Assembly: GCA_043814055.1 (NCBI GenBank)
Contig: JBDRKL010000009.1
Location: 17,751 to 81,750 of the forward strand
Length of the DNA: 64,000 nucleotides
Reading direction: 5' to 3'
Source of the DNA: an archaeon
GTDB taxonomy: Archaea > Undinarchaeota > Undinarchaeia > Undinarchaeales > JBDRKL01
Part shown: piece after piece, positions 1 through 64,000 of the stretch
How the letters are laid out: each line of letters starts with the position of its first letter
Position numbering within the stretch: position 1 is the first letter of the stretch
Made by a program: the position numbers and the translations under genes
Notes under the pieces: model-generated
Database searches by the model: none
What the model was told of the DNA's origin: nothing
Seen by the model: the letters and a program-made list of their open reading frames with translations, nothing else

Positions 1-140
1 AGGGGAAGAGGTGGATGCGAGCCTCCACAGGACAAGGGAACAGATTTTGGACCAGGCAGGCGCTGCCCACGAGGGCGTGGAAGAAGGCGCGGACCGCCGG
101 CATAGAAAGGTAAATAAAAGCCGAATTCAAAAGTGAGCAG

Positions 141-1538
141 ATGAGAAAAGCAGCCCTTTTGGTTTTAATTCTTGCACTCAGTTTAATTAGCCCTGCTCTT
201 GCCCAGATTGAAGAGCCACACTGCGCGGTCTACTTCACTGGAATTGGCTGCCCGCATTGTGCAAACGCAGACCCTGTTGTTTTCGGCGAGCTCCTTGACA
301 GCTGCGACGACTTGGTCGTGATTGAGTACGAGGTGTACCAGGACAGCGGGAACGCGGGGCTCATGTTCTACTATGACCAAGAGTTCAGCAGTGGCCTCAG
401 CATCCCGCTTTTGATATTCGGCAAGGACAATATGATTGCCGGCGACAACCCGATAATCACTGAGTGCATCGCAGGAACAAATGCAAGGCACCAGAGAATT
501 TGCCCTGTAATAAATGGGGAAACTGAGTTTGAGAACCTTGACATCACAAAGCTCAGCGGCAAACCGAAAATCTGGACTAGCAGCGGAATACTTCTTAGCT
601 ACGGAGACAAGGAAGGAGATTCTGAGCTTTTAAAATCACTCGTGCTTGGCGGGGATGTTGAAACACTCCTGAACGGCGAGGACTACAAAGTGGTTGAGCC
701 GGTTGAAGTTGAACTCTCTGGCAGTTCTGTGGAGTTTGAGAACGCTGTGCAGATTGAGGACTGGGTGTTCCAGTGGAACGCAGGAGGTGCTGAAGGGGAA
801 ACTGGAGAGATAAATGACACTGGCGGCGGAGCAGGAGAAACTAAAGACCTCTCGCTCGCAACCATTTTCGCACTTGCCGCAGTTGACGCCATAAACCCGT
901 GCGCGCTCGCTGTGCTCACGCTTATGCTCATCGCGATAATCACTTACAACCCGAAGCGCAGGGAGAAGATACTCCACGCAGGGCTTGCGTTCGTGTTTTC
1001 AGTTTTTGTAATGTACTTGTTCTATGGCTTGGTGATAATCCGCTTCTTCCAGCTCGTTGACGCGCTCACTTCAGTCCGCTTAATGCTTTACACAATCCTT
1101 GGCATAGTCGCGATTGCGCTCGGCCTGCTCAACATTAAGGACTATTTCAAATACAAGCCCGGCGGGCTCGCCACAGAAATGCCGATGAAGCTCAGGCCAA
1201 TGGTCAAGAAGCTTACAGAGGGCGTGACATCTGCAAAGGGCGCTGCGCTCGTTGGCGTGTTTGTTACACTCTTCCTCCTGCCATGCACAATCGGGCCTTA
1301 TGTAATCGCGGGCGGGATGCTCTCCGCGCTTGAGCTTTTAAAAACCCTGCCGTGGCTCCTGATTTACAATTTCATATTCGTCCTTCCAATGCTCGTGATA
1401 ACACTTATTATCTACAGTGGAATAAAGAAAGTTGATGACGTTTCAGAGTGGAAGGACAATAATATAAAGAAACTGCACTTAATCGCAGGTATTGTAATGC
1501 TCCTGCTGGGCATTGGAATGATTGGAGGATTCATATAA
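141..1538 (+). CDS. Exported thioredoxin-like (CPHC) domain fused to a CcdA/DsbD-type transmembrane domain
   Basis: Signal peptide, YFTGIGCPHC motif, six C-terminal hydrophobic helices containing DAINPC and LPCTIGPY cysteine motifs typical of CcdA-family proteins. Confidence 0.85.
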   Translation: MRKAALLVLILALSLISPALAQIEEPHCAVYFTGIGCPHCANADPVVFGELLDSCDDLVVIEYEVYQDSGNAGLMFYYDQEFSSGLSIPLLIFGKDNMIAGDNPIITECIAGTNARHQRICPVINGETEFENLDITKLSGKPKIWTSSGILLSYGDKEGDSELLKSLVLGGDVETLLNGEDYKVVEPVEVELSGSSVEFENAVQIEDWVFQWNAGGAEGETGEINDTGGGAGETKDLSLATIFALAAVDAINPCALAVLTLMLIAIITYNPKRREKILHAGLAFVFSVFVMYLFYGLVIIRFFQLVDALTSVRLMLYTILGIVAIALGLLNIKDYFKYKPGGLATEMPMKLRPMVKKLTEGVTSAKGAALVGVFVTLFLLPCTIGPYVIAGGMLSALELLKTLPWLLIYNFIFVLPMLVITLIIYSGIKKVDDVSEWKDNNIKKLHLIAGIVMLLLGIGMIGGFI

Positions 1539-1551
1539 GGAGGTAAGAAAA

Positions 1552-1722
1552 ATGGGTAATAATCCAATAACATTAAGGCACGTGGCAGGCGGAATTATCG
1601 GAGTGCTTGGAATTCTATTGATAGTTATACCAGGGATATTGACAAGCTGGAGCTGGTGGAACGAGACAATCGGGGTGCTTTTGCTGCTCTCGGCGTTTTT
1701 TGTATTGATTGGCGGAAGGTAA
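1552..1722 (+). CDS. Small two-helix membrane protein
   Basis: AGGAGG RBS before ATG 1552; two hydrophobic segments. Confidence 0.6.
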   Translation: MGNNPITLRHVAGGIIGVLGILLIVIPGILTSWSWWNETIGVLLLLSAFFVLIGGR

Positions 1723-1758
1723 TATTTCTCTCGAGCTGATTGTGGGGAATAAAACTAG

Positions 1759-3420
1759 CTAATTTCTTCGCCCGCTCTTCTCGCTCTCAAGGTCGTCGTA
1801 AACATCCTTGATTGAGACCTCATCCCAGCCGTACTTGATTAGGTGCTGGCGTATCTTTTCAGGGTGGTGGCCTTGTGCCATATAAGTTTTAACATAATTC
1901 TTTAGCCGGGTGTGCTTCTCCGAGCCGGCCTCTTTTGGAATCTTATGCTCCTTGTTGAACCTGAAAATGTCCATTGATTTGTGGAACTTCTTCCTCGCGT
2001 TCTCGTTAAGCAGAATTACTGAAAAAAATCCTAAAACCCCAACTGCTGAGAAAATTGCGATTAAAAAAACAGGGTTTAGTTCAAGCCCTGGTGGCATCGT
2101 AGTAGTGTTTGTGGTATTGTTGCTTGTGTTCTGCACTACAACCGACTCAGGTGGATTCTCTGAAACAGTAACTGCGTCAATTGTCAGTTCGCGCGAAGCG
2201 GATGTGTAATTATGAGCAGTAATATCAGAACATCGAACCCACCATTCCCAAACACCGTTTGACAACTCAACATCATCAAACTTATTGTCCGTGTCCTTTG
2301 TAATGGACTTATCAGTTTCACGGGTACTGCCATTGGTTATAAGCTCACAATAGTCTACTGAAGCGGCAGAGGTGTATACCTCATACTCAAAATCGTTCGC
2401 GCGTGAAGTGCTGCGGCTGTTGTCTGCGGGAGATGTTAGCTTGATGTCCAGGAATGTGCTAGCCAGGGCAATTGTGTTCACAGTCATCATTCTATTATCC
2501 GCCCACCCGTGATATCCCTCGCTGTCCGTGCAGTTCACAGTCCAGTTCCAGTAGCCGTCCGCGATTGACACGTACTTGAACGCATTGTAAGAATTGTTGA
2601 TTATGTTGTTATCGCTTTGGTTCACTGAACCATTTATGAGTAGCGCGCAGGATATCAGTTTGTTTGGAGAGGCTGGTGTGTAGTTGAAAGTGATTTGGCG
2701 GCTTGGGATTATAGCACCCGATATTGGACTATTGAGTGCAACAATTGGCTTAGATGACGAAGTTATTACGTCAACTAGGGACTGGCTGCTAACAGCGTAG
2801 TTGCCGCGCCTATCACTGCAATTAACATACCAGGTATAGTAACCAGATGTCAGAGTCTTTGAGAACTGGTTGGTGTTGTTATTTGAGATGGTGCTGTCAT
2901 TCTCCATAAGCTCGCCGCCGATGTAAAGGAGACAGAACTCTATGCCGGTGTGCACGTCAACAGGCAGGTATGAGAAGTTGACGTTGCCGGCGCTGTTGCT
3001 CGTTATGTTCGCCGAGTTCAGCGAAATCACTGGCTTTGTTATATCCAGGTCAATGATTACGCTCCAATTTGAAGAGTACCCTATGTTATGTGTCGGCGTG
3101 GCGTTGTCCTCGCACTTCACGTACCAAGTCCAAGTACCGTTGGTGATGTTGCGGTAGAACAAGTTGTCAGTATTGTTACCAGGCGATGACTCCCCAATTA
3201 TGATATTACTGACAGAGTTGTTCGCAAAGAGAGTACAGCTTATGAATCCTGTGTCGTCAACCGGCTTGTACTTGAACGTGATATTGTCATAATAACTTGT
3301 TGCGGCGTTCGCAGGAGCGACCAGCGTTATCACAGGAGCGTTCGCTTCATCCGCGAGCGCGCAGTGAGCAAATGCTAAAAAGAACAAGAAAGTTGTGAAT
3401 AGGGCAACGGATTTTCGCAT
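1759..3420 (-). CDS. Membrane-anchored surface protein with repeated Ig/cadherin-like domains
   Basis: Signal peptide, four ~95-aa repeats with C-x-L...W-x-V-x-C, many N-x-S/T sequons, one TM helix, short cytoplasmic domain (LKNYVKTYMAQG...LIKYGW). Confidence 0.75.
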   Translation of the reverse strand: MRKSVALFTTFLFFLAFAHCALADEANAPVITLVAPANAATSYYDNITFKYKPVDDTGFISCTLFANNSVSNIIIGESSPGNNTDNLFYRNITNGTWTWYVKCEDNATPTHNIGYSSNWSVIIDLDITKPVISLNSANITSNSAGNVNFSYLPVDVHTGIEFCLLYIGGELMENDSTISNNNTNQFSKTLTSGYYTWYVNCSDRRGNYAVSSQSLVDVITSSSKPIVALNSPISGAIIPSRQITFNYTPASPNKLISCALLINGSVNQSDNNIINNSYNAFKYVSIADGYWNWTVNCTDSEGYHGWADNRMMTVNTIALASTFLDIKLTSPADNSRSTSRANDFEYEVYTSAASVDYCELITNGSTRETDKSITKDTDNKFDDVELSNGVWEWWVRCSDITAHNYTSASRELTIDAVTVSENPPESVVVQNTSNNTTNTTTMPPGLELNPVFLIAIFSAVGVLGFFSVILLNENARKKFHKSMDIFRFNKEHKIPKEAGSEKHTRLKNYVKTYMAQGHHPEKIRQHLIKYGWDEVSIKDVYDDLESEKSGRRN

Positions 3421-3564
3421 AGCTAGAGTAAAGTGGGAGAATATAAAAAGGTAACGTGGCAGCGGGAAGAAGCCTTTTATTGTGTTTTAGTTCACTAAAT
3501 TCACCTAGAAAAGTTAAGAAAGCTATTTAAGTCAAATTTCCCGGAGATAAGCTGAGGTGGGAAA

Positions 3565-6500
3565 ATGAATGGGAAAATTTGGATGTTTGTGGTACTATTT
3601 CTTCTCAGCGGAATTTCAGGGGGTTTTGCTGAAGGCGTAATTGAAACGGCTGCTGCGCCAGTTGTAACAGTCTGCCCGAGCGGTTGTGATTTTACTACGC
3701 TACAGGTAGCGGTTGATGCGGTTTCAGAAGGTGGGAAGGTTGAGGTTAGCAGCGGAGTTTACGTGGAGAATATTAGCATTACAAAGGGCATAAACATTAC
3801 TGGAACGTTCTTGCCAAGTATCACAGGAGGTTTCAACATAAATGCGAACAACACCATTATCCAGGGGTTCAGCATTTCACAGGGAACTGCCTCGGGAACC
3901 TTCTGGCCGCCAAATACACTCAGCCCTGGCATTTCCCACGCTGGCATAATCGTTGAGGGCGACAATATCACTATTCACAGCAACAGCATCTCAAGTATAC
4001 AAGGGACTGGCGGTGCGTCTGATTGCAACAACAACTTTGTTGGCGGCGGAGTAGGCGGAGAGGCATTCGGAATAAAAGTAAAGAACTCCAATAATGTTAC
4101 AATCACCTCAAATTATATCATATCCATAACAGGCGGCAACGGCGGGATTACTTCTGCCGGCGGCGGCACAGGAGGAATGGCATCTGGCATATACCTTGAT
4201 TCAGCCAGCGGGGTTGTGCAGGAGAATACACTAGTAGGCCTGACTGGAGGCCCTGGCGGGTCAGGAGGGGCTTGCTACAGCCACGCTGGAGGCGGCACAG
4301 GAGCAATCGCCACGGGCATATACACTATTAATTCACCAAACGTCAACGTCTCCTTAAATGATTTGAAAAATGTGAAGGGCGGTCCTGCGGGTCTTGGGGG
4401 AAATTATAATACCGGAGGAGGCTCAGGCGGGAAAGGCGCTGGTATTCATGTAAAATCTTCCAGCGAGCCCATCGCATTGTCAAATAGTGTTGAGAACTGT
4501 AGTGGCGGGGCGGGGCGCTGTGGAACGATTTATTGCGGAGCGGATGGCATCGGCGCCGGGCTTCTGGTTGAGGGGTCTAGCAATGGAGTGTTCCATTCAA
4601 ACAACTTCACGTTAAGTGAGTATGGCGCGAGATTGGAGTCTGCTACTGGGAATATCCTCCACTGGAATAACTTCACTTCAAATACAGTGAACGCGTGGGA
4701 CAATGGAGTTAATCACTGGAACAGCAGTTACGAGGTTGGCGGGAACTACTGGGACGATTACGCGGGCGCTGACGATGGTTCTGGGGAGCCGCCGTACCAC
4801 CAAGCAGGAGACGGCATTGGGGACACACTCATACCTTATAACTCATCAGGCAACATAACCAAAGGAGGAGACTACCTGCCATTGCTTGGAGGAAATCGGC
4901 CGCCGGTGATAAATAACATGTACAAAGCTCCGGCAAACCCTGCGCTTGGCAACACTTATTGGACAGTTGCCGAGATAGTGGACCCTGAGGGGGACGCCAT
5001 AAATCTGGCTCAGTTTGCTCTGGTCAACCCGAGCGAAGTAACTGTGCTGAACAGCACGCAAAGCACAAACTGGAACACTAACACATGGAATTCCACTAGC
5101 CACCAGCTCAATGCAGGCGGGACGTGGAAAGTCTATGTGTACGCCAGATCGGACGGGAACTCCAAGATCATCACAAAAACATTCAACTTCTCGATTGCAG
5201 GGGACGCCACCATAAGCCCAATGTCCCGCAATGTAACAGATATGCACCTCGGCAGCTATGAGGTGTTTGAACTGAATATTTCACACAGCTCCGCAGAGAG
5301 CCTGCAGTATGATTTGAGCACAAACCTGAACAGCACCTGGTTTGATGTAAAATTTGACCAGAATCCGGTGACTGTTCCTGGCAGCAACAACATTAAAACA
5401 GTCGAGGTCAATATAAGCAATAAATACGGAACGCCACTCCAGTCATACACAGGGAATATAACAATAAACAGGACATTGGACGGCTTAATCCAACCCCTTT
5501 CGCTTAATTATACCATAACTGACACTGCTCCAACAATAGACTCAATATCGCCAATGGATATAGATGTGAACGAGGGTGAAACAGCTTACATAACACCGGA
5601 AGTATCAGATCCTGACGGCGACCCAGTAATGATTACAGTTATCAATAATAATACCAACTTCACAAAAAACGGCAACAAATGGGAATGGCAAACCAGTATA
5701 GGCAATATGGGCAATTATAACATCACTATAATAGCAAATGACTCTGTCTTAACAGACATATTAAAAGTCAATATAATTGTGAACAAAACCCAAACCGCAC
5801 CTATCATTACAATCCTCTCGCCAATAAATAACACCAATTACAACACCACAGAAATTGACCTGAACTGGAGCGTGAATCAGGAGCTGGACTGGGCTGCATT
5901 CTCGCTCAACGGAGCAGAAAACAACACTTCAATCTATGATGGCGGGCAGAAGAACGTGACGCTTTACCCTCTGGAGGGACTGAACCAAATCATACTTTAC
6001 GCCAACAACAGCTACGGGAATATGAGCAGCAGTAGCGCAGAGTTCCGAATTGACAGGACCGGTCCGAGCATAACTAAAGTGACACGGCCTGACACTGCAA
6101 GACCGGGAATTAGCTACAACATAACAGCGACCATAGAGGATGCCACTACAAATGTTTCAGGAGTTAATTTAACAATAAGGAATGAGAATGGCAATAACAC
6201 AACCGCAGCTATAGTCAATACAGAGAACACTATGCAGTGGCAGTACGAATTCAACGGAAGCAATACAACCAACGGGGATAAATATTATTTCGGGATAACC
6301 GCTGTCGACGCACTTGGCAACAAAAACGTTCACGAGGACAATTTTATTGTAGAAACATATGTTGAACCACCACCAGATCCGAGTGGAGGTCCTAGCGGCG
6401 GAGGACCAAGCAGCACGCCAAAAGAAATCTGCGACGATGGCAAGGACAATGACGGGGACAAAGACATTGACTGCGCGGACTCTAACTGCTTGCTAGATGA

Positions 6501-7062
6501 TGCCTGTGCTGTGAAGCTTGAAGAGCCGGTAAGCGCTCCAATCCCGCCGCCACCAGAAACCGTGAAGCCGGCGCAGGAAACGCAGCAGGCGCCCACCGGG
6601 CTTTCAATATATCAAAGAATGAAAAATCCGCTTCTCGCAGTTTTGCTTGGATGCCTGGTTATAGCAGCCCTGGTTGGGTACTCAATGCGAGAAAGAGAAA
6701 TTGTGTATATTCCAAAAGAGACACAAGTTCAAGTTAAGCCAAAAGTTGAACCAGCACCAGTCCAGGCACCTGTTGAAAAACCAACCTTGGTTGAAAAGCG
6801 AATTGAGCTCCCAGAACACTCAAGCTCAATTATGCAGGGGCTCTCCCTGCGCGAGCAGGAAATCATGAACTCGTTGATTGAGCACGGCGGCGAAACTACC
6901 CAGGCAAGAATTTATCACCACACCGGCTTGAGCACAAGCGCACTGTCCCGCTGGGTAAACGCGCTTGAGCAAAAAGGACTTATTGAGAGCCATTACGTGG
7001 GAAAGTTAAGAAAGGTGAAGCTGGGTAAAAAGTTTATTGAAAATGGGAAGAGCGGGGTTTGA
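3565..7062 (+). CDS. Large surface protein: Gly-rich NosD-like beta-helix, Ig-like domains, TM helix, C-terminal winged HTH
   Basis: Signal peptide; GGNYWDDY NosD-type motif; DPEGD/DPDGD repeats; ICDDGKDNDGDKDIDCADSNC motif; TM; C-terminal LSLREQEIM...TGLSTSALSRWVNALEQKGLI MarR-like wHTH. Confidence 0.75.
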   Translation: MNGKIWMFVVLFLLSGISGGFAEGVIETAAAPVVTVCPSGCDFTTLQVAVDAVSEGGKVEVSSGVYVENISITKGINITGTFLPSITGGFNINANNTIIQGFSISQGTASGTFWPPNTLSPGISHAGIIVEGDNITIHSNSISSIQGTGGASDCNNNFVGGGVGGEAFGIKVKNSNNVTITSNYIISITGGNGGITSAGGGTGGMASGIYLDSASGVVQENTLVGLTGGPGGSGGACYSHAGGGTGAIATGIYTINSPNVNVSLNDLKNVKGGPAGLGGNYNTGGGSGGKGAGIHVKSSSEPIALSNSVENCSGGAGRCGTIYCGADGIGAGLLVEGSSNGVFHSNNFTLSEYGARLESATGNILHWNNFTSNTVNAWDNGVNHWNSSYEVGGNYWDDYAGADDGSGEPPYHQAGDGIGDTLIPYNSSGNITKGGDYLPLLGGNRPPVINNMYKAPANPALGNTYWTVAEIVDPEGDAINLAQFALVNPSEVTVLNSTQSTNWNTNTWNSTSHQLNAGGTWKVYVYARSDGNSKIITKTFNFSIAGDATISPMSRNVTDMHLGSYEVFELNISHSSAESLQYDLSTNLNSTWFDVKFDQNPVTVPGSNNIKTVEVNISNKYGTPLQSYTGNITINRTLDGLIQPLSLNYTITDTAPTIDSISPMDIDVNEGETAYITPEVSDPDGDPVMITVINNNTNFTKNGNKWEWQTSIGNMGNYNITIIANDSVLTDILKVNIIVNKTQTAPIITILSPINNTNYNTTEIDLNWSVNQELDWAAFSLNGAENNTSIYDGGQKNVTLYPLEGLNQIILYANNSYGNMSSSSAEFRIDRTGPSITKVTRPDTARPGISYNITATIEDATTNVSGVNLTIRNENGNNTTAAIVNTENTMQWQYEFNGSNTTNGDKYYFGITAVDALGNKNVHEDNFIVETYVEPPPDPSGGPSGGGPSSTPKEICDDGKDNDGDKDIDCADSNCLLDDACAVKLEEPVSAPIPPPPETVKPAQETQQAPTGLSIYQRMKNPLLAVLLGCLVIAALVGYSMREREIVYIPKETQVQVKPKVEPAPVQAPVEKPTLVEKRIELPEHSSSIMQGLSLREQEIMNSLIEHGGETTQARIYHHTGLSTSALSRWVNALEQKGLIESHYVGKLRKVKLGKKFIENGKSGV

Positions 7063-7177
7063 GAAAACTGGGAAGGAGGAACTTCTAGTTATTGATTTCC
7101 ACCACATCCTTCCCACCCCTTTTCCCGCCGAGTTTTAATATAAGTTCCCAGTCGCAGTTGTTCCTGAGGTGATATGA

Positions 7178-7561
7178 ATGGATGAAATCGTTCACTACAT
7201 GCAGAAACTCGGATTGAACCTTTACCAGAGCAGGGCAATGGTTGTTCTGCTCGCAACAGGCGAGGCAGAAGCGAAGCAGATATGCGAGTGCTCAGGAGTT
7301 CCGTACACCAAGATATACCAAATATTGAAACAGCTGGAAGACAAAGGACTGATTGAGTATAAACTCAACAGCCCGAGGACTTACAAGCCGCGCGGGAGAA
7401 AAGCCGTGCTGAACAAGCTCGTGAGAAAAGAGGCAAGGCGCGTGACATATTTGGAGAATGAAAAAGAGCGCCAACTTCAAAAGATAGGAAGGCTTAAGCT
7501 TGGGGCAACAAAAGGAATTGAGCAAGTACACCCAGTGTTTAATTCAGAACCAGGATTCTAG
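7178..7561 (+). CDS. TrmB-family transcriptional regulator
   Basis: LGLNLYQSRA...SGVPYTKIYQILKQLEDKGLI is the TrmB N-terminal HTH signature; GAGGTGA RBS. Confidence 0.85.
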   Translation: MDEIVHYMQKLGLNLYQSRAMVVLLATGEAEAKQICECSGVPYTKIYQILKQLEDKGLIEYKLNSPRTYKPRGRKAVLNKLVRKEARRVTYLENEKERQLQKIGRLKLGATKGIEQVHPVFNSEPGF

Positions 7562-9057
7562 AAAACCTTGCTCAGGAACCACTCAGCATCAAATGACTTC
7601 ATGTCCGCGTAGCCCTGCCCAGTGCCGAAGTAGAGGATTGGAGCGTCTGTAACGTATGAGACCGAAATGCACGAGCCGCCCTTTGGGTCGCAGTCAACCT
7701 TTGTTAAGACCGAGCCGTCTATTCCGACTGCCTCGTGGAATGCCTTTGCCTGGTCTGCTGCGTCGTTTCCTGTGAGAGCGTCGCCAACGAAGATTTTGAG
7801 GTCAGGCTTGTTAACGCGCACGACCTTCTTGAGCTCGTCCATTAGGTTTATGTTGGTTCCTGAGCGGCCTGCGGTGTCTGCGAGAACGACGTCAATCTTT
7901 CTTGCCTTTGCGTGCGCTATCGCGTCGTAAATCACAGCTGCTGAGTCAGAGCCGCGCACCTGCTTGATGATTGGAACATTAAGGTTCTTTGCGTGAACGT
8001 CTAGCTGCTCAATTGCCGCGGCGCGGAACGTGTCCCCTGCCGCCATAACAACTGAAAGCCCAGCGTCCTGGAGCATTTTCGCGAACTTGCCTATGGTCAT
8101 TGTCTTGCCAGTGCCGTTGAAGCCGAAAAAGACAATCACATAGGGTTTGTCCTTCTTGGCCTTGATGAGCTTGATTATGTCCGGCTGCTCCTTGGTGAGT
8201 ATTTTTTGCAGCGAGTCCTTGATTGCAGATTCAATCATTTGCTCAGGGCTCTTGCTTGAGGTCTCCTCTTCCATCAGGCGCGCCTTGGTTTCGGCGGTTA
8301 TTGCCTCTGTGACTTCTTTTGCAATGTCGTTCTCAAGCAGGAGTAGTTCAAGCTCCCAGAGTATTTTATCAAGATTTTTCTCTGAGATTTTTTTGCGGGT
8401 GATGGAAAGAAAACGCTTTTTTGGCTTTTCAGGTTCTTTATCAGGCTCTTTTGGCTTCCTGAATCTTCCGAAGAAACCTTTCTTTTTTGGTTCTCCGCCT
8501 GCTCGCGGAGGTAGAGCGGAGGCATTCGCCCCTGGCGAAGCCTCTATCTTGGTTTCTTCTTTTACTTCGGGTTCAATTTCAGGTTCTGGAGTTGGTTCCT
8601 CTTCAACAATTGGTTCTGGCTCGGGTTCTTCTTCAGATTCCTCCTCTACCTCTGGTTCAGGCTCATCCTCAATTTCAGGTTCAGGCTTGGACTCCGACTC
8701 GGATTCAGGTTCAGCAACTGGCTCTAGCTCTTCAGGTTTTTCAGGTTCTGGCTCAAGCTCGACCTTAACTTCAGGCTTGGGTTCTTCAACCACCAGCTCA
8801 AGTTCCGGCTCAACCTGCCCCGGCTCAAGCTCGGCTTCAACCTCTTTTAGAATTTCGTCTTCAACCGCAGCCGCCTTTTTCTTTTCTTTCTTCGACTTCG
8901 TTTCCTTCTTCTTGGCTATTGGCGGTTGGCTCTTGGCTTTTGGCGCTTTAGGAACTTCCTCAACAACTTCGTCTACTGGCTCCTTTACCTCAACCTCAAC
9001 TTCAGCTGAGGCCTTGGACAAAAAGCCCTTGAGCTTCTTCTTGAGATTTTCAAACAT
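7558..9057 (-). CDS. ftsY: SRP receptor FtsY with long acidic N-terminal region
   Basis: GFNGTGKT, DTFRAAAIEQL, DTAGR, TKVD motifs; follows pfdA. Confidence 0.97.
   Translation of the reverse strand: MFENLKKKLKGFLSKASAEVEVEVKEPVDEVVEEVPKAPKAKSQPPIAKKKETKSKKEKKKAAAVEDEILKEVEAELEPGQVEPELELVVEEPKPEVKVELEPEPEKPEELEPVAEPESESESKPEPEIEDEPEPEVEEESEEEPEPEPIVEEEPTPEPEIEPEVKEETKIEASPGANASALPPRAGGEPKKKGFFGRFRKPKEPDKEPEKPKKRFLSITRKKISEKNLDKILWELELLLLENDIAKEVTEAITAETKARLMEEETSSKSPEQMIESAIKDSLQKILTKEQPDIIKLIKAKKDKPYVIVFFGFNGTGKTMTIGKFAKMLQDAGLSVVMAAGDTFRAAAIEQLDVHAKNLNVPIIKQVRGSDSAAVIYDAIAHAKARKIDVVLADTAGRSGTNINLMDELKKVVRVNKPDLKIFVGDALTGNDAADQAKAFHEAVGIDGSVLTKVDCDPKGGSCISVSYVTDAPILYFGTGQGYADMKSFDAEWFLSKVF
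8492..8548 (-). repeat. REP-like double-hairpin element, copy 1 (in-frame inside ftsY)
   Basis: 48/57 nt identical to 28009-28065; encodes IEASPGANASALPPRAGGE. Confidence 0.85.
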
Positions 9058-9087
9058 AGAATATGATTAGAACTCAGGCGTTAATAA

Positions 9088-9510
9088 CTATTTCTTCTTC
9101 GCCTGCATCGTCTGTAGGTATGCCTGAAGCTCCGGCTCAAGCGCGCCAAGGCGCTCGCCCATCTTCTTTATCTGCCCCTCAAGCTTTGCCCTGCCGTCTG
9201 TAAGTGTCTCCAGCTGCGTTCCGATTGACTCCACAGCGTCGCTGACCTTTTTCTCAACCACAACACCAGCGCCGACGCCAGTTAAAACATAGCCCTTGTC
9301 CTTGAGGTCTGCCATAACAAATGAGTTGCCGCCAAGCGGCACCATAATCTCAGAGTCCTTTGCGCCCTTCAGGCTCTCTATGGTGTTCTTCGCAGCCAGA
9401 AGCTCCATCTCGACTCCGCCCATCGCGTTTAGTTCCTGAATAAGACTTTCGATTTGGGTTTTTAAAATAGTGTATTCAGCGTACTTTTGTTGGAATTCTT
9501 CTTCCTTCAT
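9088..9510 (-). CDS. pfdA: Prefoldin alpha subunit
   Basis: Coiled coils flanking EIMVPLGGNSFV...VGAGVVVEK beta-hairpins; conserved operon position. Confidence 0.95.
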   Translation of the reverse strand: MKEEEFQQKYAEYTILKTQIESLIQELNAMGGVEMELLAAKNTIESLKGAKDSEIMVPLGGNSFVMADLKDKGYVLTGVGAGVVVEKKVSDAVESIGTQLETLTDGRAKLEGQIKKMGERLGALEPELQAYLQTMQAKKK

Positions 9511-9869
9511 TCTCCGGCTGCTCCCGGAGGGTGAGCGGAGGCATTCGCATCCGGCGAAGCCGCTTTATTATCTCCTTTTTCCTTAGGCGCACCTTCGTGC
9601 GCTGCTTCTTTTTCCCTGACTGAGGTGCCTTCTGCTTTTAACATCCCTTTCTTTGCCTTTGCCGGCAGAACTTTCTTTGCTTCTGGCTTGAACTCCTCAA
9701 CTTTCTCAATCTTTATTTGAGCTCGCTTTATCCCGTGATTTGAGCCAACCAATGAATAGACCTTGTCAAGCGCGCGTGCTTCTTTAAGTTCGGTAACTTC
9801 CTTGGTAAAAATCTGCTTATTTCCACGCTGTACAAAACTTCCTATGATTCTAAAATGTTTAACACTCAT
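9507..9869 (-). CDS. rpl18a: 50S ribosomal protein eL20 (L18Ae/LX) with C-terminal extension
   Basis: FTKEV...ALDKVYSLVGSNHGIKRAQIKIEKVEE signature; position upstream of pfdA. Confidence 0.92.
   Translation of the reverse strand: MSVKHFRIIGSFVQRGNKQIFTKEVTELKEARALDKVYSLVGSNHGIKRAQIKIEKVEEFKPEAKKVLPAKAKKGMLKAEGTSVREKEAAHEGAPKEKGDNKAASPDANASAHPPGAAGE
9511..9563 (-). repeat. REP-like double-hairpin element, copy 2 (in-frame 3' end of rpl18a)
   Basis: Encodes AASPDANASAHPPGAAGE; same two-hairpin architecture as copy 1. Confidence 0.85.
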
Positions 9870-9946
9870 TTTGAATTTTCCTCCACTTCATCAGCTTTAA
9901 AATAAACACGAAGCTGATTGACCTGCGTTATTGCTTTGCGTCTCAT
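9866..9946 (-). promoter_or_regulatory. Bridging mini-ORF/hairpin cassette A (26 codons) between rpl31e and rpl18a
   Basis: ATG 5 nt after the rpl31e stop; TGA overlaps the rpl18a ATG (ATGA); contains CAAAGC...CAGCTTCGTGTTTATTTTAAAGCTG. Confidence 0.6.
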
Positions 9947-9951
9947 TATAT

Positions 9952-10491
9952 TTACCTGAGCTTGATCACTGCTCTGCCGTTTTCATCTTCGCCAATCACA
10001 ACTCGAAGCTGATATGGCGGTTTCTTGCGGCCGCGCTCCCAGATTTTCTCGTTTACTTCCTTTGTGATTACGACTTTGTCCGCCTTGGTGTGCTTCTTTG
10101 CGAACGCCTTGAGCATAGAAATTGTGTATCGCGCTTTCTTGCCCCTTACTGCGTTATTCCTAAGCGGGATTGTGTAAAGGTGGTCAGTGCCCTTGAGCCT
10201 GGTTGGCTTGACATTCTTCGGCGCAGCCTTGGATTCCTTGAGCTCGCTGATGGTGTCCATTGCGCGCTCCACAACCGTGCCCTTCTTCTTTGGCTGCGGC
10301 TTTGCCTTTGCCTCTTTCTTATCCTTGACTGCTGGCTCTTCCTTTGAGGCAGCCTTTGGCTTAGCCTTCTCTTCTTCTGCCGCTGCAGACTGACGCTTCG
10401 CGTCAGTTGCACGCTTGACTTCGTCAAGCTGTGCCTCTGCCTGAGCTTCTTTCAGAATTTCATCTTCTACACTTGCTTTATCTTTAGCCAT
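9952..10491 (-). CDS. rpl31e: 50S ribosomal protein eL31 with long N-terminal extension
   Basis: LYTIPLR...VNEKIWERGRKKPP signature in the C-terminal half. Confidence 0.92.
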   Translation of the reverse strand: MAKDKASVEDEILKEAQAEAQLDEVKRATDAKRQSAAAEEEKAKPKAASKEEPAVKDKKEAKAKPQPKKKGTVVERAMDTISELKESKAAPKNVKPTRLKGTDHLYTIPLRNNAVRGKKARYTISMLKAFAKKHTKADKVVITKEVNEKIWERGRKKPPYQLRVVIGEDENGRAVIKLR

Positions 10492-10492
10492 T

Positions 10493-10612
10493 TCAAAGTC
10501 TCCTAATCTTCATCTGCTTTGAAACTTCGGACGCGGGGCGTCCGAGGCACACACACTTCGTGTGTGATGTGCAGACGAAGCTGAAATTATTTAACATGCT
10601 TTGTCTCGTCAT
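10493..10612 (-). promoter_or_regulatory. Bridging mini-ORF/hairpin cassette B (39 codons, with two extra hairpins) between rpl39e and rpl31e
   Basis: ATG 2 nt after the rpl39e stop; TGA-A-ATG junction with rpl31e; peptide MTRQSMLNNFSFVCTSHTKCVCLGRPASEVSKQMKIRRL. Confidence 0.6.
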
Positions 10613-10614
10613 GA

Positions 10615-10770
10615 TTATTCACCGATGTCTGACGCGCGCCAGTACCTTCTTTGTGGATGCGTCCTAACCTTGCGGTTGGTCTTCATTATCACCCACAGTG
10701 GAACTATCCTGTTCTGTCGCCCTTTCTTGGCGAGGCGCGTTTTTGTTGATATGTGTTTTATTGAACTCAT
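10615..10770 (-). CDS. rpl39e: 50S ribosomal protein eL39 (not in the ORF track)
   Basis: Manual translation: [51 protein letters not shown]. Confidence 0.95.
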
Positions 10771-11375
10771 TTTTTGTACCCTTTTACTATTGTATGATAA
10801 TGGTTCTCTGGGAATATATCCTTTTCCAAGCCATCTCCGCGAGCCCTGAGTGTGGCGCGTATCTCAGTTTCATACTCAGAAGTCGGTATAGAACCTGCCT
10901 GGACTGACTCTGTTAAGAAGATAGCGTCGGTTAAATACTTTATGGTCTTGTATGAAAGCCCGCAAAGAATTGGGCTGTATTCTATTTTGTGCCTGTCCTC
11001 CAGGGACTGCATTTCCGCAAGGGTTAGGCGCGGGGTTTTGTCATCCCGGCGCGTGCCATCGGTTATCAGCTTGTACGTGTCCTTATATTTTGCGCAAATT
11101 CCTTCCAAAGCGGCATGGTGTGCAATGTTTATCGCGTTGAGCGGGAACCCGTCCTTCTGCGCCTGGTCTGCTGCTTCCTCAATTGTTTTTGAATCAAGCG
11201 TGATTGGCTCAAATGGGAAACCGATTGACTCCGCTGCTTTCTGCGCGGTTTCAATGCACTCCGGCATTACCCCGAAGTTCGCCGTGACTAAAAGGACTTC
11301 GTATCCCCATTGCTTCAGGAAGTGCGCAACGAGCGAGGAGTCCTTGCCGCCTGAGTAGAGGACTATTGCTTTCAT
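10767..11375 (-). CDS. PP-loop (adenine nucleotide alpha hydrolase) protein of the archaeal ribosomal operon
   Basis: [17 protein letters not shown]; conserved position upstream of rpl39e. Confidence 0.88.
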
Positions 11376-11707
11376 ACCCGCCTAATCTTAAACTCCCTAT
11401 GCGTTTGACTTGAAACTGCACCCAGAACTATCTTGAGCTGCTCAAGAGTGATTTTGCCCTTGATTTGCCCGGATTCAACCGCTTTCACAAGAGTTATCGC
11501 AGCTGCGTAGGCGTTGTTCTCGTTGGCCATCCGCGCAGTGCTCCATTGCGCCCAGGCTTCCTGTGTCAAAATCTGCCTTAGAACCTGCTGAACTTGCTTC
11601 TTTGCATTTGTCTCAGCCTGGTGCATTTGAGCCTCTTGCTCCTGCTCCTGCTGGAGCTCAGCCATCTTACGCTGCCTAATTGCCTCAAGTTCTGCGTCGT
11701 CGTTCAT
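11372..11707 (-). CDS. PDCD5-like DNA-binding protein
   Basis: DDAELEAIRQRKMAELQ, LRQILTQEA, REFKIRR; follows rps19e. Confidence 0.92.
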   Translation of the reverse strand: MNDDAELEAIRQRKMAELQQEQEQEAQMHQAETNAKKQVQQVLRQILTQEAWAQWSTARMANENNAYAAAITLVKAVESGQIKGKITLEQLKIVLGAVSSQTHREFKIRRV

Positions 11708-11716
11708 GAGAATAAG

Positions 11717-12301
11717 TTACTTCTTTTCCGATTTTGCCGCTGCCGGCTTTGACTCTTCTTTCTTTCCTTCGGCTTTTGGCTGATGGGACTTTGCCCTCTG
11801 CTCTTGCTTGAACTTTTCATGACCAGGGAGTGCTATCTTCTCCTTTCTCGGAGCTTCCTTATAAACCGCCTCTTTCTTTACTTTCGGCGTTTTGTAAACC
11901 ACATAAGCCACATTGTCCAAGAGCTTCTGCCCCTGCGGGGTGATGCTCCTGCCTTTCTTGGAGTTTTTCACGTAGCCTGCGAGCTCAAGCTGCTTCATAA
12001 GCGCCCTGATAATTGAGCCTGACGCTTTTCTGTGCTCTTCCGGCTTTACCCCGCGGTTCCTTGCCCCGCCGTATTCTGTCCTTAGCCTTGAAACACCAAC
12101 AGGACCTCTTACGTAAATCTTGCGCAGCATTGAAGCGGCGCGGATATACCAAAAGTCCGGCTGCTCAGGCGGCCTCTCGCAGTGCGCTCCGCTCTTGGCG
12201 AACTGCGCCCACTCCGGCGGCTTTATCTGCTCGTTCTTCTTCAGCTCTTCTTTTACCGCATTGATTAAGTCCAATGCGTCAACATCGTTTACATTTACCA
12301 T
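11717..12301 (-). CDS. rps19e: 30S ribosomal protein eS19 with C-terminal extension
   Basis: PPEWAQFAKSG..ERPP, GPVGVSRLRTEYGG, GSIIR motifs. Confidence 0.97.
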   Translation of the reverse strand: MVNVNDVDALDLINAVKEELKKNEQIKPPEWAQFAKSGAHCERPPEQPDFWYIRAASMLRKIYVRGPVGVSRLRTEYGGARNRGVKPEEHRKASGSIIRALMKQLELAGYVKNSKKGRSITPQGQKLLDNVAYVVYKTPKVKKEAVYKEAPRKEKIALPGHEKFKQEQRAKSHQPKAEGKKEESKPAAAKSEKK

Positions 12302-12392
12302 TTTTATTCCTGTAACCCTAATTAACTGGAAATCGTGCTTTATGAAATGGGTTAAGTAATATATAAAAGCATCTTTGAATAATCAAACAAAG

Positions 12393-12938
12393 ATGGAGAT
12401 TAAGAAGTTTAGTAAAAAAGGCATAGAGAAGCGTTTTGCTAAACTTTCAGAGGATTACATAAAATTTCTCAAAGAAGCCGGGGAATTCACGAATAAATTT
12501 AACGCAAAGGAGAGCATACGGGACTCAAGCGTCATTTTTGCAGCGTATTGGTTTGGTGACATAATTGGGTGGGTTACTTTAATAGAGAAAGACAGTCCAT
12601 TATATGAAAGATACTATGCGGAAGTCAAAGCGGAAAAGTTTCTCCCTAAGAAAGATATTGCATTTGGAGCGGACCTTTTAGTCCATCCAAAACACAGAGA
12701 AGGGAAATTGGAGATAGAACTCTATCAAAAACACGTCAAGGATGCCATAAAGAGAAATCTTGTTTTTGTTGATATTGTAAATTTTGACAAAGTTGAAATG
12801 TACACTAAAGCAGTGAATGAGAAAGACATGACTCTGGATTATACAGGGTTAGTATCAAATAGGAGCATTTTAAAAGAGGAAGAAGTGCTTATTTGCATAA
12901 AGAAGAAGATTAAACGAAAAAGAAAGAAGCGGAAATAA
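12393..12938 (+). CDS. AT-rich GNAT-like protein
   Basis: LLVHPKHREGK resembles GNAT motif A; lies on the opposite strand to its neighbours. Confidence 0.5.
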   Translation: MEIKKFSKKGIEKRFAKLSEDYIKFLKEAGEFTNKFNAKESIRDSSVIFAAYWFGDIIGWVTLIEKDSPLYERYYAEVKAEKFLPKKDIAFGADLLVHPKHREGKLEIELYQKHVKDAIKRNLVFVDIVNFDKVEMYTKAVNEKDMTLDYTGLVSNRSILKEEEVLICIKKKIKRKRKKRK

Positions 12939-13247
12939 TTATTTCTTATACGGAATCCGCATTACTTCACCGCATTCCTCGCAGTGAATTACAAGATGAG
13001 GGAAGCGGTTTTGGTTCAGCCTGACCTTGCAGTTCTTGCCCATTTTCAGGTACGCGTGGCAGTGCTTGCAGTATTTGCGCTTGTATTCCTTTGAGATTCG
13101 CACGCGGTATTTCATCCCGATTTTTCTTGCCAGCTCAACATAGCGGTTGGCGTGCTCTGAGCTTCCCTCAGCTTCCTTGAATAAAATTTCAATCCGCTCA
13201 GCTGCGATAGACTTCTGCGCAGGGGATTTCTTGAATCTTCGTTTCAT
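12939..13247 (-). CDS. rnp4: RNase P protein component 4 (Rpp21)
   Basis: IAAERIEILF, RYVELARKI, CKHC...CEECG zinc ribbon. Confidence 0.95.
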   Translation of the reverse strand: MKRRFKKSPAQKSIAAERIEILFKEAEGSSEHANRYVELARKIGMKYRVRISKEYKRKYCKHCHAYLKMGKNCKVRLNQNRFPHLVIHCEECGEVMRIPYKK

Positions 13248-13248
13248 C

Positions 13249-13479
13249 TCAGGAGTTCGCAACAGCCATCAGGTCGCGCTCTTGCTTGGTGACTTTCTTC
13301 CAGCACTTCTTGCAGTAGCGCTCGTTCTTCCACTGGCGCGAGCAGGACTTGTGCATTGGTTTTTCGCAGTTTTTGCACACGAGGTCCGGGTTTGCTCCTG
13401 CGCAGGTCACGCAATTTGAGCTTTCGCTCGGCTGTTCAGATTCCTCTGCTTCTTTTTTCTTGAATAGGTTTAGAGCCAT
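13249..13479 (-). CDS. Small Cys-rich zinc-finger protein
   Basis: CxxC-x7-CxxC-x4-HxxC-x8-CxxC pattern. Confidence 0.65.
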   Translation of the reverse strand: MALNLFKKKEAEESEQPSESSNCVTCAGANPDLVCKNCEKPMHKSCSRQWKNERYCKKCWKKVTKQERDLMAVANS

Positions 13480-13573
13480 AAGATAGAATAGATTAGCAGG
13501 ATATTAAAGCTTAGCATTGAGCGCCCGATAGAAAACATATAAATCACCTAATAGAAAAGAACCAGAGGTTAAA

Positions 13574-13858
13574 ATGAAAGTAAAAGAACTAATGGACAGA
13601 ATCCCTGTGGACGAGATAACGCTGAAGATAACTGACAAGCAGGAGCCGCGCAAAATACCAGGCAAAACGCTCACGGTCTGCGAGTGCACAGGCGAGGACG
13701 ACACAGGCAAGGTTATAGTGACGCTTTGGAACGACGAGATTCGCCTGATTGACATAGATGACACTGTAAAAATCACCAAGGGCTGGGCGTCCAGGTATGA
13801 TGACGAGTTAACGGTTTCAGCCGGCAAGTTTGGGAAGATTGAAGTTGTGGATGAGTAG
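13574..13858 (+). CDS. Single OB-fold ssDNA-binding protein
   Basis: MKVKEL...DDTGKVIVTLWND...GKFGKIE, archaeal SSB/RPA OB fold. Confidence 0.88.
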   Translation: MKVKELMDRIPVDEITLKITDKQEPRKIPGKTLTVCECTGEDDTGKVIVTLWNDEIRLIDIDDTVKITKGWASRYDDELTVSAGKFGKIEVVDE

Positions 13859-13947
13859 AGAAAAGATATTAAAAAAATAAACCCACAATAGTTAAGAAAA
13901 GTATAAAAGAACAGCAATAAATAAACAGATAAGGGGTAGGCAAAAGA

Positions 13948-14769
13948 ATGATGGAATCATACTACGAAAAACCAGGATTTAAGCTATATCACTCGGATTC
14001 GTTTGAACTTTTGAAGGATTTGCCAGAGAATTCTGTAGATATGATTTTTGCCGATCCACCATATTTCCTTTCAAACGGCAGTTTCACATGTCAAAATGGA
14101 AAAATGGTTAGCGTAAAGAAAGGAAATTGGGACATGGGCAATGGCACAAAACAAGATTTTGATTTTCATTTGGATTGGCTAAACGCTTGCAGGAGAGTCC
14201 TAAAGCCAAATGGAACAATTTGGATTAGCGGAACATACCACTCAATTTACCAGTGCGGCTTTGCACTACAAATGAATAATTTCCACATTTTGAATGATAT
14301 TGCCTGGTTTAAGCCTAACGCCTCACCTAATTTGAGCTGCAGATTCTTTACCGCTAGCCACGAAACCCTAATTTGGGCTCGCAAGAATAAGGAAGCAAAG
14401 CACACTTTTAATTATGATATTACTAAAACCGGAAACTGGCCTGAAGACCAGTTAAAAAAAGAGGGGTTACAGATGCGCTCTGTTTGGTCAATACCAACGC
14501 CCAAGCCACAGGAGAAAACCTTCGGCAAACACCCAACGCAAAAGTCATTGGATCTGCTGAGAAGAATTGTATTAGCAAGCACTAACAAGGGCGATTTGAT
14601 TCTTGATCCTTTTACAGGAAGCTCCACAACAGGTCTGGCTGCCCATATGTATGGAAGGGATTTTATTGGAATTGACAATGAACAAAAATATCTAGATCTA
14701 TCCATTAAACGCTTTGAAGAACTGGAAAATAATCTAAAAAAAGAGAAAACCACCGGCGGTTTGATATGA
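13948..14769 (+). CDS. Beta-class N6/N4 DNA methyltransferase (DpnA-like)
   Basis: DMIFADPPY before HPTQK and LDPFTGSSTTG; adjacent to a DpnII-like endonuclease. Confidence 0.92.
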   Translation: MMESYYEKPGFKLYHSDSFELLKDLPENSVDMIFADPPYFLSNGSFTCQNGKMVSVKKGNWDMGNGTKQDFDFHLDWLNACRRVLKPNGTIWISGTYHSIYQCGFALQMNNFHILNDIAWFKPNASPNLSCRFFTASHETLIWARKNKEAKHTFNYDITKTGNWPEDQLKKEGLQMRSVWSIPTPKPQEKTFGKHPTQKSLDLLRRIVLASTNKGDLILDPFTGSSTTGLAAHMYGRDFIGIDNEQKYLDLSIKRFEELENNLKKEKTTGGLI

Positions 14770-15683
14770 AAAAAATTGAATTTTATGAAAAGACGCTAAA
14801 ATGCAACACAGCGGATGAAGTTTTTAACCACATTATTTCAACTTTTAAACCAAGCATACTTACATGGTCTTATTTTGTGAATTGGGATAAGGTTTTTCAG
14901 AACACGAAAGATATTGAGATAGGGCTTAACAAACTAAATTATCTAATCGGCAAAGAGGATTTTGATAAAGAATTCAGATATCTAATAAAAAAAGAGGCAG
15001 AGCTTCTAAAAATCATTCCAGCACTGGTTGTGAGGGATGGTCAGAACACTTTAAAATTCAAAATTTTGGTTGATTACAGTCAAAAAAAGATGGTGTATGA
15101 AGAATATGACTTTAACAAAGATACTTTAACAGACGAGAATATTGAAAAGTGCCTGACTTTTGTTAAGGAAACTGGCTTGAAAAAATTGATTACCTCCGGA
15201 AGTATCAAAAATTTAGTGGATTATATGATTGGGGTTGAGGCAGGATTGGACAGCAATGGACGAAAAAACCGTTCCGGCAGTGCAATGGAAAACATTGTTG
15301 AAATGTTCATAAAAGACATTTGCAACAGGAAGAACTTCAGATATTTAAGGCAGGCAGATGCAAAAAAGATCAAAGAAGAGTTTGGATACGATGTCCCGGT
15401 TGACAAGTCATCAAGAAGGTATGATTTTGTAATTGACACTGGAAAAGAGCTTGTCCTTTTTGAAACAAACTTTTACGGCGGCGGTGGCTCAAAACTAAAA
15501 TCAACAGCAGGCGAGTACAGAAATCTGTTTGACATACTTGAAGACAAATACAAATTTATTTGGATTACAGACGGACTTGGCTGGAAAACAACTCAAAAAC
15601 CGTTGCGAGAAACATTTGAGCATAATGATTATCTGTTTAATTTGGATATGCTGGAAAAAAAGGTATTAGATGTAGTGTTGTAG
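14766..15683 (+). CDS. DpnII-family type II restriction endonuclease
   Basis: GVEAGLDSNGRKNRSG, ETNFYGGGGSKL, FIWITDGLGW motifs. Confidence 0.92.
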   Translation: MKKIEFYEKTLKCNTADEVFNHIISTFKPSILTWSYFVNWDKVFQNTKDIEIGLNKLNYLIGKEDFDKEFRYLIKKEAELLKIIPALVVRDGQNTLKFKILVDYSQKKMVYEEYDFNKDTLTDENIEKCLTFVKETGLKKLITSGSIKNLVDYMIGVEAGLDSNGRKNRSGSAMENIVEMFIKDICNRKNFRYLRQADAKKIKEEFGYDVPVDKSSRRYDFVIDTGKELVLFETNFYGGGGSKLKSTAGEYRNLFDILEDKYKFIWITDGLGWKTTQKPLRETFEHNDYLFNLDMLEKKVLDVVL

Positions 15684-15694
15684 GAGAGTAAGAG

Positions 15695-15766
15695 TGGACC
15701 CGGCCCGGATTGAACGGGCGACCTCTGCCATGTGAGGGCAGTGTCATACCACTAGACCACGGGTCC
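15695..15766 (-). tRNA. tRNA-Val(CAC)
   Basis: Cloverleaf GGACCCG/CGGGTCC; anticodon arm CTGCC-CTCACAT-GGCAG; T-loop TTCAATC; CCA not encoded. Confidence 0.95.
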
Positions 15767-15794
15767 AACGGCATACAAATCAGCTAGAATCTAT

Positions 15795-16361
15795 TTAAAC
15801 CTTAGTTAGCTCAGCAAAATTCTTAAAAATCTCCGCCCCGTGCTCTGTGTGCTGGACTTCAGGGTGGAATTGCACGCCGAATATTGGTTTTGACACGTGC
15901 CTGATTGCCTCGTAGGGGCAGTCCTTTGAATGCGCCAGAGCCTTGAGCTGGTCAGAGATTGCGGTTACTTCGTCATTGTGCGAGTTCCATACCTTTATTG
16001 TGCTCGGCAGGCCTTTGAAGAGCTCGTCGGGCTCGTCGATTATTAGTTCTGTAATGCCGTACTCAGGAGTTCCCGCGGGTTTTGCCTCCCCGCCGAAGTG
16101 CTTTGCGATTAACTGGTGTCCTGCGCACATGCCGAGTATTGGGCCGTTGAACTTGTCCAGGTATAACTCGCAGTTGCCCATGCCGAATTCTTCACCGCCG
16201 CCAACGCTCAACCCAGAGCCGGAGAACGCGACTGCATCCGCGCTGAGCTCTTCAATCGGAGTTGTGTTCGGCAGGATTTCGGAGTCGTACTCTAAGTCCT
16301 GAAAAGTGCGCATAATGCGATGCGTGTACTGCCCTCCGTTGTCGATAACTGCGATGTTCAT
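15795..16361 (-). CDS. guaAA: GMP synthase glutamine amidotransferase subunit A
   Basis: IDNGGQY, ILGMCAGHQ, GVQFHPEV. Confidence 0.95.
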   Translation of the reverse strand: MNIAVIDNGGQYTHRIMRTFQDLEYDSEILPNTTPIEELSADAVAFSGSGLSVGGGEEFGMGNCELYLDKFNGPILGMCAGHQLIAKHFGGEAKPAGTPEYGITELIIDEPDELFKGLPSTIKVWNSHNDEVTAISDQLKALAHSKDCPYEAIRHVSKPIFGVQFHPEVQHTEHGAEIFKNFAELTKV

Positions 16362-16365
16362 TTTA

Positions 16366-17325
16366 TTATTCCCACTCAATAGTCCCCGGCGGCTTGTTCG
16401 TGATGTCATAAACCACGCGGTTCACGTCCTTCTTCAGCGTGTTCGTGATTCTTGTTGAAATACGCTCCATCAATTCAGGCGGAAACCTTGAAAAGTTCGC
16501 AGTCATCCCGTCCGCGCTCGCGACTGCGCGCAGGCCAATCACGTAGCCGTATGTCCTCAAATCACCCTGCACCCCAACAGTCCGCACTGGAAGCAGAACC
16601 GCGAAGTACTGCCACGGTTCTTCAATCTCGCCGCGCTCTACTGCCTGTTTGATTTCATCTCGGTAAATATAATCTGCTTCCTGAAGAACTGCGGCTTTTT
16701 CAGGCGTAACCTCGCCCAAAATTCGTACTCCAAGCCCTGGACCTGGAAATGGCTGTTTCTCGTAAAGCTCTTTCGGAACTCCGAGAGCTTCGCAGACCTG
16801 CCGCACCTCGTCCTTGTAAAGGTCGCGTAGCGGTTCTACGAGTTTAAGATTCATTTTTTCAGGGAGTCCACCCACGTTGTGATGCGATTTAATATTGTCG
16901 CGCAGTCCACCCCCAGATTCAATCCAGTCAGGCGCGATTGTGCCTTGAACTAAGTACTCAGCACCCACTGCTTTTGCCTTTTTCTCAAAAACTTCAATGA
17001 ATTTGTTCCCGATAATCTTGCGCTTCTCTTCCGGCTCTGTTGCGCCCTTGAGCGCTGTGAAGAATAAATCTTTCTCATCCGCGAGCTCTGCGTTAACACC
17101 CATCATTTTGAGCGCTTCAACAACTTCAATGCTCTCGTTTTTCCTCATTAAGCCAGTGTCAACGTGAACTGCGTGCAATCTGTCACCAAGAGCTTTGGCG
17201 CACAATGCCGTGGCTGCTGTAGAATCAACCCCGCCTGAGACTGCGATTATTGCCTTGCCTGGAGCTGGGATGTCCTGCTTGAGCTTGTTTATTGCTTTTT
17301 GAATAAATGCGTTTGGGTCTTTCAT
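16366..17325 (-). CDS. guaAB: GMP synthase ATPPase subunit B
   Basis: SGGVDS, IKSHHNVGGLP, YDITNKPPGTIEWE. Confidence 0.97.
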   Translation of the reverse strand: MKDPNAFIQKAINKLKQDIPAPGKAIIAVSGGVDSTAATALCAKALGDRLHAVHVDTGLMRKNESIEVVEALKMMGVNAELADEKDLFFTALKGATEPEEKRKIIGNKFIEVFEKKAKAVGAEYLVQGTIAPDWIESGGGLRDNIKSHHNVGGLPEKMNLKLVEPLRDLYKDEVRQVCEALGVPKELYEKQPFPGPGLGVRILGEVTPEKAAVLQEADYIYRDEIKQAVERGEIEEPWQYFAVLLPVRTVGVQGDLRTYGYVIGLRAVASADGMTANFSRFPPELMERISTRITNTLKKDVNRVVYDITNKPPGTIEWE

Positions 17326-18314
17326 TAGTATACCGTGCCCTTGAACTTAACGTGATTTCCGTTCACTGCCTTGCCCAAAATCATTGGCTGGTCTTTCTCA
17401 AGCAATCTGAGCGTTGGCTCAACATTACTCTCTGAAACCACTACGCAGAAGCCGATGCCCATGTTGAATGTCTTGTACATTTCGTCTTCAGGAATATTAC
17501 CGCCGCGCTGGATTTTCTCAAATATCAGGTGCGGGTTGGGCCAGTTCTTTACGTCAAAACCGATTTCCTTGTTTAATCTTTTCAGGTTCATCAGCCCACC
17601 ACCGGTCATATGAGCCAATCCCTTTACCGGGACGTGGTTGAGCAGGTGGAGTATTTGTTTGACGTAAATCTTGGTTGGTGTCAAAAGTTCCGCGAGAATA
17701 GCTGTGTCATTCATGTCAAGAACTTTGCGCGCAAGCGTCAGCCCGTTTGAATGAACCCCTGAGCTCTTCAGGCCGATGAGCACGTCGCCTTCCTTGATGT
17801 GCTCGCCTGTGATGACTTTGTCCTTGTCAATTATGCCGAGCGCGGTTCCTGCCAAATCATAGCCCTTGAGCATATCCGGCAGAGTCGCGGTTTCCCCGCC
17901 GATTACAGCAACCCCTGCCTGGTTCGCGCCGTCGCATATTCCGCGCATCAATTGTTCAATTACAGCAGGCTCGTGCTTCTCCACCGCGAGATAGTCAACC
18001 ATGGCAATTGGAGTTGCGCCAAGGCAGATTAAGTCGTTCACGTTCATCGCGACCATGTCTATGCCAACTGTGTCAAACTTGCCAAGCGCTTCAGCAACTA
18101 GCATTTTTGAGCCTACTCCGTCAGTGCACATCACAACTGCCTGGCCGTGGCCAACATCAACCAAATTAGCATAATGCCCCATTGAGGCCATCACCTTGTC
18201 AGGCTGGTTCTCAAAAGTGCTGGACAGCATCGCGGTTATCCTGCCGACTGAATCGTCCTCCTGTTTCCGGTCAACCCCTGCGTTCGCGTAGGTCCAGAAG
18301 TCGGTCAAAACCAA
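17325..18314 (-). CDS. purM: AIR synthetase
   Basis: YANAGVD, TDGVGSK, GGETA, SGVHSNG, FNMGIG. Confidence 0.97.
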
Positions 18315-18910
18315 TCACCTCTTCGCTCTTTCTTTTTTGGCTTTGGCGCTTCTTCAGTTGTTGAGCTTTCCTCGCTTCCGAAAAAGCCTCCAATATTAAC
18401 TGGCTCGTCAGGCTTTGTGGAGCGCATGAAATCTGGAACATAGTCCGCGCTTGAGCTGGTTGAGCTTTCGTAAGAACGAGGACTCTCGTCAGAGTCAGAT
18501 GACCGCTCTCTGAGAACCTCAGGATACTTTATCGCGAGTATGCGTATTGCAAGATACGCTGCGTTCTTGCCGTTGTCAATGCCTACTGTTGCAGTCGGGA
18601 CACCTGGAGGCATTTGAACAATTGACAAAAGCGCGTCAAGCCCGCCGAGCTTGGAATCAACAGGCACTCCGATTACAGGCTTCGCGGTCATTGAAGCAAC
18701 AACACCCGGCAACGCAGCTGCGAGGCCAGCGATGCATATGAAAACATCAGACTCAGCGCTTCGCACAATATCCTTGACCTTATCTGGGTTGCGGTGCGCG
18801 GACGCGACCTGAAGGTCGTAGGGGATTGAATACTTCTCAAGAACCTCAACAGCTTTGTCAGCGATGTGCTTGTCGCTTTCAGAGCCCATTAGGATTGTTA
18901 CGTGTTTCAT
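18305..18910 (-). CDS. purE: N5-CAIR mutase/AIR carboxylase with disordered C-terminal tail
   Basis: [29 protein letters not shown]. Confidence 0.95.
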
Positions 18911-18941
18911 AGGTTAGTCTATGCCTCCGTACTTATTAATA

Positions 18942-20264
18942 TTATCCACGCAGCTCTTTCATATGGTCAATGCGCTTCTGCACCAGCTCTGGCTTGCCAA
19001 TGTCAGGCCTGTAGAACAATTTGTCGCACTGCACGGATGAGATTGCAGACTCTGCGATTTTCTCAGCTTCTTCAATCGTGTCTGCGAAGCCTGTGATTCC
19101 AAATGAGCGCGATGTGCTTGTGTAAAGCTCGCCATCTTTCAGGTCAACTGAGGCGTAGTAGAGCTTTGCGCCGAGCCGCGTGATTTCTTCCTCGTCAATT
19201 GAGACCTTTGCGCCTGACTCAGGGCTCTCAGGGTAGCCTGTTGGGACAAGGTACTTGCAGACCGAGGCAAGATTTTCAAACTCAATAACTTTTGGCAAAC
19301 TACCCTCAAGCATTGACTGGCACAGGAAGCTGAAATCGGTCTTGAGTAATGGGAGAATGTTCATCGCTTCCGGGTCGCCGAAGCGCACGTTGTATTCAAT
19401 AATTTTTGGTCCGTCCTTTGTGAGCATAAACTGCCCGTAGAGAACGCCCTTGTAAATTGTTCCGGTTCTTTTCTTCAGCGCAGCGATTGTGCGCTTCATA
19501 ATGTCAAGCGCTTCGTCAACATCTTTCTGCTCAAGAAAAGGCAATAGGTGATTTGCGTCAGAGTATGAGCCCATTCCGCCTGTCATCGGTCCTGTGTCGC
19601 CCTCGTGCGCCTGCTTGTGGTCCTGCACAAGTGGAAGCGGAACAACTTCTGTGCCGTCTGTGAAAACATGGAGCGTGAACTCCTCCCCAACGAGTTTTTC
19701 CTCAATTACCACAACGCCTGAGCCGCCAATTTGGTTCTCAACAACCTCAAGCGCGTAGTCCCGCGCCTCATACAAGTCCCTGAGCTGCTGACCCATGACC
19801 TTGACGCCCTTGCCGCCGGTGAGCCCTGCGGGCTTGATGACTATTTCTGTGTCAAATTCCTGAATCGCTTTGAGAACATCCTCGCGGTTGGAGCACACGC
19901 GGAACTTGGGGTAGCCGCCGTCAAGATGCTCCTGCATCAGGTCGCGGCAGAACGCCTTGTCAGACTCAAGCCGGGCTGCAGCGCTTGTCGGACCAACCAC
20001 GCCAAAGCCGTTCTTCTGCAATTCATCCCCAACGCCTTTAGCAAGCGGGTCCTCAGGGCCGATGAAAATGTAGTCAGGCTTCACGTGGAGCGCGTATTTC
20101 AAAACTGCTTTTGAATTATTAATGTCGCCGAGTTCGTGACCTTTTGCAAGCGCCATTATGCCAGGGTTGCGGGCCTTCATAAACGCGTAGAGCTCTGAGC
20201 CCTTTGCCATCTGCTCAGCAAGCGCGTGTTCACGCGCTCCGTTGCCTATTAGGAGGGATTTCAA
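18942..20264 (-). CDS. purD: Phosphoribosylamine-glycine ligase
   Basis: GNGAREHAL, GGKGV, QDHK, GPMTGGMG, RFGDPE; TTG start. Confidence 0.97.
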   Translation of the reverse strand: MKSLLIGNGAREHALAEQMAKGSELYAFMKARNPGIMALAKGHELGDINNSKAVLKYALHVKPDYIFIGPEDPLAKGVGDELQKNGFGVVGPTSAAARLESDKAFCRDLMQEHLDGGYPKFRVCSNREDVLKAIQEFDTEIVIKPAGLTGGKGVKVMGQQLRDLYEARDYALEVVENQIGGSGVVVIEEKLVGEEFTLHVFTDGTEVVPLPLVQDHKQAHEGDTGPMTGGMGSYSDANHLLPFLEQKDVDEALDIMKRTIAALKKRTGTIYKGVLYGQFMLTKDGPKIIEYNVRFGDPEAMNILPLLKTDFSFLCQSMLEGSLPKVIEFENLASVCKYLVPTGYPESPESGAKVSIDEEEITRLGAKLYYASVDLKDGELYTSTSRSFGITGFADTIEEAEKIAESAISSVQCDKLFYRPDIGKPELVQKRIDHMKELRG

Positions 20265-20335
20265 AGCTTCACCGCCCTTAACAGCTTTGAAATAAACGCG
20301 AAGCTGTATAACAAATTTCTTGCTTTGCGTTTCAC
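20261..20335 (-). promoter_or_regulatory. Bridging mini-ORF/hairpin cassette C (24 codons) between purF and purD
   Basis: GTG 1 nt after the purF stop; TGA overlaps the purD TTG; ATTTCAAAGCT/AGCTTTGAAAT 11-bp inverted repeat covers the start codon. Confidence 0.62.
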
Positions 20336-20336
20336 T

Positions 20337-21782
20337 TCAATTGTCCTCCCCGCGCTCGCACTTCCTGCACTTGTCAAGAAGGTCTGCGTATTTTTTAATA
20401 TCAGTTGGGTATTCCCCGTTTAGGCAGGCAAGGCAGAGGTTTTCCTTTGGCATTCCGGTTGACTCCACGAGGCCGTCAATTGTCTGGTAAGTGAGGGAGT
20501 CTGCTCCGATTTTCTTTGCGATTTCATCAACCGACAGCCCAGAAGCTATGAGCTCATCCTTAGTTGGGAAGTCAACGCCGTAGTAGCACGGCTCTGTGAG
20601 CGGCGGGCAGGAGCTGAGGAAGTGTACTTCCTTTGCGCCGACTTCGCGGAGCATTTGGATTATGCGCTTTGAAGTTGTGCCGCGGACAATGCTGTCGTCA
20701 ACGAGCGCAACGCGCTTCCCGCTGATTTCTTTGATTACAGGATTGAGCTTTGTGCGCACAGCGCTTTCCCTGTTTTTCTGAGTAGGCATTAAGAATGTTC
20801 TCCCCACGTAGCGGTTCTTGATAAGGCCTTCGCGATATGGGACTCCGATTTCAGTTGCAAAAGTTAGCGCAGCTGTTCGGGAAGTGTCTGGCGCAGGTAT
20901 TACAACATCAACTTCAATCTTCTTTTTCATCCACTCCTTGGCAAGCATCCTGCCGAGCTCAAGCCGAGCTTCGTAAACGCCGTGCTTTTCTATAACAGAG
21001 TCAGGCCGTGCGAAGTAGACCCATTCAAACATGCAGTGCCTGCGCTGTTCTTTTTTTATGCTTTTTGTAGTGACTACTCCGTCCTTGGAAATGAACACTG
21101 CTTCGCCGGGCTCTAAATCTTTAACAACCTTGTAGCCGAGTACGTCAAGCACAACGGTTTCGGATGCAAATATGTGTTGATCTTTTCCATCAACCACGCG
21201 CTTGCCCCAGATGATTGGCCTTATGCCGTGCGGGTCGCGGAAAGCGAGCAGGCCTTCGCGCGCGATAAGCGTTACTACAGAATAGCTACCGTTCAGGCGC
21301 TCCATTGTTTTTGAAATTGCGTCAAATATGATTTCAGGGTTGAGGCCGTTGCCGTTTGCTTTTGAAAGCTCGGTCGCGAAGAGCTTGAGTATGAGTTCAG
21401 CATCGCAGTTAGTGCGTATCTGCCTGTGGCACTCACCCATCAGGTGCTTGCGGAGCTCGTCGTAGTTCACTGTGTTTCCGTTGTGCGCCATCCCAATGCC
21501 ATATGGGTAGCCGGTCTGGATTGGCTGGGCGTCCCTGCGCACGTCAGAGCCGATGGTGGGGTAGCGCACGTGGCCGATGCCAATATTGCCTTTGAGTTCG
21601 TGCAGGTTCACGCTGTTGAAGCATTCTGATACAAGCCCTGGGCCTTTCTTCATGTGAAGCGCATCACCATCAAAAGTTAGAATTCCACAGCCATCCTGCC
21701 CGCGGTGCTGTATCTGCAGCAATCCATTGAATAGCTCAAATGCAACATTTTCCGGGCCAATGATTCCTATAAATCCGCACAT
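20337..21782 (-). CDS. purF: Amidophosphoribosyltransferase
   Basis: MCG N-terminus, QHRGQD, VDDSIVRGTTS, Fe-S cysteines (CLAC). Confidence 0.98.
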   Translation of the reverse strand: MCGFIGIIGPENVAFELFNGLLQIQHRGQDGCGILTFDGDALHMKKGPGLVSECFNSVNLHELKGNIGIGHVRYPTIGSDVRRDAQPIQTGYPYGIGMAHNGNTVNYDELRKHLMGECHRQIRTNCDAELILKLFATELSKANGNGLNPEIIFDAISKTMERLNGSYSVVTLIAREGLLAFRDPHGIRPIIWGKRVVDGKDQHIFASETVVLDVLGYKVVKDLEPGEAVFISKDGVVTTKSIKKEQRRHCMFEWVYFARPDSVIEKHGVYEARLELGRMLAKEWMKKKIEVDVVIPAPDTSRTAALTFATEIGVPYREGLIKNRYVGRTFLMPTQKNRESAVRTKLNPVIKEISGKRVALVDDSIVRGTTSKRIIQMLREVGAKEVHFLSSCPPLTEPCYYGVDFPTKDELIASGLSVDEIAKKIGADSLTYQTIDGLVESTGMPKENLCLACLNGEYPTDIKKYADLLDKCRKCERGEDN

Positions 21783-21827
21783 GCCATTTCTCCGTGTTGT
21801 ATTTTGATTCGTGGGTTATATATGTTG

Positions 21828-22604
21828 TTATAATAATTGTTTTTCAGCATACTCAACCGCATTCTTGAATATTTTAATTCCTTCAGGCTCTTTAACATCC
21901 TCGCGGGTCCACCTTGGGTGGTTGGTCCTGTGGATGAACGCTTCAGGGTGCGGCATAAGACCAAAGATTCTTCCTGATTTGCCGCAGAAACCTGCAATTC
22001 CATCTACTGAGCCGTTCGGATTAAATGGATAAGGAGGATTTAGGTTTCCTTCTGAATCTGTGTAGCGCATCACGAGCTGCTTGTTCTTCTGCATTTCTTT
22101 GAGCACTGAATCGTCTTTTGGAACGAATTTGCCTTCGCCGTGCCTCACTGGGAGATACATTTTTTCAATTCCTTTTGTCCAGATGCACGGCGAGTCCTGC
22201 TCAACTTTCAGATAGGTCCAGCGGTCTTCAAGCCGCGCAGAATCGTTGTGCGTCAAGGTGAAAGATTGCTCGTCAGGAGTTGGGAGAAGCGGGTATTTCA
22301 TAAGCACTTGGAAGCCGTTGCAGATTCCGATTATGAGCTTCTGGTCAGAAACGAACTGCTGAATCTGCTCATCCAGGTTGTTCTTCATCTTGAGCATCAG
22401 CACTTTGCCGCCGCCGAGGTTGTCCGCGAATGAGAACCCACCGGGCAGTGCGAGGATTTGGTAGTCCTCAAGCTTCTTCGCGCCGTTGATTAATTCATTA
22501 ATGTGAACTTTTTCAGCTTCAGCACCGGCTAGCTCAAACACGTGCTGCGTTTCGTAGTCGCAGTTTATTCCATAGCCGGTTAGGATGAGTGCTTTAACGT
22601 CCAT
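21828..22604 (-). CDS. purQ: FGAM synthase glutaminase subunit
   Basis: GYGINCD, PGGFSFAD, GICNGFQ, GLMPHPE. Confidence 0.96.
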   Translation of the reverse strand: MDVKALILTGYGINCDYETQHVFELAGAEAEKVHINELINGAKKLEDYQILALPGGFSFADNLGGGKVLMLKMKNNLDEQIQQFVSDQKLIIGICNGFQVLMKYPLLPTPDEQSFTLTHNDSARLEDRWTYLKVEQDSPCIWTKGIEKMYLPVRHGEGKFVPKDDSVLKEMQKNKQLVMRYTDSEGNLNPPYPFNPNGSVDGIAGFCGKSGRIFGLMPHPEAFIHRTNHPRWTREDVKEPEGIKIFKNAVEYAEKQLL

Positions 22605-22605
22605 T

Positions 22606-25551
22606 TTAGAATCCTCCAAACGTGCTTTGCCACGCCCCCTTGAGCTCTGCAATGCTCTTATTGATTAGTTCGTTTCCGCCCTGAGTTATTTTGAGAATTG
22701 GTTCTTTTGTTACAACCCCAACCTCTGCAAATGGAATACCTTCCATTAGTTTTTCAAACTCTGCTTTTTTCTCTGGGTTGATTGTAACCACAAACCTGCC
22801 CGGGCTTTCTGAGTATAAAATCCGGGTTTCGTCATCCATATCAGCTGGGACTTTTGCCAGGTCAATTTCCAAGCCAAGCCCGCCGCCGAACGCAACCTCT
22901 GCGAGCGAAACCGCTAAGCCGCCGAGGTAAACTCCGTGACAAGATTGAATCAAGCTGTTTGAAATTGCAGATGAAACCGCTTTGTAAGTGTCAAGCGCGA
23001 TTTCCTTGTCAAGTGTTGGAACATTTTTCCCAACTTTGTTGTGCATTTCGTAAAACTCAGAAGCTCCTAATTCATCTCGTGTTCCGCCAATCACATAAAC
23101 CAAATCACCTTGGCTTTTCGCGTCCATTGAAACGCACTTCTCAACATCCTCAACTTTCGCAATTGCAGTGAAGTGGAGAGCAGGAAGCCCTGAGACTTTG
23201 TGCATCTTGCCTTTTGAGTCTTCAATGTTGCCGTCCACGAACATGCTGTCTTTTCCAGAAATACACGGCGTGTTGAAATGAGTTGTGTAATCGTAGAGCG
23301 CTTTGTTCGCACGGACTAGCTGGGCAAGCTTGTGCTTGCCGTCAGGGTTATGCTTTTTGTCATAGATTGAGTTCGGCCAACAGAAGTTGTCGTTGAGCGC
23401 GATTTGCTCAAGTGAGCCTCCGACTGCAATTACGCGGCGGATTGCTTCATCCAAAACGCACGCAGTCATGTGATAAGCGTCAATTTTTGAATACCGCGGG
23501 TTTATGGCAGACGCAGTTGCAAGCCCTTCGTTTGAATCCAGCAGAGGTTTCACAACTGCTGCATCTCCGCGCGCATCGTTCTCCGCGCCGATGAACATCT
23601 TCAGGGCGCTGCCTGCTTGAACTTCGTGGTCGTATTGCCGCTGGATGAACTCCTTGCTCGCGATGTTCTCGCGGGCAAGCATCTTGAGAAGTGTTTCGTT
23701 GTGATCTTTTACTTTAATTTTTGGCTCAGCCTCAGATTTTGGATTGAACTCTGCCTCAAGCTCCAGTCTTGGAAAGCCGGAGTGCAGGAACTCCATATCA
23801 AGATACGCTGCTGTTTTGCCATCGTAGAGCAGGTGCAGTTTGCCAGTGCTCTTATACTCGCCAACAACAGCCATTTCAACATCATGCACTTTTGCAAGTG
23901 CCTCAAGCTCCCTGAGTTTGCCTGGCTTTGTTGCGATTATCATTCTTTCCTGTGATTCTGAAATCCAAATTTCCCACGGCGCTAAGCCGGCATATTTTGA
24001 CTTGACTTTATCCAAGTGCACTTCGCACCCGTTTGAGTAGCGCGCGGTTTCTCCAATCGCTGAAGACAAACCCCCACCGCCGCAGTCGGTTATGCAGTTG
24101 TACATTCCTTTGTCCCTTGCTTCAAGCAAAAAGTCGTGCACTTTCTTCTGCGTGTAAGGGTCTCCAATTTGCACGTGGCCTGCGGTTATTTTCTCACTCA
24201 GCTCAAGCGAGGATTCTGTAACTCCGTGTATGCCGTCCTTCCCAACTCTGCCGCCGAGAATTATTATCAAGTCGCCGTTGTCTATGCTTTTCTCGTGCGC
24301 TGGAGCTCCGTTCACTTCTTTTGGCATCATCCCGAGCGCAGTAACATAAACAAGCGGTTTTCCAATGTAAGAGTTATCAAAGAATGTCAAGCCGAAAGAA
24401 GTTGGAATTCCAGAGTTGTTACCGCCGTCTTTCACGCCTTCAATTATTCCTTCCAGCAGTCTGCGCGGTGGCATCTTCGGTTTTAAATCTCCAGTGTAAA
24501 AAGGGCTTCCTGTGCAGTAGCCGTACATTCCTGCGATGATTTTTGAGCCAAGTCCTGTGCCCATTGGATCCCTGTAAACTCCAACTATTCCAGTGAGCGC
24601 GCCGCCGTAGGGGTCCATTGCCGAAGGGCTGTTGTGCGTCTCGCACTTCACAACATAGTTCCAAGCGTCATTGAATTTTGCCACACCTGCGTTGTCCCAG
24701 AACATTGAAACAATCCAAGGCACTTTTTTCCTGATTTCCTCTGCGGATTTTTTTATGTAAGTGTCAAACAGGCTGTCAATCTGCCAGCCCTCATAGTTTA
24801 TCAAGCCGTTGAAAATTCTGTGCTTGCAGTGCTCGCTCTGGGTCTGCCCAATCATTTCAAGCTCTACATCTGTTGGTTTCTCGCTGAGTCCTGCTTTTTT
24901 TCTCGCTTCCTGCACCTCGGGTTTTTCGTAATATGATTTTACCACGTGCATGTCCGCCAAGCTTAAAGCAAGCGACCTGGACTCGCTGAGTTTTAAAAGC
25001 TCCTTGTCATTGCCAAGCTCAAGCTCTTTCACTTCTGGCTCGTGCTTGAGCTCAACTTTAGGGATTTTGAATTCCGGCTTGAACTCAGATTTTGAAAAAA
25101 TGCTCCACCGCTCAATCATGTCGTTTCCGAGCAGCTCGCCAGCGATTTGCTCAGCCTGCTTTTTCGTGATTTTGCCCTTGAGCAGGTACTGCGCCGCGGT
25201 GTAAACGTGCTCCCCGCCCTTGAGCTTGAATTTCAGAACATCTTCAATCGCTCTTGCAGCCACGTCGCCTGTGTTGTCCTTCACACCCGGCAGATAGCCA
25301 ACTTCAACAATGTAGTCCAAATCCTCTGCGAGCGAGTCGTAAGAGGAGGTTTGCGTGATTTGGTCTGTGAAAACTTCATTCTTAACTTTCTCAAGCTGCT
25401 CATCGCTCAGCACAGCATCAATCAAAAACAAGTCAATCTTCTGCACTGAGTCCAGCGCGATGCCAAAATAGTCCCTGACGCGCTTTTTGACATAGTCTCC
25501 CTTAGAGTCCGTGAACTCCGGCTTGAACATTACAGATAAGCGGTGCGCCAT
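22606..25551 (-). CDS. purL: FGAM synthase PurL with N-terminal PurS-like domains
   Basis: SEHCKH, ETHNSPS, GKDGIHG, SESQERM; ~170 extra N-terminal residues with a PurS-like VGYLPGVKDN motif. Confidence 0.95.
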   Translation of the reverse strand: MAHRLSVMFKPEFTDSKGDYVKKRVRDYFGIALDSVQKIDLFLIDAVLSDEQLEKVKNEVFTDQITQTSSYDSLAEDLDYIVEVGYLPGVKDNTGDVAARAIEDVLKFKLKGGEHVYTAAQYLLKGKITKKQAEQIAGELLGNDMIERWSIFSKSEFKPEFKIPKVELKHEPEVKELELGNDKELLKLSESRSLALSLADMHVVKSYYEKPEVQEARKKAGLSEKPTDVELEMIGQTQSEHCKHRIFNGLINYEGWQIDSLFDTYIKKSAEEIRKKVPWIVSMFWDNAGVAKFNDAWNYVVKCETHNSPSAMDPYGGALTGIVGVYRDPMGTGLGSKIIAGMYGYCTGSPFYTGDLKPKMPPRRLLEGIIEGVKDGGNNSGIPTSFGLTFFDNSYIGKPLVYVTALGMMPKEVNGAPAHEKSIDNGDLIIILGGRVGKDGIHGVTESSLELSEKITAGHVQIGDPYTQKKVHDFLLEARDKGMYNCITDCGGGGLSSAIGETARYSNGCEVHLDKVKSKYAGLAPWEIWISESQERMIIATKPGKLRELEALAKVHDVEMAVVGEYKSTGKLHLLYDGKTAAYLDMEFLHSGFPRLELEAEFNPKSEAEPKIKVKDHNETLLKMLARENIASKEFIQRQYDHEVQAGSALKMFIGAENDARGDAAVVKPLLDSNEGLATASAINPRYSKIDAYHMTACVLDEAIRRVIAVGGSLEQIALNDNFCWPNSIYDKKHNPDGKHKLAQLVRANKALYDYTTHFNTPCISGKDSMFVDGNIEDSKGKMHKVSGLPALHFTAIAKVEDVEKCVSMDAKSQGDLVYVIGGTRDELGASEFYEMHNKVGKNVPTLDKEIALDTYKAVSSAISNSLIQSCHGVYLGGLAVSLAEVAFGGGLGLEIDLAKVPADMDDETRILYSESPGRFVVTINPEKKAEFEKLMEGIPFAEVGVVTKEPILKITQGGNELINKSIAELKGAWQSTFGGF

Positions 25552-25613
25552 TCTAAAGCTTATTAGGCGCGGCAATATATAAAAACTTTGAGGATGAAAA
25601 GAATAAATTAATT

Positions 25614-26369
25614 ATGAACGAACACAGTAAAAAATTCTGTGCATTTGAGCATGAAAGGTATGGGCATATTTTTAACGGGTACTGCATGCGGCCGAACTCG
25701 CCAGCAACAAAACTAAGAGCTGATATAGGCGAGATTAGGGTTGTGGGAACTGACTTTAAAGTACTACAGGAATTTCTGCTGAAACATGGAACCCGCTATT
25801 ACCCTAAGGGTCTGCTGGGGAATGACTGGATTGGGGACATTAACATTTTATGGTTTTACGAAGCTGTGAATGCTGAAAGCGGCTACAGGAAAGAGCTGGA
25901 TAGAAAGGTAATAAGCGCGCTTGGGGATGAAAGAAAAACACTGGCTGAGATAAGCAAGGAATTGGAACTGCAGACGAGAGCTACATGGGATTGCATGCGC
26001 GAAGCTTTAAGAATAAATATCATAGTAAAAGAGCACGATACAATAAAAGGGACTGTCTACAGAGTTAATTATGAATTCTTAAAGGCAGTGCTGGAGTATC
26101 ACAATAGCCATGCTGAGCGCTTTGTTAAAATCATGGAAGCAGCCCTGAAAGATGACATGGAAAAAAGAAAGATTGGAAGTTTGCAGGGCTTGGCAATAAA
26201 ATCCAATATTATAAGAGATAAATATGAAAACGCAGAGAGAATCACAATGCACGTCAAGACCAATACGAGGAAGCATAAAAGGAAATTAGAGCTAAAGATT
26301 GCATTTTTTGCAAACCCGATACTGGTAAATCTGGATGAGGGGGGAATACCCTTGGAAAAATTGGAATAA
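25614..26369 (+). CDS. Hypothetical protein, possible central winged HTH
   Basis: 251-aa ORF; KTLAEISKELEL...VYRVN resembles a wHTH. Confidence 0.5.
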   Translation: MNEHSKKFCAFEHERYGHIFNGYCMRPNSPATKLRADIGEIRVVGTDFKVLQEFLLKHGTRYYPKGLLGNDWIGDINILWFYEAVNAESGYRKELDRKVISALGDERKTLAEISKELELQTRATWDCMREALRINIIVKEHDTIKGTVYRVNYEFLKAVLEYHNSHAERFVKIMEAALKDDMEKRKIGSLQGLAIKSNIIRDKYENAERITMHVKTNTRKHKRKLELKIAFFANPILVNLDEGGIPLEKLE

Positions 26370-27968
26370 TCAACCCAAACACGCTTTAATGAAACTCTTA
26401 AACAGCGGCGCCGGCTTCTCAACCCTAGACTTGAACTCCGGGTGGAACTGCGACGCGATGAAGAACGGATGCTCTTTCTTTGGCAGTTCAAGTATCTCCA
26501 TTATTTCACCATCCGGCGACCTGCCTGAGAATACCAATCCTGCTTTCTCCAGAGTCTTGACATACTTTGGATTGAACTCATACCGGTGCCTGTGCCTCTC
26601 GTCAATCCTGTCCTTGTTGTAAATTGAATGCGCGAGTGTTCCTTTCTTCAGCCTGCACGGCCACGTGCCCAATCTCATTGTCGCGCCCATATCAATTCCC
26701 TTGTATTGCGTGGGCAGGATGAATATGACCGGGTGCTTTGTTTTTGGATCAACTTCAGTGCTGTTCGCTCCTTTCAACCCAGCGGCATCTCTTGCAAACC
26801 CCACACTCGCCAATTGGAACCCATAGCACAACCCGAGGAATGGAATCTTGTTCTTCCTTGCGTAGTTAATCGCTGCGATTTTGCCCTCTACCCCGCGACC
26901 GCCGAACCCGCCAGGCACAATTAAACCGTCAATATCATCAAGAACCTTAAGCTTTTTTGGGTCATTCTCAAAGTCAGTCATCTCAAGCCATTTTATCTCA
27001 ACCTTGCAGTTGTTCGCGCCTGCCGCGTGCTTGAGCGACTCGGTTATGCTCACATAAGAATCGTTAAGCGCGGTGTATTTGCCTGCCATTGCGATTTTCA
27101 CAGTTTTCTTCGCGTTGTTCATATCCTGCACGACTTTCTTCCAGCTCTTGAAATCATTCTTTCGTTTCTTCAAACCCAGCTTCTTCAGGATTTTTTCCCC
27201 GATTCGTTCTTCCTGCAGGACAAGCGGGACCTCATACAGGTTTGAAACATCCGGGTCTGAGATTATGTATTTCTCGTCAACATTGCAGAACAGGGAAATT
27301 TTCTCCTTGGTCTTCTTTAACAGCTTGTTCGGCGAGCGCGCCAGTATGAAATCCGGCTGTACCCCGGCTTCCTGCAGTCTTTGAATTGAGTGCTGTGTCG
27401 GCTTGGTCTTCTGCTCCCCGACAACTGAAATCTCCGGCACAAGCGTTACGTGGAGAAACAGGACATTCTCAGGCCCTGCCTCCCTGTGCAACTGCCTCGC
27501 TGCCTCCAGAAATGGCATGCTCTCTATGTCCCCGACTGTTCCGCCAATTTCAACTATCACAAAATCCGTGCCTTTTGAAACTGCTTTTATCTGATTCTTG
27601 ATTTCGTCTATGACGTGCGGGATAATTTGAACGGTTTTTCCAAGGTAGTCGCCCTTGCGCTCCTTGTCAATAACGGCCTTGTAAACCTTGCCGGTCGTTA
27701 TGTTATTTTTCCGCTCCAGATTCAAGTTTAAGAACCGCTCGTAATTGCCAAGGTCCATGTCCACTTCGCCGCCATCGTCCAAAACGAAGACCTCGCCGTG
27801 CTCAAATGGATTCATTGTGCCGGCGTCAACATTCAAGTAGGGGTCAACCTTGACCATATTAACCTTAAAACCGTAGCACTGCAGAATCTTGCCAATAGAA
27901 GAAGATACGATGCCCTTGCCTAATCCTGAAAGAACTCCACCTGTTGTGATTATGTACTTGGTTTGCAT
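26370..27968 (-). CDS. pyrG: CTP synthase
   Basis: [43 protein letters not shown]. Confidence 0.98.
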
Positions 27969-28008
27969 AATTATTGATGGTCGAGGTTATATAAAAGGAT
28001 TTCTTTGA

Positions 28009-28065
28009 GATAGGGGCTTCGCCGAAGGTGAATGCCCCAGCTTTACCTCCGCAAGCAGGCGGAGA
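28009..28065 (+). repeat. REP-like double-hairpin element, copy 3 (intergenic)
   Basis: GGGGCTTCGCC-GAA-GGTGAATGCCCC plus CTCCGC-AAGCAG-GCGGAG. Confidence 0.85.
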
Positions 28066-28075
28066 TATAAAAGAC

Positions 28076-28405
28076 TTACTCAGCCCTTATGAACGCGCAG
28101 CTCGTGGTGACCTCAACAAAGTGGTGCGTTTCGCCGTTTATGAAAGACTCGCACTGGTTCTCAGCCAAGTCATCAACTGCCTGCCGCGGTGAGTGCGCGA
28201 TGTCGCAGACCCAGTCCTCAGCAATTTCCTGGTTTAAACATGGTCCTGCCTCGGTTAAAGTGCCGTCAGCCATTGAGCGAATGCACGCGGTTATGCAGAA
28301 CTGCTTGGCGTCTTCAACTGGCGCGGGAATTTTTTCCTTAGCGCTGATGCAGCCGCTCATAAGAATTACAAGAATAAGAACAATTGCAAATGTCTTAAGC
28401 TTCAT
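28076..28405 (-). CDS. Cys-rich lipoprotein
   Basis: Lipobox-like LMSGC; GPCL...WVCDIAH.PR...NQC motif. Confidence 0.75.
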   Translation of the reverse strand: MKLKTFAIVLILVILMSGCISAKEKIPAPVEDAKQFCITACIRSMADGTLTEAGPCLNQEIAEDWVCDIAHSPRQAVDDLAENQCESFINGETHHFVEVTTSCAFIRAE

Positions 28406-28441
28406 GATTGCACAAAGGGCTCTGCGTTTATAAGGGTTACG

Positions 28442-29101
28442 CTACGCTACAAATTCAAGCAGTTTTGGGGCGAGCAGAATCGCAAAATAATAATTTATAA
28501 CAAAGCAGGTCATGTTTGAGACTCCGACTTTTATAGGGGGTATTTGACCCACTATCAAAAGAGCCATTTTCATAGAACGGCCTGCTGCAAATGCAATCAT
28601 GTAAACCAGCAGAAAATTTGCAAGCACAAAATTCATGCCAAAGAATGACAAGAACACCCAAAGAACCGTGGACGATGTCATTAAATTAAGAAAATTTGAC
28701 AAGTTGTGAAGGAAGCTCTTCTCAATAAATGCATCCAGTGGGGTTTCATATAATTCAAGGAGGAATGTAACCATTGCTGCAGCAAGCGCAGTGATAAACC
28801 CCACAGTTGGACCAAAGGTTATAGTTATCACAAACAGCATGAGAAATGCCATTTCCAAACCGTTTCTATTCATTTGCGCCGCGCTTGAAAACGCAAATAT
28901 AGGGAACAATAAGAACAGCATTAGATAGGAAGGTCCGCTTGAAGGGCTGGAAATACCTGAAGTGAAGAGACCAAGCAAGATTAAAAACGTAAGAACTCCA
29001 AGCAAGATGATAATAAGGAGAATAGCCCATGCTGGAAGTCTGAAAATGAGGTCCTTGACCTTCTGAAATGGACCAGATCGCTTTCCATAGGTCATGAACA
29101 A
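28442..29101 (-). CDS. Polytopic membrane protein
   Basis: About six hydrophobic helices; FGPTVG motif reminiscent of ECF S-components. Confidence 0.6.
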   Translation of the reverse strand: MFMTYGKRSGPFQKVKDLIFRLPAWAILLIIILLGVLTFLILLGLFTSGISSPSSGPSYLMLFLLFPIFAFSSAAQMNRNGLEMAFLMLFVITITFGPTVGFITALAAAMVTFLLELYETPLDAFIEKSFLHNLSNFLNLMTSSTVLWVFLSFFGMNFVLANFLLVYMIAFAAGRSMKMALLIVGQIPPIKVGVSNMTCFVINYYFAILLAPKLLEFVA

Positions 29102-29139
29102 CTAATAGATTAAGAGTTTAATAAGCTATTGCATATAGG

Positions 29140-30021
29140 TTAGAACAGCTCTTCGCCGACTAGGCGGACATATGCCTCAAGGTACTTGTCGCTCGTGTTC
29201 TTCACAACTTCAGGGGGTAGTTTTGGCACAGGCGGCGCCTTGTTCCAGTTCTGACTTACTAGGTAATCGCGTACGTACTGCTTGTCAAAGCTCGGCTGGT
29301 CCGCGCCTGGCACATAATTATCAAACGGCCAGAAGCGCGAAGAGTCTGGTGTTAAAACTTCGTCAATGATTATGACTTCATTGCCGAATTTGCCGAACTC
29401 AAATTTGGTGTCCGCGAGAATTATGTTCTTTGTGAGCGCGTATTCAGCCGCCTTGTTGTAAATTGCGATTGACTTTTCCTGAAGCTCGTAAATCACGTCA
29501 CCAACTTGTTTTGCCGCTTCGTCAATGCTGGTATTAACATCGTGACCGCCAACCGCCGCCTTGGTTGAGGGAGTGAATATTGGCTGGGGCAACTGCTCTC
29601 CGTTCGTGAGGCCGCCAGGCAATTCCTGCCCGCAGACCTTGCCTGTTTTTTGGTATTCTTTCCAGCCAGAGCCAGCAAGATAGCCACGCACAATGCACTC
29701 AATCGGGAACGGCTTGGCCTTTTTTACTATAAGCGAGCGGTCCTGAAGCTCAATGTGCTGTCTCAACTCCTCTGGGAATTGCGCAAAGTCCCACTGAACC
29801 ACATGATTTGGAACTATGTCCTTGATGAGATCAAACCAGAATACTGAGAGCTTTGTTAGAACAACGCCCTTGTAGGGAATGCCATTTGGCAGTATGTGGT
29901 CAAACGCGGAAATCCTGTCAGTCGCTACCATCAGGTAGTTGTCGCCAAGGTCGTACATCTCGCGCACCTTGCCAGAGTTCACGTGCTTGAAAGGGAGGTT
30001 TAGTTTTGTTACAACATTCAT
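29140..30021 (-). CDS. purC: SAICAR synthase
   Basis: GKVRE, TDRISAFD, ADTKFEFG, DEVLTPDSSRFW. Confidence 0.97.
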   Translation of the reverse strand: MNVVTKLNLPFKHVNSGKVREMYDLGDNYLMVATDRISAFDHILPNGIPYKGVVLTKLSVFWFDLIKDIVPNHVVQWDFAQFPEELRQHIELQDRSLIVKKAKPFPIECIVRGYLAGSGWKEYQKTGKVCGQELPGGLTNGEQLPQPIFTPSTKAAVGGHDVNTSIDEAAKQVGDVIYELQEKSIAIYNKAAEYALTKNIILADTKFEFGKFGNEVIIIDEVLTPDSSRFWPFDNYVPGADQPSFDKQYVRDYLVSQNWNKAPPVPKLPPEVVKNTSDKYLEAYVRLVGEELF

Positions 30022-30022
30022 T

Positions 30023-31549
30023 TTAGTGCCTGAAAGCCCTCACCCCTGTGAAAGCCATTGCAATTCCGTGTTCGTCAGCAGCCTTTATTACCTCTTCGTC
30101 CCGAACTGAGCCGCCCGGCTGCACGATTGCGATTACTCCGCCCTTTGCAACCTCGTCAATCCCGTCGCGGAACGGGAAGAATCCGTCAGAGGCGAGAACC
30201 GCGCCCTTTGAAAGTTCACCCGCCTTCTTGGTCGCGAGCATTGAGGAATCCACGCGAGACATCTGCCCTGCGCCTACGCCGACTGTTTTTTTATCCTTAA
30301 CTAATAGAATTGCGTTTGACTTCACGTATTTTATCACATTGTACGCGAAGAGCATGTCCGCAATTTGCTCTTTTGTCGGCTTTTTCTTGGTGACAACCTT
30401 GAGGTCTTTCTCAGTTATAGTCGGGGTGTTGTTCTCGCGCACGAGTATGCCGCCGCCAACTGAAGTAATGAAATGCTCGCGGGTGCGCTCAAGCCCAGGA
30501 TCCTTCAGCCGGATGATTCGAATATTCTTTTTCCCCTTTAGGATTTCAAGCGCCTCTGGCTCAAAGTCAGGGGCATAAACAACTTCCATGAAGATTTCCG
30601 CAATCTGGTTCGCGACTTCAGCGCAGCAGGTCCTGTTAAGCCCGACAACGCCGCCGAAAGCTGAAACCGGGTCGCAGTCCAGCGCGTTCCTGAACGCGTC
30701 AACTATGTTCGTTGCTGATGCCACGCCGCATGGAGTGACGTGCTTGAGTATTATAGCTGTCGGCTCTGTGAAGTCGTGAGCCATTTCAATCGCAGTGTCT
30801 ATGTCTAATATATTATTATAGGAGAGCTCTTTGCCGTGGAGCTGCTCAGCATTGGGGAAGCACGCACCCTGCGGGTTCTTCTTCGCGTAGAACGCTGCGC
30901 CCTCGTGCGGGTTTTCGCCGTAGCGCAGGTTTTCCACTTTTGAATAGGAGCCCAGAAGCTGGGCTGGGAATTTTTCCTTCTCAAGGTAATTTGAAATCGC
31001 AACATCGTAATTCGCAGTGTGCTGGAACGCTTCTTTAGCAAGTTCGTATCTGAACCCGGAGTCAATTTTTCCTTTTTTAAGCTCTGCCAGGACCCTGCTG
31101 TATCTTGAAGGGTCAACCACCACAAGAACATTCTCGTGGTTCTTCGCTGCAGCGCGAATCATTGTGGGCCCGCCGATGTCAATGTTCTCTATTGCGTCCT
31201 CAAACGTGTGTTCGCCTGAGATTACACTTTCAAATGGATAGAGGTTAACAACAACAATGTCAATCGGCTCAATGCCGTGCTCTTTCATCTCCTTTATGTG
31301 GCCATTGTCATTTCTGTTTGCAAGTATGCCGCCGTGGATTTTCGGGTGCAGGGTCTTCATGCGACCGCCGAGCATATGCGGGTATTCTGTGAGCTCTGAA
31401 ACTTCTGTGACTGCGATTCCAGCTCCTTGTAGGTGCTTAGCTGTGCCGCTGGAGGAAATTATTTCATAGCCGAGCTCAGTGAGCCCTTTGCAAAATTCAG
31501 CAATGCCTTCCTTGTCATAAACGCTAATAAGCGCTAGTTTTTTTGCCAT
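30023..31549 (-). CDS. purH: Bifunctional AICAR transformylase/IMP cyclohydrolase
   Basis: ALISVYDK, KTLHPKIHGGIL, LRYGENPH, ASDGFFPF. Confidence 0.97.
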   Translation of the reverse strand: MAKKLALISVYDKEGIAEFCKGLTELGYEIISSSGTAKHLQGAGIAVTEVSELTEYPHMLGGRMKTLHPKIHGGILANRNDNGHIKEMKEHGIEPIDIVVVNLYPFESVISGEHTFEDAIENIDIGGPTMIRAAAKNHENVLVVVDPSRYSRVLAELKKGKIDSGFRYELAKEAFQHTANYDVAISNYLEKEKFPAQLLGSYSKVENLRYGENPHEGAAFYAKKNPQGACFPNAEQLHGKELSYNNILDIDTAIEMAHDFTEPTAIILKHVTPCGVASATNIVDAFRNALDCDPVSAFGGVVGLNRTCCAEVANQIAEIFMEVVYAPDFEPEALEILKGKKNIRIIRLKDPGLERTREHFITSVGGGILVRENNTPTITEKDLKVVTKKKPTKEQIADMLFAYNVIKYVKSNAILLVKDKKTVGVGAGQMSRVDSSMLATKKAGELSKGAVLASDGFFPFRDGIDEVAKGGVIAIVQPGGSVRDEEVIKAADEHGIAMAFTGVRAFRH

Positions 31550-31636
31550 TCTCTACCTCAGGTTCTGCTAAGCCGCGTGACTATTTAATTCTTGCGCCGC
31601 GCAACATTTATAACCCCTCTGCACTTACGATTTTTC

Positions 31637-32104
31637 ATGGTTGTACCAATAATTGAATTACTCGCAGGCGGCGAAGGAACTGTTGGGCTCATCAGGACTC
31701 TCGTACTGCTTTTAGTAGTTTTGATATCCATCCTCTCGCTTTACTTCTCGCGGCTCCAGGGCGCAAAGCTCAAACTAATTGACATTCGGGAGCAGGTCCC
31801 TCTGAGCGCGGCACACCACACAATCATATTCACGAACTATGGGAACAAGACTGGTGTTGTCATAGGTCCGAAAGTGATTGCAGGCGAGGATGCCGAGTGC
31901 GAGGACATCAACGCTGACAAAGACGTTCTTGCAATAGAGCCGCACAGCACGCTGGTCCGCAACGTGGAAGTTCACTCAGAAGTGGAGAAGAACTTTGACT
32001 ACCACATAGAATACACAACGCACAAGGGCAAAATCTTGAAGCTTCCGAAGAGCACCTATCTTGGTAGCTCAAAGGGCCTGGGCGACGCAGGCAGTAGTCA
32101 GTAA
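31637..32104 (+). CDS. Membrane-anchored hypothetical protein
   Basis: N-terminal TM helix followed by a beta-rich domain. Confidence 0.55.
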   Translation: MVVPIIELLAGGEGTVGLIRTLVLLLVVLISILSLYFSRLQGAKLKLIDIREQVPLSAAHHTIIFTNYGNKTGVVIGPKVIAGEDAECEDINADKDVLAIEPHSTLVRNVEVHSEVEKNFDYHIEYTTHKGKILKLPKSTYLGSSKGLGDAGSSQ

Positions 32105-32223
32105 AAGCTATAAAAACTATAGCTTACATAGTTTTGTTGCATCCTTTCCGAAAGGGGAAGGGATGCTGTTCAAAAGTTAATTTCGCAAAACGGTGACCAA
32201 AGGCAACCAGATTGCTTTTGTAA

Positions 32224-32257
32224 GGTGGCTTCGCGAACGCAGTGAGCGAATGCCGCC
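32224..32257 (+). repeat. Half copy (first hairpin) of the REP-like element, in the tRNA-Ser leader
   Basis: GGTGGC-TTCGC-N11-GCGAA-T-GCCGCC with the same bulged T as the other copies. Confidence 0.6.
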
Positions 32258-32284
32258 TAAAGTGTCAACTGCTTTTGCAGTTGT

Positions 32285-32373
32285 GTCGGGGTGGCACAAC
32301 CTGGTACTGCGTAGGGTTGCTAACCCTATTGGACGTAAGTCCTTCGCGAGTTCAAATCTCGTCCCCGACGCCA
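32285..32373 (+). tRNA. tRNA-Ser(GCT)
   Basis: Acceptor GTCGGGG/CCCCGAC; anticodon arm TAGGG-TTGCTAA-CCCTA; long variable arm; encoded CCA. Confidence 0.96.
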
Positions 32374-32380
32374 TACTCAC

Positions 32381-32920
32381 ATGAGCAATGACATAACAAT
32401 ACGTCAAATTAGAATTCAGGATGAGATTCCGCTCTTGAATTCCTTGTATTGGGGAGAATATGAAAAGGGAACATTGGGTGGTGTTTTGCCTCCAATGTCT
32501 GAGAAAGAGATAGTTGACAATAAGTACTATTTTATTCAGAAAAAAGAGCAAATAATAGGAGCTTTTGCATTTCTATCATTCCCAGCTCTTCCAATACAGT
32601 TTACTGACCAGCCACATTTTATGAGACTCATACTAAAAGAGGAGTTCCGAGGGAAAAAAATATTTAGAAAAGTGCATGAGCTTGCATTAATAGAAGCAAA
32701 AAAGCTTGGTTACACAGCAATATACACTAGAATAAATCCATCCAATAGCCAAATGTTGTGGGTAATACAAAAGTATGGATGGGAAAAAATTGCAGATGAT
32801 TCTGTAGATTCTTCACAACTTGACAAAAAGCAGATGTATAAACGTGTTTTGTCACTTATTTTAGAAAAATCTGGGAAAGAGCAAGTATACGAGGATATAA
32901 TTTTTAAGAAAGAATTATAA
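32381..32920 (+). CDS. GNAT-family acetyltransferase (AT-rich)
   Basis: LILKEEFRGKKIF (motif A), NPSN...KYGW (motif B). Confidence 0.8.
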   Translation: MSNDITIRQIRIQDEIPLLNSLYWGEYEKGTLGGVLPPMSEKEIVDNKYYFIQKKEQIIGAFAFLSFPALPIQFTDQPHFMRLILKEEFRGKKIFRKVHELALIEAKKLGYTAIYTRINPSNSQMLWVIQKYGWEKIADDSVDSSQLDKKQMYKRVLSLILEKSGKEQVYEDIIFKKEL

Positions 32921-32947
32921 GTATAGACAAATAGATATTACAATCTT

Positions 32948-33095
32948 GGGCCCGTGGTCTAGTGGCTATGACGTCTCCCTTACAACCCTTTTGCTTCGCA
33001 AAAGCGTTGACGGAAAAGAAACCGTCTTCGCGGCGATTGGAGCACGAGGGAAAGAACGGAGAAGTTCACAGGTTCGACTCCTGTTGGGCCCACCA
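32948..33095 (+). tRNA. tRNA-Val(TAC) with 72-nt intron (32985-33056)
   Basis: Acceptor GGGCCCG/TGGGCCC; anticodon stem TCTCC/GGAGA; intron at 37/38 in a relaxed BHB; encoded CCA. Confidence 0.9.
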
Positions 33096-33117
33096 ATCTT
33101 TATAGTGGCAAGAAACA

Positions 33118-33180
33118 TAGCCACTTCGCGACTTGATGGCGCGAATGTGGCTAGACCTACGTCCGCGGTCAGGCGGACGT
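33118..33180 (+). repeat. REP-like double-hairpin element, diverged copy 4
   Basis: TAGCCAC-TTCGCG..CGCGAA-T-GTGGCTA, CTAC linker, GTCCGC-GGTCAG-GCGGAC. Confidence 0.7.
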
Positions 33181-33204
33181 TTGAGTCCTGTTGGACCCAC
33201 TAAT
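33180..33204 (+). repeat. Degenerate duplicate of the tRNA-Val(TAC) 3' end (att-like)
   Basis: 21/25 nt identical to 33073-33097. Confidence 0.7.
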
Positions 33205-33210
33205 ACTCAA

Positions 33211-33531
33211 ATGACAAGAATACAGCACGAAGTAATCGGAGGGCAGGACTATCTCAAGATAGGCGATGATTATGCACTTGTGGTATTTGACCATAAAGAC
33301 CCACAAAGGATACTCGCTGAGCTGAGGACGCTACACGTTTTTGATGAGGGGCAGGGACACGGCAGAGCGCTCGTGGAAGCTGCAGTTGAATTTGCAGAAG
33401 GTAAACACGCGAAAGTTATATGGGGAACAATTGCGGCAATGCCTCAAAACCACCACGCCAAAGTAATTCGCATACTCACAGGATTAGGATTTAAAGTTGA
33501 GCCGGGTGGCGACTTCTCAAAGAATCTTTAG
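33211..33531 (+). CDS. Small GNAT-family acetyltransferase
   Basis: LHVFDEGQGHGRALV motif A; LGFK motif. Confidence 0.75.
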   Translation: MTRIQHEVIGGQDYLKIGDDYALVVFDHKDPQRILAELRTLHVFDEGQGHGRALVEAAVEFAEGKHAKVIWGTIAAMPQNHHAKVIRILTGLGFKVEPGGDFSKNL

Positions 33532-33710
33532 ACTACCAATCTTTTTATATAATCATTAGAGCATAGAATACTCGGCACGGGCTCGTCCGCAACCTTTTTC
33601 TATGCTCTGTTGAAGTGATTACTCTGGTTAAAAAAGCTTGACCAAAAACACAGTCCCGCGCCAAGAGCTTGATGCAGCGGGACTACCAGGCAAATTGAGC
33701 GCCACCATAC

Positions 33711-33720
33711 TTTTATATAA
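33711..33720 (+). promoter_or_regulatory. TATA box of the SRP RNA gene
   Basis: TTTTATATAA about 22-30 nt upstream of the RNA 5' end. Confidence 0.7.
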
Positions 33721-33741
33721 TTGGGAACAGAAGAATTACCC

Positions 33742-34015
33742 GGTACAGGCTAGGCCGGGAGAGTAGCAGTCTCCCTTTCTCAAATCTGCTTTAGGAGGGC
33801 TGAATGCCGGTGTGAGTTGCAGTATTGGGGGAGTCGTCTTGGGCTCTGGCGTCGAAGCCTCGTCCTGCGGGACTGACTGCCCTGCTAACCGGGTCAGATG
33901 GGGAACCAAGCAGCCCTACACAGGGCGCGTTGGTGCTCGCGGGTTCGCGGGGTGGAGCCTCTGCTCAAGGTCAGCGGCTTTCTTAGTATTGCAGCGAGCT
34001 CCGGATGCCTGTGCC
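33742..34015 (+). ncRNA. ffs: Archaeal SRP (7S) RNA
   Basis: Ends pair (GGTACAGGC/GCCTGTGCC); Alu-like CTAGGCCGGG start; helix 8 GGGTCAGATGG-GGAA-CCAAGCAGCCC. Confidence 0.9.
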
Positions 34016-34131
34016 ACAAACTTTTTATTGATTATATTTGTGAAAAAAGCTTGACCAAAAAACTCGCTTCAGCACACAGCGCTTACGCGCCGTGTGTCTC
34101 TACATGCTTCGCATGTAGACCGCTCGGCAGT

Positions 34132-35031
34132 TTAAATTTCTTCCAAAGTCGCACAATACTTGCAAATTTTAGCAGGAGTTCTTTCTCCGCACTCTGGGCA
34201 GTTGTTCAATTTGGGATTGTCAAACTTGCCCTCAAGCAATGGCATAAGATTGTTAACGCCCTTGAGAATCTGGAACTTTGTACCAGGGTGCGCTGCCTCT
34301 AATTCATTGAGCTTGTTCCTGATTGAGCAGCGCAGGGACTGCTGGACATATGGGCACTCGTCGTTGTGGAATGGAAAACCCTGCACGATTGTGTACAACC
34401 CAATTTCCTTTTCAGGCACTTCGCGTAGCGGCTTCACGCGCGGCACATAGCCCTTTTGAGTTGGAGTTTTTGCACCAATGCGGGACATTCTTGCGAAGTC
34501 CCCGCGGAAATAATTCATCACTGTGCTCTGCACTTCATCGTCCAAATTGTGCCCTGTTGCGACAACATCAGCTTTTAATTCTTTCGCCGCGTTGTTCATG
34601 ATTCGCCTGCGGATTACGCCGCAGTAGGTGCACGGAATTTTGTCGCCCTTCTTCGCAATCTGATCCATTGTCTTCCCGACTTCGTCCTTGAAATTGTAAA
34701 TCACTGCAGGCACGTCAAGCTCTTCAAAATTCTTAATCGCGATTTTGACACTTTCGTCACGGTAGCCCTTGATGCCCTCGTCAACCACAATGCCTGTGAG
34801 CCTGAGTGGCATTTGCTTTGCGAACTTGTGCATAAACCTGAGCAGTGTGACTGAGTCCTTGCCGCCGGAGATGCCCATCACAACGTGGTCGTTGCGTTTG
34901 AAAAGTTTGTTCTTGCTGATGTTCTTTCTGATTCTGTCATCGGTCAATTTGATAAAATGGTCTGTGCAGAGCTTGCGATTCATATAGCGCAGGTAGGCCA
35001 CGGCTTTCTTGGAACAGCGGTCGCATTTCAT
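34132..35031 (-). CDS. tRNA 2-thiolation protein (TtuA/Ncs6 family)
   Basis: N- and C-terminal zinc fingers, SGGKDS, CTYCGVIRR, TGHNLDDE, CPY. Confidence 0.93.
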   Translation of the reverse strand: MKCDRCSKKAVAYLRYMNRKLCTDHFIKLTDDRIRKNISKNKLFKRNDHVVMGISGGKDSVTLLRFMHKFAKQMPLRLTGIVVDEGIKGYRDESVKIAIKNFEELDVPAVIYNFKDEVGKTMDQIAKKGDKIPCTYCGVIRRRIMNNAAKELKADVVATGHNLDDEVQSTVMNYFRGDFARMSRIGAKTPTQKGYVPRVKPLREVPEKEIGLYTIVQGFPFHNDECPYVQQSLRCSIRNKLNELEAAHPGTKFQILKGVNNLMPLLEGKFDNPKLNNCPECGERTPAKICKYCATLEEI

Positions 35032-35090
35032 CTCGAAGCACCTCCGCTTTGAGATGAGCCCGGTCTCAAATTGCAAGGTCTGGGCCTCAT
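35028..35090 (-). promoter_or_regulatory. Bridging mini-ORF/hairpin cassette E (20 codons, diverged) between the SAMP and TtuA genes
   Basis: ATG 1 nt after the upstream stop; ATGA overlap with the TtuA start; ATCTCAAAGC-GGAGGT-GCTTCGAGAT stem encloses the RBS. Confidence 0.5.
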
Positions 35091-35091
35091 T

Positions 35092-35292
35092 CTATCCCCC
35101 GCTCACCACTCGAATCAACTCAACCTCGTCGCCTGATTTGAGCTTTTCAATTTCAATCGCTACTTCGCTGTTGCGCTTTACAACATAGGACTCCGAGCAC
35201 TCGCCGAGCTCGTTGAATAAGTCAAGAATTGTAGAGTTTGGCTTGAGCTCAACGGTCTTGGATTTGCCAGGGAGTTTGACGCGGATTTTCAT
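35092..35292 (-). CDS. Ubiquitin-like sulfur carrier (SAMP/MoaD/ThiS)
   Basis: 66 aa ending in VVSGG; adjacent to TtuA. Confidence 0.92.
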   Translation of the reverse strand: MKIRVKLPGKSKTVELKPNSTILDLFNELGECSESYVVKRNSEVAIEIEKLKSGDEVELIRVVSGG

Positions 35293-35972
35293 TTTGGCTT
35301 GCTGTTGAGACTAACAAATTTTGTAGCATACTGCTCTAATTGTGCCTCTGTAAGCCGATTAAACATGCGGTTATGATAACGACACAGTATATCGCGATTA
35401 ACTCCATAAATCTCGCTCAGCGTAATCTCCCCATCAAACCTCTTATAGGATCCTGCCTTTTTTAGGATGTCCTCCTCTGATACAAGACCATTCTTGCTCT
35501 TGCCAACAAGCTCCAGCCCAAGCTTGACAAAAAATAGGAGGGTCGCCCGTGTCCGTGCTATCACAGTCATAGTCAACAGCACCCTGTACAGTTTTCGTAT
35601 GCCCTGTTTGTCAATTGTGTCCAGCCTGTACATTTCAAATATTTCCTGCAGTTCAGGGGCAATTATTGTGTAATTGATGATTGCCTCGTAGAGGCCTGAC
35701 TCTACGTTGACCTCGTTGAAATTCACCTTTTTAAGGCGCGGAGCAACGTGATTAACAAAGAGCTCCATCTGGAAGAATATGAACTTCAATTGGTCAGAGG
35801 TGGGCTTAAAATTTTCCATTTTAATTAGGTCAGCCCCCTGGGCTAGATAAGCGTAAGAGAAACCACGCACAGGTGCTACCTGTGCATCATCGGATGTATC
35901 GCCTTTTGGCGCAGCACTGACATCTAATTCCTTCTTCAATTGCTCAAGTGCAGCTTGGTTATACACACCCAT
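35289..35972 (-). CDS. Hypothetical protein
   Basis: 227-aa ORF overlapping both neighbours; no motif recognised. Confidence 0.55.
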   Translation of the reverse strand: MGVYNQAALEQLKKELDVSAAPKGDTSDDAQVAPVRGFSYAYLAQGADLIKMENFKPTSDQLKFIFFQMELFVNHVAPRLKKVNFNEVNVESGLYEAIINYTIIAPELQEIFEMYRLDTIDKQGIRKLYRVLLTMTVIARTRATLLFFVKLGLELVGKSKNGLVSEEDILKKAGSYKRFDGEITLSEIYGVNRDILCRYHNRMFNRLTEAQLEQYATKFVSLNSKPK

Positions 35973-36468
35973 TTTTCTTCACCTCTTTTCCGTTTTCCTT
36001 GGGACTTATATGCTGTTTCGCGTTCTTAAACTTTGGCTTGGTTGAGATGTTTTCAAGCAGAACAGCGAGCGCGGCAATCTCTGAGTGCGGCTGGTTCGTA
36101 ACTCCGATGTTGTAATCAGCAATTTGGTAAACATCCGCGGGAACTTTCTGCCCGCCGACTATGATGAGCTTGTCTTTTGCGCTGAGCTTCCTGATCGTTT
36201 CTTCATACGGCAGACCATACATTGTCAGGTGGATTGTCTCGCCTTTGAAGTTCTTGATAAAGCTTGCGTAACCCTTGATGTGTTCAATTGTGAAAGGTCC
36301 GCCCCAGGACTCTACAATCTTCCGAACGCTCAGCTCAAGCTCAGAGTCCTTGTCTCCGGTGTAGTAAATCTTCTCAGCGCCGAAAGCTCGACCTACCAGA
36401 GCGCAGTGCGTTGAAACTCGCTTGTCGCGGGCTGTGCGGTGGCCTAAACGCAGTATTGAGATTGCCAT
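35959..36468 (-). CDS. trm56: tRNA (cytidine56-2'-O)-methyltransferase
   Basis: LRLGHR..RDKRVSTH, HLTMYG, VGGQKVP, NQPHSEIAAL. Confidence 0.96.
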   Translation of the reverse strand: MAISILRLGHRTARDKRVSTHCALVGRAFGAEKIYYTGDKDSELELSVRKIVESWGGPFTIEHIKGYASFIKNFKGETIHLTMYGLPYEETIRKLSAKDKLIIVGGQKVPADVYQIADYNIGVTNQPHSEIAALAVLLENISTKPKFKNAKQHISPKENGKEVKKNGCV

Positions 36469-36501
36469 GATAACACATATAAAAGAGGGCGCACACATAT
36501 A

Positions 36502-36927
36502 ATGATTGCTATGAAAAACAGCCACTTTGAACTTACGTTTATACCAAATAATAACTCAGCAATGGAATTGCTCGAGGTCAGCCTGAACGCGAACAACCTC
36601 AAGAAAGTAAAGGAAGGAACAGGCAAAAAGGACTCAATTTTTGAGGGCTTTGACTTTAAGAGGTATGAGGGCAAGGGGTTCAGCATACACCTGCTCTCCA
36701 GCAAAACTCGCAACGGGATAATGTTCAAGAGCGCGAGCGAAAAAGCAAAGGAAACCGGGCTTGAGGTTTACACCGAGCTCGTGAACTCAATCCGCGCGGA
36801 AATCGGAGCTGTGCCGTGGAACGAAATGGTCCGGATAGGTCCGAGCAACGTGGCGAGCGGGTTCAAGACCATGGGCGGCAAGGCTGCGCAACAACTGCCG
36901 GGTGGCTGGGCAACTGACTCGTTCTAA
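36502..36927 (+). CDS. Hypothetical protein
   Basis: 141-aa ORF with an upstream TATA-like ATATAAAA. Confidence 0.55.
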   Translation: MIAMKNSHFELTFIPNNNSAMELLEVSLNANNLKKVKEGTGKKDSIFEGFDFKRYEGKGFSIHLLSSKTRNGIMFKSASEKAKETGLEVYTELVNSIRAEIGAVPWNEMVRIGPSNVASGFKTMGGKAAQQLPGGWATDSF

Positions 36928-36993
36928 AGCCTGACCATCCCCGCAAAGTTTTAAAAGTTAAATTAGCTTAGCTTATAGCATAATCATAAATTT

Positions 36994-37094
36994 AGCCCCG
37001 TAGTGTAGCGGCCAAGCACTCCGGCCTTTGACCTGTGTTTGATAAAAACTCAGGAAGACAGCCGGTAACGGCAGTTCGAATCTGCCCGGGGCTA
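36994..37094 (+). tRNA. tRNA-Gln(TTG) with 28-nt intron (37032-37059)
   Basis: Acceptor AGCCCCG/CGGGGCT; anticodon stem CCGGC/GCCGG; BHB at 37/38. Confidence 0.93.
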
Positions 37095-37095
37095 C

Positions 37096-38454
37096 TCAAA
37101 ATTTAGTGGTTAGTATTTTTTGCTTTTTTGCATAGAGAGTGATAAGAAAGTTTAATTTTTGTTTCCATTTATGTGATTTAAAATCAGCAGGGTATATTTC
37201 TATAAGTTTGCTTTGAAACCCTAGTTTTTGATACAGAGGTAACTTAACCTCAATAGTTTTGATGTCATAAAATTCCTTTCCAGCAAGCCCCCAAATTTCA
37301 ACCCAGTGCTGTCCTATTTTAAAATCCGTACGAGATTTTGGGTCTGTTTTAGATTTGGATATTCTCACCCCAACTTGATGGGAAATGCCATTATAAAATA
37401 GCCAATTGTCAACAACACGCTCATAAGTAGAATTAACCATATGGCCATCTTTACATACTAATTTCTCTGTGTAACCGAATAGAGAGGCTCGTATAGGGAT
37501 ATTATATTCTTTTAGCCACCTTATTACAGAAGTAGAAGCAACTCCACAGGATAATGCAATCTCATAAGAAGATAGTTTATCATTTAAATACCATCCAATA
37601 AGCTCAGTTCTAGTAGGCTTATATGAATTAAATAATCGGGTCTCACTAGAGGTTCTTGATTCAACCCTATATCTTTTTAATAAGTTTGAAATGGACACAT
37701 CACTAATGTTGTACATATTTGCTATCTGGCATATAGAGAATCCCTTTTTAACATATAGGTCTTGCAATTCTTGTTTAATGGGGAACTTTGCGTCTTTTTT
37801 GAGATTTCGGGAACCCCCTTTTCGGATAGGTATACCATATTTTTTTAACCATCTAGCAACACTGCCCTTGGTAACTCTGCAGATTTTTGCAATTTTAATA
37901 GTTGATTGATGTTCATCTAGATACCACTGTTCTAATTCTTTTTTTGAAGGCACATACGATTTAAAAAGACGAGTTTCAATACCTTTTCTTGCTGTTATCC
38001 CATATTTTTTCAGATAATCGGCAATCGTAGATGGATCGATATTACATAGTTTTCCTATCTTCAAAACAGATAAACCTTGAACTAAATACCAATCTTGAAG
38101 TTCTTCTTGAGTAGGCATATGAGCATTTGATTTAAGATTTGCTTCAGAAGCAGAACGGATAGAGACTTTGTATTTTTTTAATAGGCGTCCAATAACTGAA
38201 CGGGATACACCATATTTTTTTGCTATTATTAGAGGATGTACTCTTTGTGTCAGATACATTGCCTCTAATTCACTTTTGGACGGAAGAACAACCCCTTCGT
38301 TTAAACGTGCCTCAGAGGGCGTCCTTACTAAATTTCTTTTTTTTAGAAATTGCCAAACAAAACCCTGAGAAACATTTAAGATTTTTGCAATCTCGTGTGT
38401 TGTTTTTCTTTTAGTTATATATAAGTCGATAATTTGTTTCTCATCAATTTCCAT
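37096..38454 (-). CDS. Six tandem HTH repeats fused to a putative PD-(D/E)xK-like endonuclease
   Basis: ~56-aa repeats (P.k.EL..wY.....S...IA....vs...v...LKKY.I.iR); C-terminal DGHMVNSTYE..VDNWL..NGI...TDF...WVEIWG; very AT-rich. Confidence 0.75.
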   Translation of the reverse strand: MEIDEKQIIDLYITKRKTTHEIAKILNVSQGFVWQFLKKRNLVRTPSEARLNEGVVLPSKSELEAMYLTQRVHPLIIAKKYGVSRSVIGRLLKKYKVSIRSASEANLKSNAHMPTQEELQDWYLVQGLSVLKIGKLCNIDPSTIADYLKKYGITARKGIETRLFKSYVPSKKELEQWYLDEHQSTIKIAKICRVTKGSVARWLKKYGIPIRKGGSRNLKKDAKFPIKQELQDLYVKKGFSICQIANMYNISDVSISNLLKRYRVESRTSSETRLFNSYKPTRTELIGWYLNDKLSSYEIALSCGVASTSVIRWLKEYNIPIRASLFGYTEKLVCKDGHMVNSTYERVVDNWLFYNGISHQVGVRISKSKTDPKSRTDFKIGQHWVEIWGLAGKEFYDIKTIEVKLPLYQKLGFQSKLIEIYPADFKSHKWKQKLNFLITLYAKKQKILTTKF

Positions 38455-38485
38455 ACTAAATACTCCACTTAGTTTTCAAACCTTA

Positions 38486-39097
38486 TTAATCCAATTCAAC
38501 CCCAAACCCTTTCAAATCCTCTTTGAGCTTTTCTGAATTTTCAAACAAAACCGCATTCATACCCAAAGATTTCGCAATATCAACAAACGCCTGAATATCG
38601 TCAATAAACAAAACCTCTTCTGGTTTAAGATTCAACTTGTCCAGCGCGAATTTGAAAAACTCAGGGTTGTCCTTGGTCATCTTCGCGTCAACTGATGCAA
38701 TGATTCCCTCTAGAAAATCAAACCAGCCCTGCTGAACCACGATGTCTTTGTGCTTCTGTATCGCGTTTGTGAGCGCGACAATTTTGTAATTCTTTTTGAG
38801 CTCAAGCGCGATTTCTTTAACCGACTCGTTCACCTTGACCATTTCAGCATAGTTCCAAACGAAGATTGCCTTGAGCAAGTCCAAATTCACGTCCTTGCCC
38901 ATGCGCTCGTTGAGCTTTTTCAAGAACTCTGTGCCGCTCATCTCGCCCCTGCACGCAGGGAGCGATTCCATGTTTATTATTTTCCAGAACTCAGGCTTGC
39001 CCTCTCCCTTTACCCCGTAGAACTCCGCGGCTTTTTCAAGAATCGGGCGCATGTCAAGCAATACACCGCCGATATCAAACATAATTGTAGTAATCAT
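38486..39097 (-). CDS. HAD-superfamily phosphatase
   Basis: FDIGGVL, LTNA, LFIDD motifs. Confidence 0.92.
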   Translation of the reverse strand: MITTIMFDIGGVLLDMRPILEKAAEFYGVKGEGKPEFWKIINMESLPACRGEMSGTEFLKKLNERMGKDVNLDLLKAIFVWNYAEMVKVNESVKEIALELKKNYKIVALTNAIQKHKDIVVQQGWFDFLEGIIASVDAKMTKDNPEFFKFALDKLNLKPEEVLFIDDIQAFVDIAKSLGMNAVLFENSEKLKEDLKGFGVELD

Positions 39098-40269
39098 TTA
39101 AACCCCAGGAGAATGTCCCGCGCGGTCTTTCCAACCTTTTTCAAATTTTCCTCCTTGCAGTAAACTCCAACATTCCAGTAGGCCCATTGCTCGTCCTTGA
39201 GCGACTTGAGCAGGAGCGACACATCCGTGAGCTTTACAGGCTTGCCCTTCTGCATTATGGTTGCCTCAGCCTCTTTTGGGTAGAGTGGCGGCGGAATGTC
39301 CAGGAGAACTTCGCCATCAGCCAACCCGCAGGTGTCTGTGAGCTCAATCTCAAGCGCGCGGAGCTTTTTTGACGTCAGGCTGATGAGCTTTTTGGGCGGT
39401 ATTCCAAAATCAGAAATCTCCAGCACTGCGGCGCGCTTGTAGAGCCGCCTTGATTCTATTCGCTCTATCATTTCGTTGTCAAGCGACCTGAGCTTTGCGA
39501 TTATACCAATGTCGTCCATTGCATAGAGCTCATCAACTGTGAATAAATTCTCGCGCAGGCAGGAAAGCACTGCGCTCGTGAACATTGAGTTTATTATACG
39601 CACTGTGTGATGCTCGTAGACATTCGGGTACATCAAGTACCTGCCCTGCACAAGCGACTCAGCTGCGGAGAGTCCGCCCTCTGCAAGCACTAGCTTGCGG
39701 TTGTAGAGCTTCAAGACGCTGAGCAGGCGGTCAATGTCAATCATCCCGTACGCAGCGCCTGTGTAATATGAATCGCGAACAAGATAGTCCATCCGGTCTA
39801 TGTCAATCTCACCAGAAAGGATTTCGCCGAGCTGGGTTTCTCCAGATACAATTTTTGCAATCTCGTCCGGCTTGAAACCGAGCTTTTTTATTAAATCCGC
39901 GAGCCTGCTCTTTTTTATCAGGTTAATGGTTTTCCCCTCGTGCTTGCCCTCGTCTCCGATATGCGCCTTTATGACATCCTCTGAAGTATGCGAAAGCGGG
40001 CCGTGGCCAACGTCGTGCAGGAGAGCGGCGAGCTTTATTTTCTCAGCAGCGTCCGTTTCAAGCTCAATGTTTTCCGCGAGCCTGCCCGCAAGATAGAAAG
40101 TTCCAAGAGAATGCTCAAAGCGGGTGTGCGTCGCTGTTGGGTAAACAAGGTATGTGAACCCGAGCTGCTTGATGTTCCGAAGGCGCTGCATCTGAGGCGA
40201 GTCCAGCATTTCAATCTCACCATCTGAGACTTTTATGTTGCCATGCACTGCGTCGCGTATCGTTTTCAT
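39094..40269 (-). CDS. HD-domain phosphohydrolase (SAMHD1/dNTPase-like)
   Basis: IRDAVHG, QRLRNIKQLG, HTRFEHSLG, LLHDVGHGPLSH, DRMDYLVRD. Confidence 0.93.
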   Translation of the reverse strand: MKTIRDAVHGNIKVSDGEIEMLDSPQMQRLRNIKQLGFTYLVYPTATHTRFEHSLGTFYLAGRLAENIELETDAAEKIKLAALLHDVGHGPLSHTSEDVIKAHIGDEGKHEGKTINLIKKSRLADLIKKLGFKPDEIAKIVSGETQLGEILSGEIDIDRMDYLVRDSYYTGAAYGMIDIDRLLSVLKLYNRKLVLAEGGLSAAESLVQGRYLMYPNVYEHHTVRIINSMFTSAVLSCLRENLFTVDELYAMDDIGIIAKLRSLDNEMIERIESRRLYKRAAVLEISDFGIPPKKLISLTSKKLRALEIELTDTCGLADGEVLLDIPPPLYPKEAEATIMQKGKPVKLTDVSLLLKSLKDEQWAYWNVGVYCKEENLKKVGKTARDILLGFK

Positions 40270-40400
40270 GGTAAAAAGTAGTGTATTTGCTTATTTATAC
40301 CCTCCTAGAAAAACAAAAAGCTTAAAAACAATCAAGTATAGACATACTGCGTTAGGACACTTTTTCTCAAAGTTAGTCCACTGAGCGGGAGAATAATCAA

Positions 40401-40475
40401 ATGGCACAACAAAGCCTGACAAGGCACACCAGCTTTGTGTGGATTTCAAAGCTGGATAAAAAGGAGGAACTTTGA
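40401..40475 (+). promoter_or_regulatory. Mini-ORF/hairpin cassette D (24 codons) upstream of slyD
   Basis: MAQQSLTRHTSFVWISKLDKKEEL; TGA-A-ATG junction; ATTTCAAAG/CTTTGAAAT stem around GGAGG. Confidence 0.6.
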
Positions 40476-40476
40476 A

Positions 40477-41190
40477 ATGGCAGAAAAGATACAGGAAGGG
40501 GATTTCATCACAATAGATTACATTGGGCGTGTCAAGGACACGGGAATGATTTTTGACCTCACGAATGAGGAGATTGCGAAAAAGGAAGGCCTGAACACAG
40601 AGGGTACGGTTTACGGCCCTGTCACGGTTGTTGTAGGAGCTAGGCATGTTGTGCCTGGGCTTGACAAACAGCTCAGCTCGCTCAGCGTGGGGGAGAAGAA
40701 AAAGATTGACATTGAATCAGCTGATGCATTCGGCAGCAAGGACGCTGAACTCGTGAAGCTCGTTCCAATGAATGTTTTCAAGAGGCAGAAGGTGAACCCG
40801 ATTCCGGGAATGCCTGTTGAGCTTGAAAGGCAGAAGGGAATTGTGAAATCAGTGAGCGGCGGCCGCGTTAAAGTGGATTTCAATCACCCGCTTGCTGGAA
40901 AAACACTGGAATATGAGGTTGAGGTCAAGGGAAAAATAATCAAGGCTGAGGAGCAGGTTAGAAGCATACTCAAACTGCACGTGCCAAGTGTTGAAATTAA
41001 GGACGTCAAGATAGCGGTTACGGAAAAAGAAGTTGAAATTAGCACGCCGAATGAGATGCAAACCAGAAGGTATATAAACCTAACAGAGGAAATAACTGCA
41101 CGAGATATACTTAAGTACGTCAAGGGGGCAAATCGCGTGCGGTTTGTTGATGTATTTGAAAAGGGAGAATCTAATATTAAAAACTCTTAG
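40477..41190 (+). CDS. slyD: Long-type FKBP peptidyl-prolyl isomerase
   Basis: DYIGRVKDTG, GGRVKVDFNHPLAGKTL. Confidence 0.93.
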   Translation: MAEKIQEGDFITIDYIGRVKDTGMIFDLTNEEIAKKEGLNTEGTVYGPVTVVVGARHVVPGLDKQLSSLSVGEKKKIDIESADAFGSKDAELVKLVPMNVFKRQKVNPIPGMPVELERQKGIVKSVSGGRVKVDFNHPLAGKTLEYEVEVKGKIIKAEEQVRSILKLHVPSVEIKDVKIAVTEKEVEISTPNEMQTRRYINLTEEITARDILKYVKGANRVRFVDVFEKGESNIKNS

Positions 41191-41202
41191 AGGGAGGAAA
41201 AA

Positions 41203-42300
41203 ATGAAGCTTATGAAACATGAAGAGGGCACTGGTAAACTTTATCAGATGCCGTCAAATCCTAACTTGGAAGACCTTGTAAGGACAAAGAGAACTTCCAT
41301 AAAAGTTATAGGAGCAGGCGGAGCAGGAAACAACACAATCAACCGATTGATGGACATTGGTGTGGAAGGAGCAGACTGCATCGCAATCAACACAGACGCG
41401 CAGGACCTGCTTTACACCAACGCACACAGCAAGGTACTCATAGGCAAAGAGATTACCGGCGGGCTTGGAGCTGGAAGCGACCCACAGGTTGGCGCTGAAG
41501 CGGCCAAGGAAGATGAGAAGGAACTTAAGGAAGTTCTTCATGGCGCAGACCTTGTTTTTGTCACATGCGGTCTTGGCGGCGGAACCGGAACAGGCAGCGC
41601 GCCAATTATCGCAGAGCTTGCAAAGAAGACCAAGGCGCTCACAATTGGAATCGTAACACTGCCGTTCAGCATTGAAGGCGCTGTCCGATGGGAAAACGCA
41701 CAGGCAGGACTCAGCGCGCTGCGCGAGAACACAGACACAGTTATTGTAATACCAAACGACAAGCTTCTTGAAATTGTCCCTGAACTTCCACTCAATGCAG
41801 CCTTCAAGGTTGCGGATGAGATTCTTGTGAACGCAGTGCGCGGAATCACTGAACTCGTCACTAAGGAAGGACTCGTGAACTTGGACTTCGCTGACATAAG
41901 GACAATAATGAGAGACGGCGGAACCGCGATGATAGGCCTTGGCGAGTCAGATACCGAGGAGAAAGCAAGGGACGCTGTTGAGAAAGCACTTACAAACCCG
42001 CTTCTGGACATTGACATCACTGGCGCAAAGGGCGCACTGATAAATGTCATCGGCGGCTCTGACATGACCCTGCAGGATGCGCGGGTTGTGATGGAAGCAG
42101 TTTCAGACAAGCTTGACTCGAATGCACGGATAATCTGGGGCGCACGAATTGACCCAGATCTTCAGAACCTTATGCGAGTCATGCTGGTTGTCACAGGACT
42201 GAAACAGCAGAAGCAGATTCTCGGCCCAGAGGGCGTTGAGGAAAAAAAGGTTTACAGAAGCAAGATGGAGAAGGAATACGGCATCGAGTTCGTCGGATAA
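41203..42300 (+). CDS. ftsZ: Cell division protein FtsZ
   Basis: [25 protein letters not shown]. Confidence 0.98.
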
Positions 42301-42335
42301 AGCCGCACTCGTTCCCTGACCCTTTTTGAGACCAG

Positions 42336-42491
42336 ATGAGGAAAATAAGAGATTATCTGCGCATATTGAAAGTGGCAAAGAAGCCCACGTTTACCGAGTA
42401 CAAAACAATCCTGAAGGTTACGGGCATCGGCGTCATAATCATAGGCGCAATCGGCTTTGCAGTAAGAATGCTGGCCAATCTCATAAAATAG
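42336..42491 (+). CDS. secE: Protein translocase SecE/Sec61-gamma (not in the ORF track)
   Basis: Manual translation: MRKIRDYLRILKVAKKPTFTEYKTILKVTGIGVIIIGAIGFAVRMLANLIK. Confidence 0.93.
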   Translation: MRKIRDYLRILKVAKKPTFTEYKTILKVTGIGVIIIGAIGFAVRMLANLIK

Positions 42492-42500
42492 GTGATTTCT

Positions 42501-43046
42501 TTGGGAATATACGCGATACGAACAACTGCAAACAAGGAAAAGAATGTTGCGAGCAAGCTAGTTGACCGTATCGAGAGGGATAAGTTCCCGATTAGTTCAA
42601 TAATCGTGCCTGGCTTGAAGGGCTACGTCCTCGTTGAGGGGGACAAGCAGGATATTGACAAGGCATACCGCGGAGTTGCGCACGCGCGCGGCCTCGTGGA
42701 AGGCGAGACAAGTGTCAACGAAATTGAGCACTTCCTAGCGCCAAAACCGGCTGCAACATCGCTTGAGGAGGGCTACACCATTGAAGTAACGTCCGGGCCG
42801 TTCAAGGGTGAGAAGGCAAAGATAATCAAGGTGGACAACACCAAGAATGAAGTCACTATTGAACTGCTTGAGGCAACAGTTCCGATTCCAATCACAGTCC
42901 CTGCTGAATCCGTGCGAGTGCTTGAGAGAGAGGGAAAAGAGAAGAAAGACGGCGCAGAGGAAGCAGAAGAGAAAAAAGGAAAAGCTGATAAAGAAGAAAA
43001 GACAGAGGAGATAGAACCTGAGACGATTGATCCGTTTAAACTTTAG
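42501..43046 (+). CDS. spt5: Transcription elongation factor Spt5
   Basis: NGN domain (KGYVLVEG) plus KOW (SGPFKGEKA); start (TTG) approximate. Confidence 0.95.
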   Translation: MGIYAIRTTANKEKNVASKLVDRIERDKFPISSIIVPGLKGYVLVEGDKQDIDKAYRGVAHARGLVEGETSVNEIEHFLAPKPAATSLEEGYTIEVTSGPFKGEKAKIIKVDNTKNEVTIELLEATVPIPITVPAESVRVLEREGKEKKDGAEEAEEKKGKADKEEKTEEIEPETIDPFKL

Positions 43047-43048
43047 AA

Positions 43049-43837
43049 ATGGTAGAAAAAATTAAGTCACTTGTTGAGGGAGGCAAGGCATCCGCCGGAC
43101 CTCCGCTTGGCCCTGCGCTGGGACCTCTAGGAGTGCCCATAAACAAGGTGATTGAAGCCATTAACGAGAAGACCAAAGACTACAAGGGGATGCAGGTTCC
43201 TGTTACTGTTTCTGTTGACCCGAAGACAAAGGCTTTTGAAATTGAAGTCGGCTCACCTCCTGTTTCAGCATTGATAAAAAAAGAACTCAACCTGGATAAG
43301 GGCTCAGGAAGCCCGAAGAGCGAGAAGGTCGCGAACATGGCTATTGAGCAGGCAATCAAGATTGCAAAGATGAAGGAAGACGCGATTCTTGCAAAGGACC
43401 TAAAAGCCCGCGTCAAATGCGTTATTGGCACTTGCGTTTCAATGGGAGTACTTGTTGAAGGGAAAACCCCGCAGGAAACTACTGCAGATATCAACGCGGG
43501 AATTTATGATCAACCAATTTCTGAGGTAAGGACTGAAGCGAGCGCAGAGAAGCTGGCAAAGCTTGAAGCACAGAAGAAGGAGCTCGCTGCGGCAGCTGCA
43601 AAGGCACATGAGGAAGAGGAAAAGAAGGGCAAGGATATTCTGGAGAGCATGAAGAACAAGGACAAGGCAGATATCCGCGCTGCGATGAAGGCAGAAGGAC
43701 TAAGCACTGCGATAGTAATGAAGCTCGTGCCGGAAGATGTGGTTGTAGCCGAGGGTGCAGAAGGCGCGGCAGCCGAGGGCGAGAAGAAGGAAGGAGCAGC
43801 AGCTCCGGCAAAAGAAGAGAAGAAGAAAGAAGAATAA
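43049..43837 (+). CDS. rpl11: 50S ribosomal protein uL11 with ~100-aa C-terminal extension
   Basis: GGKASAGPPLGPALGP, GTCVSMG. Confidence 0.96.
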   Translation: MVEKIKSLVEGGKASAGPPLGPALGPLGVPINKVIEAINEKTKDYKGMQVPVTVSVDPKTKAFEIEVGSPPVSALIKKELNLDKGSGSPKSEKVANMAIEQAIKIAKMKEDAILAKDLKARVKCVIGTCVSMGVLVEGKTPQETTADINAGIYDQPISEVRTEASAEKLAKLEAQKKELAAAAAKAHEEEEKKGKDILESMKNKDKADIRAAMKAEGLSTAIVMKLVPEDVVVAEGAEGAAAEGEKKEGAAAPAKEEKKKEE

Positions 43838-43868
43838 TTATAAATACTTCTCAGGATTATTCGGTTCT

Positions 43869-44279
43869 ATGGCAGAATTACTTGGACTTGCTTGGGACGC
43901 CTGGCTTATGGGCATTATAGTTATCGTATTGTCAGTCGTGACTGCGTACATTTTCATATGGAAAGTCGTGGGCGCGCTGAGGCAGTACCTTGACCGCTAT
44001 ATTGGCGACCACAAGCTGAGCGATGCGCTGATAAGGCTGCTCGGACTCTCAATACTGTTCAGCGCGCTTGACATTGGCTTTAACAATCTGCAGATACAAT
44101 ATATTTCAACCGTGCTTGAGCCCATCATAGACGTTGCGCTGATGGCACTGAGCATGCTCCGCTGGGGCGTTTACATAGCCGCCCTGCTGTTCATTGGGTT
44201 TGCAATATACCACGCGTCCACTAAAACAAAGGGAGCAGAACCAGCAGCTCAACAGCAGTACCAGCAACCACAGCAATAG
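43869..44279 (+). CDS. Small membrane protein
   Basis: Three hydrophobic helices; Gln-rich tail. Confidence 0.6.
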   Translation: MAELLGLAWDAWLMGIIVIVLSVVTAYIFIWKVVGALRQYLDRYIGDHKLSDALIRLLGLSILFSALDIGFNNLQIQYISTVLEPIIDVALMALSMLRWGVYIAALLFIGFAIYHASTKTKGAEPAAQQQYQQPQQ

Positions 44280-44361
44280 AATTTGTGGACAAAGAGCCTA
44301 CTTTATGGACTGACTCCTTTTATTCATAAAGATTAAATAAGCATATTTGTTATGTAAGGAT

Positions 44362-45228
44362 ATGAAAAAGTTATCAAAAATTCTATTGATAATAGGTATT
44401 ATATTACTTATTCTTTCTATTGGAGCTATACTTCAAGCAACAAAATTTGTTTCTGAAGCAAAATCTATGCTTGAATCTAGAGACGCACAAGAAATTGAGT
44501 TATATTCTCCGGGGGAGATAGCAGAAGCGGAACTGAGCTGTTCATGGAGTGCAGATACAATGTTTAAACAACCGAACGAGGTAGTTAATATTATTACTGA
44601 AGAAGAAGCTAAAGATTATCTAGAATCTTATTATGCAAATACTATTTCTAGGGTTAAAAGTCAACCATTACTTCAATATTTCTCTTCGATTACCCTACTT
44701 GAAAGAGATAGTGATATCTTTGTCAAGATTGATAACAATCTTTGTTCAAAATTATTTCCAATAACTGGTTTCAAATTTGAAGGAAAGTATGGTAATAGCA
44801 TTGTAAATAGTTATTTAGTCACTAAAGCCGGAGAAGTATATCAGTATAATCTAAATAAAGATAATTGTGTTGAATCTTACTTAGAACATTGTTTATCTAA
44901 CACTGAAAATGAAAAGCTAGAACCTCTCGTTCCTTTAATCTCTACAGTGATTATAGAAGAAGATGTAATTCGAGATGTAGAAACTAGAATCGCTCCTAGC
45001 AAAACAGCAGTAGATAATAATTGTATGTTTATAGATTATTCAGATATTCAAAAAGAGATTGCAGAAATAAGGGAGTCTAAAGGTTACATTGTAACTTTAA
45101 CTATACGAGGAGACATAGAAAAAAGGGTTTATGATTGGGGCTCATGCCAACCTGTTGAAATAAGGTCAATTTGCGGAGCTCATGAATGGCAGTGTATTAA
45201 TGTTAAAGAAGTTATAGGTGTCGTATAA
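44362..45228 (+). CDS. AT-rich membrane-anchored/exported hypothetical protein
   Basis: N-terminal signal anchor; paired cysteines; composition differs from flanking genes. Confidence 0.65.
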   Translation: MKKLSKILLIIGIILLILSIGAILQATKFVSEAKSMLESRDAQEIELYSPGEIAEAELSCSWSADTMFKQPNEVVNIITEEEAKDYLESYYANTISRVKSQPLLQYFSSITLLERDSDIFVKIDNNLCSKLFPITGFKFEGKYGNSIVNSYLVTKAGEVYQYNLNKDNCVESYLEHCLSNTENEKLEPLVPLISTVIIEEDVIRDVETRIAPSKTAVDNNCMFIDYSDIQKEIAEIRESKGYIVTLTIRGDIEKRVYDWGSCQPVEIRSICGAHEWQCINVKEVIGVV

Positions 45229-45403
45229 TCTATCTTATACTCCCCCCATAGCGCAACAGGGCAAAAGGAATGCTTAACTAATTCTGTTTAAAAAGTGACA
45301 CTTGTTTTCGACTTATTAAACAAAGCTGTAGCAATAGAAACCTTTAAAAAGGTCTTGCTACATTAGAATAGCTCACCACTAACTGCTTCGGCAGTAGGAC
45401 AAC

Positions 45404-46141
45404 ATGGAAGTTAAAGAAATCGTTGAATCCGTAAAGGCAGCCCGTGACGGCGCCAAAAAGCGAGGTTTTATCCAATCCTTCGACCTAGCCCTGAATCTAA
45501 AAGGCTTGGACTTGAAGAAGCCAGAGGGCAAGATTAAGGAAGAGGTTGTTCTCCCGCACGGCCGCGGAAAAAATATTACTGTTGCAGCTTTTGTTGAGGG
45601 TGAAGTCGCTGAAAGCGCGAAGAAAGCTGGCATTGAAACGCTCATAAACAAGGCAAAACTCTCTGAGCTCGGCGCGAACAAGAAGGAAGCAAAGAAGTTG
45701 TGCTCAAATTTTGATTTTCTCATAGCCCAGCCAGACCTAATGGCTGAGGTAGGCAAGAACCTTGGCGCTATTCTCGCGCCGAGGGGAAAAATGCCAAAAC
45801 CAGTCCCGCCAAAAGGAGACCTGAAACCAGTTCTTGAAAGGCTCAAGCGGCTCGTGAACCTTCAGAATAAGGGTCAGCCTGTAGTTCACTGCCTGGTCGG
45901 AATTGAAACAATGGAAGATATGCAGATTGCGCAGAACATTGAGGCGGTTTACAATGCAGTCACCAAAAAGCTTCCGCGTGGCGATGCCAACATAAAGTCC
46001 GCGCACGTCAAGCTCACAATGGGCCACGCAGCCAGAATTGGCGGCGAAACCGCAATGAGCAAGGCAGGCGCAGAGGAGTCAAAAACTATTAACCACGAAC
46101 TACCAACTACAAACTCCAAAAAGGATGGTGATTTAAAATGA
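45404..46141 (+). CDS. rpl1: 50S ribosomal protein uL1
   Basis: FIQSFDL, LPHGRG, LAPRGKMP, KLTMG. Confidence 0.97.
   Translation: MEVKEIVESVKAARDGAKKRGFIQSFDLALNLKGLDLKKPEGKIKEEVVLPHGRGKNITVAAFVEGEVAESAKKAGIETLINKAKLSELGANKKEAKKLCSNFDFLIAQPDLMAEVGKNLGAILAPRGKMPKPVPPKGDLKPVLERLKRLVNLQNKGQPVVHCLVGIETMEDMQIAQNIEAVYNAVTKKLPRGDANIKSAHVKLTMGHAARIGGETAMSKAGAEESKTINHELPTTNSKKDGDLK
46084..46118 (+). repeat. Five degenerate heptamer tandem repeats in the rpl1 tail
   Basis: AACTATT AACCACG AACTACC AACTACA AACTCCA. Confidence 0.7.
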
Positions 46142-47091
46142 GAGACGGCACAGTACCAGAGTGGAAAATAAAGGCCGTGTCCGACCTCGCCAACCTAATC
46201 AAGGAGTACCCAGTGGTGTGCGCGATAAACCTGCAGGGGCTTCCAGCAAAGCAGTTAGTCAAGATAAAGCAGAGCTTTGGCGAAGACGCGACTGTAAAGA
46301 TGGCCAAGAAGAGCATACTCATCCGTGCGCTTGCCAATGTAAAGATGGATGAGCTAACTGATTATTTCAAGGACCAGCCAGCACTCTTGCTTTCAAAGGT
46401 TGGCCCTTTCAAGCTCTCAAGGAAAATTCAGGACTCCAAGGTCAGCGCGGCTGCAAAAGCAGGCGACATCGCACCGAAAGACATTATAATTCCAGCAGGC
46501 GAAACCAGCTTTGCACCAGGACCAATAGTCAGCGAGCTCAACAAAGCAGGAATCGCTGCATCAATTGAGGGTGGAAAAGTTGTTATCAAGAAAGAATCCG
46601 TGATTGCAAAGAAGGGCGCCAAGATTACCAAGCTGCAGGCTAATACTATGACCAAAATGCAGATTGAGCCAATGGAAATTGGGCTTGACCTGGTTGCTGC
46701 TTATGAAGACGGAAGGATATACAATTCAGACGTGCTCGCGATTAACACCGAGCAGGTGCTGGGTAACATGCAGCTTGCGAAGATTAGCGCGTTCAATTTG
46801 GCTTTCTACATTACGTACCCGACAAAAGACAACATTGAGATGTTCATTGCAAAAGCTTTCAGGGAGGCGAAGTCGCTTGCAACTGAGGCGAACTTTATGT
46901 GCCCTGCAACAGCAAAGGATCTGCTTGCCAAGGCCAATGCGCAGGCAAATAATTTGAAGGCGAAATTGCCGGATGTTCCGGCAGCTCCAGCTGAAGAAAA
47001 GAAAGAGGAAACTGCTGAAGAGCCTAAAACCGAAGAAGTGAAGGAAGAAGCAAAGCCTGAAGAAGAGAAACCCGCAGAAGAGAAGAAATAA
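46138..47091 (+). CDS. rplP0: 50S ribosomal protein uL10 (P0)
   Basis: VPEWK, AKAGDIAPKDI, TSFAPGP, IEPMEIGL. Confidence 0.96.
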   Translation: MRDGTVPEWKIKAVSDLANLIKEYPVVCAINLQGLPAKQLVKIKQSFGEDATVKMAKKSILIRALANVKMDELTDYFKDQPALLLSKVGPFKLSRKIQDSKVSAAAKAGDIAPKDIIIPAGETSFAPGPIVSELNKAGIAASIEGGKVVIKKESVIAKKGAKITKLQANTMTKMQIEPMEIGLDLVAAYEDGRIYNSDVLAINTEQVLGNMQLAKISAFNLAFYITYPTKDNIEMFIAKAFREAKSLATEANFMCPATAKDLLAKANAQANNLKAKLPDVPAAPAEEKKEETAEEPKTEEVKEEAKPEEEKPAEEKK

Positions 47092-47116
47092 ATACATAAA
47101 GACCTATTTTTAGGAT

Positions 47117-47797
47117 ATGGCTTATGATTTACACTCAATAGAACCAGATCAAGATTTAAGATATGACAACAGACCGAGTTATTTTAAAATGCGAGATAAC
47201 TCACTATTAAAAATATATAGCGAAACATATTTTAAAAAACTCAAAAAGTTCCCGGATGAAGCGGTTTTGTTCAGGCTGGAGCTGTCAGCAAATTTAAATA
47301 TCTATAAAGAGACACACTGGGAACGTTCATTTTGGGAGATTCCAAAAAATAAACCGAAAAAAATTGAGAGCTATATACAATTTGTCGATAAGATGTATAA
47401 TTGCTGGAGGTCAGTTATTGACTGGTATTCTTGGTATGAGTATAAGAAATATTTTCTGGGCGGTACTTTGTGGGATAAGTTAAAAACAGAAACTGGGAAA
47501 AAAGATGCAGAGATTAAAGAGAGGGTTTATGGAAAACACTTTTTAACAGAACAGAAAGTAATCAATATTTTTAAGATGTCAGCAAAACAAATGTTTATGC
47601 CGACCTGGTTGATTCCAGAAGACATTAAAAAAATAGAAGGTTTTTGGGGTGGCGGAGACTGGAAAAAGGATAAAAAAATATGCTCATTTAATAGGAAGAA
47701 TCATGAGGAATGGAGAAATATAAAAGTTTTTGATATTCTCTTCTGTAGATTTTTTGACAATGTGGTTGAAAAAAAGATGCTTGGTGATGACATATAG
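47117..47797 (+). CDS. AT-rich hypothetical protein
   Basis: 226-aa aromatic/Lys-rich ORF; no motif recognised. Confidence 0.6.
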   Translation: MAYDLHSIEPDQDLRYDNRPSYFKMRDNSLLKIYSETYFKKLKKFPDEAVLFRLELSANLNIYKETHWERSFWEIPKNKPKKIESYIQFVDKMYNCWRSVIDWYSWYEYKKYFLGGTLWDKLKTETGKKDAEIKERVYGKHFLTEQKVINIFKMSAKQMFMPTWLIPEDIKKIEGFWGGGDWKKDKKICSFNRKNHEEWRNIKVFDILFCRFFDNVVEKKMLGDDI

Positions 47798-47911
47798 AAG
47801 GAAGAGGCTCCTGCGACAGAGGGAGAAGCTCCAGCTGAGGAGAAGAACGAAGAAGCTGAAGCTCCAAAGGAAGAGCCTGCGGTTGAAGGCGCCGAGAAAA
47901 AGAGTAAATAG
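47798..47911 (+). pseudogene. Orphan second 3' end of rplP0
   Basis: Startless frame KEEAPATEGEAPAEEKNEEAEAPKEEPAVEGAEKKSK*; 47827-47858 is 27/32 identical to 46983-47014. Confidence 0.65.
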
Positions 47912-47953
47912 AACTATTTTTGCACGTTAGAACAATTGTTGTCGCTGACCATA

Positions 47954-49939
47954 TCACTTTTGCGGCGGCAGGGTAACGTTATACCCGTCAACCTCGTTTG
48001 CCAGTATCGTAAATGTAGCGGTGTTTGTGCCAAAAGGGGACAGCGTGGTCGTGATGATGTGCAGGTATAGTGGAACGACTCTAGTGTAGCCGCCGGGCGC
48101 GAACTCCTCGTATTCGTAGTCAATGTTCCACGGCCAGGAGTCAGACGTCCTGCCGCTTGAGCCAGTTGTTGCGTTCCAGGACGGGCTGCCGACAAAGTCA
48201 ATAGAGGATACTGAGGCGCCGGACAGGTTTGTCCCGTTCGTGTGAATTGCCCTGACAACGCTGTACCAGCCGCGCCTGATTGTGGACGTGTCTTTGAGGA
48301 TAGTCTTGGACGTGTTATAAGTGGTGTTCACGAGCCGGACTGTGCTGTTGAGCTCCGCCGATGCATGGAACGCCACATTTGAGGAGTCAAGCTTAGTGTC
48401 GTAGATGAACAGGACTGAGTTCTTGCTGGAATAAAACGCTGACGTGCGGGAATTCGTGATTTTGTTGCTCCTGATGTAAAGCCCGTTCGAGTCAGAGGTA
48501 TCGTACATGTCAACTGCATAGCTGCAGTTCTTCAGCGTGTTGCCCTCAAAGAAGTTGTTCGCCCCTGCGTTGTTGTTTATGCGCAGGCAGGACTGGCCGC
48601 CAAGGAAGGTGTTGTTGGATATGGTGTTGTTTTCGTTAAAGTATGACAAGGGATTGGTGGTCTCAAACCAGAAGCCGTAGTTGCTGAACTTAACATAATT
48701 GTCGTGGATGGAATTTTGGTGCGCCATGTCATAGACATTAATCCCGTTGTTAACGTCCAGCAAATTTTTGTAGACCTCGTTGTTGGTTGAGTTCAGGACG
48801 GCTATGCCAACATTGGTGAGGTTGTTGAGCATTGTGTTGTAGCGGATTGTTATGTTGAATGACTCGGACTGAAGGAGTATGCCAACCAGGCTGTTCTTGT
48901 AAAAAACATTATTCTCAACAGTGCTGCTGTCCGTGCCTCTGAGGCTTATGCCATAGCGCGAACTTGCAAACGTATTGTTCGCGAAGCTGCTGCCGGTGCA
49001 CCTTGTAGCGATTAGTGAATAACCGGCGTTCGTGAAGGTTGAGTTGAACAAGTTGCCAATGACACTGAGATTGCTGCAGTCAGTTGCGATTATGGATACA
49101 GAGTAATAGCTCATTGTCGGGGTAAAATTGTTGAAGCCCACAACACAGTCGTTGCAATTGTCCAGCCCAAAGCCGCTGAACCTGTGGTCAAGGACGCTAT
49201 TGCCGCTGATTTGCAGGCCGGACGACACGTTGGAATATATCTCGCCGAAGTCAACGTACAAGAGAGTTTTGTTGGTGTTGTTCAGGAAAACATTGTCGGA
49301 TATGCTGGTATAGTTGGAGTTGTTGTTGTAAATACCGTACAAGAGATTCAGGAGAATCTTGTTGCCGGTAATTTGGGCAGAGTTTGAGCCCGCTGATGCG
49401 AACACACCATAGTTGTTCCCAGTGATTGTGTTTTCCTTGACCACGGCAGAGGAGGACGCCTCAAGAAACACGCCGCGCTTGGAACTATAGAGCGTGTTGT
49501 TCTCCACAACAACGCCGTCCGCCGAACTGGAGTATATGTTATACCTGTAGCCGTGCAAAATGCAGTTCTTAACCGTGGACCCGCTGAAATTAGTGTAGAT
49601 GCCGTCCACGGACGTGCTGCCAGTAATGTTTGCGCCGCTACAGTCAAGGGTTATGTTTGTTGCGTTGAACACGAGGACTCCTTTTGCAGGCTTTGCAACA
49701 AAAACGTAGTTCCCGGCACACAGGGTTGTGTCGTTGTTAAGGTAGTATGGAGCTGTGACGCTGGACAGGTTGACGCACGCAACGCCGGCATTTGCCGCCT
49801 TCTTTGCCAAGCCGGGCGGCATGGCATTTTCCTTGTCGCTGCGGGCGACGCACGGGGCTGATATGAGGAGAAATCCTAGAAAAATTAGGAGCAGTATGGG
49901 TCCAATTGCAACTGATTTTGTAGTATTGATTTGCGCCAT
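47954..49939 (-). CDS. Secreted right-handed parallel beta-helix (NosD-like) protein
   Basis: Signal peptide, PPGLAKK motif, many N..I..N..GI repeats. Confidence 0.82.
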   Translation of the reverse strand: MAQINTTKSVAIGPILLLIFLGFLLISAPCVARSDKENAMPPGLAKKAANAGVACVNLSSVTAPYYLNNDTTLCAGNYVFVAKPAKGVLVFNATNITLDCSGANITGSTSVDGIYTNFSGSTVKNCILHGYRYNIYSSSADGVVVENNTLYSSKRGVFLEASSSAVVKENTITGNNYGVFASAGSNSAQITGNKILLNLLYGIYNNNSNYTSISDNVFLNNTNKTLLYVDFGEIYSNVSSGLQISGNSVLDHRFSGFGLDNCNDCVVGFNNFTPTMSYYSVSIIATDCSNLSVIGNLFNSTFTNAGYSLIATRCTGSSFANNTFASSRYGISLRGTDSSTVENNVFYKNSLVGILLQSESFNITIRYNTMLNNLTNVGIAVLNSTNNEVYKNLLDVNNGINVYDMAHQNSIHDNYVKFSNYGFWFETTNPLSYFNENNTISNNTFLGGQSCLRINNNAGANNFFEGNTLKNCSYAVDMYDTSDSNGLYIRSNKITNSRTSAFYSSKNSVLFIYDTKLDSSNVAFHASAELNSTVRLVNTTYNTSKTILKDTSTIRRGWYSVVRAIHTNGTNLSGASVSSIDFVGSPSWNATTGSSGRTSDSWPWNIDYEYEEFAPGGYTRVVPLYLHIITTTLSPFGTNTATFTILANEVDGYNVTLPPQK

Positions 49940-49974
49940 TATAGTTTCCTACTGAAGTGCATACTATTTAAAGT

Positions 49975-50460
49975 TTACACCAGCCACGCGAAGACAAAAG
50001 TCAGGTAAGTGAATATAAAGAAATTCAGCACAGGCTCAAGCAGGACTTCCATATAGCGCTTAGCCATGTTCCGGCCAAACATAAATCCAGTTAGGATTGC
50101 AGCGCCCCACTTTACCAGACCGAGCAGAGCGCCGTATATGCCCCAGCCAAACATGTCTATAGTCCCGGCTCCGAGGAACGTGGCGAACGCGACCATTGGC
50201 ACAAGAGTGAATATGTCAGGCATGAAGAGCGAAATGTCTTTTCTTAAGACGAAGTGCGCGGCGAGGATTGCGAACAGGCTGATTACGAAAACCGGCACGA
50301 AGCCGAACGCGATTGCAGTCATTCCAATTAAGAGCGACGACAGTGAAACACCGGGAATGAGATAAAACACGAGCTCAACAAGGAACAAGAGCACGGCTAT
50401 GATTATGAAAGTCATAATGTCGCCGCCCAGAACACTGTGCGGCAGTAAGTTGATTGCCAT
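49975..50460 (-). CDS. Polytopic membrane protein
   Basis: About five hydrophobic helices. Confidence 0.6.
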   Translation of the reverse strand: MAINLLPHSVLGGDIMTFIIIAVLLFLVELVFYLIPGVSLSSLLIGMTAIAFGFVPVFVISLFAILAAHFVLRKDISLFMPDIFTLVPMVAFATFLGAGTIDMFGWGIYGALLGLVKWGAAILTGFMFGRNMAKRYMEVLLEPVLNFFIFTYLTFVFAWLV

Positions 50461-50507
50461 AAATAATTTATCGCAGATAAGGTTTATTTAGTTTAGGGTT
50501 CAAATGA

Positions 50508-51287
50508 TTGGATATGCAAGCGCTGAACAAGCCGAAACTTGAGGAAGCCGAGCCGATTGTATCGCGGAGCCTGGCGAACAAGGAACTTCTGTTGATTATT
50601 GGCTCGTGCAGCGTGGATTACAGAGGCAGGGCGAGCTCAAAAATGGGAGAGGGCGAGCGCATTGTAATGGTCAAGGAGGATTCTTCTTTGACTGTGCACA
50701 AGAAGGACAGGCACGCGCCAGTAAATTACCAGACTGCTGGGTGCGAGATGAAAGCTTATTTGGAGGATGATAAACTTGTTCTTGAGTCCTACAAGCGAAA
50801 AGTGCAGGACCACATCACGATTAAATTCTCAAGCCTGAATTTTGTTGGGAACTTCAAGCTCAAAGACGAGGAGGACATCACAGTCGCAGGGAAGGAGAAG
50901 GACTGGGTCAAGATGGTCTTGGCACAGCCGGAGCTCGTTGAAGAAGGTCTGAGGACTGAGAAAGTTGAGAAACGAATCAGTACGGGTGGAATTGACATTT
51001 ACTGCAAGGATAAAGATGGAAATTACGTAATCGTTGAGATGAAGCGGCGCACTGCAGGACTTAACGAAGTTAATCAACTTAAGCGCTACGTGGATGAGAT
51101 GAACAGGACTAAAAAGGAGAAAGTGCGCGGCATACTCTGCGCTCCGCGCTTGAGCCCGAACGCGAAGGATATGCTGCACAGAAATGGCTTGGAATTCGTT
51201 AAGCTTGACCCGAGCATTGAGAAATTTGAAGAGGGTGTTGTGGATTTGAGGAAAGACCAGAAGAGTTTGGGCGAATTTGTCAAGTAA
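50508..51287 (+). CDS. nucS: Endonuclease NucS/EndoMS
   Basis: CSVDYRGRASS, KEDSSLTVH, PVNYQ, IDIYCKD...VEMKRR, QLKRY. Confidence 0.95.
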   Translation: MDMQALNKPKLEEAEPIVSRSLANKELLLIIGSCSVDYRGRASSKMGEGERIVMVKEDSSLTVHKKDRHAPVNYQTAGCEMKAYLEDDKLVLESYKRKVQDHITIKFSSLNFVGNFKLKDEEDITVAGKEKDWVKMVLAQPELVEEGLRTEKVEKRISTGGIDIYCKDKDGNYVIVEMKRRTAGLNEVNQLKRYVDEMNRTKKEKVRGILCAPRLSPNAKDMLHRNGLEFVKLDPSIEKFEEGVVDLRKDQKSLGEFVK

Positions 51288-51375
51288 CCCGCTTGGAAGA
51301 GTTTGCTAAGCTCAGCCAAAACAAACTCCATCCAGTTAAATTAACTTTTTAAACACCAAAGAGCCCCCCTAGTTT

Positions 51376-51504
51376 GTGAAAAGAATAATATTGCGCGACG
51401 GCGAGGCAGAGCATTTTCTTGATTTGGGCGAGCTGTGCCTGGAATTTAACTCAGAATGGGAGCTGATTGGGATTGAATTTAGCAAGGGAAAATGTTGCAT
51501 ATGA
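51376..51504 (+). CDS. Possible 42-aa DUF2283-like small protein
   Basis: GTG-start ORF containing LEFNSEWELIGIEF; below the ORF-track cutoff. Confidence 0.35.
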   Translation: MKRIILRDGEAEHFLDLGELCLEFNSEWELIGIEFSKGKCCI

Positions 51505-51520
51505 AATCCACTCCGCGCTA

Positions 51521-51579
51521 GAACAAAACAAAAAACAAATAAAAAAAAATAGTAAGGGGACCCTGCGTTGGGTACCGCC
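51521..51579 (-). terminator. Hairpin plus long oligo-T terminator after the major pilin
   Basis: Minus strand: ACCC-AACGCA-GGGT followed by TTTTTTTTTATTTGTTTTTTGTTTTGTT. Confidence 0.65.
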
Positions 51580-52020
51580 TTACTCGTATTCGCCAGATAG
51601 CAAGCCTGTTTCAGTGTGGTTTATGCTGCTACCAGCTATGGTATAAGCTATCGATACCTCAATGCCCGTGTATGGATTTCCTGCGGTTCCAGCCGTTGCA
51701 GTGCCTGTGCATGTTTTTGAAGCGCCAACTATTGCGGCACCTGTTGCACCGTTGCAAGCGTTATCATCAACAGTTATACTGCTAATAGTTACAGTTCGGC
51801 TCTGCTTGTCTGCGTTTTCGAAGTTAACGGTGACTGCACCCGCTGCAGTTATCGTGTAGTCTGTTACCTGAAATTCTTCGAATCCACTGGCCACTGTCCC
51901 TGCGCTCGGCGTGAAGACACCAAGTCTCCAAAGAGCGACTCCAACTATCACTACGATAATTATGGCCCATCCATAGGTCATGAGGTATTCCATTGCTGTT
52001 TGTCCTTTTTTGTTACCCAT
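51580..52020 (-). CDS. Major type IV pilin
   Basis: Class III signal KKGQTAMEYLMTYGWAIII; GAGGTGA RBS; own TATA. Confidence 0.9.
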   Translation of the reverse strand: MGNKKGQTAMEYLMTYGWAIIIVVIVGVALWRLGVFTPSAGTVASGFEEFQVTDYTITAAGAVTVNFENADKQSRTVTISSITVDDNACNGATGAAIVGASKTCTGTATAGTAGNPYTGIEVSIAYTIAGSSINHTETGLLSGEYE

Positions 52021-52088
52021 TTAAGATCACCTCTGAGTGTGGCATACGGAACCGTGCTATATAAAGGTTTTGTAAGTGGAGAGAAGCG

Positions 52089-53294
52089 TTACATAACCAT
52101 CATGCTGCCAAACATTTGGGTTATAAAGTACCGCACAAGGAAGAAAATAGTAACCCCGCAGATTACGAAAATTGGAGCGTACTGGAGGCCTTTCTTCTCG
52201 TCGCCATTCTTGATTAAACCATAGAGGAGCGAAGCAAAGAACGTAATTATGATGATTGCAGTCAGTGCAAAGTAGAATAGGAAGTCAGGACCAATTGAGG
52301 ATGTAAAGCCCATAAGCCCCATGCCGCTAGCCGATGCGTCTGTAGACATATCACCAAACCCAATTGCCTCAGTCATCTTGGTAATCATTTCAACGAAGAA
52401 TGTGGATATGCCAAGCAAAAGCGGGGCACCTCCGAGTGATGCAAACGCAACGAACATAGTGTACATAGAGGTGTTGGTTGCCATCTCTTTTTCAAGAATT
52501 AATAGTGATTGTATTTCTTCAGCGGTTTCGTCCAGCAATTTTGCAAGCTCTCCGCCGGATTCCATTCCCTCTACTATCAGGCGAACGGTTCTCCCGAGTA
52601 TAGGGGAGCGAACGTGCTCACTCATTATGAGAAACGCCTCTGTGAGAGGAGTTCCACCCAGAGATTCTGAACCGACCTTTTTTATTTCCTTTGCGAACTC
52701 GCCAAATTCTTCGCGGGCAGACATCCATATGGCGCGGTCAGGCGTCATTCCCGCCCGTATGTTTGCAGCTATGAGCTGCAGGGCGCTCGGGAGTATTTTT
52801 TCAATCTCAATTGCCCGCTTGTTTACTTTTAGGGAGAGCATTGTAAACGAGCCGCCGAATATGCTGACAAACACAATGGGAACAGCGATTAGTGCGTAGA
52901 ACATTGGGAGATATCCCAACATAAAAAGAGCCAACGGCAATGCAATTGCCATCACTATGGCTAGGATTATGCGCTTTGCAACCCAGATAGAGCCTGAACC
53001 TGAGAGCCCAGCGTACACCAGTAGCTTGGAAGCACTAACACCCCATTTTGTTGGGAGCATGCGGCTAAATTTCTTGTAGCGATTCTTGGTTTTTTCCGCG
53101 TTCTTCACCTTTGGCATTTCCTTTGAGGCTTCCTTTAGGATTTCCTTTGAGGCTTCCTTGGGCATTTCCTTCAGCACCCTCTTTAGAATTTCCTTTGATT
53201 TTTCCTTGGGCATTTCCTTCAGAGCCCCCTTTAGGATTTCCTTTGCTTTTTCCTTTGGCGGTTCCTTGGAGATTTTCTTTGCTTTTTTCATCAC
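52089..53294 (-). CDS. Type IV pilus platform protein (TadC/T2SSF) with N-terminal KExx repeats
   Basis: LPSALQLIAANIRAGM, GMESGGELA motifs; TM helices. Confidence 0.92.
   Translation of the reverse strand: MMKKAKKISKEPPKEKAKEILKGALKEMPKEKSKEILKRVLKEMPKEASKEILKEASKEMPKVKNAEKTKNRYKKFSRMLPTKWGVSASKLLVYAGLSGSGSIWVAKRIILAIVMAIALPLALFMLGYLPMFYALIAVPIVFVSIFGGSFTMLSLKVNKRAIEIEKILPSALQLIAANIRAGMTPDRAIWMSAREEFGEFAKEIKKVGSESLGGTPLTEAFLIMSEHVRSPILGRTVRLIVEGMESGGELAKLLDETAEEIQSLLILEKEMATNTSMYTMFVAFASLGGAPLLLGISTFFVEMITKMTEAIGFGDMSTDASASGMGLMGFTSSIGPDFLFYFALTAIIIITFFASLLYGLIKNGDEKKGLQYAPIFVICGVTIFFLVRYFITQMFGSMMVM
53112..53279 (-). repeat. 14 x 12-bp coding tandem repeat with a 48-bp higher-order period
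   Basis: KKIS KEPP KEKA KEIL KGAL KEMP KEKS KEIL KRVL KEMP KEAS KEIL KEAS KEMP. Confidence 0.85.
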
Positions 53295-54196
53295 GCACCT
53301 ATTATTGGCCTCTTAGTCTTCATGAAACTCAGATAGAACACCTGGAAGAAGAGGATGAATATGAGTATTAAATAAAACACTGATGCTCCTGCGCCAACAC
53401 CCATAAACGCGCTCATCACAATGAGGAACGTTATTCCGAGAGAGGGCATTATAATGCCGCCCATCATGTACATCATGGTCCACGGATTCATTTCCTGCCC
53501 ATACTTCTTGATTGTAAGCATCTGCTCTTTCTCAAGGTCCTTGACAAGCGATTTGAGGGTTTCCCCGATATCAGAACCAGCCTTGAGGGCGTTTGAAATT
53601 TGCCAGATAACTTTTCTCAATGGGAGGGATGGATTTTCAAACGCTGCCTTCTCAAGCGCTTGCTCCTCAGGCATTCCAACGTTCACGTCCTTGATAACGC
53701 TGCGGAACTCATCAGATACAGTTCCATAGCCCCCTTTTGCAACACTTGCTATCCCATTGAACAGCGTAACGCCGGAGCGCACTTCAATGAGAATGTGCCT
53801 TATCGCGAAAAGCAGGTCGCGCTCAAGAAATTTCATCCTGCGCTTGGCTTGCACAAGCGGGAACGCAAGCAAGTAAAAGAAGCACATCACTGTAAGAGGG
53901 ATTGAAACCATAAATATTATGTCAATTGATGCCAGCAAACTTTCCCCGCCAGCGAGTATGGTGCCGACCATTAAAAGCGACGAGAGCACAAACCAGAAAA
54001 TCGTGCTGTAAATTGTAATCGCAAGGTACTCCTCTGCCTTTATGTCAATGCGGCCCTGGATAAGGTTTGAAGAAAGATTTGGAAACTTTAGGAGCAGCTT
54101 CGTGGCAATACCCCTGAATCGCTTCGCCTTCTGCTTCGCCGTTTCTATTGGAAATGGAACAAATGGAATTCTCATTTTATCATTGATTGTTGACAA
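53291..54196 (-). CDS. Type IV pilus platform protein (TadB/C, T2SSF)
   Basis: LLFAIRHILIEVRSG, YGTVSDEF, WQISNALKAG. Confidence 0.92.
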   Translation of the reverse strand: MSTINDKMRIPFVPFPIETAKQKAKRFRGIATKLLLKFPNLSSNLIQGRIDIKAEEYLAITIYSTIFWFVLSSLLMVGTILAGGESLLASIDIIFMVSIPLTVMCFFYLLAFPLVQAKRRMKFLERDLLFAIRHILIEVRSGVTLFNGIASVAKGGYGTVSDEFRSVIKDVNVGMPEEQALEKAAFENPSLPLRKVIWQISNALKAGSDIGETLKSLVKDLEKEQMLTIKKYGQEMNPWTMMYMMGGIIMPSLGITFLIVMSAFMGVGAGASVFYLILIFILFFQVFYLSFMKTKRPIIGA

Positions 54197-55907
54197 TCTT
54201 GAACGGGTCCTCGTTTTTCTTCAGTGCTGTGAGCACTTTATCCGGATCAATGTAATAGGTGCTGACCAGCTTGCCAACATCGTTTATGTTTCGCAGGTTG
54301 TGCTTAAGCATCCAGTTAAGCAGATTCTCCTTATCCACCAGGTCTTGCCCTATTTCCTTGGCGTTCATTCCTGTGCGGATTTCAAGCTCGTTTATGATTC
54401 GCGTACTCGGATTGACCGAAAGCTGTGCATCATCCTTGGCTGTCCACTTGTAGAGTATGTTGAACTTGACCTTGAGCTCGCCCGCGTACTCCTCTGGGAG
54501 CTCAACCTCTGCAACTTGGAATGTTCTTCTTATGTTCAACTGCCTCTGCCTGAATTGGACGAGTATCAAGTGCAGTGACTCAAGCATTTCCATTGGCACG
54601 TTTATTGGCGGGTTGACAAGGCGCCGGTAGGTCTGTGAGACCGTGTCCGCGTGGAGCGTTGCATAGACCGCGTGGCCCGTGTGCATTGCCTCAAAGAGAA
54701 CCTCAGCCTGCTCTGCTCGCCTCACCTCACCCACGATTATCCTGTCAGGCCTCTGCCTGAGCGAGTTTACCATCAGGTCCAGCATGCTTATCTCACCCTT
54801 ACCTTCTGGGTTGGGCGAGCGCGTTACCATTGGAACCCAGTGCAAGAAATCTGGAAGCTGGAGCTCGCGGGTGTCTTCTATGCTCACTATGCGCTGATTC
54901 GGCGGTATGAACGGGGTGAGAGCGTTGAGCATTGAGGTTTTTCCAGAGCCTGTGCCGCCAGCGATGAGCATATTCATCTCATTTTGGATTGCCATCCAGA
55001 GCATAGCTGCAACCTTGCTGTTCAGCGTGTTCACTTTTGGGTCAAGAAAGTCAATCATTGTCCACGGCTTGCGCGCGAACTTTCTTATCGTGATTGTGTT
55101 TCCGTGAGTGGAAATCGGGGAGAGTGTTGCGTTGACACGGTCCCCTGAGGATAGGCGAGCGTCCATTAACGGGTGCAGGCTCGTTATTTCTCGGCCAACC
55201 CTGCGGCCTATGAGAGATGAGTAATTGTGGATTTGCTCCTCACTGTCAAGCGAGATATTGCTCTTGAGCCAGCCATACTTCTTGTGATACACCCAAGTTG
55301 GCTCCTCCGCGTTGTTGATAACTATTTCTTCAAGGTCGTCGTCCGCGAAGAGAAGCTCAAGCTTGCCCAGCCCAAGCATCCGGTGAATTAGGTAGTTCAG
55401 GAGAACGTCCTTCTGCTCGCCCTGCAGCTGCTTGAACTCATTTGTTATGACCTTGTTTGCAGTGTCCTTGTAGCGCTTCTTGAGCTCGTTGAAAGCGTGG
55501 GGATTAACTATTTCCTCAACTTCAACCTTGACCTCTTCTATGAGGCGTTCGCGAATGTCCTCCATCAAGAGCTGTGTTGCTGGCGGCACTCGGGGGTACT
55601 CGCAATTGTAGAGCAGCACGAATTCCTGGGGGTCCTTGATTATCTGAACCTTGGTAGTGAGCTCGTCTGACTTCACGTCGTAGGCGCAAAGAACTTTTGC
55701 ACCCGATGAAACCACGAAGCTGGAATGATTTTTCAGGCTCTCTGCCTTTGTGAGAGACCGCAGAAGTTCTTTGGTGTCACTTGCAGGGATTAGTTTTTTT
55801 TCTTCTTTTTTTGTAGGAGGCTTTTTTAGTATTGCCCGCTCAAACTCCAGCTCAAGCTTCTTTACTTGTTCATTCGTATCCACCTGCTTTTTCGCGTGTT
55901 TTTTCAC
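54180..55907 (-). CDS. Type IV pilus assembly ATPase (TadA/VirB11 family)
   Basis: GGTGSGKT, SIEDTREL, LRQRPDRIIVGEVR, AMHTGH. Confidence 0.96.
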   Translation of the reverse strand: MKKHAKKQVDTNEQVKKLELEFERAILKKPPTKKEEKKLIPASDTKELLRSLTKAESLKNHSSFVVSSGAKVLCAYDVKSDELTTKVQIIKDPQEFVLLYNCEYPRVPPATQLLMEDIRERLIEEVKVEVEEIVNPHAFNELKKRYKDTANKVITNEFKQLQGEQKDVLLNYLIHRMLGLGKLELLFADDDLEEIVINNAEEPTWVYHKKYGWLKSNISLDSEEQIHNYSSLIGRRVGREITSLHPLMDARLSSGDRVNATLSPISTHGNTITIRKFARKPWTMIDFLDPKVNTLNSKVAAMLWMAIQNEMNMLIAGGTGSGKTSMLNALTPFIPPNQRIVSIEDTRELQLPDFLHWVPMVTRSPNPEGKGEISMLDLMVNSLRQRPDRIIVGEVRRAEQAEVLFEAMHTGHAVYATLHADTVSQTYRRLVNPPINVPMEMLESLHLILVQFRQRQLNIRRTFQVAEVELPEEYAGELKVKFNILYKWTAKDDAQLSVNPSTRIINELEIRTGMNAKEIGQDLVDKENLLNWMLKHNLRNINDVGKLVSTYYIDPDKVLTALKKNEDPFKIVNNQ

Positions 55908-56806
55908 TTTTTACGACCCCACCGCTTCTTGGAATTCATCTTGACCTGCGCCTTGTCAACTGTTTTTGCCTTTTTTTCAATGTCCTTAAGCTCCTTTTCA
56001 AGCTTCTTAAGTTCAAACTCTATCGCGTTTATGCTTTCTGGGCTTGATTTCTTGAGCTTCTTGAGTTCGTCCAAGTGCGAAGTTACGTCCTTTGCCTGTG
56101 ATAATTTTTGAAGCAGGGATCCCACCAAAGAGTTTAGGTGATTTTTTGTTTCCACCAGTGTTATTCGCGCGTGGTCTGTCTTTTCTATGAGTTCCTTCTC
56201 TTCCTGCTCTGTCTTTTTCAAAGCAGACTCAACAGCCTCACATTCCTTCTTGATGCCAATGAATTCCTTTTCAAGGCCTTCCATCAGCTTCACCTTGTCT
56301 GTGAGTTCCTTAACGAGATGAATTAAATCCTGCTTCTCTGGGAGAGGTTCCTTTGCGGTTTTCTTCGCGAGCTCTGCACCTTCCTCAACTGCCTTTGAAA
56401 GCTTTTCCTCCGCGAGCTTTATCTCAGATACCTTGTCCTTGATGGTGCGTGTATCCTCGGTCTCGTCTTCAAAGAGTGCTTCGCCCTCTTCAAGTTTTTT
56501 AGGCACTTCAGTCTTTTCCTCAGTTAGCTTTGTCCCCTTCTTCTGATTTTTAAGATCCGCGACCTTTTCGTTTATTTCCTCTTTTTTCTTCTCAATGGTC
56601 GAGACTATTATAGGGTCGCCCATTCTAGGGTATTGTATTTCAATGTGAGTTTCATTCTTGTGTTTTGAGAGCAGATTTGCCCATTCCTCTACCTGCCCCT
56701 CGGATATTCCAAGAATCGAGGCAGCCTCTGGGAAAGTCATCTTGCCGCGCTTCATAATTTCATCTACAAACCTGTCCATTTGAGTTTCAAGTTGTTCTGT
56801 TGTCAT
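55904..56806 (-). CDS. Coiled-coil protein of the pilus locus
   Basis: N-terminal HTH-like ETQMD...VEEWANLL segment, then long heptad repeats. Confidence 0.7.
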   Translation of the reverse strand: MTTEQLETQMDRFVDEIMKRGKMTFPEAASILGISEGQVEEWANLLSKHKNETHIEIQYPRMGDPIIVSTIEKKKEEINEKVADLKNQKKGTKLTEEKTEVPKKLEEGEALFEDETEDTRTIKDKVSEIKLAEEKLSKAVEEGAELAKKTAKEPLPEKQDLIHLVKELTDKVKLMEGLEKEFIGIKKECEAVESALKKTEQEEKELIEKTDHARITLVETKNHLNSLVGSLLQKLSQAKDVTSHLDELKKLKKSSPESINAIEFELKKLEKELKDIEKKAKTVDKAQVKMNSKKRWGRKK

Positions 56807-56819
56807 TTCATATCACCTC

Positions 56820-57914
56820 TTAATCGTATAGCGCCCCATCAACATTGTAATATGACGCGTGGTCGTTAGTCCCTGCCTGATCATCTATCCTAAACCAGCT
56901 GTACTGGGCGGTCACGTTTATCACTTTCCTGCCCCCAACTGGCGAGCCGAAATACACGTGGTCAACACAGCTCTGGTTCTCCTTGATTATTGTGGACTGG
57001 AGCCCGCTTGGTATTCTGGACTGCAATTCGGAGACGCTAACGAACGTTTCCAGGCCTATGGTAACGTTAGCTTTGGGTATATTTAACCCTTCTTCTACAA
57101 ACATGTCGTGAGCCATCGTCACGTAATAATCGTGCCGCGTGGCGTCGTCCAAGTCGCCGAGCTTGCCCTCAAGCCGCTCAAAAAAGCACGGGCCGTCTAT
57201 GCTCTCGTAGTAAGTCTTGTTGTATATTGCGTCAATCATCAGGTCAGTATTGCCAAGCTCACCTGGGCTGTGCGAGCCTTGCGAGATGACCCTGCTCACG
57301 TGGCCGTAGGTTTCCAGCGTGTACAGGGGGTCTTCTGTGCCGGTTATGCCAACCTCGCCGTTTATCCAGTTGTCAGCTCTTGGCAAGGAGCCGTTAAAAG
57401 TGCAGTAGCCGTAATTGTCAACAAGCGTGAAATTTTCAACCCGGATTCTAACCCGGAATTCCCAGGGGGTGTAGGGCACGACATCTATGGTGAATTGTGA
57501 AAGCTCCATGTTTGAGGTGAACGCGCGCTGCTCTGCAAGCGAATTTATCTTTGGAATCCAGTCTGCAAGAGTCTGATTTTCCAACTGGTAAACCGCCTCC
57601 CCGTCCAGGGTTCCGTTGCGCACCATAACCTCAATGCGCTCGGTGGCATTTCCAAATGGATTGCCCTCGGTTACCACAAGGTCAACCGCATGGATCGCTG
57701 ACCTCTTTCCAGAAATCACCGCAGCCCTGTCAAGGTCGCGCTCCATATCGTCAAGGAATGATATCATTTCATCACACCTTACGCGATAGACCATTGACTC
57801 GCCGTGCTCGCGGGTCTGCTCCATCCTGATTGCGACCGTGCTGAGAAGCACCACTGCAAAAAGCGCTGCAATCACTGTGAGAACCATTGCCTTTTTGTTC
57901 CTGATTGCCCTCAT
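56820..57914 (-). CDS. Minor pilin-like protein
   Basis: NKKA-MVLT class III-like signal; DPLY and GPCFFERLEG motifs. Confidence 0.75.
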   Translation of the reverse strand: MRAIRNKKAMVLTVIAALFAVVLLSTVAIRMEQTREHGESMVYRVRCDEMISFLDDMERDLDRAAVISGKRSAIHAVDLVVTEGNPFGNATERIEVMVRNGTLDGEAVYQLENQTLADWIPKINSLAEQRAFTSNMELSQFTIDVVPYTPWEFRVRIRVENFTLVDNYGYCTFNGSLPRADNWINGEVGITGTEDPLYTLETYGHVSRVISQGSHSPGELGNTDLMIDAIYNKTYYESIDGPCFFERLEGKLGDLDDATRHDYYVTMAHDMFVEEGLNIPKANVTIGLETFVSVSELQSRIPSGLQSTIIKENQSCVDHVYFGSPVGGRKVINVTAQYSWFRIDDQAGTNDHASYYNVDGALYD

Positions 57915-60331
57915 TGCCACACCTCCAGCGTGAATCGGCTTGGACCCCACAGGGACGGGATTTTGAGAGCCGCTGTTGAGTTTACCTCAATATTGTTTAT
58001 GTTTATGTTGATACCTCTCTCCGCAAGGGCGTTCTGCAGGCGCTCAAGCGCGTCCTGCTCTGCGTCAGTTTGATTGGAGAACACACCCCCAAAGCCAATG
58101 CGCTCTGAAATCATAACAGTGTAAATAAGACGGTTGTGAGGCGAGCCGCCGGTTGCATTGTATGGCGTGTTTCCTGTCCCAACGCCAAGACTGAAATTCT
58201 CACCCTCATCAAAGTACTGCAGGGGCAGCTGCACTGTGAACGGGTCGCCGAGCGCATAGTAAGTTGTGCTGTAATCGGCGAGCGTGTAAGAGACATGCCA
58301 CTGACCAGTTGTCTGGTTCTTGACCTGGACCCTGTCTGTCCACTTTGAGCCGGAGTAGGAGGTTGTTTTCGCGTCTGTCACAAGAACCTCGGTAGGCACT
58401 TGGAAGGTAAAGTTCTTGTAAGGGGACGCAACCTCGCCGCCGAAGCGCTCGGTTTGCAGAGTGAGGCTTATGTTGCCGAAGCTGTACGCCTGCACAATTG
58501 GAGTGTAATTGTATCTTATGTATGAGTCAGTATAGAGCGTGTTGTTGTACGCGGTTGTGTTCGCACGCTGGTATGAGTAAGTGACATTTGCGTTTGTTGA
58601 GAGGTTCGCTATTTGCTTGTAGATTTCCTTGAGCTCGGTGAAATTATTGCTGGAGAAGTAAGTACCATTGGCACAGTCTGCAATTGCCTGCAGTGTCTCA
58701 GCGTCAGCACCAGTCCCAAACCCGACAGTGTAGATTATTATGCCGTAGTCATTAAACGCGTCGCAGGAGAGGTTTATCGCCTGCTGCTTCGCGACCGCAA
58801 CTGTGCAAAATGCCGCAGGAATTCCATAGCACTTGTCAGCTGTGCCGTCACCCATCAGGACTATTGAGCGCTTGTGAAGGGCGCTGCTCTGCTCAACCAG
58901 AATAGCCTCAGACTCGGCTATTGCGCAGGCAAAGCAGGTGTTGGCGGTTGATGTGCCGTAACTTGAGATTCGGTTCTGCAGCGTGGCGTTATTGTTGGTG
59001 AGGTCAATCGTGTGACCCCAGATAACTGTCGCGTGGTACGAGATAAGCCCAACCCTATTCCACGGGACCGAGAGTACATAGTTCACGAAGTCGCTGTCAA
59101 GCACTTTTGCAACATCAAGCCGGCTCATCCCTGGCGCGCCAACTACGTCCTGGGTGTCCATGCTTGACGAAACATCAGTCGTGAGCACAATGTCGCTGGG
59201 CACTGCGCCCTCTGCAGAGTAGAAACCAGGCTTGGTTCCCAGGCGAACCGGAACTGTCCTGTTGCTGAGGAAGTTATAGTCAAGCAGTTGCGAGAGCTGT
59301 GAATTCGTAAGCGTGACGTTTACTTCTTCATCAAAAACACTTGCCTCGTGAACTGTGATGTTTCCAATTGTGAGATTCATTGGATTTTGAGTGTAGTAAT
59401 GGAGATACGCTTCCATGTTGGTTAGGGTGCCAGGGACGTAGAAGGACGAAAATACGTTTATGAAGCCGTCTATGCCTGGGAACTCATAGGTGCTTGAATT
59501 TGTCTCTGGCTCTGTGTTCATTTCGTTGGTGTCGTAGGTGACCCTAAGGAACCCGCCTGCAATGTACTGCCATTCCATTTCGCCGCTGTGGAACACTATC
59601 TCCATCTCGTTCTGGCCAGAATTGAAATTGTTGTGGTAAGACGAGCTGACGTTCCACTCTGTTGAATAGAATTCTGAGAGATTCTCAGCCGTGTAATTGC
59701 CAGAGTACTGGCTGTTTATGTAGAGCGTGAAGTTACTGCCCACGTCCATCTCCATTGTCACGTTGCGTATCGTGAAATTCGTTGGGAGATAGATGTAGCG
59801 GGTTATGTTGCCCTCACCCACGTAGCCGCCGAAATAAGCATACTCGTTTGTGCGCTTGTTGCTTATGCTGGTCAAATACGCGCGCGCCTTGAAGCCCTCA
59901 ACTGGCTTGCCAATCTCATAGCCCGAAGCGACCCTGTTTGCTATGGCAATCTCAGACGCAGAGGACTCGTTCGGGTAGCCCAACCCGCTCTCGTAGATGA
60001 CTTGGTCTGAAAACTTGAGCCGGAATCCGGTTCGGGCGGTTAGTATGCCCTCAAGATTGTTCTTTGCCAGGTTAGCGGCTATCTGGCAGTCCGTGCCGTC
60101 CCCTGGAGCAGTGCAGTTGCCGTCAACCCAATAGGTGCCTATGTCATCAAGTATCCTCTGCTCGCTGAGGTACTCCATCGCGTCCTCACTCGTGTAGTGC
60201 AACTGCTCGTAGCTTGAATGAGTCCCAATCCGCGTTGAATTCAGGTTTGAGACGAGCACGAGCACTGAGATGAATAGGATTAATGCTATCACCGCATCCA
60301 TTGTAAAGACAAAACCGCGTGTATTTTTCAT
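57911..60331 (-). CDS. vWA-domain pilin-like adhesin
   Basis: TRG-FVFTMDA class III signal; MIDAS DVSSS, MGDG, IYTVGFG. Confidence 0.85.
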   Translation of the reverse strand: MKNTRGFVFTMDAVIALILFISVLVLVSNLNSTRIGTHSSYEQLHYTSEDAMEYLSEQRILDDIGTYWVDGNCTAPGDGTDCQIAANLAKNNLEGILTARTGFRLKFSDQVIYESGLGYPNESSASEIAIANRVASGYEIGKPVEGFKARAYLTSISNKRTNEYAYFGGYVGEGNITRYIYLPTNFTIRNVTMEMDVGSNFTLYINSQYSGNYTAENLSEFYSTEWNVSSSYHNNFNSGQNEMEIVFHSGEMEWQYIAGGFLRVTYDTNEMNTEPETNSSTYEFPGIDGFINVFSSFYVPGTLTNMEAYLHYYTQNPMNLTIGNITVHEASVFDEEVNVTLTNSQLSQLLDYNFLSNRTVPVRLGTKPGFYSAEGAVPSDIVLTTDVSSSMDTQDVVGAPGMSRLDVAKVLDSDFVNYVLSVPWNRVGLISYHATVIWGHTIDLTNNNATLQNRISSYGTSTANTCFACAIAESEAILVEQSSALHKRSIVLMGDGTADKCYGIPAAFCTVAVAKQQAINLSCDAFNDYGIIIYTVGFGTGADAETLQAIADCANGTYFSSNNFTELKEIYKQIANLSTNANVTYSYQRANTTAYNNTLYTDSYIRYNYTPIVQAYSFGNISLTLQTERFGGEVASPYKNFTFQVPTEVLVTDAKTTSYSGSKWTDRVQVKNQTTGQWHVSYTLADYSTTYYALGDPFTVQLPLQYFDEGENFSLGVGTGNTPYNATGGSPHNRLIYTVMISERIGFGGVFSNQTDAEQDALERLQNALAERGINININNIEVNSTAALKIPSLWGPSRFTLEVWQ

Positions 60332-60795
60332 CTGCCCCTCCACACGTAGAGGTACATAATAGCCGGGTTGTCGTACAAGGTTGCTATCCTCCTAACCACC
60401 ACGATGTTTGTTGCGTTTGAGTAATCAGCAGAGGTGTTCAGCGGGGTTGAGAGATAATAGAGCACCTGATCATTGGTGTCAACAACCCTGAAGTAGAATT
60501 CATAGCCCTCAAGCCCGACCTGATTCCTTGAGAGGTTGTAGGGGGAAAGCACAAAGTCCGCGGTCTTTACAGGGTCCAAAATATTGCTTTGGTTGACAAG
60601 TTCAATGCGGAGCATTGAGCTTGTTGCGTCAAATGCGGCACGGCGCATGTCCAGCTGGTCCTGCCGCGTGTTTATCTCGTTCGCGGTGGAGTTCCATTGC
60701 GTGACAAGCATCGTGGCCATCAGCATTGCGAGCGTCACGGCCATGAAGATGTCCATTGAAAAGAGCTGACCCTTAGAGGATTTGGATTGTGCCAT
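60328..60795 (-). CDS. Minor pilin
   Basis: SKGQLFSMD class III signal. Confidence 0.8.
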   Translation of the reverse strand: MAQSKSSKGQLFSMDIFMAVTLAMLMATMLVTQWNSTANEINTRQDQLDMRRAAFDATSSMLRIELVNQSNILDPVKTADFVLSPYNLSRNQVGLEGYEFYFRVVDTNDQVLYYLSTPLNTSADYSNATNIVVVRRIATLYDNPAIMYLYVWRGR

Positions 60796-61180
60796 TGTTG
60801 TTCCTCACCTCCACGGTTTGCGCCTTGGCTATCGGCGGCGTGTAATCCACATTGCTGGTTAGTATCCTGCAGAAAACTGTTTTACCCCCCACCTGAACCG
60901 TGACAGTCTTGTTCTCTATCGTGACGTTGTAGTCCTTGTCCTTTATCTTGTAGGGCATAAGTATGAAAGCGGAAAAACCGTCGCCCCCATTGTGGGCAAG
61001 GTTTATGCCGGATGAAAGCCGATTGCACGCTTCCCCCCCGTTCAGCTGCACCGAGAGCTCGTAAGTTGACCTTTGCTGCATCCCGCTTATCAAGAAATAC
61101 AAGAAGAACATCATTAGTACAATGCTAACCATTGTCATGAATTCCATTGAGGACTGACCCTTAGGATTGCTGCGTGACAT
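60773..61180 (-). CDS. Minor pilin
   Basis: PKGQSSMEF class III signal. Confidence 0.82.
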   Translation of the reverse strand: MSRSNPKGQSSMEFMTMVSIVLMMFFLYFLISGMQQRSTYELSVQLNGGEACNRLSSGINLAHNGGDGFSAFILMPYKIKDKDYNVTIENKTVTVQVGGKTVFCRILTSNVDYTPPIAKAQTVEVRNNNGTIQIL

Positions 61181-61577
61181 TTACGTAGTAGCCCTCAGAC
61201 TTGACCAGCATATTATAATAGCCGCTGTTGGTGGGAAGCTCGCCCTGCAGATTGACCTTTGAAACCGCGTGCACATCCGTGAAACCAGAGCCAACCCGAA
61301 TTCGTATGGATATTTCATTGCCGGTTATGGTGGCGCTGTGGACTTTCTGCGGTATCTGCACGAGCACGGTTGTTCTTGCCGGGTAACCCTGCGCATAAAC
61401 CAGGTCTGCTGCCTCAACGAGCGCATTGACAGAACTTCTTGCAGTTGAGATGTACATAGTGTCCTTGGCAGCAGAGGTCCAAGTGTAAGCAAAAAGAGTC
61501 ATGGCCATGATGATGACCAGTGCTATACCCACTGTGCTCATATACTCAATTGCGGCCTGGCCCTTGTCTTTAGGCAT
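61161..61577 (-). CDS. Minor pilin
   Basis: DKGQAAIEY class III signal; ADLVYAQG motif. Confidence 0.85.
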   Translation of the reverse strand: MPKDKGQAAIEYMSTVGIALVIIMAMTLFAYTWTSAAKDTMYISTARSSVNALVEAADLVYAQGYPARTTVLVQIPQKVHSATITGNEISIRIRVGSGFTDVHAVSKVNLQGELPTNSGYYNMLVKSEGYYVNVTQQS

Positions 61578-61684
61578 GGAAAAAGGGTAGGGGCTGGACG
61601 TTTATATGTTTAATTATTTCTTTGCAAACTGTGAATAAAAACTGCAACGCGCACTATTTAAGTTTTAAAAACCAATAAGGGATT

Positions 61685-62011
61685 ATGTTAATAAAAAAAC
61701 TCAATCTCAGGCTGAATGAGAAAGTCCTTGCAAACGTTGCCGCGAACATGTTCCGCGACATAGAAGGGGTTGGCGGCAAGCTCAGGGTTACGAACCAGAG
61801 ATTGCTTTTTGAGCCGCACTTGCTCAATCTGCAGAACAAGCCAGAAGCCATTTTGCTCAAGGACGTGAAAAGTGCTTCAAAAAGAATGACGCTTCTTTTT
61901 ATTCCAAACGGCATGCTTGTCACGATGAAATCCGGCAAGGAGCATAAGTTTGTGCTTTGGAGCAGGGAAAAAATTATTGGATTAATAAACGAGCAGATAA
62001 AAAATATATAA
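61685..62011 (+). CDS. GRAM/PH-like domain protein
   Basis: ANMFRDIEGVGGKLRVTNQRLLFEPH signature. Confidence 0.75.
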   Translation: MLIKKLNLRLNEKVLANVAANMFRDIEGVGGKLRVTNQRLLFEPHLLNLQNKPEAILLKDVKSASKRMTLLFIPNGMLVTMKSGKEHKFVLWSREKIIGLINEQIKNI

Positions 62012-62034
62012 GTGGTCTTGCTTAACTAACAAAT

Positions 62035-62520
62035 ATGATACCTTGGATATTGCTTAACATTTTGATTGGATTAATTGTAGTCGGACTGCTCGCTGTGTTT
62101 ATGGTTAGAAGCAAGAAAGCTCGAGATATTGACTATAAAACATATTACACAATGGGCCTAACTTGGCTCCCGCTTGGAATTGTGTTTATGATTGTATTTG
62201 ACGGAATGCCAATTGGCATGGTCTTTATGATAATGGGCGCGGTGTATATGGCAATCGGCTTGAAGAACAAGGACAAGTGGGGCAAGCCGGTGAAAATGAC
62301 CAAGAAACAGCAGAAGATGCGGGGCTGGTTGATAGCTGTCGGGGTCATTATACTCTTGCTTGCGTTTGTTGCATTCATTGCTGTTGAAGAGGGCTTCTTC
62401 AGTGACAAAGAGGAGATAACAAGCTTTGACGAGTGCATTGCAGCAGGGTTTCCTGCAATGGAGTCATACCCAAGGCAGTGCAGCAACGGAGAAAATACGT
62501 TTACTGAAGAGCTCAGCTGA
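62035..62520 (+). CDS. Membrane protein with C-terminal disulfide mini-domain
   Basis: Four TM helices; SFDECIAAGFPAMESYPRQC motif. Confidence 0.7.
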   Translation: MIPWILLNILIGLIVVGLLAVFMVRSKKARDIDYKTYYTMGLTWLPLGIVFMIVFDGMPIGMVFMIMGAVYMAIGLKNKDKWGKPVKMTKKQQKMRGWLIAVGVIILLLAFVAFIAVEEGFFSDKEEITSFDECIAAGFPAMESYPRQCSNGENTFTEELS

Positions 62521-62872
62521 GAAGGGTAATTTTAATTTCCTTATAGGTTTTTGAAAAGATTTCCCTGCGAAAGTATATTTCAACTTCAAGCTCGCGGCTT
62601 TCAACTGATTCGCGGGTGTTTTTCTTGAAGAGTATGAAGCATATCCAATCCTTTTTTGGAATGTAACTGAAGCTTGGCAAACCCTTTGCCCCTTTTGGAA
62701 GCTTGTTGATGAAATAGCCCTCAAAAATTGCATTTTTGCAGGAGAGTAGCATTTGCCCCCTGCGTACCGCTATGCGCTCAGTTTGATTAAATTCCACTTC
62801 AACCCTGACTTTTTTCCTGTGCAGCTCAGGACTGCGGGATTCAAGGTCTGCGAGGAACTTGTCAAAATCCAT
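62513..62872 (-). CDS. Hypothetical protein
   Basis: ATG directly after the upstream stop; no motif recognised. Confidence 0.5.
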   Translation of the reverse strand: MDFDKFLADLESRSPELHRKKVRVEVEFNQTERIAVRRGQMLLSCKNAIFEGYFINKLPKGAKGLPSFSYIPKKDWICFILFKKNTRESVESRELEVEIYFRREIFSKTYKEIKITLLS

Positions 62873-62873
62873 C

Positions 62874-63512
62874 CTACGCCTTAGCCTCCATAACCTCAAA
62901 GAGCTTCCTGAGATCTATTTTCGTGTTAACACAGCCTGGCGCCTCAAGCTCAACGCCGAGCCCGGGAATTTTGTATTTAGCGCTTGTATTCAGCCCTTCC
63001 TTGAGCTCAAAGAGGCATCCAACGCCTATGCCTGCCTTTGGCCTTACTTCTTTCATGCGCCTTGACGCAAACGCGCCCCCTGGTGCAATCGCCACTTTGT
63101 AGCCGAGCTCATTCGCCTTTTTCATGATTTTTGAAATATCGCAATTACCGCACTGCACGCACTGAATACCGTTCTTTGTGGTTTTTGCAGGGCACTTTGT
63201 GGAATGCCTTAAGCACTGCGGAAGCAAAAGGAGCCTGTCCTTGTACTCGGTTTCTGCGAATGCTTTTGAGTTTAATTTATTTCGTATCTGCACCGCAAGC
63301 TTTGACACAGAATCGTTCTCTACACCGAAGAAATTCAGAAGCGCCTGAGCAGGAGCCTCAAACGCGGTGATTAGGAACATCATCAGGCTGGGGAGTATTG
63401 CGCGGCCTGACCTGAGCGAAATCGCAACAAGAATCGCGAGGAGCGAAATGCTAATCACTGCGAATATGAAAAAAATCCAGACCGAGTAACCGATGATGTA
63501 AATCAGGTCCAT
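62874..63512 (-). CDS. DUF116-family protein
   Basis: LLLLPQCLR..CPA...CVQCGNC, GVGCLFEL, GCVNT. Confidence 0.88.
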   Translation of the reverse strand: MDLIYIIGYSVWIFFIFAVISISLLAILVAISLRSGRAILPSLMMFLITAFEAPAQALLNFFGVENDSVSKLAVQIRNKLNSKAFAETEYKDRLLLLPQCLRHSTKCPAKTTKNGIQCVQCGNCDISKIMKKANELGYKVAIAPGGAFASRRMKEVRPKAGIGVGCLFELKEGLNTSAKYKIPGLGVELEAPGCVNTKIDLRKLFEVMEAKA

Positions 63513-63594
63513 ACTAATTCTATGGTGGCTTCTTTATTTAAAACCTGTGAACTTGGAAAAATATTTAATATGCCTTGAAGAAACTATAATTGAA

Positions 63595-64000
63595 ATGAGC
63601 GACATAAATCTCACGCTGGATTTTCTGAAGCAGAAGCGCAAGGAAATTGAAAAAGTCCTGCAGGAAAAGGGCATTTTAAATCTCGCCCAATTGTGCAAGG
63701 ATGACTATGACGGAATTTGGGACTCGCTAAGAGAAGGATATGGAGAAAAGAAGATAGCTCCAAAGGCACCGCGCTATTTCCACAAGGAACAAACTGTTAT
63801 TGACTCCAGCAATATGTCCCTCAGAGAGTCAATAAAGGGGTTAAGCATAGAAAAAAGAGGTAAGGAAGTTGACCGCATACTTGAATGTGTGTGGCAGCAC
63901 CGCCAAGCTCTGAGCTACCAGAGGCCGCTGGACGAGAAGCTATTTGACAGTTACAGAATCAAGGTCTATGAAATCATAACCAACCGGCTTGGTTCGTGGG
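63595..64000 (+). CDS. Hypothetical protein, truncated by the window end
   Basis: Open frame MSDINLTLDFLKQKRKEIE... running to the end of the window. Confidence 0.55.
   Translation, partial: MSDINLTLDFLKQKRKEIEKVLQEKGILNLAQLCKDDYDGIWDSLREGYGEKKIAPKAPRYFHKEQTVIDSSNMSLRESIKGLSIEKRGKEVDRILECVWQHRQALSYQRPLDEKLFDSYRIKVYEIITNRLGSW

Follow-up and report, generated by a model that had tools for sequence, protein, structure and literature searches.

A short dispersed repeat occupies gene start codons at 34 loci of a 0.98-Mb, 82%-complete archaeal assembly, as detected with nhmmer and a covariance model, and it is probably a lineage-specific inserted element that its host genes tolerate through termination-reinitiation via the element's own mini-ORF. 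The 34 covariance-model matches (E ≤ 0.01) are spread over 8 of the 14 contigs, and five copies, here called A to E, lie in the window, the 64,000-nt stretch of DNA that was analyzed. An earlier sequence-only reading of the window had noted that its copies run sense to the downstream gene; the genome-wide profile scan found this orientation at 34 of 34 loci, each copy ending on a gene start, which is not random. The downstream ORFs encode 47 to 729 aa and carry Pfam domains in 30 of the 34 cases, usually from residues 1 to 20. Functionally they are mixed, including aEF2, ribosomal proteins, PurD, Tkt, topo VI, Mnh, PGK, Ndk, TFB, and others. The sequences flanking the copies are unrelated, and one pair of copies at unlinked loci shares 98% identity over 133 nt. 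Repeat length is normally ~79 nt, with a range of 59 to 137 nt due to deletions, nested hairpins, or dimers.

Within the window, the core CAAAGC-N10-20-CAGCTTYG occurs 5 times against 0.03 expected from shuffled sequences, and none of 100 shuffles reached 5. Four of these matches are the sense copies A to D, which were indeed said to share a sense core; the fifth is the palindromic reflection of copy C. All five mini-ORFs described in the sequence-only reading were recovered at the same coordinates, and the identities it gave to the neighboring genes (L39e, L31e, L18Ae/LX, PurF, PurD, ThiS-family [SAMP], TtuA, and SlyD-like FKBP) were confirmed. Likewise, the 5′ starts fall 1 to 5 nt past the upstream stop, at 5 nt in copy A, 2 nt in B, and 1 nt each in C and E.

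Copy A (9867 to 9946, reverse strand; 80.7 bits with the covariance model) lies at the rpl31e-rpl18ae/LX junction, with its 5′ ATG at 9946 to 9944 and the gene ATG at 9869 to 9867 on the same strand. Its mini-ORF of 26 aa (9866 to 9946, reverse strand) ends in an ATGA overlap, the stop codon occupying 9868 to 9866. Hairpin 2 is degenerate in this copy, which folds no better than shuffles (z = +0.27). Copy B (10489 to 10612, reverse strand; folding z = −4.63) lies at the rpl39e-rpl31e junction, between a 5′ ATG at 10612 to 10610 and the gene ATG at 10491 to 10489 (both reverse strand). The mini-ORF (10493 to 10612, reverse strand) encodes 39 aa and ends in TGA-A-ATG. It accommodates an in-frame, stop-free insertion of ~45 nt that forms two extra GC-rich hairpins; for analysis, a 47-nt stretch at about 10525 to 10571 was excised.

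Copy C (20257 to 20335, reverse strand; 90.7 bits) is located at the purF-purD junction and begins with a GTG (20335 to 20333, reverse strand). The 3′ ATG of this element is mutated to ATC, and purD starts at a TTG (20264 to 20262) within CTTTGAAAT, overlapped by the TGA stop of the mini-ORF (20263 to 20261). When purD is read from this TTG, GARS_N aligns from residue 1. Copy E (35029 to 35090, reverse strand), at the junction of the ThiS-family (SAMP) gene and ttuA, is strongly diverged and has both hairpins, with GGAGG in loop 2; its mini-ORF of 20 aa (35090 to 35028, reverse strand) ends in an ATGA overlap. This copy lacks the literal core, and its proposed membership in the family was borne out by the same two-hairpin layout and by a covariance model built from other copies, which found it with E = 1.2e-4 genome-wide and 1.4e-5 in another run.

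Copy D (40401 to 40479, forward strand) precedes the FKBP/SlyD-like gene and begins with an ATG at 40401 to 40403; ATGGCA is repeated at both of its ends. The mini-ORF (40401 to 40475, forward strand; 24 aa) stops at a TGA (40473 to 40475) that is followed by a single A and the gene ATG (40477 to 40479). Hairpin 1 (40404 to 40441, forward strand) consists of the 5′ arm GCACAACAAAGC (40404 to 40415), a loop (40416 to 40431), and the 3′ arm GCTTTGTGTG (40432 to 40441). Hairpin 2 (40442 to 40479, forward strand) consists of the 5′ arm GATTTCAAAGC (40442 to 40452) and the 3′ arm CTTTGAAATG (40470 to 40479), which includes the start codon; its purine-rich loop contains a Shine-Dalgarno (SD)-like GGAGG at 40463 to 40467.

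The same layout recurs in the family: a 5′ ATG is followed by hairpin 1, by hairpin 2, whose loop contains GGAGG or GGTGA, and by the gene ATG. Nearly all copies place the internal SD ~10 nt ahead of the gene ATG. Terminal inverted repeats are short, at ~5 to 6 nt (CAAAG/CTTTG). In the covariance-model alignment, which leans toward the model's own structure, compensatory (double) changes occur in 18 of 20 pairs of the two hairpins, and 91% of stem cells are paired versus 22 to 47% in slid controls, values matched by none of 500 shuffles. Hairpin 1 (helices 1 and 2) has 97% and 94% of its cells paired, with double changes in 9 of 9 pairs; for hairpin 2 (helix 3) the figures are 87% and 9 of 11. 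The gene AUG belongs to this second stem, its A being paired in 34 and its U in 33 of the 41 aligned rows; the pair to its G is open in 13 rows. The very diverged copies C12:46200, C4:23508, and E retain the two-hairpin architecture, although their stems are entirely different in sequence. A plain MAFFT alignment, in which the two 5′ subtypes were misaligned, let RNAalifold recover hairpin 2 alone. G-U and A-C counts, compared as a strand test, were 35 versus 33, with 28 of the C-A cells coming from one doubtful loop-closing pair.

Several other structural readings were considered. A three-way switch operating via an alternative seg2:seg3 helix is unsupported, since that helix is 74% paired with covariation at the shuffle level (35 and 69 of 500 shuffles). 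By inspection only, a bulge-helix-bulge intron was rejected because the exon flanks are not complementary, a C/D box or K-turn in loop 2 because UGAUGA is not conserved among the copies, and an intrinsic terminator after hairpin 1 because the T-run is interrupted. Loop 1 appears inverted in 4 of 27 copies, with 10 forward and 13 ambiguous, a weak signal.

Every copy that keeps its 5′ start (27 of 27) has a mini-ORF free of internal stops, 19 to 46 codons long and spanning the whole element, while the other two frames contain 71 and 41 stops. Relative to the gene, 13 mini-ORFs are in phase 1, 14 in phase 2, and none in phase 0. There are 11 distinct distances between the 5′ start and the gene start, all in phase 1 or 2, and these usable lengths include copies with a 54-nt insertion, a ~45-nt insertion, and a tandem dimer, in which the internal junction reads ATC instead of ATG(A), removing a stop. 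The mini-ORF stop ends at −1 in 13 copies, +4 in 11, and +1, +7, and +16 in one copy each, the two main endings being TGA-A-ATG and NTGA. Gene starts of the NTGA type are found in 12 of 14 phase-2 copies versus 4 of 13 phase-1 copies (P = 0.006). The remaining non-gene frame is also open in 7 of 13 phase-1 copies and is closed in 13 of 14 phase-2 copies, and the gene's own frame is closed by a stop 9 to 21 nt upstream in 25 of 32 copies. The two mini-ORF frames encode unrelated peptides and there is no conserved leader peptide. In the window, copies B, C, and D share one frame (..SFV/SFAFISK..L-stop) and copy A reads the other (..QLRVYFKADE..), as had been noted. The view that openness and coupling rather than the peptide are conserved is thus supported by the 27 copies, stop-free in two frames with stops at or abutting the gene start. 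The chance of openness is 0.03 to 0.51 per copy, which multiplies to 0.004 across the five most diverged copies; the copies are not independent, and part of their openness comes from a consensus that is itself open in two frames. An intact 5′ start is missing from 7 of the 34 loci (ATC or ATA, or truncation), one of which, C9:271, contains in-frame stops. It follows that a gene can do without the mini-ORF, perhaps relying on the internal SD alone.

The element's 5′ ATG is best read as sitting at the ancestral gene start. An upstream ORF on the same strand ends −4 to +9 nt from the 5′ codon in 22 of 30 copies; in 9 of 30 its stop shares an ATGA with the 5′ codon, and an SD-like motif precedes the 5′ codon in 24 of 30. 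At C12:84960, a copy ahead of a first gene, a TATA-like box can be read by eye ~26 nt upstream. The nearest genomes compared belong to the same order only, with protein identities of 31 to 40% for L31e, 47 to 60% for TktC, and 72 to 78% for full-length Top6A matches; in these, the corresponding junctions are free of the element. The L39e-L31e and L31e-LX junctions measure 6 to 12 nt and −4 to +10 nt, respectively (4 loci read), the TktN-TktC junction has ATGA in 5 of 9 relatives, and the Top6B-Top6A junction measures −1 to +11 nt in 8 of 9. In this assembly, the 5′ ATGA of the element overlaps the stop codons of TktN and Top6B, the C-terminal residues of which resemble those of the relatives (by eye). 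Furthermore, the bases after the 5′ ATG resemble those after the gene ATG (match sum of 35 versus 20.3 ± 3.7 in permutations; P = 1e-4). The resulting direct repeat is ATG or ATGA and of variable length, extending at least 3 nt beyond ATG in only 6 of 26 copies.

Beyond this genome, a BLAST search with copy D in 40 relatives gave no match outside this assembly, and the covariance model found no convincing match in 12 other genomes of the order or in 16 others of the phylum. Its sole match in relatives, G011:C182 (E = 7e-4), lies in an AT-rich intergenic stretch of divergent type and does not have the layout of the element. A pattern scan of metagenomes showed that at least one contig, L082, independently carries the same element, with a copy before rpl19e that is flanked by a 13-nt direct repeat; its DNA-level match to this assembly is confined to the element, and its rpl19e has no match here. 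Scanning genome contigs with the pattern yielded 55 stretches, none archaeal and most of them single chance hairpins; two Lachnospiraceae metagenome-assembled genomes among them contain a multihairpin repeat unrelated to the archaeal element. Among viral contigs there were 9 stretches, seven with one palindromic hairpin resembling hairpin 2, which we judged unrelated; in L185, the one read of the seven, no gene starts at the ATG. Plasmid and phage collections gave no match. Y1_Tnp (PF01797), TnpB (PF07282), and DDE_Tnp_1 (PF01609) have no matches in the 82%-complete assembly. Rfam at gathering thresholds reported only SRP RNA and tRNAs in the whole window, and in E-value mode over copies A, B, and D nothing on the elements. 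A groundwater metatranscriptome contains three short contigs identical to this organism, none of which covers an element; it is silent on transcription.

These data suggest the following model. The repeat would insert precisely at the start codon of a gene, so that the original start (SD and ATG, or an ATGA overlapping the upstream stop) remains at the 5′ edge of the element and opens a mini-ORF running through all of it. At its 3′ end the element would bring a replacement SD, the GGAGG or GGTGA in the hairpin 2 loop, together with a replacement ATG that restores the gene. We infer that ribosomes initiating at the old site, or delivered by coupling with the upstream gene, translate the mini-ORF, opening both hairpins on the way, terminate at a UGA located 1 nt before the gene AUG or overlapping it (AUGA), and reinitiate with the aid of the internal SD. 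An 80-nt insertion would in this way leave expression and operon coupling intact. Copies may spread by transposition or template switching, in the course of which ATG(A), and sometimes additional bases, would be duplicated. The sequence-only reading had proposed a dispersed element that preserves or regulates coupling; preservation agrees with all sequence tests run, and regulation found nothing in its favor beyond the conserved hairpins.

Tolerance does not account for the persistent pairing of both hairpins, which is seen even in very diverged copies. This persistence, together with the compensatory changes and the pairing of the A and U of the gene AUG, speaks for a domesticated regulatory leader, in which hairpins and mini-ORF would form a translational switch, attenuator, or protein-binding RNA that ties the translation of ~34 housekeeping genes to upstream translation, to temperature, or to some factor. 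In such a leader, the AUG would stay locked in the stem of hairpin 2 until a ribosome translating the mini-ORF unfolds it. We consider this explanation unlikely, as no single theme links the downstream genes, the two frames give different peptides and hence no conserved leader peptide, the helix required for a three-way switch does not covary above shuffles, the AUG's G is often unpaired (13 rows), copy A folds like shuffled sequence, and no Rfam family is matched. Compensated stems can also arise in mobility-competent source copies or by hairpin-templated repair, which counts against a leader as well. A related and tentative idea, improbable in our estimation, is that the repeat is a portable, self-spreading translation-initiation module on which a reduced archaeon now depends, two selected hairpins and a frame-tolerant bridging ORF imposing obligatory upstream-translation- or condition-dependent initiation on ~34 core genes. 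If true, a mobile element would have given rise to a genome-wide layer of posttranscriptional control, independently of the mycobacterial MIRUs.

The ORF could also be incidental to an inserted repeat: the gene would be translated on its own from the SD and ATG of the element, the open frame would be a by-product of an A-rich, stop-poor consensus, and the hairpins would serve mobility (single-stranded DNA ends) or mRNA stability or processing. The internal SD, the retention of the gene at the 7 loci that lost the 5′ start, and the second open frame in about half of the phase-1 copies are consistent with this. It is nonetheless unlikely: the used frame is invariably open, the alternative is closed in nearly all phase-2 copies, the frame survives in the insertion-bearing copies and in the dimer (the ATC at the dimer junction even removing a stop), phase correlates with the fourth base of the gene (P = 0.006), and phase 0 never occurs. 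Chance similarity or an assembly artifact has a negligible probability; nothing was found in its favor, and the excess of core matches in the window, the 34 covariance-model matches on 8 of 14 contigs, and the independent metagenome contig all contradict it.

If tolerance by termination-reinitiation is right, the family offers natural, replicated evidence for this process in a DPANN-like archaeon (34 loci, two frames, two stop geometries), with tolerated spacings of −4 and +1 and never in frame. The repeat also poses a risk to annotation, including wrong starts, spurious proteins of 20 to 45 aa, and missed TTG starts such as that of purD, and the cassette is a potential bicistronic expression part for archaeal genetics.

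Leader-peptide attenuators of the ermC or cat type place a short ORF ahead of a hairpin enclosing the gene's start region. Unlike these, the archaeal repeat has no conserved peptide or stalling motif, encodes two unrelated peptides with an ORF that spans the whole structure, and shows no covariation above shuffles in its 2:3 helix. With MITEs, IS200/IS605 derivatives, and REP sequences it shares a short, structured, dispersed, and non-coding-sized form, a hairpin close to each end, and short direct repeats at the flanks. However, its terminal complementarity is only ~5 to 6 nt, its direct repeat varies in length, no parent IS and no Y1_Tnp, TnpB, or DDE_Tnp_1 transposase was found in the 82%-complete assembly, and the strict tie to start codons is no MITE or REP trait.

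In bicistronic-design cassettes and natural short "delivery" ORFs, a leader ORF ends at or overlaps the gene start and holds the gene's SD, and ribosomes unfold structure and reinitiate, as proposed here for the archaeal repeat (PMC12548453, in excerpt). Those designs are engineered or confined to single loci, whereas the archaeal repeat is a putatively self-propagating family. In Haloferax, coupling declines beyond a spacing of ~30 to 40 nt (PMC12548453, in excerpt). Rickettsia palindromic elements (RPE) are selfish palindromic repeats tolerated at coding regions via an open frame (PMC3184786, in excerpt). The archaeal repeat resembles RPE in being a palindromic repeat tolerated because its frame stays open; RPE, as excerpted, joins the host protein, while 0 of 27 archaeal mini-ORFs are in frame with the gene.

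The closest parallel is found in the MIRUs of mycobacteria (Supply et al. 1997), mobile repeats described as inserting at start codons, with their ORF coupled at −4 nt, and as having tetranucleotide direct repeats at filled sites (excerpts of PMC12548453 and PMC3184786). As far as these excerpts go, both are dispersed repeats of 40 to 100 bp in tens of copies, sense within operons, with internal inverted repeats, tandem copies, and an ORF whose two ends overlap the upstream stop codon and the downstream start codon; tens of sense copies at junctions, with ORF ends abutting or overlapping the flanking stop and start, are what we found in the archaeal assembly. Being an archaeal analogue of MIRUs, the repeat is of a known kind (PMC12548453 and PMC3184786, in excerpt), and the claim that it is undescribed stands only for this family, which has no Rfam match and no archaeal equivalent in the literature searched. 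Our model, if correct, would make it, within that literature, the first archaeal counterpart of the MIRU strategy, by which a selfish repeat lands on the most sensitive base of a gene by carrying an RBS and a read-through mini-ORF. Because the two occur in different domains of life, the repeat is an analogue by description, with no reason to expect sequence homology, and its empty and filled sites were compared across an order rather than between sister species. Unlike MIRUs, the archaeal repeat has a defined two-hairpin fold with the SD in loop 2, and it uses either of two frames and either of two stop arrangements (UGA-A-AUG or NUGA).

All five spacers (copies A to E) in which a sequence-only reading had placed short open frames running to the downstream start were found exactly as described in the window, at 9867-9946 (-) for A, 10489-10612 (-) for B, 20257-20335 (-) for C, 40401-40479 (+) for D, and 35029-35090 (-) for E. 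Their flanking genes are those it had named (L39e, L31e, L18Ae/LX, PurF, PurD, a ThiS-family protein, TtuA, and an FKBP), and the shared core, CAAAGC-N10-20-CAGCTTYG, matches five times in the window vs 0.03 expected. The suspicion of a dispersed element held for the whole assembly G000 (979,685 bp, 14 contigs, 82% complete; the window is C9:17751-81750), in which searches by regular expression, by nhmmer, and by a covariance model made from 11 copies agree on 34 loci, all at gene starts and sense to the downstream gene. The 34 model matches at E <= 0.01 correspond to 31 loci, since tandem dimers at two loci and an insertion that splits one element each yield more than one match. Three further loci, including copy B with its disrupting insertion, have E = 0.018 to 0.029; copy E, although it lacks the literal core, scores E = 1.2e-4. 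Since the element is partly palindromic, these loci also give antisense hits, which account for all the rest, and genome-wide every copy is at a gene start.

Median pairwise identity within the family is 67%; the copies before spt4 and a PFOR beta-like gene are 98% identical over 133 nt between unrelated flanks. Outside G000, the element is present in at least one metagenome contig (L082). It was not found in 16 other genomes of the phylum (covariance model), in 40 relatives (BLAST), or in plasmid, phage, and viral-contig collections. In one groundwater metatranscriptome, three short contigs are identical to this organism, and none of them covers an element. No Y1, TnpB, or DDE_Tnp_1 transposase was detected in the 82%-complete assembly.

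Copies typically span about 79 nt. Hairpin 1 is opened by the 5' ATG(A)GACRCAAAGC and closed, after a loop of 14 to 16 nt, by GCTTYGYGTTYAT; hairpin 2 runs from TTCAAAGC through a purine-rich loop with GGAGG or GGTGA to (G/A)CTTTGAA-ATG, the last ATG being the gene start. In a model-fitted alignment of 41 matches, which is biased towards the model, 91% of cells pair vs 22 to 47% with slid partners, and two-sided changes occur in 18 of 20 pairs, values reached by 0 of 500 shuffles. Independently of this alignment, very diverged copies keep the architecture with different stem sequences, for example, CATCAACATCG/CGATGTTGATG (C12:46200) and TTTCGAAG/CTTCGAAA (C4:23508) in hairpin 2 and CAAACTGC/GCAGTTCG (C4:74362) in hairpin 1. 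Both hairpins form the minimum-energy structure in single-sequence folds of 9 out of 11 copies, with z-scores of single copies from +0.27 (copy A) to -5.06. A helix that would instead join the 3' arm of hairpin 1 with the 5' arm of hairpin 2 is not supported, its covariation not exceeding that of shuffles. The loop-1 motif AAATTTGTYAA seems reverse-complemented (TTRACAAAT) in 4 of 27 copies (C2:2940, C4:73698, C12:84960, and C7:66234; 13 are ambiguous), which suggests that small hairpins may flip by inversion. A perfect palindromic hairpin with the hairpin 2 stem, CCATTTCAAAGC-TCATAGCCGGTGA-GCTTTGAAATG, is common to seven IMG/VR contigs (L179 to L181 and L183 to L186); no long ORF begins at its ATG in L185, the sole contig read, and the palindrome probably resembles hairpin 2 by chance or acts as a terminator.

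The 3' ATG of the element is the true gene start. At all 34 loci, the element ends at an ORF of 47 to 729 amino acids, 30 of which (26/30 and 4/4 in two batches) have Pfam domains, mostly beginning at residues 1 to 20 (NDK at 2, PGK at 7, PyrI at 5, GARS_N at 1, TtuA_LIM_N at 2). Unrelated housekeeping genes are found there, including those for aEF2, S28e, L31e, LX, TktN, TktC, topo VI A and B, PyrI, PurD, Ndk, PGK, SBDS, Spt4, RpoP, TFB, and Mnh subunits, among others. With the ATG of the element mutated, purD and C10:112156 start instead at the TTG within CTTTGAAAT; for purD, this ATG reads ATC, the apparent start is at window positions 20262-20264 (-), and GARS_N aligns from residue 1 of the TTG-started reading.

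At the other end, 22 of 30 copies have a same-strand ORF (60 codons or more) that terminates -4 to +9 nt from the 5' codon, 9 of the 30 have an ATGA overlap of the upstream stop with this codon, and 24 of the 30 have an SD-like motif upstream of it, external to the repeat. The comparison of orthologous junctions that had been proposed was run on distant same-order relatives (protein identity of 31 to 40% for L31e, 47 to 60% for TktC, and 72 to 78% for full-length Top6A matches), whose junctions are short and element-free. Gaps are 6 to 12 nt for L39e-L31e and -4 to +10 nt for L31e-LX (four loci read), and -1 to +11 nt for Top6B-Top6A in eight of nine; TktN-TktC is joined by ATGA in five of nine, spaced by -1 and -10 in two, and interrupted by another small ORF in two. 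In G000, the 5' ATGA of the element shares bases with the stop codons of TktN and Top6B, and the C-terminal residues of both proteins look like those of the relatives by eye. The relatives' L31e and LX N termini (MAK.., M.KF/NFK..G) match the position of the 3' ATG. We infer that the 5' end marks the former start of the gene, so that the repeat would separate this retained start from the one restored at its 3' end. The TktN-TktC junction of two same-order relatives, L156 (G009) and L157 (G001), holds a different insert of 70 to 93 nt, in which, by eye, the ATG of a ~30-residue cysteine-rich (CxxC...CxCC) peptide overlaps the TktN stop as ATGA.

Both element ends carry ATG, often ATGA. The bases after the 5' ATG and the gene ATG have a summed shared prefix of 35 vs 20.3 +/- 3.7 in permutations (p = 1e-4), 6 of 26 copies share at least 3 nt beyond ATG, and the related L082 element, located before rpl19e, has a 13-nt repeat, ATGAACACACAAA. 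The direct repeat looks like the trace of either a microhomology-guided copy event or a target duplication that varies in length.

The 5' start is lost at 7 of 34 loci and kept at 27 (26 ATG and 1 GTG). Among these copies of common ancestry, with a consensus itself open in two frames, all 27 mini-ORFs are stop-free up to the gene start, vs 71 and 41 stops in the other two frames. None is in frame with its gene, whose own frame is shut 9 to 21 nt upstream of the start in most copies. The 13 phase-1 mini-ORFs finish with TGA-A-ATG; of the 14 in phase 2, 11 end in NTGA on the start, one in TGATG, and two run 7 and 16 nt into the gene. The 11 distinct distances between the two starts (59 to 137 nt) are all of phase 1 or 2, including those of copies with a 54-nt nested hairpin or a ~45-nt insertion, both stop-free in the used frame, and of a tandem dimer. 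Dimers occur at C10:34926-35066 (+) and C7:65141-65288 (-), both with GAAATCA and not GAAATGA at the internal junction; this drops the internal start and stop and thus leaves a single 46-codon frame across the C10 dimer. Gene starts of the NTGA type are found in 12 of 14 phase-2 vs 4 of 13 phase-1 copies (Fisher p = 0.006). In composition-matched shuffles, the chance of an open copy is 0.03 to 0.51, and jointly 0.004 for the five most diverged single copies. Since the peptides of the two frames have nothing in common, conservation concerns openness and not the peptide, as had been supposed.

The open frames, stop/start overlaps, and phase bias support the earlier proposal that the element may preserve termination-reinitiation coupling. 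Ribosomes would begin at the retained SD and AUG or be handed over by the upstream cistron at the ATGA overlap, and translation of the mini-ORF would unwind both hairpins; termination at a UGA overlapping the gene AUG, or preceding it by 1 nt, would then allow reinitiation there, aided by the SD in loop 2. A published review gives -4 and -1 as the commonest spacings of coupled junctions in bacteria and archaea and describes a weakening of coupling past about 30 to 40 nt in Haloferax gene pairs (PMC12548453). Candidate reasons for the upkeep of both hairpins are mobility as a structured single strand, mRNA stability or processing, and a true regulatory role; G-U vs A-C counts in the stems do not discriminate between pairing as RNA and as DNA.

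Upstream of the TFB gene, a decayed copy (C9:271-345 (+), outside the window) has both ATGs changed to ATA, in-frame stops, and an inverted hairpin 2 stem, TTTTGAAAT/ATTTCAAAA, with the TFB start 5 nt further on. A second small hairpin repeat, CACAATGAAAC(T/G)CCAGAGA...TTGCTGG(A/C)GATTCATTGTG, with compensatory changes, is nested in the main element at C11:6857-6910, C10:26419-26472, and C10:112075-112128 and stands alone at C12:9100-9153, C10:139290-139337, and C4:963-987, none of these sites being in the window; a tRNA-like 3' end immediately precedes one of the stand-alone copies. The copy B insertion (~45 nt, window 10525-10571) forms two GC-rich hairpins, has a larger relative in the copy before a 59-residue ferredoxin gene (C12:143447-143560), and shares its ACACACGAAGTGTGTGTG part with C1:6863-6882. 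The window also contains an archaeal SRP RNA (33743-34014) and tRNA matches at 32948-33092 (+), 36994-37094 (+), and 32285-32370 (+), whose lengths of 145, 101, and 86 nt probably reflect introns or long variable arms. An unrelated multi-hairpin repeat of ~170 nt, with AATTTCAAAGCCCTTATACGTAAGGCTTTGAAATG, occurs in many copies in rumen Lachnospiraceae MAGs (L028, L040, L041, L043, L055, and L061 from one; L048, L070, L072, and L077 from another; also L039, L044, and L080); the one copy tested has no Rfam family.

The view that the family was undescribed stands in part. The window copies have no match in Rfam, no archaeal equivalent was found in the literature searched, and this archaeal two-hairpin, SD-carrying, two-frame family appears undescribed, but its kind is known from mycobacteria. 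PMC12548453 describes MIRUs as mobile repeats that go in at start codons, with their ORF coupled at -4 nt. MIRUs, as portrayed in PMC3184786, are elements of 40 to 100 bp in 40 to 50 copies, with tetranucleotide direct repeats, internal inverted repeats, ORF ends that overlap adjacent genes, polycistronic transcription, and empty vs filled sites. The archaeal element has every MIRU trait among those testable here and is therefore classed as the archaeal counterpart of this kind of repeat rather than as a MIRU proper.

Follow-up and report, generated by a model that had tools for sequence, protein, structure and literature searches.

Cassettes in the analysed window

The window analysed here, a 64,000-nucleotide stretch of an archaeal contig, holds five copies (A to E) of a short hairpin-forming cassette placed directly before genes. 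The copy at the purF/purD junction, cassette C, is recovered with a nhmmer E of 2.3e-15 and a CM score of 78 bits, and comprises the following features:

20258..20335, minus strand: cassette C at the purF/purD junction, with mini-ORF, stem 1, stem 2, internal SD and purD start
20337..20339, minus strand: purF stop TGA, 1 nt 5' of the mini-ORF GTG
20261..20335, minus strand: mini-ORF of C, GTG at 20335..20333, 24 codons, TGA at 20263..20261
20294..20332, minus strand: stem 1 of C, AAACGCAAAGC (20332..20322) with GCTTCGCGTTT (20304..20294), 17-nt loop
20258..20293, minus strand: stem 2 of C, ATTTCAAAGCT (20293..20283) with AGCTTTGAAAT (20268..20258), 11 bp perfect, 14-nt loop
18942..20264, minus strand: purD, 440 aa, TTG start within the 3' arm of stem 2

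An earlier note on this DNA had described an 11-bp stem burying the purD TTG, with GGTGA in its loop and an alternative upstream partner for its 5' arm, and all of these elements are present in the sequence. The 3' arm of stem 2 contains both the purD TTG (20264..20262) and the mini-ORF TGA (20263..20261), which overlap as TTGA, while GGTGA (20273..20269) sits inside the 14-nt loop, 4 nt before the TTG. Stem 1 carries a single A.C mismatch. A GGGGAGG within purF lies 9 nt 5' of the mini-ORF GTG, and the purD N-terminus, MKSLLIGNG, aligns from residue 1 with relatives that start ATG AAA TCN. An alternative pairing in C would join CAGCTTCG (20306..20299) to CAAAGCTG (20289..20282) through 7 of 8 pairs. 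Folding of the sense RNA of C is unremarkable (MFE -21.4 kcal/mol, z -1.30), with 21 of 200 shuffles folding equally well.

The remaining copies in the window are:

9867..9947, minus strand: cassette A, before a 120-aa ORF that we take to be ribosomal protein LX; mini-ORF of 26 codons ending in an ATGA overlap; stem 2 weak
10489..10612, minus strand: cassette B, before a 179-aa ORF, presumably ribosomal protein L31e; mini-ORF of 39 codons with its stop in TGA-A-ATG
35029..35090, minus strand: cassette E; mini-ORF ATG at 35090..35088, 20 codons; ATGA overlap with the gene ATG at 35031..35029
40400..40479, plus strand: cassette D, before a gene assumed here to encode an FKBP-type isomerase; mini-ORF ATG at 40401-40403, 24 codons; gene ATG at 40477-40479

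The stems previously claimed for these copies were likewise all found: 9 bp around GGAGG in D (40443-40451 with 40470-40478, plus strand), 8 bp in B (10524..10517 with 10498..10491), a stem around GGAGGT in E, and a weaker one in A. In E, stem 2 joins ATCTCAAAGC (35055..35046) to GCTTCGAGAT (35039..35030) at 9 of 10 positions across a 6-nt GGAGGT loop and includes a compensated C-G pair; E is a diverged copy, missed by both nhmmer and the CM. Cassette B holds a nested, in-frame, two-hairpin insertion of 45 nt (approximately 10525-10569).

Distribution of the cassette

In this 0.98-Mb, 82%-complete genome, nhmmer detected 31 copies (E<0.01) on 8 of the 14 contigs, and 4 further diverged copies were identified besides these. 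The CM returned 44 own-genome matches at E<=1, some of them opposite-strand or partial matches on the same copies, and the arm pair recurs in approximately 19 oriented copies genome-wide. Cassettes are about 60-135 nt long, typically around 75 nt, and occur mostly at tight stop/start junctions within operons. All 31 copies are oriented as the gene that follows, and the gene ATG is retained in 27 of them. The downstream genes are unrelated housekeeping genes, including those for EF-2, transketolase, topoisomerase VI, PurD, ribosomal proteins, and antiporter subunits.

A CM search of 40 other genomes, covering relatives and other archaea, yielded no convincing cassette; one weak match in G011 (E 1.8e-4) was rejected, being AT-rich, matched on both strands, and devoid of the SD/ATG layout. 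Pattern scanning of genome contigs gave 8 single matches in bacterial MAGs, which were taken as chance, and scanning of metagenome contigs gave at least 118 stretches, of which the 80 examined were all unrelated, none having a convincing CM score. Another repeat family, among the metagenome matches listed, has the arrangement TTTCAAAG-N18-CTTTGAAATG but no SD, and was set aside. The only matches in an Rfam 15 scan of the whole window were archaeal SRP RNA and four tRNAs, with no family on any cassette. A word search of the literature found no description of such an element, within the scope of what words can find. The best reading of these searches is that the element appears to be lineage-restricted.

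Insertion at start codons

Four junctions were compared with those of relatives at the order level, and none of the same-order relatives carried the cassette. At top6B/top6A it is present in 0 of 10 relatives, nine of which have 0-11 nt from stop to start versus 72 nt here. Comparable empty sites are seen at purF/purD (an ATGA overlap in 3 of the 4 relatives with purF upstream), at tktN/tktC (stop and start overlapping in 8 of 10), and before EF-2, where the upstream gene stops 4-10 nt before the ATG in 9 of 11. The EF-2 junction reads TGAttttaaATGGCACG in the relative G010 versus TAAttttaaaaaATGGCAC-cassette-ATGGCACG in G000, and a 7-nt target duplication flanks the insertion. Duplications measure 7 nt at EF-2 and hyp87 and 6 nt at FKBP, hist, and gmd; elsewhere they comprise ATG or ATGA only. 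Bases following the mini-ORF ATG agree with those following the gene ATG more than in permutations (p=0.0002), the agreement extending over at least 3 nt in 5 of 20 copies (p=5e-5) and being 0 nt in 8 of 20. Two copies, at spt4 and porB, are ~99% identical over 134 nt with unrelated flanks.

The sole sequence common to both cassette ends is an inverted CAAAG/CTTTG (5 nt). A search of the 82%-complete genome for Y1_Tnp and TnpB domains gave no Y1_Tnp match and TnpB only below the cut-off. Mobilisation of the IS200/IS605 type was considered and rejected, as in this 82%-complete genome the Y1 transposase was not found and the TnpB zinc-ribbon domain appeared below the cut-off only.

The best explanation of the hairpin over the purD start is that it forms the 3' half of a short repeat, copies of which have inserted at the start codons of 31 or more genes in this DPANN-type archaeon. 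The mini-ORF begins at the position of the gene's old start codon, which, together with the old SD or upstream-stop overlap, now opens this frame, while the cassette regenerates a start for the gene: the mini-ORF ends in CTT TGA A ATG or in an overlapping ATGA (TTGA in purD).

The mini-ORF as a probable ribosome relay

Mini-ORFs are typically 21-26 codons long, or 39-46 with nested insertions or tandem copies, and have their own SD or overlap the upstream stop. Among the 22 copies with a canonical start, 21 stop 1 nt before, or overlapping, the regenerated start: 13 as TGA-A-ATG (-4), 7 as an ATGA overlap, and 1, at purD, as TTGA. The remaining mini-ORF extends 13 nt into the gene, and none of the 22 is in the gene's frame. 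In 20 of these 22 copies, an open frame of at least 60 aa lies upstream and ends at -36 to +1 of the mini-ORF start, 7 of them as ATGA overlaps. The internal SD, located in the loop of stem 2, precedes the ATG by 9-10 nt, a spacing towards the long end of what is usual in this genome. Independent initiation at this SD, exposed in an open loop, might be enough by itself, in which case the mini-ORF could be a by-product.

Second-frame copies lie on genes starting ATGA in 7 of 8 cases versus 4 of 13 for first-frame copies (Fisher p=0.024), and each of the 8 shifted copies uses the frame that terminates at the gene start, with 0 in the third frame (binomial p=0.008), statistics drawn from copies related by descent with few independent indels. 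Nested insertions of 45 and 54 nt leave the mini-ORF frame open. The used frame is open in 10 of 10 copies versus an expected P(open)=0.62 by column resampling; the corresponding values for the unused frame are 7 of 10 and 0.60. One diverged copy (C7:111906) has lost stem 2 and kept a 25-codon mini-ORF ending in ATGA. The encoded peptide is not conserved and two frames are in use (for example, MRHKARNLLISFVFISKLMKWRKL versus MRRKAGNFTKQLRAYFKAGERGEALK). In its sequence, the mini-ORF frame behaves as if translated.

The mini-ORF runs through both hairpins up to the start of the downstream gene, so that a ribosome translating it would have to open stem 2. We propose that a ribosome leaving the upstream gene, or bound at the old SD, would translate the mini-ORF and melt stem 2; termination at the start of the displaced gene would then permit reinitiation, fresh SD-dependent initiation on the opened RNA, or both. 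Such a relay would restore the coupling otherwise broken by a spacer of ~75 nt, and would be constitutive rather than a sensor. In Haloferax and E. coli, gaps of ~20 nt nearly abolish coupling (PMC10666635). Ribosomes probably pass from the mini-ORF to the displaced gene. Of the attenuator-like switch proposed in the earlier note, the opening of the downstream start by a ribosome crossing the mini-ORF is retained. The switch itself is not supported, given an alternative helix that does not covary, a mini-ORF peptide that is not conserved, unrelated downstream genes, and an insertion that same-order relatives lack.

Pairing, covariation, and folding

Pairs were counted on alignment A2 (33 rows) rather than on the MAFFT alignment A1, in which the 5' arm of stem 1 is misplaced in the ATG-RCA-CAA subtype. 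Eight A2 rows, namely 2 opposite-strand matches, several partial matches, and the degenerate C9:267 copy, were kept in the covariation tests of the hairpins and the alternative helix, dropped for MFE structures and mismatch counts, and dropped together with spt4 for helix-population and strand-folding predictions (24 copies). On A2, which is CM-fitted to the two-hairpin model itself, the two hairpins are paired in 90.5% of cells, 14 of 17 pairs have changed on both sides, and the covariation score is 0.242 versus 0.096 in shuffles, a value reached by 0 of 500 shuffles. The alternative pairing, between the 3' arm of stem 1 and the 5' arm of stem 2, is paired in 78.0% of cells versus 78.2% in shuffles, and its covariation is not above chance (190 of 500 shuffles reach its score, or 78 of 500 when it is extended to 11 pairs). 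The complementarity of these arms arises because CAAAGC/GCTTYG is common to both hairpins. Covariation analysis, which the earlier note had suggested, bore out both hairpins but not the alternative pairing.

In predicted ensembles, helix populations vary widely among copies. The alternative helix is populated (P>0.5) in 2 of 24 copies, EF2 and FKBP (D), and masking the 5' arm of stem 1 raises the number in which it dominates to 6 of 24; in C its probability is at most 0.02, masked or not. Stem 2 is predicted at P>0.5 in 13 of 24 copies, and at 0.83 in C, so that "opening" would not be required everywhere. The claim of mutually exclusive hairpins is not sustained by these results, and in C the equilibrium prediction has only one structure populated, an outcome that the earlier note itself had named as speaking against it.

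The arms of stem 2 are nearly invariant. In rpoP, a C-G pair of stem 2 is compensated to U-A and the stop is kept (TGA to TAA). The loop motif CTGATGAAA is variable (CTGGAGAAA, CTGGTAAAA, CTGTTAAGG), and loop 1, lacking from short cassette variants, contains no consistent TATA-like box. A BHB intron, a box C/D or K-turn motif, an internal archaeal promoter, and a terminator were each considered, and provisionally set aside, on inspection of the sequence.

The complementary strand folds better than the sense strand (with RNA parameters, mean z is -4.0 versus -2.0, and 22 of 24 copies have the lower value on the complementary strand), as it does in C (antisense DNA z -4.41 versus sense RNA z -1.30). 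A.C mismatches correspond to wobble pairs on the opposite strand and outnumber G.U pairs by 28 to 4. Because the complementary strand folds better, the role of the hairpins is probably in spreading the element as DNA.

Alternative explanations

We judge it rather likely that the cassette is a lineage-restricted, MITE-like insertion with a constitutive translational relay; the sequence evidence points to an insertion that the genome tolerates more than to a regulatory switch. More tentatively, and with less than even confidence, we suggest a start-codon-homing mobile element that carries its own relay (mini-ORF, SD, stop, and regenerated start), with hairpins acting on the complementary DNA strand for an integration enzyme. 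A purely selfish or neutral DNA repeat, with ordinary initiation at the cassette SD and ATG and with the mini-ORF and its stop position as side effects of insertion, would account for the better folding of the complementary strand in the family and in C, the excess of A.C over G.U mismatches, an SD at usable spacing in the loop, and near-identical copying between loci. We nevertheless consider it rather unlikely, given mini-ORFs that avoid the gene's frame (0 of 22), the association with ATGA starts (p=0.024), nested insertions that keep the frame, a used frame open in 10 of 10 copies, the co-orientation of all 31 copies with the following gene, and a stop that survives the stem change in rpoP. 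An attenuator-like switch is less likely than a MITE-like insertion with a constitutive relay, and in our view improbable. In such a switch, the position or stalling of the mini-ORF ribosome would set the choice between 1:2 plus 3:4 pairing (start buried) and 2:3 pairing (start free), co-regulating ~30 genes. The segments are indeed complementary (7 of 8 pairs in C, 78% of cells family-wide), a variety of pair types (CG 7, UA 3, UG 3, AU 1, GC 1, GU 1 of 24 cells) occurs at the position next to the helix, folding predictions make the alternative helix the ground state in EF2 and FKBP (D) and dominant in 6 of 24 copies with segment 1 masked, and MFE structures reveal another competing pairing, of CATTT with either AAATG. 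However, covariation does not exceed that of shuffles, CAG or CTG changes in S28e, mnhG, hyp87, rpoP, pyrI, and serA are uncompensated, and the change in top6A is compensated within stem 1 and not in the alternative helix. Ensembles also differ widely between copies, C hardly populates the alternative, no stalling peptide is conserved across the two frames used, the downstream genes share no theme, and the cassette is an insertion missing from relatives; moreover, the mini-ORF covers all four segments, so that any finishing ribosome opens stem 2.

Recruitment by the host as a regulatory module, whose hairpins would bind a protein or melt with temperature and so set the translation of a regulon, is more doubtful again. 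Nearly invariant stem 2 arms, an AU-rich stem that covers the start codon, and many copies on the coding strand only would fit it, but the stop and start codons within the 3' arm account for the invariance of that arm, the genes served, from EF-2 to antiporter subunits, are unrelated, several copies have a weak stem 2 or have lost it, no Rfam family matches, and relatives lack the cassette. The least probable reading, to which we give very little credence, is programmed +1 frameshifting at CUU UGA, by which some of the ribosomes would produce a fusion protein extended at its N-terminus. The bacterial prfB site combines a zero-frame CUU UGA with an SD-like element 3 nt upstream of it and a +1 frame that stays open. 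In most copies, CTT TGA A ATG is directly preceded by GGAGGAAA or GGTGAAA, an SD-like GGAGG or GGTGA lies 2-3 nt upstream of CUU UGA, and the +1 frame after CTT would read GAA ATG into the gene. Yet 7 of 22 mini-ORFs use another frame through the motif, the ATG survives in 27 of 31 copies despite being dispensable for a shift, TTG starts in a third frame occur at purD and one further gene, and orthologues in relatives start at the same ATG; we also know of no RF2-type feedback in archaea.

Significance

Genomes of ~1 Mb have almost no spare DNA, and their many stop/start overlaps tie the translation of genes together. A repeat that sits at ~30 such junctions, yet appears from its sequence to let ribosomes through, may indicate how minimal genomes tolerate insertions. 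If the relay operates as proposed, it would let a mobile element settle in essential coupled operon junctions without silencing the downstream gene, which would represent a new strategy for selfish elements in gene-dense genomes and a natural counterpart of synthetic bicistronic parts. The cassettes also provide a natural test bed for reinitiation versus RNA unfolding in archaeal coupling. For annotation, gene starts in this lineage may follow a translated bridge or, as in purD, may be a TTG inside a hairpin.

Comparison with known systems

Translational coupling between genes that overlap or abut involves termination-reinitiation and RNA unfolding (PMC6728339, Huber et al. 2019), both also presented as known forms of coupling in a review (PMC12548453) and by Huber et al. 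2023 (PMC10666635). The cassette resembles such gene pairs in that the two frames meet in a stop/start overlap (ATGA, TTGA) or with 1 nt between stop and start, the SD is inside the upstream frame, and a hairpin over the downstream start would be opened by the upstream ribosome. It differs in that the "upstream gene" is a frame of 21-26 codons derived from an inserted repeat and without a conserved peptide, which bridges two real genes and is reused at ~30 loci.

Small non-autonomous palindromic repeats of prokaryotes include MITEs, REP/BIME, Correia elements, and Rickettsia palindromic elements (RPEs). Like MITE-type repeats, the cassette is short, multi-copy, lineage-restricted, hairpin-forming, and without its own coding capacity, with inverted CAAAG/CTTTG at both ends, a short target duplication at some of its sites, and one near-identical copy pair at unlinked sites; like RPEs, it survives within essential expression units. 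Unlike MITE-type repeats, it lies at start codons in one orientation only, supplies SD, stop, and start and would thereby let translation pass through, and has no cognate transposase among those searched for (Y1_Tnp, TnpB). Whereas RPEs are read as part of a protein, the cassette would be read as a separate mini-frame.

Leader-peptide translation attenuation of the ermC/cat type relies on a leader ORF and four segments, with the gene start in the 3:4 hairpin. The cassette likewise has a leader ORF served by a ribosome-binding site of its own, segments that can pair either 1:2 and 3:4 or 2:3, and the gene start in 3:4. In contrast to ermC/cat, it has no conserved stalling peptide, its leader runs through all four segments to the gene start, its 2:3 helix lacks covariation support, and it serves housekeeping genes.

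The closing parallel is with the synthetic bicistronic design (BCD) expression cassettes reportedly described by Mutalik et al. in 2013. In both, the first of two cistrons is short, contains the SD for the second cistron, and has its stop at or across the second cistron's start codon, so that ribosome helicase activity would clear structure there. Unlike BCD, the cassette is not engineered but natural, and it is repeated in the genome with hairpins and signs of insertion.

A start-codon repeat family and its layout

The repeat studied here, the cassette, comprises a mini-ORF, two stems, an internal SD and a regenerated gene start. Besides the copy at purF/purD (copy C), the four copies named in the earlier note were all located in the window and assigned coordinates:

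9867–9947, minus strand, copy A
10489–10612, minus strand, copy B
40400–40479, plus strand, copy D
35029–35090, minus strand, copy E

Across the genome (979,685 bases in 14 contigs), a regular expression for the arm pairs retrieved about 19 oriented copies and an nhmmer profile 31 (E < 0.01), and a covariance model from 24 aligned copies recovered family copies again. Four additional diverged copies were found by eye (copy E and those at C4:23507, C7:111906 and C9:267, named by contig and position). Median pairwise identity in the family is 0.65, and its consensus runs ATG-AGRCRCAAAGC, a loop of about 17 nt, (CA)GCTTYGYGT, nnA and TTTCAAAG, followed by CTGrtgaaa..GGAGG/GGTGA..a-CTTTGA-A-ATG. 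The internal SD is 10 nt from the ATG where it reads GGAGG and 9 nt where it reads GGTGA, at the long end of the spacings usual in this genome as judged from a crude ORF set (5–9 and 3–9 nt, respectively). Between the spt4 and porB copies identity is about 99% across 134 nt, a stretch that takes in a nested insertion, and their flanks are unrelated.

Nested insertions lie between stems 1 and 2 in copy B (10525–10569, minus strand; 45 nt with two G+C-rich hairpins) and in the spt4 and porB copies (C11:6812–6945 and C10:26384–26517; 54 nt with one long hairpin), every length being a multiple of three with no stop in the mini-ORF frame. Cassettes also occur as tandem doubles at two places outside the window (C7:65142–65285, minus strand; C10:34927–35065, plus strand), with ATC for ATG at the junction, and in the C10 pair a single 46-codon mini-ORF crosses both units and terminates at the gene's ATGA. 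A degenerate copy, also outside the window (C9:267–337, plus strand), has both ATGs changed to ATA, is flanked on each side by AAAATAAGA, lies 6 nt 5' of a gene's ATG and has a stem 2 C-G pair flipped to G-C.

Insertion at gene junctions

Four junctions were compared with those of genomes of the same order:

top6B/top6A: cassette in 0/10 relatives' loci, stop-to-start distance 0–11 nt in 9; 72 nt here
purF/purD: ATGA overlap in 3/4 relatives with purF upstream, their purD starting ATG AAA TCN; copy C here
tktN/tktC: stop/start overlap in 8/10 relatives; cassette here
upstream gene/EF-2: stop 4–10 nt before the ATG in 9/11 relatives; cassette here

Judged by these empty sites, the cassette is an insertion. 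At the EF-2 junction, relative G010 has TGAttttaaATGGCACG, and this genome has TAAttttaaaaaATGGCAC, the cassette and then ATGGCACG, a 7-nt target duplication flanking the cassette. Bases after the mini-ORF ATG and the gene ATG match beyond permutations (20 copies, p = 0.0002), with at least 3 nt matching in five. Eight of the 20 have no matching base; therefore the duplication would often be just the ATG, or has decayed.

A covariance model search did not find the family in 40 other genomes, and it appeared neither in a pattern scan of genome contigs nor among the matches listed from a scan of metagenome contigs. In the assembly, which is 82% complete, neither a Y1 transposase nor TnpB scored above the cut-off. 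Some metagenomes contain an abundant repeat unrelated to the cassette; at its loci (L069, L072, L074, L077, L078 and others; OMLO01..., Ga0126337_...) it also has TTTCAAAG-N18-CTTTGAAATG, with conserved flanks and without an SD. In another genus of the order, the top6B/top6A locus (L195, G009:C48, about 1423–1490 of the oriented locus) has a 60-nt spacer. This contains a mini-ORF of 17 codons closing in an ATGA overlap, together with an internal GGTGA and an imperfect duplication of about 19 nt of the gene's first codons; it appears that a different element inserted there independently and brought a relay of its own. Other G+C-rich palindromic repeats occupy spacers 5' of EF-2 and purD (L228 in G005, L201 in G001) where this genome has the cassette or most relatives have none, and across the order gene junctions often seem to carry hairpin repeats.

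Copy C at the purF/purD junction

Protein names, including purF and purD, are our presumptive readings of translated sequences. The junction contains:

20337–21782, minus strand, purF-like ORF, upstream of the purD ORF
20339–20337, minus strand, purF stop TGA
20335–20333, minus strand, GTG in the spacer, mini-ORF start of copy C
spacer, minus strand, stem 1 of copy C, AAACGCAAAGC / GCTTCGCGTTT
spacer, minus strand, stem 2 of copy C, ATTTCAAAGCT / AGCTTTGAAAT, 11 bp
18942–20264, minus strand, purD ORF with TTG start, after the purF-like ORF

The hairpin arms named in the earlier note are present, with GGTGA in the stem 2 loop and the purD TTG buried in its 3' arm, 4 nt from the internal SD. The predicted minimum free energy structure of the sense RNA is exactly stems 1 and 2 (−21.4 kcal/mol, z −1.30, equalled by 21/200 shuffles). 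Overall, the observation made from the sequence is confirmed in part. We infer that the TTG arose by loss of one repeat unit: an ancestral ATGAAATCC behind the cassette end CTTTGAA would have given a GAAAT-GAAAT repeat, and losing one GAAAT would leave CTTTGAAATCC, with the frame reproduced by TTG AAA TCC. A second copy, C10:112125–112162 (plus strand, outside the window), has the same layout; its downstream ORF seems to use a TTG within the 3' arm (CTTTGAAATTCC), like purD.

Hairpins and the proposed switch

Pairing and covariation were scored on a 33-row alignment fitted to the covariance model. In stems 1 and 2, 90.5% of cells are paired and 14/17 pairs show both-sided changes; the two stems score 0.242 for covariation and shuffles 0.096, with 0/500 shuffles as high and slid controls at or below 0.090. 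Most of this signal comes from stem 1 (CAC/GUG, CGC/GCG, UAC/GUA). Stem 2 is near-invariant with few clean compensations: C-G to U-A at rpoP, where the stop simultaneously changes from TGA to TAA, G-C to C-G in the top6A and dCMP-deaminase copies, and further compensated pairs in E and C4:23507.

The earlier note had proposed mutually exclusive hairpins acting as a switch, the 3' arm of stem 1 pairing alternatively with the 5' arm of stem 2. This alternative helix does not exceed chance in pairing (78.0% of cells, 78.2% shuffled) or covariation (190/500 shuffles as high; 78/500 for an 11-pair extension). Its CAG/CTG extension changes on one side without compensation in six copies, and the top6A change is compensated within stem 1, not in the alternative helix. 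Several pair types occur at one flanking position, a signal that is no more than suggestive, since the subtypes share ancestry. In predicted ensembles of 24 copies, stem 2 exceeds P = 0.5 in 13 and the alternative helix in two (EF2 and copy D at FKBP) as free RNA; when a ribosome is imitated by masking stem 1's 5' arm, the counts are nine and six. Copy C has stem 2 and alternative probabilities of 0.83 and 0.00 free, and 0.24 and 0.02 masked. The family therefore does not encode a uniform two-state switch.

There are 28 A.C mismatches, each a G.T wobble when read on the opposite strand, versus four G.U (13 versus four without one conserved A.C site). Scored against shuffles, folding is better on the complementary than on the sense strand in 22/24 copies under RNA parameters (mean z −4.0 versus −2.0) and in 20/24 under DNA parameters; for copy C, antisense DNA reaches z −4.41 (0/200 shuffles equal). 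This asymmetry suggests that the hairpins were shaped as DNA, or that selection has weakened them in the mRNA, and it argues against a finely tuned mRNA switch.

Mini-ORF frame and a proposed translational relay

The interpretation in the earlier note is supported in part, namely in the behaviour of the mini-ORF at the gene start. Of the 22 copies whose upstream start is canonical, 13 end their mini-ORF as CTT TGA A ATG, 1 nt before the gene ATG, seven in an ATGA overlap, one in a TTGA overlap (purD) and one 13 nt within the gene; none shares the gene's frame. Two frames are used, and because they give different peptides, the peptide itself is not conserved. All eight frame-shifted copies use the frame able to terminate at the gene start (p = 0.008), and genes starting ATGA follow 7/8 of these versus 4/13 main-frame copies (p = 0.024). 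The frame stays open through the nested 45 nt of copy B and 54 nt of spt4 and porB. It is open in 10/10 equal-length copies, where column resampling expects 0.62 per copy; a similarly permissive unused frame (P(open) = 0.60) is open in 7/10. C7:111906 has lost stem 2, yet retains a 25-codon mini-ORF terminating in ATGA. Upstream on the same strand, 20/22 copies have an open frame (60 aa or longer) whose end falls at −36 to +1 of the mini-ORF start, seven as ATGA overlaps.

The cassette's translation logic is that of known translational coupling and resembles synthetic bicistronic designs, and its genomic behaviour resembles that of MITE/REP/RPE-like repeats. Word searches of a paper library found no description of a repeat that seeks start codons and carries a relay mini-ORF.

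Layout, covariation of both stems, mini-ORF position and frame behaviour, and insertion status are what the analysis shows. On the mechanism proposed, ribosomes would start the mini-ORF at the old start codon, unwind stem 2 while translating it and stop at the regenerated start codon; translation of the gene would then follow by reinitiation, by SD-dependent initiation on the unwound RNA, or by both. An inserted repeat carrying such a constitutive relay is our best reading and probably correct, held with moderate confidence. The relay agrees with published work on coupling: in Haloferax volcanii and E. coli, coupling is shown for overlapping gene pairs and almost abolished by gaps of about 20 nt (PMC10666635, PMC6728339), and RNA unfolding and reinitiation have both been put forward as models (PMC12548453).

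Other features of the window

The window also contains an archaeal SRP RNA (Rfam). Two tRNA matches from Rfam, 145 and 101 nt long and without an ARAGORN call (32948–33092 and 36994–37094, plus strand), are probably intron-bearing tRNA genes, and 12-nt and 24/42-nt periodic repeat runs (families D1 and D2; 53084–53291 and 8555–8780) are probably low-complexity coding sequence.

Follow-up and report, generated by a model that had tools for sequence, protein, structure and literature searches.

The gene at positions 37096-38454 of the window, by which we mean the whole 64,000-nucleotide stretch of DNA that was analysed, is probably a horizontally acquired, free-standing endonuclease of the homing type, judging from predicted fold, residue conservation, relatives and context. 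Several lines of evidence enter this reading: the fold and putative active site of the C-terminal domain, the presence of the same HTH array on HNH nucleases, the architecture of the family, the foreign character of the gene, an empty site among relatives, and a full set of intact invariant residues. The features concerned are the following.

36994-37094, forward strand: intron-bearing tRNA-Gln(UUG) gene (Rfam 51.9 bits, E 7.4e-09)
37096-38454, reverse strand: whole nuclease gene, 452 aa, with ATG start and stop codon at 37096-37098; six HTH repeats plus nuclease domain
37099-37464, reverse strand: C-terminal nuclease-fold domain of about 120 aa, residues 331-452
37116-37129, forward strand: two T6 runs (37116-37121 and 37124-37129), 22-35 nt past the tRNA end
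37489-37611, reverse strand: HTH repeat 6, residues 282-322, type A, recognition helix ASTSV
37612-37779, reverse strand: HTH repeat 5, residues 226-281, type B, linker ETRLFNSY, recognition helix SDVSI
37780-37947, reverse strand: HTH repeat 4, residues 170-225, type A, recognition helix TKGSV
37948-38115, reverse strand: HTH repeat 3, residues 114-169, type B, linker ETRLFKSY, recognition helix DPSTI
38116-38283, reverse strand: HTH repeat 2, residues 58-113, type A, recognition helix SRSVI
38284-38454, reverse strand: HTH repeat 1, residues 1-57, the most divergent, recognition helix SQGFV
38463-38466, reverse strand: GGAG, putative ribosome-binding site, 8 nt upstream of the ATG
38486-39097, reverse strand: HAD-family hydrolase gene, GC3 0.583, also inside the variable slot
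39094-40269, reverse strand: HD-domain gene, conserved, bounding the slot on its far side

The N-terminal part of the protein is an array of six tri-helical HTH repeats, each of 55 or 56 aa, that start at residues 1, 58, 114, 170, 226 and 282. A first-pass annotation, made from the letters and a list of open reading frames, had proposed six repeats of about 56 aa with variable recognition helices, and the array stands up to statistical scrutiny: pairwise identities are 24-44%, all 15 repeat pairs outscore every one of 200 shuffles (z 6.3-24), and four stretches of the region match the Pfam HTH family HTH_23 (E 1.4e-21). The six recognition-helix strings that it had listed, given above repeat by repeat, are all found in the translation. 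The same annotation had taken the alternating ETRLFKSY/ETRLFNSY linkers as a sign of pairwise duplication. Self-comparison agrees, with protein self-identity reaching a peak of 0.34 at an offset of 111 aa (0.18-0.20 at 55/56 aa, background about 0.05) and DNA self-identity of the gene reaching 0.49 at 333 nt against about 0.28-0.29, so that the two-repeat unit is real. Two linker types alternate likewise, by eye, in the homologue P0004 and less clearly in P0003; the unit may thus predate the gene. An AlphaFold model of the full-length protein (pLDDT 71.1, pTM 0.34) places three helices in each repeat and gives the linkers between repeats low confidence (<50), which suggests that the modules are arranged as beads on a string and form no rigid solenoid.

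The C-terminal domain is nearly invisible to existing family models. Residues 320-452 match no model in NCBIfam or PHROG; in Pfam the domain finds just DUF5050, at an E-value of 0.035 that lies below the cut-off of that family, and matches neither Phage_endo_I (PF05367) nor DUF559 (PF04480). An alignment with 28 short homologues contains eight invariant columns (G337, S342, E345, D377, E386, G389, Y396 and K404), and all eight residues, together with the conserved C-terminal tail, are intact in this protein; the S..E...DNWL-type motif that had been pointed out beforehand is present and is conserved across the family. When the profile built from this alignment was compared with solved structures, T7 endonuclease I scored best (2pfj, E 0.0075; 1m0d, 0.011) and I-Bth0305I came third (3r3p, E 0.21), in an alignment that spans the whole domain. 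S342-x-x-E345 falls on S17/E20 of T7 endonuclease I, D377 on D55 and E386 on E65. The catalytic residues of the T7 enzyme we take to be E20, D55, E65 and K67; the last of these is aligned with W388, and the invariant K404 sits on the next helix.

Structure prediction led to the same neighbourhood. An AF2 model of the domain alone was confident (pLDDT 88.4, pTM 0.80), and its best Foldseek match in the PDB was again I-Bth0305I (3r3p_A; probability 0.92, TM 0.69 by target and 0.53 by query, E 0.22), ahead of R2 endonuclease domains, PvuRts1I, Bax1, DrdV, Hjc, EndoMS and RecU. No PDB match of the model reached E ≤ 0.001, and we counted this, like the tryptophan at the position of the motif lysine, against a homing role. 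Among viral models (BFVD) there were three fold matches at E ≤ 0.001, and the named matches included DUF559, Endonuclease I, Homing endonuclease, Group I intron protein and DNA mismatch endonuclease. Neighbours in the ESM Atlas that bear DUF559 or Phage_endo_I score 0.87-0.88, which we treat as a lead only. Prediction of a homodimer of the nuclease domain gave a score of 0.01, a value that speaks neither for nor against a dimer. From the profile and the model we conclude that the domain adopts a predicted PD-(D/E)xK fold in the T7 endonuclease I / Vsr / DUF559 neighbourhood. A check of the HHpred/AlphaFold type, as had been suggested at the outset, thus recovers a nuclease fold, through the T7 endonuclease I profile match and the 3r3p model match. 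The earlier description of the protein as an HTH-array nuclease holds in so far as the protein combines a modular HTH array with a domain of nuclease fold, in which conserved acidic residues coincide in the alignment with those of a known active site; nuclease activity is not assured, because W388 occupies the place of the motif lysine.

The family to which this domain belongs is large. When 1.84 billion representatives were searched exhaustively with HMMER, 733 proteins, each standing for a cluster at the 50% identity level, passed E ≤ 0.001, and 55 of them passed E ≤ 1e-10; a word-indexed homologue search with residues 325-452 had yielded 40 candidates, among which the query alone matched. 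Repeat number, which the annotation had proposed comparing among homologues, runs from 0 to 9 in the best 149 representatives with the domain: 81 carry one to nine of the same HTH repeats and 68 carry none. The six repeats of this protein are exceeded only by P0004 (seven) and P0014 (nine). One high-scoring protein, P0002 (3327 aa, E 5e-24), was rejected as a member, since it matches query residues 2-25 only, 13 times over; it is the sole one of the best 150 proteins (149 homologues plus the query) that is without the nuclease domain.

Family genes were located with a back-translated DNA motif pattern, which found at least 118 genomic and 24 viral stretches, and hmmsearch confirmed 144 family ORFs in 142 loci among the matches listed; a four-sequence alignment was used as well. 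HTH repeats are present on 22 of the 24 family ORFs from viral contigs and were found, at the threshold used, on 0 of 120 from cellular genomes among the matches listed, with a repeat model that was made from six sequences and is insensitive. The bacterial members are about 300 aa long; ten were scanned, and two have an ANT/KilAC-like N-terminus and none a Pfam match on the nuclease domain. PF18780, a homing-endonuclease-associated repeat, occurs on 3 of 29 short members. The domain is also found fused to helicase-related and HEAT proteins, an observation that we counted against homing.

The repeats themselves have a wider distribution. The array matches phrog_8446 (8.6e-48) and phrog_7545 (1.2e-32), both named HNH endonuclease, with matches that are confined to the repeats and are best over residues 170-271 and 225-280. 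The product of gp23 of the haloarchaeal virus HJTV-4 carries four of the same repeats by hmmsearch, followed by a C-terminal HNH motif that we read by eye. In tblastn searches of GenBank phages the nuclease domain had no match, and the whole protein, as well as a viral homologue, matched HJTV-4 gp23 only, through the repeats. In two metagenomic relatives (L149 and L150) the repeats flank the nuclease on both sides, and a small HNH gene comes after the family gene. As judged by these profile matches, the HTH array is a homing-endonuclease module, common to this protein and the HNH endonuclease PHROGs.

Comparison with characterized enzymes places the family beside known ones. The protein resembles I-Bth0305I in having an N-terminal HTH region of the NUMOD type and a C-terminal Vsr/PD-(D/E)xK nuclease of about 100 aa, with six repeats as against two; no NUMOD model was among the best 25 of 37 Pfam families for this protein. 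In PMC3239194 the EDxHD motif of I-Bth0305I is given as E170, D196, N208 (x), H213 and D222, and its specificity is ascribed mostly to 14 bp under the nuclease dimer, with HTH/NUMOD contacts that are largely non-specific. In our profile alignment E345 falls on E170, D377 on D196 and W388 on N208, whereas H213 and D222 fall on positions that are not conserved here, where E386, Y396 and K404 are kept in place of the histidine and last aspartate. Since the glutamate and first aspartate of EDxHD are retained and the histidine and last aspartate are absent, the family is a sister of the EDxHD enzymes and no member of them. I-Bth0305I also lies inside a phage group I intron, whereas this gene is free-standing in an archaeal chromosome.

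T7 endonuclease I (2PFJ, 1M0D) aligns residue by residue along S-x-x-E, D-F and V/I-E-x-x-G, but has K67 where this family has W388, and it resolves DNA junctions in a structure-specific manner and lacks an HTH array. The nucleases of PHROGs 8446 and 7545 and HJTV-4 gp23 (OP374082.1) carry the same HTH module in four to six tandem copies, and those of the HJTV-4 type are encoded by free-standing genes within virus structural modules; their catalytic domain is HNH and not PD-(D/E)xK, so that the array alone is held in common, and HNH was not among the best 25 of 37 Pfam families for this protein. T4 SegB, a free-standing GIY-YIG homing endonuclease encoded in the tRNA gene cluster of T4, biases the inheritance of that region. 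It is likewise a free-standing endonuclease gene amid tRNA genes, but it belongs to another nuclease family and to a phage, not a cellular genome, and has no HTH array.

The composition of the gene marks it as foreign. It had been described as very AT-rich, with a stop one nucleotide from the tRNA end, and both statements are accurate: its GC content is 0.335 in a window of 0.469, and a single base (37095) separates the end of the convergent tRNA-Gln gene from the stop codon. GC3 is 0.247 in the nuclease gene, compared with 0.583 and 0.612 in the HAD and HD genes, the next two on the same strand. The distribution of the gene is sporadic: it is single-copy in the host assembly (0.98 Mb in 14 contigs, 82% complete), and a search of 40 related genomes from the same order, phylum or domain, which are 72-100% complete, found the nuclease domain in none. 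An Archaea_SRP RNA and aTrm56 mark the host as archaeal.

The adjoining tRNA was identified by Rfam; ARAGORN overlooked it. Its anticodon loop reads CUUUGA, which makes it a tRNA-Gln(UUG), and holds a 30-nt insertion, from which we infer an intron of about 28 nt (approximately 37032-37059) at the usual 37/38 position, with boundaries taken from the Rfam alignment. On the other side of the nuclease gene, 31 nt lie between the stop codon of the HAD gene and the nuclease ATG, and these include the GGAG that is likely its ribosome-binding site; the nuclease gene probably forms the tail of an HD-HAD transcript. The two T6 runs stand opposite the codons for the conserved KKQK tail of the nuclease and are a possible oligo-T terminator for the tRNA gene. 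Insertion by an integrase was considered and rejected, as there is no duplicated tRNA 3' end of the att type around the gene; the sole direct repeat that flanks it is 11 nt long and chance-like.

Related archaea allow the insertion site to be defined. The whole order Trm56, 141-aa ORF, tRNA-Gln, slot, HD, FKBP is kept in one relative (G003), and parts of it are visible in the fetched loci of two more, namely 141-aa ORF, tRNA-Gln and HD in G001, and tRNA-Gln, HD and FKBP in G009. The convergent arrangement of tRNA-Gln and HD is common to all three, and the linkage is old. The slot between them is variable. Measured from the tRNA 3' end to the HD stop codon, its length rises from 2 nt in G001 through 421 nt (G009) and 499 nt (G003) to 2001 nt at this locus; the slots of G009 and G003 hold unrelated small AT-rich ORFs, and the one described here holds the HAD and nuclease genes. 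This variation indicates that the nuclease gene was inserted at the tRNA end, in a slot that varies. G001 shows the empty state of the site, in a comparison between families (the HD proteins are about 55% identical) and not between alleles, and the fact that the empty site is known at this distance only was counted against homing. The HAD gene has a match in 3 of the 40 relatives, in none of them within the slot, and its host-like codon GC points to an older or separate arrival.

The loci of other family members were surveyed in the same way. Repeat-bearing members on viral contigs sit in phage structural modules, and an HK97-gp10-like tail-component gene adjoins the family gene in 12 of the 24 viral loci. 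Relative to their flanks, family genes show a median base-composition shift of -0.04, with 74 of 130 loci below -0.03 (towards AT) and 10 above +0.03 (towards GC) among the matches listed. Searches for an empty site among related phages gave just, for one viral locus (L128), 340 nt of similarity to Arthrobacter phages in the major tail protein, and nothing for another (L140). Adjacency to tRNA genes was rejected as a trait of the family, as 1 of 144 ORFs among the matches listed has a tRNA within 300 nt; Rfam found one tRNA in eight archaeal family loci.

The earlier annotation had left the choice between a free-standing homing endonuclease and a defence effector, and both halves of that proposal retain something: the relatives and their setting are of the homing-endonuclease type, and the defence alternative is also kept alive by a match to the PADLOC candidate PDC-S69 (E 1.3e-09). 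That match makes the main rival a stand-alone defence nuclease, drawn from the flexible pool of defence genes, in which the HTH array would recognize viral or plasmid DNA and the PD-(D/E)xK domain would degrade it. An Mrr_cat gene of the restriction type adjoins the family gene in 12 of 118 bacterial loci among the matches listed, which, like the PDC-S69 match, we counted against homing, and the window contains, beside a tRNA-Val, a pair of AT-rich ORFs that, in translation, look like a methyltransferase and a restriction enzyme. We nevertheless hold a defence role to be rather unlikely for this gene. The PDC-S69 match is limited to the nuclease domain (residues 329-426 on positions 178-271 of a 289-position profile), covering the C-terminal third of the model and leaving its N-terminal two thirds unmatched, so that a full-length match is absent. 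The bacterial proteins of about 300 aa differ at the N-terminus, while the repeat-bearing subfamily, nearest relatives included, lies on viral contigs within structural modules, and no partner gene is conserved across the whole family. Phrase searches of the literature found no paper that names PDC-S69, and to our knowledge PDC systems are candidates yet to be tested. It is above all for the bacterial branch that a defence role stays open.

Two further explanations concern the state of the gene and its partner. The protein might be a domesticated or decaying remnant, either a DNA-binding protein (a regulator or chromatin component) with a nuclease domain that has ceased to cut, or a selfish gene in the process of disappearing. 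The replacement of the motif III lysine by W388, the single copy, and a weak match to multi-HTH proteins of the Cbp1 kind (NF040595, 38.9 bits where the cut-off is 140) can be read in this way. The tryptophan, however, is the norm of the family and no private loss, the reading frame is intact through the conserved C-terminal tail with every invariant residue retained, and the low GC3 indicates little amelioration, which suggests a recent arrival; a remnant is on this evidence distinctly unlikely. A partnership with the tRNA intron, in which the nuclease would cut intron-less tRNA-Gln alleles and repair would copy intron and nuclease gene together ('collaborative homing'), would account for the position of the gene against an intron-bearing tRNA-Gln, and there is reportedly a precedent in F-CphI, beside an intron-bearing psbA gene. 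We regard it as exceedingly improbable. The tRNA-Gln(UUG) genes of G001, G003 and G009 have introns of 59, 45 and 29 nt in genomes without a match to the nuclease domain, which argues against a dependent intron-nuclease pair; introns are moreover common in the tRNAs of this lineage, and the rarity of tRNA neighbours noted above for the family as a whole counts against it too.

Under the favoured explanation, homing by a free-standing endonuclease, the nuclease gene would have reached the archaeal chromosome horizontally, with a virus or other mobile source as the probable donor. The six HTH modules, folded independently and connected through flexible linkers that are each about 15 aa long, would let the protein extend over a long DNA segment. 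The PD-(D/E)xK domain would then cut, presumably through both strands, with a metal held by E345, D377 and E386, and K404 on the next helix would replace the missing motif lysine. As a guess, the putative target is the junction at the tRNA-Gln 3' end; homing itself is a step that this proposal supposes. A further suggestion, which we consider highly doubtful, is that the array is an address code in which each repeat reads a few base pairs, one to nine repeats retarget a single nuclease domain to long sites, and this copy reads the conserved 3' half of tRNA-Gln together with the downstream junction.

The kind of enzyme, an HTH-array nuclease of the homing type, is not new. What appears to be new is an unnamed nuclease family, a six-repeat array and a definable slot at an archaeal tRNA end. 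Going by titles and abstracts, the papers found on free-standing homing endonucleases, archaea and tRNAs do not describe the family; it may nonetheless be in print, and the alignment in the supplement of PMC3239194 might include members of it. A large nuclease family of 733 clusters, without a Pfam, NCBIfam or PHROG model, joins the world of homing endonucleases, and one HTH repeat module, in 0 to 9 copies, is seen to be common to this family and to viral HNH nucleases. If this is merely another selfish nuclease, its worth is mainly in annotation. The array is nonetheless among the longest, with 2 of the 149 best representatives longer, and it stands in the cellular chromosome of a DPANN archaeon with a definable empty site, a combination that makes it a practical starting point for questions about modular recognition of long sites. 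The locus is also suited to asking why insertions are so frequent at the ends of tRNA genes in these genomes. Should the address-code suggestion be true, HTH-array enzymes would be a natural HTH counterpart of TALE or zinc-finger nucleases, and HTH-array nucleases would be one cause of gene turnover at tRNA ends in small archaea.

The interval between the tRNA-Gln 3' end and the HD-domain gene, which in the window holds the HAD gene and the nuclease gene, is a hot spot of gene turnover at a tRNA end. The cargo of this slot differs from relative to relative among the four related genomes G001, G003, G009 and G014, as listed by tRNA-Gln locus:

Contents of the tRNA-Gln/HD slot in related genomes
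G003, locus L176, 999-1497: lysine-rich ORF, open frame of 132 aa; slot GC 0.27
G009, locus L174, 2677-3097: ORF of 122 aa
G014, locus L179, 977-1500: ORF of 165 aa; tRNA in the opposite orientation
G001, locus L172, 2677-2678: empty

By eye, the product of the 165-aa ORF in G014 looks like a putative acetyltransferase.

In the related genome G015 the 5' end of the tRNA-Gln gene is copied over 20 nt (locus L180, 1377-1396); the copy lies upstream of the complete tRNA gene (1246-1321), at a distance of about 56 nt. In the window, an exact 11-nt direct repeat (AAAAACTCAGG) lies in the tRNA-Gln intron (37044-37054) and again in the HAD gene (38655-38665); this match is probably due to chance. In minus-strand orientation, the copy in the intron provides a run of five T residues just downstream of the nuclease gene.

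The nuclease domain itself occurs in other arrangements. In two metagenome relatives, L149 and L150, it is flanked on both sides by HTH repeats, with six on the N-terminal side and three after the domain in L149, and the HTH-array nuclease gene is directly followed by a small HNH endonuclease gene (1003-2889 and 2908-3258 in L149; 694-2292 and 2334-2636 in L150). Because the first two repeats of L150 occupy a separate frame, a frameshift is suggested there. Two bacterial loci each carry two family members close together, spaced 49 nt apart in L014 (2053-2937 and 2986-5679) and about 1 kb apart in L081 (2938-3699 and 4730-5614). Among these paired members is one from Methylomonas that is 898 aa long and has its nuclease domain in mid-protein.

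The window contains further AT-rich ORFs, several of them beside tRNA genes:

AT-rich ORFs and neighboring tRNA genes in the window
13948-15683, + strand: AT-rich islet, two ORFs of 273 and 305 aa; GC about 0.36-0.40
15694-15766, minus strand: tRNA-Val
32285-32373: tRNA-Ser
32381-32920: AT-rich ORF of 179 aa, filling the gap between tRNA-Ser and the next tRNA
32948-33092: 145-nt tRNA, called by Rfam only (49 bits)
44347-45228 and 47117-47797: single-gene AT-rich islets, each an ORF without known function; GC of the pair 0.32-0.37

The 145-nt tRNA must contain a long intron or introns. The islet at 47117-47797 comes immediately after ribosomal L1/L10-like genes. At tRNA-Val, the 3' end of the tRNA lies 10 nt beyond the islet, whose two ORFs, judged from their translations, look like a putative DNA methyltransferase (DPPY motif) and a putative restriction endonuclease. 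Like the nuclease gene, this islet looks like foreign DNA inserted at the end of a tRNA gene, the second such case in the window.
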